This document shows, piece after piece, positions 1-12,706 of a stretch of 12,706 bases of DNA (position 1 is the stretch's first letter; every line of letters begins with the position of its first letter). A program made the position numbers and the translations under genes. The stretch is taken from contig CAZEBC010000122.1 in the NCBI GenBank assembly GCA_964510165.1, positions 1 to 12,706 of the forward strand, given 5' to 3'. This DNA comes from an uncultured bacterium. Its GTDB lineage: Bacteria; Abyssobacteria; SURF-5. The notes below the pieces were generated by a model. That model was not told where the DNA came from. It saw only the letters and a program-made list of their open reading frames with translations, and ran no database searches.

Positions 1-15
1 CCCGCCTCACGCCAC

Positions 16-44
16 TTGACAGATACTGTTTCTTGGGATAAAAT
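16..44 (+). promoter_or_regulatory. sigma70-type promoter P1
   Basis: TTGACA (16-21), 17-bp spacer, TAAAAT (39-44): perfect -35 and 5/6 -10 in an AT-rich intergenic region. Confidence 0.75.
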
Positions 45-63
45 ATTAACCTGCTGATTATAT

Positions 64-103
64 GCGGGACGCTCTCCTTTCCTGTGTGTTCCGCTATTTT
101 CTT
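64..103 (+). terminator. Intrinsic-terminator-like hairpin downstream of P1 (possible 3' end of a ~50-nt RNA)
   Basis: GCGGGACGC (64-72) pairs with GTGTTCCGC (86-94): 9 bp including two G-U pairs, a 13-nt pyrimidine-rich loop, then TATTTTCTT (95-103). The G-U pairs only form on the + strand. Confidence 0.45.
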
Positions 104-130
104 GACATCTGGCAAAGAGGTAAGTAAAAT
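102..130 (+). promoter_or_regulatory. sigma70-type promoter P2 for the ketosynthase/kinase operon
   Basis: TTGACA (102-107), 17-bp spacer, TAAAAT (125-130). Same hexamers as P1, 130 nt upstream of the GTG at 261. Confidence 0.8.
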
Positions 131-150
131 AGTTCCAAAAAGGCGAAGCA

Positions 151-197
151 ACACTACATATAGTACCTATTTGGTATAGACTTTCAATATACAGAAG
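151..197. promoter_or_regulatory. Tandem NrdR-box-like operators
   Basis: ACACTACATATAGTAC (151-166) matches the consensus acaCwAtATaTwGtgt at 13/16. TTTCAATATACAGAAG (182-197) matches the core CwATATATwG at 9/10. The boxes are offset by 31 bp and lie just downstream of P2. Confidence 0.55.
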
Positions 198-260
198 CTG
201 TCGGTCCGAACCCCGGCCATTACGCTGTACCGGGCATGCGGGGAGAAGGGGTGCGTACAC

Positions 261-1508
261 GTGGATAGGCGTTGCGTCGTCACAGGACTCGGTGTTGTTT
301 CGTCAGTCGGAATCGGCAAGGAAGCCTTCTGGGACTCGCTCACTCACGGCAGGTCCGGCATTGCCCGCATTACCTATTTCGATACCTCGAAACTGCCCGT
401 GCATCATGCGGGCGAGGTGAAAGGTTTCAATGCCGCGGACTATGTTGACGACCTCCGCTTGGAGATGACCGGCCGCTACGTCCATTTCGCCATCGCAGCC
501 ACCAAGATGGCGCTTCAAGACGCCGGCATCGAGCCGGACAAGTTTGAGAAGTCGCGCCTCGCTATGTTCGGCGGCACCACTGCCGCCTCTGTCGACGCAT
601 ACGAAAAACATCTCGGCGGCGCAATCAAAGACGATCCCTTCAATGCCCCGCCCTACGCATTCGCCTCAGTCACGGTGCACGCCGCTGTGGGTGAAGCGGC
701 ACAAACAACGAGCCTGTTCGATTCCTCAACCACGATTTCCACTCATTGCACCTCCGGCGTCAACGCAATCGGCGCCGGTCTCAAAGAGATCCGAAGCGGG
801 CGGAGAGACATTGTGGTCGCCGGCGCCACGGAAAGCACGCTTTCCTATTATGCCTTCATTGCCTATATATTGGCGGGGCTGCTAGTGCCGGATGATGGCA
901 TCGTTCCTGAAAAAATCATGCGGCCCTTTGACAAGAACCGACGGGGAGGAGTTGTCGCGGAGGGGGCGGCTTTCGTAGTGCTCGAGGAGTTGGAGCATGC
1001 CCTGGCACGAGGAGCGCGCATATACGGAGAGGTTGCGGGACACGGATATAAGGACAGGTTCCAAGGCCCAAAGGCGACCCAGCGCACGATGGCTGACGCG
1101 ATGCAGGCAGCCATGGCCGACGCGCGCATATCGCCGGCCCAAGTCGAGTATGTTCTGGCAAATGGAAGCTCTACTGTCGTTCAAGATAAGATGGAAACGA
1201 GGGCGCTCAAGGAAATATTCGGCGCACATGCATATCGCATCCCCATAAGCGCGATAAAATCGATGATCGGCATCCCCAATTCCGCCATAGGACCAATGCA
1301 ATTAATCGCCGCGCTTCTTTCCTTCCAAACCGATATCATCCCTCCCACCATTAATTACGAAACCCCCGACCCCGAGTGCGACCTTGATTACGTCCCGAAC
1401 AGCGCCCGCTTGAACCATGTGAACGTGGCGATCATCAATAACCATGGCATGGATGGCGCCTGTGCAGCATTGATTGCAAAACGATACCAGAGCAACACTC
1501 ACGGATAG
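261..1508 (+). CDS. Beta-ketoacyl-ACP synthase family protein (FabF/KAS II fold), catalytically degenerate: Cys retained, both His lost
   Basis: 415 aa, GTG start after a purine-rich RBS (GGGAGAAGGGG). Family motifs: RCVVTGLGVVS, THCTSG (Cys163), RPFDKNR..EGA..VLEELEHALARGARIYGEV, IKSMIG, IIPPTINYETPDPECDLDYVPN. The canonical NAHGTST reads LANGSST and KSMxGH reads KSMIGI, so fabF is not assigned. Confidence 0.92.
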   Translation: MDRRCVVTGLGVVSSVGIGKEAFWDSLTHGRSGIARITYFDTSKLPVHHAGEVKGFNAADYVDDLRLEMTGRYVHFAIAATKMALQDAGIEPDKFEKSRLAMFGGTTAASVDAYEKHLGGAIKDDPFNAPPYAFASVTVHAAVGEAAQTTSLFDSSTTISTHCTSGVNAIGAGLKEIRSGRRDIVVAGATESTLSYYAFIAYILAGLLVPDDGIVPEKIMRPFDKNRRGGVVAEGAAFVVLEELEHALARGARIYGEVAGHGYKDRFQGPKATQRTMADAMQAAMADARISPAQVEYVLANGSSTVVQDKMETRALKEIFGAHAYRIPISAIKSMIGIPNSAIGPMQLIAALLSFQTDIIPPTINYETPDPECDLDYVPNSARLNHVNVAIINNHGMDGACAALIAKRYQSNTHG

Positions 1509-1571
1509 ATAACAAACCCCGGTCTTGCGTGAGGAACCGGCAAGGACTGAGCCCCTGCCGCAGAGCGCCCA

Positions 1572-4121
1572 ATGGAATTAAGATCTCTGAGCATCCTCGT
1601 TAGCACGCTGCTAGCCTTCATCCTTGGGACATATGTCTTCGCCAAGAACCCCAAGAGGATCATCAATATTTCCTTCCTCGCCTTGCTCTACAGCAGCGGC
1701 GCATGGGCTCTTTCTCTGTTCGTGCTAAGCATTGGCACTCGGTACGAGGTGCTCAAATTCGCCGGCCATATGGCGTTCTCAACGGGATCGCTCATGGCAT
1801 GTCATTTCCTCCTCTTTGCCTATGTATTCCCCGAGAAAAGCGAAGAATTCCCGTCCCTGCGAACGTTGCTACTCATCTATGTGCCCACCGCACTTGTTGT
1901 GGCTGCGGGCTTCACCCCACTCGTGATGAAGGACATCACATATGTCAACTCCTCTGTGCGCCCCGTATATGGAAAGGGTATCTTTTTTGTATTGATTTAT
2001 GACACCGCTTATTCCACAGCCGGCCTTTACTTGCTCGCTCGAAAATACCTGAGCCGGCCGGGAGGCTTCGAACGGGCTCAGCTCAAATACATGCTGTGGG
2101 GAATGTTGCTCACCGTCGTCGGAATTGTTGCATTCGCGCTGCTCTTGCCGCTTGTCGGCAACGCCGAATACTCGAGTCCGTTCACCGCGGTCTTGATCAT
2201 GCTCGCCACGGGTGCCATCTCTTACGCCATCGTGCGGCATCGGCTCATGGACCTCGGGGTGGTGTTCAGAAACGCCTTGATCTATGTTATCATGGTCACC
2301 GCGCTCAGCGTGGCCGTCATCCTGCTTCTGCTGATGATTATGCCGGTCTTGCGTCTGGATTGGCGCGACGGCACGTTTCTCGCCGTTGCGCTCGCCGCTC
2401 TCCTTGTGTACCCCGTGCGCCACGGCGTCGAAGTAGTCGTGGACAGATACTTCTTCCGCGGCCGCTATAATTACCAGGCGGCGCTCACCGAGTTCAGTTC
2501 CTCCATGACCAGAATCCTCGACCTCGAGGACCTTCAGAACAGGATCGTCCATGAGGTTGCGTCCATCCTGCAGGTGAAAACTGCGGCCCTGCTGCTCTAC
2601 GAACCGAACGAACAAACATACACAGTCCGGGCTTCTCTGCCCGCAAGCCTCAAGGATTTGCACCACGGCATCCCCGCCTCCAGCCCCGTCTCCGAACGAA
2701 TCAACAAGGAGCGTTCTTTGCTGGTTAAGGAAGAGATCAAACGCATGCTGCCCCGCTCCGAATATGAGCCGCTCAGGCCCGATTTCGAGCGAATCGAGGC
2801 GGAAGTCTTCATCCCCCTCATCTATCGAGGTGAGCTTATCGGTCTGCTCACGCTCGGAGAGAAATGCTCCACCGACATCTATTCCAGCGAGGACCTCAAC
2901 CTGCTCGTGACCCTCGGCAATCAGGCCGCAGTGGCCCTCGAAAACGCGCTGCTGCACTATACGGTCACCATGCTGAAGAACCATAACGACAACATCCTGA
3001 AATACATGAGCAGCGGCGTCATCGCCATCGACCGCGAACAGGTCATAAATACGTGCAATGAGAAGGCGCGTGAGGTCCTCAAACTCGCCCCCGCTGGCGT
3101 GATAAACAAGAAGATCGACGTGCTGCCGCCGCTCCTGCGCTCAATGCTCGCCGACACCCTCAACGGAAGAACGCGCTTCTCCAACCAGGACGTCCAGATA
3201 CTCACCGGCGATGTCACCACTTCGTACCTGAGCGCAAGCACCTCCTTGATAAGAGATGAAAGGGGCGACGTCATCGGAGCCTTGCTCGTGTTCAACGACC
3301 TCACCGACATCAAACGCATCGAAAGCGAGATGTGGCGCGCCGACAAGCTCGCCTCGCTCGGAACCCTCGCCGCCGGCATGGCCCACGAAATAAAAAACCC
3401 ACTCGTTTCCATCAAGACCTTCGCCCAGCTTCTCCCAAGCAAGTACGAGGACAAAGACTTCCGCGACACATTTTCCTCCATCACCGTCGATGAGGTCGAA
3501 CGCATAAACACCATTGTCGAAAAACTCCTCGAGTTCGCGCGCCCCTCCGCCCCCACCTTCGGACAGGTCGACGTCATCGAGGTCATTGACGAGGTCTTGC
3601 TCCTCCTCAGTTCCGAAGTCGTCAAACTGGGAATCACCGTGACAAAGAACTACGAAGTGTCCTCCGCCCCGATTGTCGGAGACAAGGGGCAACTCAAACA
3701 GGCAATGCTCAATCTCTGCCTCAACGCCATGCAGGCCATTGACGGAACGGGAAGAGCCGGAGACCTCACGATCAGCGTCGGCTTCAGAAAGAGCAGATAC
3801 CGCCGTTTCGACGGAATCGGCCAGGACCAGGTCGCACAGATGTTTTACGGCGCCGAACTCGTCGCCTCCACCGACGACGCCGAGACCCTCCTCATCAAGG
3901 TCCGCGACACGGGCAAGGGAATCAGCCGCGAAAACCTCCCCAGAATCTTCGACCCCTTCTTCACCACAAAGGAAAAAGGCCTCGGCCTCGGCCTCGCCGT
4001 CGTTCATGGTATAATCAAGGACCATTCGGGCAATATCACCGTGGACAGCAAGAAAAACGTGGGTACCGAGTTCACCATCTCGCTGCCCGTCACCCAATTC
4101 TTCGCCAAGGAAAGGGTGTAG
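1572..4121 (+). CDS. Membrane sensor histidine kinase HK1: HisKA_7TM-type N-terminal region (~9 TM) - GAF - PAS - HisKA - HATPase_c
   Basis: 849 aa with about nine hydrophobic helices and a YAIVRHRLMD motif. GAF (IPLIYRGELIGLLTLG..NQAAVALENA), PAS (MSSGVIAID..CNEKA..LLVFNDLT), H-box MAHEIKNPL (His605), N-box NLCLNAMQA, DTGKGI, FDPFFTTK, GLGLGL. Confidence 0.95.
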   Translation: MELRSLSILVSTLLAFILGTYVFAKNPKRIINISFLALLYSSGAWALSLFVLSIGTRYEVLKFAGHMAFSTGSLMACHFLLFAYVFPEKSEEFPSLRTLLLIYVPTALVVAAGFTPLVMKDITYVNSSVRPVYGKGIFFVLIYDTAYSTAGLYLLARKYLSRPGGFERAQLKYMLWGMLLTVVGIVAFALLLPLVGNAEYSSPFTAVLIMLATGAISYAIVRHRLMDLGVVFRNALIYVIMVTALSVAVILLLLMIMPVLRLDWRDGTFLAVALAALLVYPVRHGVEVVVDRYFFRGRYNYQAALTEFSSSMTRILDLEDLQNRIVHEVASILQVKTAALLLYEPNEQTYTVRASLPASLKDLHHGIPASSPVSERINKERSLLVKEEIKRMLPRSEYEPLRPDFERIEAEVFIPLIYRGELIGLLTLGEKCSTDIYSSEDLNLLVTLGNQAAVALENALLHYTVTMLKNHNDNILKYMSSGVIAIDREQVINTCNEKAREVLKLAPAGVINKKIDVLPPLLRSMLADTLNGRTRFSNQDVQILTGDVTTSYLSASTSLIRDERGDVIGALLVFNDLTDIKRIESEMWRADKLASLGTLAAGMAHEIKNPLVSIKTFAQLLPSKYEDKDFRDTFSSITVDEVERINTIVEKLLEFARPSAPTFGQVDVIEVIDEVLLLLSSEVVKLGITVTKNYEVSSAPIVGDKGQLKQAMLNLCLNAMQAIDGTGRAGDLTISVGFRKSRYRRFDGIGQDQVAQMFYGAELVASTDDAETLLIKVRDTGKGISRENLPRIFDPFFTTKEKGLGLGLAVVHGIIKDHSGNITVDSKKNVGTEFTISLPVTQFFAKERV

Positions 4122-4122
4122 C

Positions 4123-6141
4123 ATGGAAATCATAGTCGTTGCGTCAAGTGAAAATAGCGTGCAAGATTCCTTCCGCGTCCTCTTCGGAGACGAACACATG
4201 CTCGTCCCCACACGCACGCTCCCCCAGTTGCTCAACGCCCTCGTCGAACATCCGGTTGACCTCGTCGTGCTGGACGAGTTCCTCGAGAACACCGACTGTC
4301 TCACCGTCTTTCAGAGAATCCGCTCGCTCGCCCCCGAGCTTACCTGCATCCTCCTCACCCTCCAGACCAATTCGGAGACGGCCCGCCAGATGCGGGCAAA
4401 GGGCGTCTACGACGTCGTCGCCAAACCATTCGACAAGGAGGCTCTCGCCTCCTCCGTGACGAGGGCGGTCGAGCGCGCGCAACTGCTCCAGAAACTCGCC
4501 GCAGCCAGACGCAGCCTCGACGGGAAAATCGCGCAGCCCGACTCCGCCCTCTTCGCAACCGACCCGGCCAAAACCCACCGACGCGAGATGCTCGACTCAC
4601 TCAGAAAATTTCTCAGGGCTGCATCCGATGCCTTCGCGCCGGAACGCCTCTACTCCCTCGTCCTGGATGCCGTCGTCGAAATGTTCGCCATCAACAAGGC
4701 GGCTCTGCTCCTCTTCAACGAAGAAGCCCAGCGCATGACGGTCAAGGCCGCCGTCGGGCTTGACTCCGCCAGCCTCACTCAGTTTCGCGTCGCGCCCTGC
4801 CTCGGCCTCGTCTCGTGGCTGAAACGACACGACCAGATACTGAACTGCGACGACCCTGACATTCGCATCAACTCCGAACAGATGATCCCGATAAAGAAGG
4901 AACTCGAACTGTTGCAGGCGAGAATCTGCGTCCCCCTCGCCGCAAGGGGGCGCCTGATCGGAATCCTCACCCTCGGGAAGAAGGTTACCGGCAAGCGCCT
5001 CTCCGAAGACGAACTCGAGTTCCTCTATCTGCTCTCACAGCAGATTGCCGCCATCATCGAGAATGCCCGACAACACCGCGCCGTCTTCGTCCAAAAACAG
5101 AATTTTGAGGAAATCCTGCGCGGCGTCACCTCCGGACTCATGGCAACCGACTCTGACGGACGATTGACCGTGTTCAACAAGGCCGCCGAACAAATACTCG
5201 GGCTGAAGGCCTCCGAAGTGATCGGACAGAACGTGCAGCGCACCGGTTCCATCTTCGCCGATATTGTATACCGCACCCTCCGCGAGGGCAGGTCCTTCTG
5301 CCGACACGAGGTCATGGATCCCGCAACCAAGTCCCTTCTCGGAATAAGCTCCTCGCACCTCACCGACAGCGGCGGCAACCCCATCGGCGCAGTCGTCCTC
5401 TTCACCGACCTCTCCACCGTCAAACGGGCCGGCGCCGGAGTCGCCGACGAAGAGGCCTGGCAGCGTTGCGCCCTGTGTATGGCGCAGGAAATTAAGACTC
5501 CGCTCGTCGCGATTCGCACTTTCACTCAACTTTTCCCCGAAAGCTATGCGGACGAGAAGTTCCGCAACGAGTTCTCGGCCATAGCCCTTAAGGAGATCGA
5601 CAAGCTCGATTCCGCCGTAGAAAGACTGCTCCGATTCTCCCACCCGCTCGAAGTAAAGCCGCAGCCCGGCGATATCAATACGCTGGTCGCGGAAATCATC
5701 GACTCCGTGGCCGAGGCCGCCGCTAAACAGGGCGTCAAGGTCAAGAAGGATTTCGGAGTATCCAACGGTGTCCTTTCGTTTGACAGAACCCTGCTGAGCG
5801 AAGCGCTCATCCAGATAATCAACAATGCCATCGAGGCAATGCCCCAGGGAGGCACTCTCTCCGTGTCCACGAGCCTGAGGAATAACACCCGGCCAAGCCA
5901 GAACGGCATGCCGCCCGGCGCCTCCGTAGAAATCATCGTCTCAGACACGGGACCGGGAATCACCCCCGAAGAAATGGCCAACCTCTTTAAGCCCTTCCAT
6001 ACCACCAAGGTCAAGGGAATGGGGCTCGGTCTCGCAACATCCAGACGCATCGTCAGAGGACACAACGGCGAGGTCATGATCTCCAGCGACCCCGGCAAGG
6101 GAACTGTTGTAAGGGTTGTACTACCGCAAGGAACATCGTAA
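4123..6141 (+). CDS. Cytoplasmic histidine-kinase-like protein HK2: atypical REC - GAF - PAS - HisKA(H->Q) - HATPase_c, probable pseudokinase
   Basis: 672 aa; the ATG is 1 nt after the HK1 stop. REC (DLVVLD, LLT, AKPF), GAF (VPLAARGRLIGILTLG), PAS (TSGLMATD..FNKAAEQILG). H-box reads MAQEIKTPL. N (INNAIEA), G1 (DTGPGI), F (FKPFHTTK) and G2 (GMGLGL) boxes are intact. Confidence 0.93.
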   Translation: MEIIVVASSENSVQDSFRVLFGDEHMLVPTRTLPQLLNALVEHPVDLVVLDEFLENTDCLTVFQRIRSLAPELTCILLTLQTNSETARQMRAKGVYDVVAKPFDKEALASSVTRAVERAQLLQKLAAARRSLDGKIAQPDSALFATDPAKTHRREMLDSLRKFLRAASDAFAPERLYSLVLDAVVEMFAINKAALLLFNEEAQRMTVKAAVGLDSASLTQFRVAPCLGLVSWLKRHDQILNCDDPDIRINSEQMIPIKKELELLQARICVPLAARGRLIGILTLGKKVTGKRLSEDELEFLYLLSQQIAAIIENARQHRAVFVQKQNFEEILRGVTSGLMATDSDGRLTVFNKAAEQILGLKASEVIGQNVQRTGSIFADIVYRTLREGRSFCRHEVMDPATKSLLGISSSHLTDSGGNPIGAVVLFTDLSTVKRAGAGVADEEAWQRCALCMAQEIKTPLVAIRTFTQLFPESYADEKFRNEFSAIALKEIDKLDSAVERLLRFSHPLEVKPQPGDINTLVAEIIDSVAEAAAKQGVKVKKDFGVSNGVLSFDRTLLSEALIQIINNAIEAMPQGGTLSVSTSLRNNTRPSQNGMPPGASVEIIVSDTGPGITPEEMANLFKPFHTTKVKGMGLGLATSRRIVRGHNGEVMISSDPGKGTVVRVVLPQGTS

Positions 6142-6142
6142 C

Positions 6143-7738
6143 ATGCACAAGATTCTCGTTGTCGATGACGAACTCAGCGTCCGCGAATCCATCCGCATCA
6201 TCTTGAAAGACAGCTATGACGTGATCCTGATGGATTCCGGCGAAGCCGCAATCGAATATCTCAAATTCAACGACGTCGCCCTCGTGTTCCTGGACATCCT
6301 CATGCCCGGCATCTCGGGACTCGAAACGCTCAAGGTCATCAAAGCTCGCAAGAGCCCTCCCGAGGTCGTCATCGTCACGGCCACGCGCACTGTCAAGAAC
6401 GCCGTCGATGCCATGAAACACGGCGCCTTCGAGTATGTCACCAAACCCTTCGATGTCGATGAACTCAAGCTCATCGCCGAACGCGGAATCGAGAACCGGC
6501 GCCTTGTCCAGGAATGCGCGTCGCTCAAGGCTCAGATGGAGGAGGAGAAAAACCGCTTCTACAGGGAACTCGAGGGAAAAGTCCGCGAACGTACCCTCGA
6601 GCTCGAAGAGACAAACAAGAAGCTCCGTGAAACCCACGAGCAGCTTGTCCGCTCCGAAAAGCTCGCGTCACTTGGAGAACTCGTGGCCGGAGTCGCCCAC
6701 GAGCTCAACAACAAGCTTCTCCCCGTCCTCGCATATGCCCAACTCCTCAAAGAACAGAAATTCCCCGACAACATCCTGCGCTACATCGACACCATCGAGC
6801 GCTCAGCCTCCGGCGCCGCTTCGGTCGTCAGTTCCCTCCTTAACTTCGCCCGACCCTCCAGCACCACCCGCTATCCCGTCGACCTCAACGCCACCATGCG
6901 CGAAACCCTCGCGCTTCTCGACTACAAGATTAAGGCCGGCAATGTCAAGGTCGCTGTCCAACTTGACGACCGTTTACCGCTCACCATGGCCGACGAGAAA
7001 CAGATAGCACAAGTGTTCCTCAATATCATAAATAACGCCTTCCAGGCCATGGAACCTCGCGGAGGAAACCTGACAATCCGCTCCGCAAAAGTCGGCAACC
7101 AGATGGAATTCTCCATCTCCGACACCGGATGCGGCATCCCTGAGGAGCACCTCATTAAGATATTCGACCCCTTCTTCTCCACCAAGGGATCGGGAGGAAC
7201 CGGCCTCGGACTCAGTGTCTCGCACGGACTCATAAAGGCTCATCAGGGCGAGATCAATGTGAAAAGCAAGAAGGGCGAGGGCACTACCTTCATAATCAAA
7301 CTGCCCATAACCAAGACCGTCAAGAAGGAGGACGCCAAGGTCGAAACCGCTCCTGCGGAGACCGACAAGAAAAGGCGCCGGGTGCTCGTGGCCGAGGACG
7401 ATCCGGAATGCAGGTCCGTCATCAGTGACATATTGCGAAACGACCATATGGTCACCGCAGTGGGCAACGGCGAGGAAGCCCTCACCAAACTCGCCAAAGA
7501 AACCTACGACCTCCTCATCGTCGACTGCAAGATGCCCGGCTTCACCGGCGTCGAACTCTATAAGTGGCTGCTCAAAAATAAATCCGAGCTGCAAAGGAAA
7601 GTCGTGTTCATCACCGGGGTCTTCTTCGTTCCCGAAATACGCTCATTCATCGAGAGCACCGGATGCCCTTATATCGTCAAGCCGTTTGCGCTGGAAGACC
7701 TCAAACATACGGTCAATATGGCCCTGGCCAACTCCTGA
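6143..7738 (+). CDS. Hybrid histidine kinase/response regulator HK3: REC - coiled coil - HisKA - HATPase_c - REC
   Basis: Start placed at the ATG at 6143 (MHKILVVDDE), 1 nt after the HK2 stop and downstream of AAGGA. Canonical REC (VDDE, FLDILMPG, TKPF), H-box VAHELNNKL, NIINNAFQA, DTGCGI, FDPFFSTK, GTGLGL. C-terminal REC (AEDD, VDCKMPG, ITG, VKPF). Confidence 0.95.
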   Translation: MHKILVVDDELSVRESIRIILKDSYDVILMDSGEAAIEYLKFNDVALVFLDILMPGISGLETLKVIKARKSPPEVVIVTATRTVKNAVDAMKHGAFEYVTKPFDVDELKLIAERGIENRRLVQECASLKAQMEEEKNRFYRELEGKVRERTLELEETNKKLRETHEQLVRSEKLASLGELVAGVAHELNNKLLPVLAYAQLLKEQKFPDNILRYIDTIERSASGAASVVSSLLNFARPSSTTRYPVDLNATMRETLALLDYKIKAGNVKVAVQLDDRLPLTMADEKQIAQVFLNIINNAFQAMEPRGGNLTIRSAKVGNQMEFSISDTGCGIPEEHLIKIFDPFFSTKGSGGTGLGLSVSHGLIKAHQGEINVKSKKGEGTTFIIKLPITKTVKKEDAKVETAPAETDKKRRRVLVAEDDPECRSVISDILRNDHMVTAVGNGEEALTKLAKETYDLLIVDCKMPGFTGVELYKWLLKNKSELQRKVVFITGVFFVPEIRSFIESTGCPYIVKPFALEDLKHTVNMALANS

Positions 7739-7796
7739 CGCCCAAACTGGCGGCCAAGCCGTTTCGACATGCGGTTGTGCGAATCTATGGATTCTT

Positions 7797-7878
7797 GTAG
7801 GCGTAGGCCTTGCGCCTGCCCAATTGCTGACAATCGCAACCCCTTGTAAGGGCGCCACGCCCAGGCGTGGTTGCGCCC
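7797..7878 (+). repeat. Pair of REP-like GTAG/GTAA-headed palindromes
   Basis: CTT-GTAG-GCGTAGGCCTTGCGCCTGCCC (7797-7821) and CTT-GTAA-GGGCGCCACGCCCAGGCGTGGTTGCGCCC (7846-7878). Each is a tetranucleotide head plus a GC-rich hairpin ending in GCCC, in the same orientation, 49 bp apart. Confidence 0.5.
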
Positions 7879-7921
7879 GTATTAAGTTACATTAAGCTTC
7901 GATCCGCTGACAGGTTCTCGG

Positions 7922-10255
7922 ATGCATACAGCTTATCTCCCAGCAAGACTGGCGGGCAGGTATCCCAAGATCATACTTGTCTTCTCGTTCCTGCTGACGT
8001 TGCTGCTTCTCGCCGGCATACCGAAACTCAAGATGCGCCCCTTCTTCGAGGGCGACTTGCCGGCGCACGACCCCATCATACGCGCCAACGAACACTACAC
8101 CGCGTATTTCGGCTCCGATGAAAAAGCCTATCTCGCGCTGGTGAGCGACAACATCTATAACCCTTCCACCCTTGCGAAAATCACCGCCATCACCGAGGAA
8201 CTCAACCAGCTCGACGACGTCCTCACGGAGCAAACGCTCAGCCTCGCGACGGCAAGAAAGGTGAAATGGCGTGAGTGGGGCCTCGACATCCGAAAGTATC
8301 TGACCCCGCTTCCGACCACCCCCGAGGAAATAGAGCGCCTCCGTCAGGACGTCCGCCTCGACAAGGACATCCATGGCCGGCTCGTCTCGAACGATGAAAA
8401 GGCCGCGCTCTTCGCAATCAAGCTCGACCCGGGATATGACCATCGCAAACTCCATTCCTCGCTCTACTCGATCGCCCAAAAGTATTCCGGCCCCGAACAC
8501 ATCTATCCCTTCGGACACCAGATCATGAACGAGGAAGCCAACCAGGGCATGCGGCACGACCTGATGGTGCTCGGGCCGGCGGCCCTCCTATCAATGGGAA
8601 TAGGCATCTTCATCTTCTTCCGCTCCGTCAGGGTTACGCTCGGCCCGGTACTGGTCATCATTATGAGCATCATTTGGACTTTCGGGTTGATGCGCTGGCT
8701 TGGATTGCCCATATCGGTCCTCAGCTCCTCAATGCCTCCAATGCTCATCGCTATAGGCAGTTCCTATGCAATCCACGTGCTCTATGGCTGCAAGGAAGCC
8801 TCTTCCGGGATGACCCCAAAAGAACGAGTGGCCGAGGGAGTGGCAAGGACTACCTCTCCCATACTGCTCGCCGCCCTGAACTCCATGGTCGGCTTCGCAA
8901 CACTGGTCACCTTCAAGGTCCTTTCCATACGGGAATTCGGGCCATGCGTCGCCTTGGGCGTGGCGCTCGCCGCAGTCTTTTCTTTGATCGTCCTACCCGC
9001 AATTTTGACGCTGCAGAAGAGTTTTCTGGAGGATTCGCGGCGCAGTCGAATATGGTCATTCGACGCCGTCCTCGCCGACTTCGCTGACGCCCTCACCAGA
9101 CACAAGTACCTCGTCGTCGGAATTGTCTTGCTTCTTCTGGTCGTCTCTGCGGCGGGCATCATGAGACTCAAGGTCGGCGTTGTGCCCGAGGAAATATTCC
9201 CGCCCGGCCACCGGGCCCGGCACACCATCTCCGTGTTCACCCGGTATTTCCAGGGACCCTACAATCTAAACGTGATGATCACCGCAGAGCGCCCCGACGG
9301 ACTTAAGTCCCCCGAAGCGCTTAAGGAGATAGAGAAATTCCAGAAGTTTGCGGAAGAACTCCCCCGCGTGAAGTATGCCGCCTCTATCGTGGATATCATC
9401 AAGAGGATGAACCGCATACTAAACGAGGATGACCCGGCCTATGACACTCTCCCGGACAGCGAGGAGATGATCGCTCAACTCCTGCTCCTCCATTCCATCA
9501 CGCAGGAGCCCGTCCAGTTCAGCAGCCTGATAGACTACGATTTCCAGCGGTGCAAGGTAAGCATCTCAACCACTACAATCGACAGCATCCAACTGGAAGA
9601 CATCTACTATCGCCTGCGGCAGTATGCGGACGAAAACATGGGGGCGGGACTAAAAGCCGATTTCGGCGGGCGAAGCATGGTCTGGATTGCCCAGAACCAT
9701 TACATCATCCGCGGAAAGATAATCAACATTATCACGAGCACCTTCGTCATCTGGGCAATCTGTGCTCTCGCCTTCCGCTCCATAGGCGTGGGACTCATAA
9801 GCATTGTCCCCCTGTCGTTCGCGACTATCATGACATTCGGCGTGATGGGATGGTTCGGCATCAGGCTCGATATGACCACTGCCGTGCTTACCGGCATCTC
9901 GGTCGGCATAGGACTCGATTTCGCCATTTACTTTATTGCGAGACTCAAACGCGCCATGCTCAACGCCGACCGCATCGACGAAGCCCTGCGCGCTGCAATG
10001 GGCACCGCAGGAATGGCGATTGTGTTCGACGCCACCGTAAATATGCTCGGCTTCTCCGTGGTCATGCTCTCAGGTTTCACCCCGGCCAGACGACTCGGAT
10101 TCCTCATATGCTTCAACATGCTGGTATGCCTGGCGCTGACCCTGATCATCATCCCGGTGATATTTGCCCTTGTTCCGTTCCCTCTCGCACACATGCGTAA
10201 GGAGGCTCTCTTGCTTCAAAATGAGGAAAGACCGGCGCCCGCCTCAGTCGAATAA
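7922..10255 (+). CDS. MMPL/RND-superfamily transporter (putative lipid or hydrophobic-molecule exporter)
   Basis: 777 aa with two internal repeats, each an N-terminal TM, a large extracytoplasmic loop and about five TMs. Motifs IAIGSSYAIHV and ISVGIGLDFAIYF, SMVGFATL..IREFG, MLGFSVVMLSGFTP..LG. Confidence 0.92.
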   Translation: MHTAYLPARLAGRYPKIILVFSFLLTLLLLAGIPKLKMRPFFEGDLPAHDPIIRANEHYTAYFGSDEKAYLALVSDNIYNPSTLAKITAITEELNQLDDVLTEQTLSLATARKVKWREWGLDIRKYLTPLPTTPEEIERLRQDVRLDKDIHGRLVSNDEKAALFAIKLDPGYDHRKLHSSLYSIAQKYSGPEHIYPFGHQIMNEEANQGMRHDLMVLGPAALLSMGIGIFIFFRSVRVTLGPVLVIIMSIIWTFGLMRWLGLPISVLSSSMPPMLIAIGSSYAIHVLYGCKEASSGMTPKERVAEGVARTTSPILLAALNSMVGFATLVTFKVLSIREFGPCVALGVALAAVFSLIVLPAILTLQKSFLEDSRRSRIWSFDAVLADFADALTRHKYLVVGIVLLLLVVSAAGIMRLKVGVVPEEIFPPGHRARHTISVFTRYFQGPYNLNVMITAERPDGLKSPEALKEIEKFQKFAEELPRVKYAASIVDIIKRMNRILNEDDPAYDTLPDSEEMIAQLLLLHSITQEPVQFSSLIDYDFQRCKVSISTTTIDSIQLEDIYYRLRQYADENMGAGLKADFGGRSMVWIAQNHYIIRGKIINIITSTFVIWAICALAFRSIGVGLISIVPLSFATIMTFGVMGWFGIRLDMTTAVLTGISVGIGLDFAIYFIARLKRAMLNADRIDEALRAAMGTAGMAIVFDATVNMLGFSVVMLSGFTPARRLGFLICFNMLVCLALTLIIIPVIFALVPFPLAHMRKEALLLQNEERPAPASVE

Positions 10256-10279
10256 CTCACGGACCCAACGCCACGGCAA

Positions 10280-10331
10280 GGGGCTGTTGCGGAATACCAA
10301 CACGAAAACGGGAATCCCTTCAAACAGTCCT
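10280..10331. terminator. Imperfect inverted repeat between convergent genes (possible terminator or IS-end remnant)
   Basis: GGGGCTGTT (10280-10288) can pair with AACAGTCCT (10323-10331), including G-U pairs. It lies in the 98-bp gap between two stop codons. The loop is long and there is no clear U-tract. Confidence 0.25.
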
Positions 10332-10353
10332 CAATCCAAAGCCCGCAATTCCT

Positions 10354-11523
10354 TCAGGCCTTCCACACACCCGGTATCGGCGTCTTGCAGTATGCGCAGT
10401 GACCGCCGTCAATCGCAACCTCAAGAATCCTGAAACCCAGACGCTGGATGACCGGCTTCTTGCAATGCGCACAGTACGTCGATTCTCCCTCGTGGCCCGG
10501 CACGTTGCCCACATAGGCGTAATTCAGCCCCTTCTCCATCGCGATCTCCCGAGCCCGCTCAAGCGTGGAGACCGGCGTCGGCGGCAGGTTCTTGATCTTG
10601 TAGGTCGGATGAAACCGCGTGAAATGAATGGGCACGTCGGGGCCGAGTTCATCATGAACCCACGCGCACATCTGCTGGATTTCCTCCTCGCCGTCATTCA
10701 GTGTCGGAATCATGAGCACGACGAGCTCGTTCCACATCTTCTCCCGTCTCAGCACCTTGAGCGTATCGAGCACAGGCCGGAGTTCCCCGCTGCAAATCTC
10801 TTTGTAAAACTTGTCCGTGAATGCCTTCAGGTCCACCTTGACGGCGCTCAAGTGTTCGCATAGCCCGACCATCGGCTTTTCCTCGATATACCCGTTCGAG
10901 ATCATCACGCTCTTCACGCCCTGCTCCCGCGCAAGCTTCGCGGTATCATACATGTATTCGTAAAAAACCACAGGCTCGCTGTAAGTGAACGCAATCGACT
11001 CGATCCCGTTTGACTTTGCCTGCCTGACCACCTCTTCCGGCGGAAAATTAATGCTCCTCACCTGCTCCGGCCTGAACTGCGAGATTTCCCAGTTCTGACA
11101 AAACTTGCACTCGATATTGCAGCCCGCAGTCGCTATCGAGAGCGCCTTTGCGCCCGGCAGAAAATGGAACAACGGCTTCTTCTCGATAGGGTCCACGTTC
11201 ATCGAGCAAACCCGTCCATAAACGAGAGTGCGATACGAAGCGTCGATGTTCTCGCGCACGCCGCAATAGCCGCGCTCCTTTATGGCGACCTTGCATGCCC
11301 TCGGGCAAATCTCGCATTCAATCCGCCCTTCCTCCAGACGCTTGTAATGCATGGCCTCTCGCACAAACGGCTCAGGCCCGACTTCATCCCTCGCCAACGC
11401 CTCGCCAGGGACGCTCGCACCCTCTTCTCTGCCGAGCCACCAATAGGCGGCAAGCCCCCCGCCGACACCTGCCGCCGCCGCTCCCGTCTTCACCAGAAAA
11501 TCTCTTCGAAACATCCCGCTCAT
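10354..11523 (-). CDS. amrS: AmmeMemoRadiSam system radical SAM enzyme with an N-terminal twin-arginine signal/anchor
   Basis: 389 aa. CEICPRAC..GYCGVREN, DPIEKKPLFHFLPG, radical SAM motif GCNIECKFCQNWEISQ, FTYSEP, IHFTRFHP.YK..LPPTP, YVGNVPG..TYCAHC..CAYC. The N-terminus FRRDFLVK is followed by a hydrophobic stretch. The start could alternatively be 11514. Confidence 0.93.
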   Translation of the reverse strand: MSGMFRRDFLVKTGAAAAGVGGGLAAYWWLGREEGASVPGEALARDEVGPEPFVREAMHYKRLEEGRIECEICPRACKVAIKERGYCGVRENIDASYRTLVYGRVCSMNVDPIEKKPLFHFLPGAKALSIATAGCNIECKFCQNWEISQFRPEQVRSINFPPEEVVRQAKSNGIESIAFTYSEPVVFYEYMYDTAKLAREQGVKSVMISNGYIEEKPMVGLCEHLSAVKVDLKAFTDKFYKEICSGELRPVLDTLKVLRREKMWNELVVLMIPTLNDGEEEIQQMCAWVHDELGPDVPIHFTRFHPTYKIKNLPPTPVSTLERAREIAMEKGLNYAYVGNVPGHEGESTYCAHCKKPVIQRLGFRILEVAIDGGHCAYCKTPIPGVWKA

Positions 11524-11538
11524 TCTCGCCGCCGAAAT

Positions 11539-12585
11539 CTATGTGATGACAACCCTTGAAATCCTCTGCATATTGCCGACCCCCAGCCCTCGTCGCTCCG
11601 CCGTGCCGATGTGCTTAGGCTCGCGGCCGACATCCTTCAAAGGAGGCATCCCCGCCTCCTTCCTCTTGCGCTCAATCATATCCCAACCCACACCGTCCAC
11701 GGCCACGGGATCGCGCCCGACAATCAGCGCCCCTGCCGGCCACGCCCATTGAGGCCTGGGAGCCGGGCCGCCGTGATACTGCCCCTTCAGGCCGTCACAA
11801 ATGACGAGCCGCAGCTTTTTCGCCACGAAAGGATGCGCGCACAAGTCGGCCACGTATGGATCGCAATTGTTATCATGATACTTGTTCGGATTGTGGATGG
11901 CCCCATAGAAATTCTTCATCCCGAGCGATACACCCGCAAGGTCGTGATCCTTCAAGACCGGCACGTTTATGAGCGCTGTGCACATCCGCGAGATGATCCG
12001 GCTGAAACAGGAGCCCACCTCGCCCGAAAATTCTATCGAACTCTCATAGCCGACCCCCGCCGAGTCTGTGGCCAATACCCTCGCGCCGCTCAAACCTGAC
12101 ATCCTGAATCCTGCCGACATGAGATCGTGCTCCGTGCGGTCCCACACGACGATTCTTTCCCTGGAAATCCCAGCCGCCGCCAGGCCGTCAACGATCGCGG
12201 TCACAAGCTCCGGATGAGACGACAGCCCGACACCCGCGAGACAGTTGACCTTGATCCCCACGGTGTCGCCGGGCAAGAACATGCTTTTCCACCCCGACCG
12301 CGCGTCGGGTTTGCCCGTCACTGCGGCAATGGATTCATTCAGCAGCGCGCCAACCTCGGAAATCTTCACCTTGCCGTCCCTCTCGGCAGCCGATTCCCGG
12401 CTCGCCACGACCACCTTCGCCTCCGAACCTGAAGCCGCGAAGACAGAAACCGGCGCGCCTTCGCTGTCCGCCGCTCCCGCCCTTGTCTCAGCGGTCGCCA
12501 GCCCGCTCTGTCCCAACATCACCGACGCCGGGACCGATGCAACGTACTCAAGAAATCGCCGACGCGTGTGTCTTAACTTGCTCAT
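11539..12585 (-). CDS. DUF362 domain protein with a Tat signal peptide
   Basis: Start placed at the ATG at 12585 (MSKLRHTRRRFLEYV..GLATA). DUF362-type motifs GDTVGIKVN, SHPELV, INVPVLKDH..AGVSLGMKN.YG, D...GQY.GGP, GRDPVAVD. It ends 15 nt before amrS, consistent with an operon. Confidence 0.88.
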   Translation of the reverse strand: MSKLRHTRRRFLEYVASVPASVMLGQSGLATAETRAGAADSEGAPVSVFAASGSEAKVVVASRESAAERDGKVKISEVGALLNESIAAVTGKPDARSGWKSMFLPGDTVGIKVNCLAGVGLSSHPELVTAIVDGLAAAGISRERIVVWDRTEHDLMSAGFRMSGLSGARVLATDSAGVGYESSIEFSGEVGSCFSRIISRMCTALINVPVLKDHDLAGVSLGMKNFYGAIHNPNKYHDNNCDPYVADLCAHPFVAKKLRLVICDGLKGQYHGGPAPRPQWAWPAGALIVGRDPVAVDGVGWDMIERKRKEAGMPPLKDVGREPKHIGTAERRGLGVGNMQRISRVVIT

Positions 12586-12667
12586 ACGGGAAGATGTCCT
12601 AGCGGGATGCTGTCTATGGACGAATGCTGCATGAAAGAAACACTTTTCTCGGGGACTTCGCACCACT

Positions 12668-12697
12668 ATTCTAACGCCCCAAGCGAGAATATGTCAA
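12668..12697 (-). promoter_or_regulatory. sigma70-type promoter for the DUF362-amrS operon
   Basis: The minus strand reads TTGACA (12697-12692), 18-bp spacer, TAGAAT (12673-12668), about 80 nt upstream of the ATG at 12585. Confidence 0.7.
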
Positions 12698-12706
12698 AGC
12701 CAGCCG

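Follow-up and report, generated by a model that had tools for sequence, protein, structure and literature searches.

What does a FabF-like protein do when it has kept its acyl-accepting cysteine while both catalytic histidines are replaced, and when its gene lies directly ahead of histidine kinase genes? We addressed this question for a gene, here called KS*, in a stretch of 12,706 nucleotides (the window) whose initial annotation had proposed a stand-alone, non-elongating ketosynthase. The features of the window that bear on the question are the following.

16..44, + strand: sigma-70-like promoter site 1, TTGACA-17-TAAAAT (consensus match only, 11/12)
102..130, + strand: sigma-70-like promoter site 2, TTGACA-17-TAAAAT (consensus match only, 11/12)
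261..1508, + strand: KS*, FabF-fold protein with Cys-Asn-Ile for Cys-His-His (415 aa, GTG start)
1572..4121, + strand: HK1, HisKA_7TM-GAF-PAS-HisKA-HATPase_c histidine kinase (849 aa, H-box AHEIKNPL)
4123..6141, + strand: HK2, receiver-GAF-PAS-HisKA-HATPase_c, with Gln for the phospho-accepting His (CMAQEIKTPL)
6116..7738, + strand: HK3, receiver-HisKA-HATPase_c-receiver hybrid kinase (domain matches)
7922..10255, + strand: HAE3/MMPL-type RND transporter with a sterol-sensing-like domain (777 aa; TIGR00921 below cut-off)

KS* stops at position 1508 and HK1 starts on the same strand at 1572; no terminator-like site was found on the + strand before position 8960. KS* is probably the first gene of a putative five-gene operon made up of KS*, HK1, HK2, HK3 and the HAE3/MMPL exporter. 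Promoter-like site 1 lies in a stretch of 47% GC, and the gene downstream has 57% GC. Scanning of eight window ORFs yielded no PP-binding or other fab domains, in line with the earlier statement that the window holds no ACP or other fab gene, and Rfam gave no match over the whole window. This stretch was present in six sequencing runs, all DNA metagenomes (freshwater, aquatic and hot-spring) and none of them an RNA run.

Fold and active site of KS*

The N- and C-terminal ketoacyl-synt domains of Pfam (PF00109 and PF02801) covered KS* end to end, which bears out the description of the reading frame as otherwise full-length. The NCBIfam model for fabF, TIGR03150, scored 338 bits, below its cut-off of 493.75. 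An AF2 model of KS* (pLDDT 89.2, pTM 0.93) matched B. subtilis FabF (4ls6) in Foldseek with a TM score of 0.94, and solved FabFs as a group with TM scores of 0.93-0.95 at 31-38% identity; the predicted thiolase-fold ketosynthase architecture is intact. A protein atlas search returned generic KS clusters only. Public records name such genes '3-oxoacyl-ACP synthase II' or 'beta-ketoacyl-ACP synthase family protein', and labelling them in this way would miscount fatty-acid capacity.

We placed the residues of KS* by HMMER alignment to B. subtilis FabF (4ls5) and checked the codons. The positions of interest are listed below.

747..749, + strand: TGC codon of Cys163, position of the acyl-accepting nucleophile (alignment to 4ls5)
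1161..1163, + strand: AAT codon of Asn301, position of the first catalytic His (alignment to 4ls5)
1257..1274, + strand: KSMIGI, with Lys333 kept and Ile338 at the position of the second catalytic His (alignment to 4ls5)
1437..1457, + strand: NNHGMDG (His395, Met397, Asp398), gate/oxyanion loop, for NSFGFGG (alignment)

THCTSG of KS* aligned with TACATG of 4ls5, which places Cys163. LANGSST aligned with NAHGTST, so that His303 corresponds to Asn301, with the Ser of the HGTST stretch retained, and KSMIGI aligned with KSMTGH, so that His340 corresponds to Ile338 (codon ATC, 1272-1274). NNHGMDG took the place of NSLGFGG, changing GFGG to GMDG, and the GDAYHITAP loop of 4ls5 fell on gaps in KS*, which has KDRFQGP. 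The retained Cys163, the replacement of both catalytic His and the two loop changes, all initially read from the sequence, were confirmed in this way. Compared with FabF, the KS* clade has G(L/M)DG for GFGG, Lys or Arg for Asp265 (41/45 members), Lys or Met for Thr270 and Gly for His268. The accessible part of PMC7138838 describes roles for the gate loop (GFGG, Phe400) and for loop 2 (Asp265). The alignment supports the view that KS* would not act as an ordinary elongating KAS II, because both decarboxylation His, the GFGG gate, Asp265 and Thr270 are all replaced; the proposed non-elongating character of the protein held up on the same residues.

We also considered a thiolase-like Cys-Asn-His site, presuming that thiolase and KAS positions are equivalent. 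This candidate was ruled out, since the second position is Ile338. In addition, KS* does not have the Cys of the C-terminal CxG loop of thiolases, the residue at position 395 being His or Tyr.

Conservation, descent and docking surface

An alignment of the KS* clade (45 members, 57-79% identity) contained 62 invariant columns. Cys163 and Ile338 were present in all 45 members, as were His140 and Gly206. Position 301 was Asn in 43 of the 45, the exceptions being one Ser and one His (in P0030), and position 333 was Lys in 43 and Arg in two. Asp398 was found in 44/45 members, and Leu or Met occupied the Phe400 position in 41/45. We regard His140, Gly206 and Asp398 as gains of the clade. With His at position 395 in only 32/45 members (Tyr in 8), the alignment does not establish a new Cys-His-Asp triad.

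Synonymous differences between KS* genes were saturated (pS 0.66-0.76) at a pN of 0.15-0.25; dN/dS was 0.10 in the least saturated pair and approximately 0.1 overall. Over 28 pairs for each protein from the same genomes, the median pN was 0.246 in KS* and 0.127 in FabF. Neither the window nor any of the eight orthologues has a broken reading frame; that of G002 is an open frame of 418 aa in which a TAA reported once was absent on re-examination. The residue pattern of KS* is under purifying selection and is not decaying. The Cys/Asn/non-His combination (45/45, 43/45 and 45/45) was thus found to mark a conserved clade, one of the outcomes that the initial annotation had raised. The contrary outcome, relaxed dN/dS together with both His retained by similarly placed orthologues, was not encountered inside the phylum.

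In quick trees, the FabFs of the phylum fell inside the canonical clade (support 99*), whereas the non-canonical KSs formed a grade with KS* at its far tip; the deeper joins had SH-aLRT values of 84-92, unstarred. A recent duplication of the phylum's FabF was rejected as the origin of KS*, which branches apart from these FabFs. A search of genome contigs with generic FabF motifs (CDLDYVPN and PTINYExPD) yielded only ordinary FabFs, at 33-40% identity.

For the ACP-docking surface, we examined six positions in E. coli FabF numbering (Lys65, Arg68, Lys69, Arg127, Lys128 and Arg206), taken from the accessible part of PMC7138838. The numbering was carried over via the FabF encoded in this genome (K65, R68, R69, K127, R128, C163 and R206 at the mapped positions) and not by direct alignment to E. 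coli FabF. The window's KS* has basic residues at none of the six positions, and 34 of the 45 clade sequences likewise have none. The mean number was 4.36 in FabF (n=14), 3.62 in the module KSs of other phyla described below (n=13) and 0.24 in KS* (n=45). In the three docking stretches, the net charge was +4.50 in FabF, +4.15 in the module KSs of other phyla and -1.36 in KS*. Judged by these aligned positions, the basic ACP-docking patch of FabF is lost in KS*. This loss makes an acyl-ACP-fed role, one of those suggested at the outset, less likely. Arg66, beside the docking site, is conserved in 40/45 KS* sequences, which we count against a signal-input role for the protein.

A ketosynthase-kinase module

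We defined the module as a FabF-like gene directly upstream, on the same strand, of a HisKA_7TM-GAF(-PAS) histidine kinase gene. Of 11 genomes examined from the phylum, 10 have it, and in other phyla it was seen in 15 families. Within the window's own family (f1), the order KS*-HK1-HK2-HK3-RND was found in 7/7 loci examined and in the metagenome contig L099, one of two contigs retrieved from metagenomes with the degenerate pattern KSxxGIPNSxxGPM. An HK1 orthologue adjoined KS* in every f1 locus examined. Across all loci examined, the gap between the two genes was 0-114 nt. KS*, HK1 and the RND orthologue were present together in nine f1 genomes and jointly absent from G004. The RND orthologue (57-62% identity) occurred in 8/8 other KS* genomes, on the same contig as KS* in seven. 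Genes upstream of KS* differ between genera, and KS* and HK1 are never apart. They include genes for an AMP-binding ligase, a family III CoA-transferase and an MBL-fold hydrolase in G001, and for a CoA-transferase in G009. The sister family (f2) has a KS with Cys-Asn-Asn, followed by an HK1 of 33% identity.

Outside the phylum, five non-canonical KS genes chosen by profile score alone were all (5/5) upstream of a HisKA_7TM kinase gene, with an IS200 between KS and kinase in one pair. The HisKA_7TM domain (PF16927) was found in 105 of 401 sampled genomes, and a control subfamily of HisKA_7TM kinases had a nearby KS in 0/25 cases. Module KSs of other phyla have Cys-His-His, Cys-His-Asn or Cys-His-Gln, and the active-site Cys was present in 13/13 of those aligned. 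Across the module the catalytic sets are CHH, CHN, CHQ, CHD, CNN and CNI, with the Cys and the neighbouring kinase constant. By these comparisons, the KS-HisKA_7TM kinase module is widespread and KS* is its most degenerate member; the His-less state is derived and not common to the whole module, because distant module KSs in other phyla keep both His. Conserved synteny of KS and kinase strengthens the suggestion that KS* serves as a sensor; the acyl-ACP-fed form of that suggestion loses ground.

The second kinase gene is less uniform. At a domain listing threshold of 1e-8, Pfam gave receiver-GAF(-PAS) in the window (4123-6141), L106 and L156; GAF with no receiver match in L197; and only kinase-core domains in L190, L195, L196 and L199 (in L199 also PAS). 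Among the seven f1 copies of HK2 in which the H-box motif was found, the window included, six have Gln at the phospho-His position and one has His.

Loci of the module in other phyla recurrently contain genes for B12-radical-SAM enzymes, ICMT-type methyltransferases, SRPBCC proteins, FadL and receiver-HD proteins. From this gene content, the product would appear to be a small lipid for which a receptor exists. Most of these tailoring genes are missing from the f1 loci, which counts against a signal-input role for KS*; a B12-radical-SAM gene lies upstream of KS* in only 2/7 of them. The absence of a DNA-binding output gene from the KS* operon counts against that role as well.

Candidate functions of KS*

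Our best reading is that KS* would be a non-condensing, Cys-dependent lipid-handling input to a kinase cascade, acting either as a signal maker or as a covalent co-sensor. Of these two forms, we lean towards a neofunctionalised protein that makes or processes a signal feeding the operon's phosphorelay, with a probability of roughly 0.4. We infer that Cys163 would be acylated by an acyl-thioester not delivered canonically by ACP, with acyl-CoA as the obvious candidate. The acyl group would then be released or handed on as a lipid product, which the membrane 7TM domain of HK1 may sense and the RND pump may move. KS* would thus stand to its phosphorelay as RpfF does to RpfC and CqsA to CqsS.

Signal synthases paired with membrane sensor kinases are known from RpfF-RpfC-RpfG (DSF) and CqsA-CqsS. 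As in RpfF-RpfC and CqsA-CqsS, the gene for a lipid-handling enzyme lies beside that for a multi-pass membrane sensor kinase in KS*-HK1, and several module loci carry a receiver-HD (HD-GYP-like) output comparable to RpfG. However, RpfF and CqsA are a crotonase and a PLP enzyme, whereas KS* has a FabF-type scaffold and the predicted sensor is HisKA_7TM-GAF-PAS. With FabF/KAS II, KS* shares the fold, the length, Cys163 and the Lys of KSMxG, but not the Cys-His-His set, the GFGG gate, the basic ACP patch or the fab operon. The KS0 domains of trans-AT PKSs typically do not have the His of the HGTGT motif. Like KS*, they combine a retained Cys with loss of a catalytic His, and neither would be expected to condense acyl chains. 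KS0, however, is a megasynthase domain between ACP domains, while KS* is a stand-alone protein of 415 aa in which both His and the ACP surface are lost and which, unlike KS0, is encoded in a signalling operon. The accessible part of PMC10952193 describes a purified KS0 that does not condense yet can still be loaded with acyl chains.

On the scale of the whole module, we tentatively propose, with somewhat less confidence than for the signal-making role of KS* itself, that a FabF-derived protein plus a HisKA_7TM kinase may constitute a widespread, undescribed class of lipid-signal system with radical-SAM/methyltransferase tailoring. In the present candidate phylum, the synthase may have turned into a Cys-only, ACP-independent acyl-transferase or covalent lipid sensor that feeds a three-kinase relay and a dedicated lipid exporter. 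Our literature search found no paper on a KS-7TM-kinase unit, and in the accessible parts of the literature found, HisKA_7TM appeared only in domain surveys. The KS* operon suggests that lipids and bacterial signalling are connected in a way that has yet to be studied. If the lipid-signal reading is true, the FabF scaffold, among the best studied in lipid synthesis, has been repeatedly recruited as a two-component input device; either a new family of lipid-derived signals exists or cells read their own acyl pools, and a ligand class could be assigned to the uncharacterised HisKA_7TM sensor domain. With the devices for condensation and ACP docking gone and the Cys invariant, the KS* clade represents a natural separation-of-function mutant, and offers a clean system for what the ketosynthase fold does with the acyl-enzyme step alone.

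The loss of almost all catalytic devices but the Cys would fit a ligand-binding pseudoenzyme just as well. As such a co-sensor, KS* would make nothing; it would bind an acyl-thioester or lipid, possibly covalently on Cys163, and signal its occupancy to HK1, HK2 or HK3 by direct contact, thereby coupling lipid status to the phosphorelay and the lipid exporter. We regard this as possible, though less probable than the signal-making role. The catalytic devices and the ACP surface are mostly gone while the fold and the pocket-lining Cys and Lys are conserved, and the catalytic set drifts across the module (CHH to CNI) while the Cys and the neighbouring kinase stay. The docking surface, now acidic or neutral, could suit a new partner, and the small gaps between KS* and HK1 are also in keeping with contact between their products. 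A predicted complex of KS* with HK1 residues 229-590 (linker, GAF and PAS) scored 0.00 and gave no answer. Conversely, the new conserved polar residues Asp398 and His140, at or near the active-site loop, look like new chemistry more than decay of the old, and the modules of other phyla carry tailoring enzymes of a biosynthetic type.

It is unlikely that KS* is instead an enzyme parked in the operon that serves membrane lipid synthesis as a thiolase-like enzyme, thioesterase or acyltransferase acting on acyl-CoA, and that is tied to the kinases by transcription only or not at all. The acyl-CoA enzymes encoded upstream in G001 and G009 and the lipid-type RND transporter that closes the operon would suit such a role. 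However, it is the upstream genes that vary by genus and KS*-HK1 that is constant; other phyla preserve the KS-kinase order in 15 families, as does f2 with a kinase of 33% identity, and the control kinase subfamily has no such neighbour.

Slightly less likely still is a partner similar to chain-length factors, in which KS* would form a heterodimer with the housekeeping FabF and change which products FabF makes or how active it is. Ketosynthases form obligate dimers, and a Cys-less KS-like gene lies beside the module KS in two loci of another phylum (L191 and L192). In the accessible part of a preprint (10.64898/2026.05.19.726425), CLF, Iga12 and amxFabFmut are inactive partner subunits that alter their KS partners. 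Chain-length factors and amxFabFmut, as far as that part covers them, resemble KS* in being FabF-like proteins that have lost the His pair and are kept by selection, but they have lost the Cys (replaced by Gln, Val or Thr in known partner subunits) and adjoin an active KS. KS*, in contrast, has kept the Cys in 45/45 sequences, has no KS neighbour and branches apart from the phylum's FabF. No second KS was found in the window or in seven f1 loci, and the sole other KS of the genome is the FabF of a canonical acpP-fabF pair on another contig, C62. The heterodimer partner put forward initially lost support on these grounds.

Finally, a decaying, functionless fabF duplicate, as the lost catalytic His and the fabF score below threshold might suggest, is highly improbable in view of the intact frames in the window and eight orthologues, the dN/dS of about 0.1, the 62 invariant columns and the fact that KS* is no recent copy of the phylum's FabF. 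On contig C80, an FkbH-like gene is followed by the gene for the genome's second carrier protein, which has no relation to the KS* operon.

Active site and ancestry of the FabF-like protein KS*

The first long ORF of the window encodes a FabF-fold protein, KS*, with the following features.

261-1508, + strand: KS*, GTG start, 415 aa
747-749, + strand: nucleophile Cys, kept (TGC, motif THCTSG)
1161-1163, + strand: Asn301 in place of the first catalytic His (AAT, motif LANGSST)
1272-1274, + strand: Ile338 in place of the second catalytic His (ATC, motif KSMIGI), preceding Lys kept

Both ketoacyl-synthase Pfam domains cover KS* end to end, and the best NCBIfam model is fabF TIGR03150, at 338 bits versus a cut-off of 493.75. 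We read residue states from a HMMER alignment to Bacillus subtilis FabF (4ls5) and verified the codons. The initial annotation held that Cys163 is kept and that both catalytic histidines are replaced, and the alignment bears out each point. Its further claims, that NSFGFGG has become NNHGMDG and that the DAYHMTxP loop is shortened to KDRFQGP, agree with the alignment as well (NSxGFGG and GDAYHITAP, respectively, in the comparison with 4ls5). An AlphaFold2 model built with 45 relatives as input was confident (pLDDT 89.2, pTM 0.93) and superposed on solved FabFs with TM 0.93 to 0.95. Together, the domains, alignment and model predict that KS* is complete and well folded, a FabF-type protein whose active site has been rebuilt.

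The source genome, G000, is 97% complete and contains just two full ketosynthase (KS) genes. The second, the genuine FabF of this genome, lies on contig C62 directly after acpP and carries Cys163, DAYHITAP, AHGTST, KSHMGH and NSFGFGG. A second carrier protein, encoded on C80 after an FkbH-like gene, is unrelated. In quick IQ-TREE trees, the FabFs of the phylum nest within the canonical FabF clade at a starred node, and KS* forms its own starred clade (stem 0.55 to 0.57) at the distal end of a grade formed by stand-alone, non-canonical KSs, with deeper joins reaching only 84 to 92 SH-aLRT. On this placement, KS* did not arise by recent duplication of the resident fabF.

Conservation, selection and the ACP-docking surface

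Among 5.8 billion proteins, a word-indexed search returned 48 relatives of KS* at 57 to 100% identity, followed by a sharp fall to at most 45% for ordinary FabFs. When 1.84 billion cluster representatives were scanned exhaustively with HMMER, the clade was found as one 50% cluster only (representative P0020). Across 45 aligned full-length members, Cys163 and Ile338 are invariant (45/45 each), Asp398 is present in 44/45, Asn301 in 43/45 (the exceptions being one His, in P0030, and one Ser), Lys333 in 43/45 (two Arg) and His395 in 32/45 (Tyr in eight). Fixed changes specific to the clade, compared with 14 canonical FabFs, are N140H (45/45), A164T, H268G, H303N, H340I, Gly to Ser at 341, and G401D.

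By Nei-Gojobori counts, eight KS* orthologues gave pN of 0.15 to 0.25 with saturated synonymous sites (pS 0.66 to 0.76), and the least saturated pair, G000-G001, gave a dN/dS of 0.10. The median pN was 0.246 for KS* versus 0.127 for housekeeping FabF in the same genomes (28 pairs each). These figures indicate that KS* evolves at roughly twice the rate of FabF, yet under clear purifying selection. The initial annotation had asked whether Cys/Asn/non-His marks a conserved clade under such selection, and the answer is yes; judged from its sequences, KS* is a conserved clade and not a decaying copy. The four key positions also read Cys-Asn-Lys-Ile in P0173, a protein 39% identical to KS*; P0173 falls outside the clade in both trees as a separate second lineage, which suggests convergent loss.

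In the interface description of Mindrebo et al. (PMC7138838), Escherichia coli FabF contacts AcpP through Lys65, Arg68 and Lys69 (region 1), Arg127, Lys128 and Arg206 (region 2) and a hydrophobic patch (residues 129-132 and 205); its gate loops, GFGG 399-402 and residues 265-275, are linked by Asp265. We transferred the E. coli numbering through the FabF of G000, which has K65, R68, R69, K127, R128 and R206, and docking positions were thus not read from an aligned E. coli FabF.

Basic residues at the six docking positions and net charge summed over stretches 62-72, 124-132 and 203-209
Canonical FabFs (n=14): mean 4.36 basic (range 3-6); net charge +4.50 (2 to 6)
KSs paired with 7TM kinases in other phyla (n=13): mean 3.62 basic; net charge +4.15 (1 to 7)
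KS* clade (n=45): mean 0.24 basic (none in 34, one in 11); net charge -1.36 (-4 to +2)
P0274, KS-like protein of the sister family (n=1): 0 basic; net charge -3

Within the KS* clade, Arg206 is replaced by Gly (45/45), Asp265 by Lys or Arg (41/45) and Thr270 by Lys, Met or Arg; a conserved Arg at position 66 (40/45) still stands beside the docking site. As set out in a preprint (10.1101/2021.02.13.431092), the two FabF histidines serve decarboxylation, and Thr270, Ser271, Thr305 and Thr307 hold the phosphopantetheine arm. The clade has thus dismantled both malonyl handling and canonical uptake of ACP-borne substrates. The proposal that the malonyl side was remodelled while the acyl-accepting Cys remained stands on both counts; beyond it, the ACP-docking surface is also lost, its charge reversed, with the cysteine still kept.

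Genomic pairing of ketosynthases with 7TM histidine kinases

Four same-strand genes follow KS* in a putative signalling operon, encoding three kinases (HK1 to HK3) and a transporter (RND).

1572-4121, + strand: HK1, HisKA_7TM, GAF, PAS, HisKA and HATPase_c, H-box intact
4123-6141, + strand: HK2, receiver, GAF, PAS and kinase core
6116-7738, + strand: HK3, receiver, kinase and receiver
7922-10255, + strand: HAE3/MMPL-type RND transporter
16-44 and 102-130, + strand: sigma-70-like sites, each only an 11/12 consensus match
3-260, - strand: 86-aa open frame without family match
10354-11523, - strand: AmmeMemoRadiSam-system radical SAM gene (TIGR04337, 416 bits, above cut-off)
11539-12666, - strand: DUF362 gene

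In the HK2 H-box (near residue 460, CMAQEIKTPL), Gln replaces the phospho-accepting His. The same holds for six of the seven copies from the window's family (f1) in which the motif was found, the window included; G007 has His. G046, of another phylum, has Gln as well. HK2 is probably a pseudo-kinase working through its receiver, GAF and PAS parts.

The GC content is 47% in the 260 bases upstream of KS* versus 57% in the gene. The 86-aa frame, which overlies this AT-richer stretch and its two strong promoter-like sites, is probably spurious. Consensus matching found no + strand terminator-like site before 8960, and Rfam gave no match over the window. The HK3-RND gap (7739-7921) spans 183 nt versus about 6 nt in relatives. 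Within it lie inverted repeats rich in GC, and the gap may represent either the insertion of a repeat element or a regulatory site inside the operon. The radical SAM and DUF362 genes converge on the operon's end, and an opposite-strand radical SAM ORF also follows the RND gene in three relatives (L094, L095 and L097).

The set searched contained 11 genomes of the phylum. Of the nine other f1 genomes, eight carry a KS* orthologue. The order KS* (~415 aa)-HK (~850)-HK (~675)-HK (~535)-RND (~780) was found in 7/7 fetched f1 loci and in a metagenome contig (L099), with KS*-HK1 gaps of 0 to 114 nt. Upstream genes vary by genus (pheST-zapA, CoA-transferase III, MBL hydrolase, AMP-binding ligase or B12-radical-SAM). 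Orthologues of HK1 and RND (at least 57% identity) occur in exactly the same genomes as KS*, and G004 (92% complete) lacks all three. In the sole genome of the sister family f2 (G010), P0274 precedes a homologue of HK1 (33% identity), and a receiver-GAF-PAS kinase comes next; P0274 keeps the Cys and has Asn at both His positions (ANAGS, KSMIGNP).

We searched 401 genomes with a profile built from KS* and its closest non-canonical relatives; it scored 580 to 678 bits for members of the phylum, 452 to 512 for a few genomes of other phyla and about 405 to 446 for canonical FabFs. We chose the five best non-phylum matches without the second His (L155-L159) blind to their neighbours; a HisKA_7TM-GAF kinase gene is next downstream in 5/5, with an IS200 intervening in one. 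HisKA_7TM (PF16927) was found in 105 of the 401 genomes. Ten further loci, a selected set fetched since their KS and PF16927 matches lay at most 3 kb apart, have the KS directly upstream of the kinase in 7/10, an epimerase gene between them in one and tailoring genes in two. With three more from G394, G169 and G322 (by coordinates or tblastn), this KS-kinase module is present in 15 families of other phyla. In a control comparison, a KS lay within 1.5 kb of 0/25 best-scoring PF16927 loci (at least 96 bits, a different subfamily) and of 3/5 of the next (73 to 83 bits).

The 13 aligned module KSs of other phyla all keep the Cys and the first His, with His (6), Asn (5) or Gln (2) at the second position; that of G394, outside this alignment, has Asp. 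Such pairs are widespread, with KS* the most degenerate of them. Several gene types recur in these loci: B12-radical-SAM enzymes, which lie immediately before the KS; membrane methyltransferases of the ICMT/PEMT type; SRPBCC proteins ("polyketide cyclase"); outer-membrane channels of the FadL type; receiver-HD (HD_5) proteins; and a receiver-HTH protein or sigma-54 activator. In L198 (5142-7088; G177), HisKA_7TM is fused directly to HD_5 (HD-GYP-like) with no kinase core, after KS, SRPBCC and ICMT genes, which indicates that the 7TM sensor can drive a different output. Two module KSs, at L197 5608-7203 and L198 9339-11210, extend beyond the KS core (531 and 623 aa). Further KS-like genes at L191 7420-8712 (G300) and L192 2749-4026 (G145), in another phylum, have Asn in place of the Cys (state N-H-S-N) and precede the Cys-His-His KS of the module; each makes up, with that KS, a KS/CLF-like pair within a kinase-coupled cassette.

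Proposed function of KS*

In its wider form, the module resembles a small cassette for lipid biosynthesis linked to a receptor kinase in the membrane, with a gene logic comparable to RpfF/RpfC/RpfG or CqsA/CqsS. KS* itself is a FabF-family non-elongating KS. In the focal phylum, it has lost the condensing chemistry, gate and ACP surface; it retains Cys163 and Lys333 and has acquired new invariant polar residues (His140 and Asp398), and a lipid-type exporter has been added to the operon. These features favor, at a tentative probability of about 0.4, a putative Cys-acyl enzyme: Cys163 would take an acyl group from a thioester not delivered by ACP, KS* would release or transfer a lipid, the 7TM domain of HK1 would sense it and RND would move it. 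According to PMC10952193, a purified KS0 that does not elongate is still loaded with acyl chains, and the first half-reaction can therefore survive without condensation. Full-text literature searches turned up no paper that links a ketosynthase with a 7TM kinase, and the texts retrieved for HisKA_7TM were domain surveys only. If the signalling reading is true, its novelty would be higher at the system level than at the protein level.

KS* could instead be a pseudoenzyme co-sensor, covalent or non-covalent, that acts on the kinases by contact; the way the catalytic set varies over the module fits this equally well, and we regard it as possible if doubtful. An acyl-CoA enzyme that only happens to lie next to the kinases and has an unrelated role is unlikely, given the depth of the KS-kinase synteny. 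A CLF-like partner of FabF is quite unlikely, since the known partners, according to a preprint (10.64898/2026.05.19.726425), lack the Cys and adjoin their own KS. Decay is scarcely credible for a conserved clade under purifying selection.

Follow-up and report, generated by a model that had tools for sequence, protein, structure and literature searches.

A conserved operon of a FabF-fold protein, GPCR-fold sensor kinase, relay kinases and MMPL transporter as a putative lipid-signal system in Abyssobacteria

Five adjacent genes in a 12,706-nucleotide stretch of DNA from an uncultured bacterium of the Abyssobacteria (the window) form a conserved operon. We propose that it produces, exports and perceives a lipid-type signal of its own by means of a putative synthase, receptor, relay and exporter (probability of roughly 0.58). 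The joint variation of the ketosynthase-like protein KS* with the membrane part of the kinase HK1, the conserved gene order and the recurrence of the ketosynthase (KS)-7TM pairing elsewhere support the synthase/sensor-receptor-exporter module for a hydrophobic signal suggested in an earlier note on this DNA.

Gene layout, conservation and the transporter

The proteins encoded are, in order of their Pfam domains, KS; HisKA_7TM-GAF-PAS-HisKA-HATPase; REC-GAF-PAS-HisKA-HATPase; REC-HisKA-HATPase-REC; and MMPL (Table 1). The ORF coordinates agree with the five co-oriented genes and the gaps of 63, 1, 1 and 183 bp described earlier, and KS and MMPL do flank three kinase-domain proteins, as expected from the description of lipid-handling folds at either end of a set of kinases. 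Since the order KS*-HK1-PK2-HK3-MMPL is kept in all seven complete loci of the same family although the flanks vary between them, the arrangement is more than chance. The genes also co-occur in other genomes, the whole set in the family loci and its core in other phyla, which the earlier note had made a test of its proposal. The five genes are probably co-transcribed. A promoter pair like that predicted in the window is found 5' of KS in L094, L096 and L099, and a single site in L095. Spacers within the operon measure 0–108 bp in seven relatives, too narrow for a peptide or ACP gene, and the operon of the window contains no ACP, ligase or tailoring enzyme; therefore the product cannot be named. 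A 263-aa gene adjoining the PK2 paralogue has no Pfam match, and its counterpart is absent in all five relatives compared.

Table 1. Predicted genes and other features of the window
Feature	Position	Strand	Remarks
Sigma-70-like promoter, distal (predicted)	16..44	+	11/12 consensus; in tandem with proximal site
Sigma-70-like promoter, proximal (predicted)	102..130	+	11/12 consensus
Variable specificity block	261..2470	+	KS* plus HK1 membrane part (to about aa 300)
KS*, FabF-fold protein, 415 aa	261..1508	+	Cys163 kept; His303->Asn301, His340->Ile338
HK1, 849 aa	1572..4121	+	HisKA_7TM aa 1-225, two more hydrophobic helices, GAF, PAS and an intact kinase with His605
PK2, 672 aa	4123..6141	+	Atypical REC, GAF, PAS, HisKA, intact ATP-binding boxes
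HK3, soluble hybrid kinase, 531 aa, ATG start	6143..7738	+	REC(Asp51)-HisKA(His186)-HATPase-REC(Asp461)
Local insertion, 183 bp	7739..7921	.	Palindrome ~7844-7879
MMPL / HAE3-like RND transporter, 777 aa	7922..10255	+	Orthologues 57-62% identical, 5-6 bp after HK3

The transporter matches MMPL (PF03176) with a score of 123.5 against a gathering score of 20.5, in two repeats, and its best model is HAE3 (TIGR00921), though at 224 it stays below the cut-off of 351.9. Its link to the other genes had been called the weakest part of the system. This does not apply within the family, where the HK3-MMPL spacer is 5–6 bp in all eight relatives (183 bp is seen in the window only) and where one genome (G004, 92% complete) seems to lack the KS*, HK1 and MMPL orthologues all together; it does apply outside the family, as MMPL is missing from the KS-7TM core loci there. 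The hairpins held to weaken the link are indeed abundant in the spacer, but it folds no better than shuffled sequence, has no predicted terminator and is an insertion local to the window. A terminator or structured RNA was rejected here on the lack of any terminator call and a folding z of -0.73 against shuffles, and the 35-nt palindrome has two further ~83% copies in the genome. A gene for a B12 radical SAM protein lies directly upstream in three of eight family loci and elsewhere in the remaining genomes checked; being present elsewhere in G000, G001 and G005, and also in G004, which has no operon, it is not a fixed member but at most an accessory.

These genes allow another explanation, in which KS* and MMPL would synthesise or remodel a structural lipid of the membrane, perhaps helped by the housekeeping FabF or the radical SAM protein in trans, while the kinases would monitor this lipid in the membrane of the cell itself, with no cell-to-cell signal. 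The HAE3/HpnN-like character of the transporter, the radical SAM gene upstream in some loci and an intramembrane 7TM pocket that could read a membrane lipid would all suit it. Nevertheless, we consider it improbable, as the three orthologues are seemingly absent together from G004, no partner KS adjoins KS* in the family loci, and swappable types (see below) would not be expected between genomes with flanking proteins 92% alike.

The ketosynthase-like protein and the kinases

The AF2 model of KS* (pLDDT 91.8) superposes on B. subtilis FabF with a TM score of 0.94, and Cys163, Lys335, Asp311 and Asn396 are common to KS* and FabF (KAS II). By its sequence, however, KS* is not a FabF, because it lacks both catalytic histidines, the loops of the gate and the basic patch for ACP docking (bioRxiv 10.1101/644518 names the GFGG gate, loop 2 and the residues of ACP docking). 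Within the 49-member KS* clade Cys163 is invariant, the FabF His303 position is occupied by Asn in 47 members and by Ser and His in one each, and that of His340 by Ile in every member. The GFGG gate is lost, with Asp at the Gly401 position in 48 of 49; the ACP-docking basics average 0.27 of 6, compared to 5.31 in 32 FabFs; and Asp265/His268/Thr270 and loop 2 have also disappeared. The clade retains Lys335, Asp311 and Asn396 and has gained near-invariant His140, Asp112, Asn340 and Asp398. Its stem is long (branch 1.0), and its tree shows a range of subtypes, not two clean types. With 338 bits KS* falls below the TIGR03150 cut-off of 493.75. The label 'pseudo-ketosynthase' is supported only as regards chain elongation; Cys163 is invariant.

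Type II PKS chain length factors have no catalytic Cys and their genes adjoin an active KS. KS* was rejected as such a factor, since Cys163 is kept and a second KS is absent in nine family loci; this also disposes of the concern that the His-less KS might sit beside an active one (none in 9/9). The only other KS in the genome of the window, encoded on a different contig, is a normal FabF. Nor is KS* by sequence a head-to-head ketosynthase of the PpyS/DarB/OleA kind, its best models being FabF-type and its triad Cys/Asn/Ile.

The sensor of HK1 belongs to HisKA_7TM (PF16927; 49.1 against a gathering score of 28.6, with concurring Atlas matches), and its predicted model matches GPCRs (Z 17.3, rmsd 3.2 Å, 219 residues), so that, as far as the model goes, it has a GPCR-like fold. 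7TM kinases have been recognised as GPCR-like folds before (PMC13581589), HisKA_7TM is just listed as a sensor domain in two reviews, and no ligand for the family was found in the literature searched. Sensing by intramembrane helices only, as proposed earlier, is correct in that HK1 has no periplasmic domain (only a β-hairpin at 119–133), but cytoplasmic GAF and PAS domains are present. Predicting a complex between KS* and HK1 aa 1–465 (38-row alignments) gave a score of 0.00, which counts neither way.

PK2 is about 30% identical to the cytoplasmic part of HK1; its REC domain retains Asp51 and has lost the acidic pocket, and its phospho-His site is Gln455. 'Pseudokinase' therefore describes PK2 of the window but not all its orthologues, one of eight (L098) keeping the histidine. 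In HK3, Asp51, His186 and Asp461 are invariant in 8/8, and a DNA-binding output is absent from the five-gene operon.

Joint variation and recurrence of the KS-7TM pair

The block made of KS* and the HK1 membrane part can be sorted into types to which the remainder of the operon does not conform. KS and 7TM give one and the same 3+5 split of eight family cassettes (bootstrap 100, joint branch 0.35), the two types having been defined after identities were seen. The split stops at HK1 aa ~300, and the GAF domain marks the end of the block; in both the cytoplasmic and the housekeeping set its branch has a length of ~0. In the AU test (5000 replicates) the 3+5 grouping is rejected for MMPL (p 0.03) and unrejected for the cytoplasmic (p 0.12) and housekeeping (p 0.12) sets. 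Type-diagnostic KS residues concentrate at acyl-pocket and entry-loop positions. Two Desulfobacterota loci (L025 and L055) are 92.5% identical in the upstream RluA, 92.6% in the next regulator and 83% in the kinase cytoplasmic part, compared to 54% in KS and 33% in 7TM, and one KS is Cys/His/Gln while the other has the intact Cys/His/His. By analogy, this is a pherotype-like pattern. The variable block of comQXP (Bacillus) and agr (Staphylococcus) likewise stops within the kinase, past its sensor, and the signal-making gene and the sensor domain vary there as one block, as KS and the 7TM domain do here. Their signals are ribosomal peptides, in contrast to an operon without a gap fitting a peptide precursor gene (≤108 bp in the relatives). 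The comQ gene is polymorphic, with types not following housekeeping genes, according to the accessible part of PMC4408185.

Several further phyla also have the core of KS, 7TM kinase and degenerate REC-GAF-PAS kinase, with sigma-54 activators or HD-domain receivers at its end; KS-7TM adjacency is found in records titled Desulfobacteria, Desulfarculaceae, Rokubacteria, 'Chlamydiota', Omnitrophota and unclassified bacteria. Among the 75 best of more than 582 metagenome loci matched by a 7TM+GAF profile, which contained no KS sequence but was seeded with KS-adjacent kinases, 38 have a same-strand KS upstream, in 25 cases within 300 bp; KS is upstream in 0/22 loci of a PDZ-type kinase subfamily. 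The pairing is present in 13 of 30 loci sampled from one other phylum (10/27 with seeds excluded). Accessory genes at KS-7TM loci (n=56: SDR 7, FadL 4, B12 radical SAM 9, ICMT/PEMT 3) are lipid-related, and other HisKA_7TM-type kinases are preceded by different small-molecule enzymes, namely methyltransferases, GNAT or a BioF/Kbl-fold PLP enzyme. That the five genes are neighbours merely through the shared ancestry of one small family is accordingly very improbable: although the complete set was observed in just one family of about ten genomes, its flanking genes differ among loci and KS-7TM adjacency crosses phyla and metagenomes. Shared ancestry is already contradicted for KS-HK1-PK2, and is possible for MMPL alone.

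What does KS* do beside a sensor, then? The loss of the histidines, the GFGG gate, Asp265/His268/Thr270 and the docking basics also fits a non-catalytic protein. KS* could be an acyl-binding co-sensor whose Cys163 samples acyl-CoA or acyl-ACP and which docks at the HK1 membrane domain's cytoplasmic side and reports its loading; or it could present, modify or remove a lipid cue from outside. Both histidines, gate and docking patch are gone while Cys, Lys335 and Asp311 remain, the stem of the clade is long, and fusions join related KS domains to PocR-GGDEF (7 of the 21 proteins scanned), PocR (4), PilZ (2) and REC (1, plus L174), as taken from the representative search that accompanied a KS-alignment protein search (8000 candidates scored, 227–751 aa). 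A KS/7TM interface would likewise make both co-vary, and joint variation would also arise from KS*-sensor contact or plain linkage of adjacent genes. However, most fused KS domains keep Cys/His/His and so look like regulated enzymes, a KS with an intact triad fills the same slot before the kinase in the 15 loci of clade A, intact and altered forms are swapped at one locus (L025/L055), and the tailoring enzymes and FadL found next to sister loci point to a molecule that is made and travels. We therefore regard a co-sensor, the main rival of the proposed synthase, as less likely, while the joint variation, which favours synthase and receptor over the generic fatty-acid-flux relay also considered earlier, leaves room for it.

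Comparison with known systems and proposed mechanism

The closest parallels are partial. The Phc system (Ralstonia phcB-phcS-phcR-phcQ), as outlined in the available text of PMC8578825, combines a synthase of a fatty-acid-derived signal, a membrane kinase and soluble receiver/kinase proteins in one operon, and the operon here is alike in having the enzyme first, then a membrane kinase and receiver-kinase proteins without a DNA-binding domain. PhcB, in contrast, is a SAM methyltransferase, whereas here a FabF-fold protein is found and no methyltransferase among the five genes; the HisKA_7TM-GAF-PAS sensor, His-less kinase and downstream MMPL also differ. In Phc a diffusible fatty-acid-derived signal is sensed by the kinase. 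In Photorhabdus a stand-alone ketosynthase joins acyl chains into a quorum signal, giving photopyrones (PpyS/PluR) and dialkylresorcinols (DarABC/PauR), as reported in the accessible sections of PMC7154725 and PMC4578411. According to these, PpyS resembles FabH, having a Cys-His-Asn triad with Glu as base, as opposed to the FabF-like Cys/Asn/Ile of KS*, and the receptors are cytoplasmic LuxR solos, not a membrane kinase. Ketosynthases of the PpyS/DarB/OleA kind condense acyl chains without decarboxylation, the partner subunit supplying a base, a part for which His140 of KS* is just a candidate. PrsK/PrsR (PEP-CTERM) likewise has a membrane kinase of unknown stimulus; HK1 matches the PrsK model TIGR02916 weakly (118.7, cut-off 300), and the accessible part of PMC1569441 describes no ketosynthase partner for PrsK. 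None of the open-access main texts searched describes a 7TM kinase that has a FabF-type KS as its partner, and passages of PMC12419801 and PMC6121073 had nothing of relevance.

In the mechanism we propose for the signal system, KS* would take up an acyl chain on Cys163; as its ACP-docking surface has been lost, acyl-CoA is the probable donor. A non-decarboxylative step, either acyl transfer or head-to-head condensation, would pass this chain on to an acceptor, perhaps served by the new conserved His/Asp/Asn residues. MMPL would then take the product out of the inner membrane, and the HK1 7TM domain would bind it, switching autophosphorylation at His605. PK2 may tune HK1, as partner or phosphatase, and HK3 may relay phosphate to a regulator encoded elsewhere. 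The KS*/7TM types would represent different signal dialects. A bolder extension, somewhat short of even odds in our estimate, is that a FabF branch abandoned fatty-acid synthesis and turned to producing dialect-specific ligands that address GPCR-fold histidine kinases, a widespread and so far undescribed lipid-signal language among uncultured bacteria, with KS* adding new thiolase-fold chemistry and the MMPL serving as a dedicated exporter; within the family, this branch would have lost both catalytic His and ACP docking stepwise while gaining the His/Asp/Asn set.

The KS/7TM pair, swapped as a unit, offers a direct route to finding the ligand of HisKA_7TM. If the bolder reading is true, it would provide the first ligand class for these sensors. 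The operon would also add a lipid-signal system to lineages without cultured members, and might extend the FabF fold by a new reaction.

Operon layout and conservation in the family

The window comprises the entire contig C122 of a 4.17 Mb draft genome (97% complete), and the five co-oriented genes claimed in the earlier note were recovered as the same ORFs, in the same orientation and with the same gaps of 63, 1, 1 and 183 bp. No terminator was called in the four intergenic gaps, and no DNA-binding domain was found among the five genes. The sigma-70-like promoter pair is also present in three of seven relatives and a lone site in one further; of the remaining three, two carry a radical SAM gene immediately upstream and one stops at a contig edge.

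Predicted features of the window
Feature	Position	Strand	Basis
Sigma-70-like promoter	16-44	+	11/12 consensus match
Sigma-70-like promoter	102-130	+	11/12 consensus match
KS*	261-1508	+	Pfam: ketosynthase
HK1	1572-4121	+	Pfam: HisKA_7TM-GAF-PAS-kinase
PK2	4123-6141	+	Pfam: REC-GAF-PAS-kinase
HK3	6143-7738	+	Pfam: REC-kinase-REC
MMPL transporter	7922-10255	+	Pfam
AmmeMemoRadiSam radical SAM gene	10354-11523	-	TIGR04337, above cut-off
DUF362 gene	11539-12666	-

Orthologues of KS*, the FabF-fold ketosynthase (58-75% identity), are present in eight of nine same-family genomes. The order KS*-HK1-PK2-HK3-MMPL is kept, between varying flanks, in all seven sufficiently long family loci, while the eighth (G002) is broken by a contig end, its HK3-MMPL portion lying on a separate contig. 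All five genes also occur in L023, a record titled Ca. Abyssobacteria (KS 60% identical), and 10 of the 11 genomes of the phylum sample hold a single HK1-type gene, each adjoining a KS. In G004 (92% complete) neither KS* nor HK1 was recovered and no candidate for MMPL exceeded 37%, reflecting either joint loss or an assembly gap. Since HK3 and MMPL lie 5-6 bp apart in all eight family relatives, the 183 bp of the window are a local insertion, and the MMPL link, called the weakest part on account of intervening hairpins, is tighter than it looked; but among 56 loci compared across phyla MMPL is confined to the family. The insertion carries a 35-nt palindrome, with two further ~83% copies elsewhere in the genome, and folds no better than shuffled sequences.

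Both genes downstream of the operon are convergent with it, and the AmmeMemoRadiSam gene also flanks MMPL in L097, L098, L099 and L101. A B12 radical SAM gene immediately precedes KS* in three loci of type 2, one of two groups of KS*/7TM versions (L097:10942-12396, L100:3541-5028, L101:13085-14533); its best models, TIGR04428 and TIGR04072, both score below cut-off.

An altered ketosynthase and its kinases

The KS* clade contains 49 proteins (57-100% identity), separated from the next matches, and its predicted fold is that of FabF (pLDDT 91.8, TM 0.94). Residues were mapped onto E. coli FabF, with functional residues as named in passages of bioRxiv 10.1101/644518. Cys163 is retained in 49/49, and Lys335 (47 Lys, 2 Arg), Asp311 and Asn396 are kept as well, while the His303 position is Asn in 47/49 and the His340 position Ile in 49/49. 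The clade lacks the GFGG gate and Asp265/His268/Thr270 as well as ACP-docking basic residues; of six such basics it keeps a mean of 0.27, compared with averages of 5.31 for 32 housekeeping FabFs, 5.0 for the 15 signalling KS whose triad is intact and 2.5 for 34 sister KS. With both histidines, the gate and the docking basics lost, KS* is predicted to be incapable of FabF-style chain elongation; a normal FabF is encoded in the same genome, inside a fab cluster on a different contig. The clade has gained His140 (49/49; Asn in FabF, His in 28/34 sister KS), Asp112 (47), Asn340 (47), Asp398 (48) and His395 (35), the last at what is presumably the site of the second catalytic Cys of thiolases.

HK1, the 7TM kinase, retains His605 and its ATP boxes in 8/8, and hybrid kinase HK3 retains Asp51, His186 and Asp461 in 8/8. 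The model of HK1 residues 1-298 has a pLDDT of 87.1, and residues 1-225 match the GABA-B receptor with Z 17.3 (rmsd 3.2 Å, 219 residues), where helical bundles can reach Z ~13 by arrangement alone. Nearly all of the 50 matches listed are GPCRs or GPCR-like designs, and Foldseek concurs with lower scores. The modelled GPCR-like fold would carry no proof of function, and resemblance of 7TM kinases to GPCRs is already published (PMC13581589).

The description of PK2 as a pseudokinase fits in part: the phospho-His position is Gln in 7/8, but one member keeps His and the ATP boxes are intact, next to an atypical receiver. Since distant counterparts have Gln, Asp or His there and frequently decayed ATP boxes, loss of kinase activity is, as judged from these motifs, a recurrent trend among PK2-like proteins. 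From general properties of HisKA motifs and pseudokinases we infer a role for PK2 as phosphatase or partner. Another contig of the window's genome (C235; L102:1356-4186) encodes a further PK2-like protein, 29% identical and with a degenerate H-box, behind a gene for a Pfam-negative 263-aa protein with no match in five relatives. Many loci (L050, L112, L122, L160 and others) combine two tandem 7TM kinases after KS with a PK2-like protein that carries Asp at the phospho-His position and whose ATP boxes have decayed.

Ketosynthase-kinase pairing in other phyla

Do these genes lie together only through the shared ancestry of one small family? With KS* alone as query, a forward test of adjacency, divergent FabF-like genes were found immediately before HK1-like kinases in Desulfobacteria, Thermodesulfobacteriota, Desulfarculaceae, Desulfobacterales, Rokubacteria, 'Chlamydiota' and two unclassified bacteria (by record titles), and 1.7 kb before one in an Omnitrophota record; several of these loci also hold a PK2-like gene. 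In the reverse test, a 7TM+GAF profile, itself free of KS sequence though seeded on 12 kinases that adjoin a KS, gave a same-strand upstream KS at 38 of the best 75 of more than 582 loci (two near-duplicate pairs included), within 300 bp at 25. The other 37 comprise 22 of a PDZ-type subfamily, six with <600 bp upstream and nine with other genes. In the phylum of genome G041 the kinase type occurs in 28/151 genomes, with KS ≤1.5 kb upstream at 13/30 loci (10/27 with three seeds removed). Because genomes hold only 0-6 KS matches each, adjacency is far more frequent than chance, though related genomes are not independent. As an explanation of the core (KS, 7TM kinase and PK2-like kinase), chance synteny is contradicted.

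Phylogenetically (a tree of 196 KS), the kinase-adjacent KS do not group with housekeeping FabF and fall among sequences resembling type II PKS. One clade (support 0.98) holds intact-triad KS with PocR-GGDEF and PilZ fusions, and another (0.95) a gradation from Cys/His/Gln or His through Cys/His/Asn to Cys/Asn/Ile; neither clade includes L085, a kinase-adjacent KS, or two of the fusions. Accessory genes across the 56 loci are SDR (7), FadL (4), ICMT/PEMT (3), class I methyltransferase (2) and B12 radical SAM in three groups (4, 3, 2).

FabF-like domains, mostly with intact triads, are also fused behind PocR-GGDEF (P0154, P0164, P0165, P0187, P0203, P0217, P0228), PocR (P0150, P0163, P0196, P0218), PilZ (P0157, P0210) or REC (P0186; L174:821-2506). 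KS-less 7TM kinases (L164:6709-7971, L146:250-1146, L110:4475-7998, L169:3401-5032) have BioF/Kbl-fold PLP enzyme, methyltransferase, or radical SAM and GNAT genes upstream, and the uniform PDZ-membrane-GAF-PAS kinase (L143, L148, L150 and 19 more) has a conserved upstream pair of ~575-aa genes and KS in 0/22. In Desulfobacterota (L026:8585-10405, L055:4468-6384) an unusual REC-sigma54 AAA+-HisKA fusion comes next after the kinase.

Joint variation and the proposed circuit

By KS* and equally by the 7TM domain, eight family operons separate into {G000, G001, G005} and {G009, G006, G007, G008, G003} with bootstrap 100. For these groups, defined after identities were seen, within-minus-between identity in 60-residue windows ranges from 5 to 22 points over KS* and from 4 to 16 over HK1 residues 1-300, but stays between -3 and +3 from the GAF domain onwards, across PK2, HK3 and MMPL. 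Imposed on cytoplasmic and housekeeping alignments, the split has a branch length of ~0.000002 versus 0.35; in AU tests it is rejected by MMPL (p 0.03) but not by these two star-like sets (p 0.12 each), and KS+7TM reject the cytoplasmic topology (p 1e-5). The 49-member KS* tree has several subtypes, and type-diagnostic sites cluster in four stretches near the pocket and entry loops (104-148, 200-204, 264-280 and 396-401). Loci L025 and L055 are an independent case of block swap, sharper than the family split: RluA (92.5%), the kinase cytoplasm (83%) and the next regulator (92.6%) are similar, against KS at 54%, altered-triad in one and intact in the other, and 7TM at 33%. L186/L195 and L184/L187 follow the same pattern (GAF 72%, 7TM 24-29%).

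The simplest reading, which we put at about 0.58, is a signal synthase with its matched receptor, a relay and, in the family, an exporter: KS* would be acylated, and export, binding by the sensor and relay would follow. KS* could instead be an acyl-binding co-sensor, which would account for its extreme decay and likewise predicts joint KS/7TM variation; that a single slot may be occupied by either an intact or an altered KS counts against this as a general rule, not for the KS* clade, and we regard it as rather doubtful. A role of the genes in homeostasis of structural membrane lipids is more improbable still.

The operon resembles several known systems in part: the Ralstonia phcBSRQ operon has a similar layout (PMC8578825), PpyS/DarB use a ketosynthase for a signal, as proposed here (PMC7154725, PMC4578411), and comQXP shows similar polymorphism (PMC4408185), but each of these, like PrsK (PMC1569441), FabF and chain length factors, has a defining feature unmatched here. 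HisKA_7TM is mentioned only as a listed domain in passages of PMC5847659 and PMC6944256, and the main texts of open-access literature gave no description of a FabF-type KS paired with a 7TM kinase. We class the proposed synthase-receptor operon as a known kind, and the family pair composing the window's version as undescribed in that literature.
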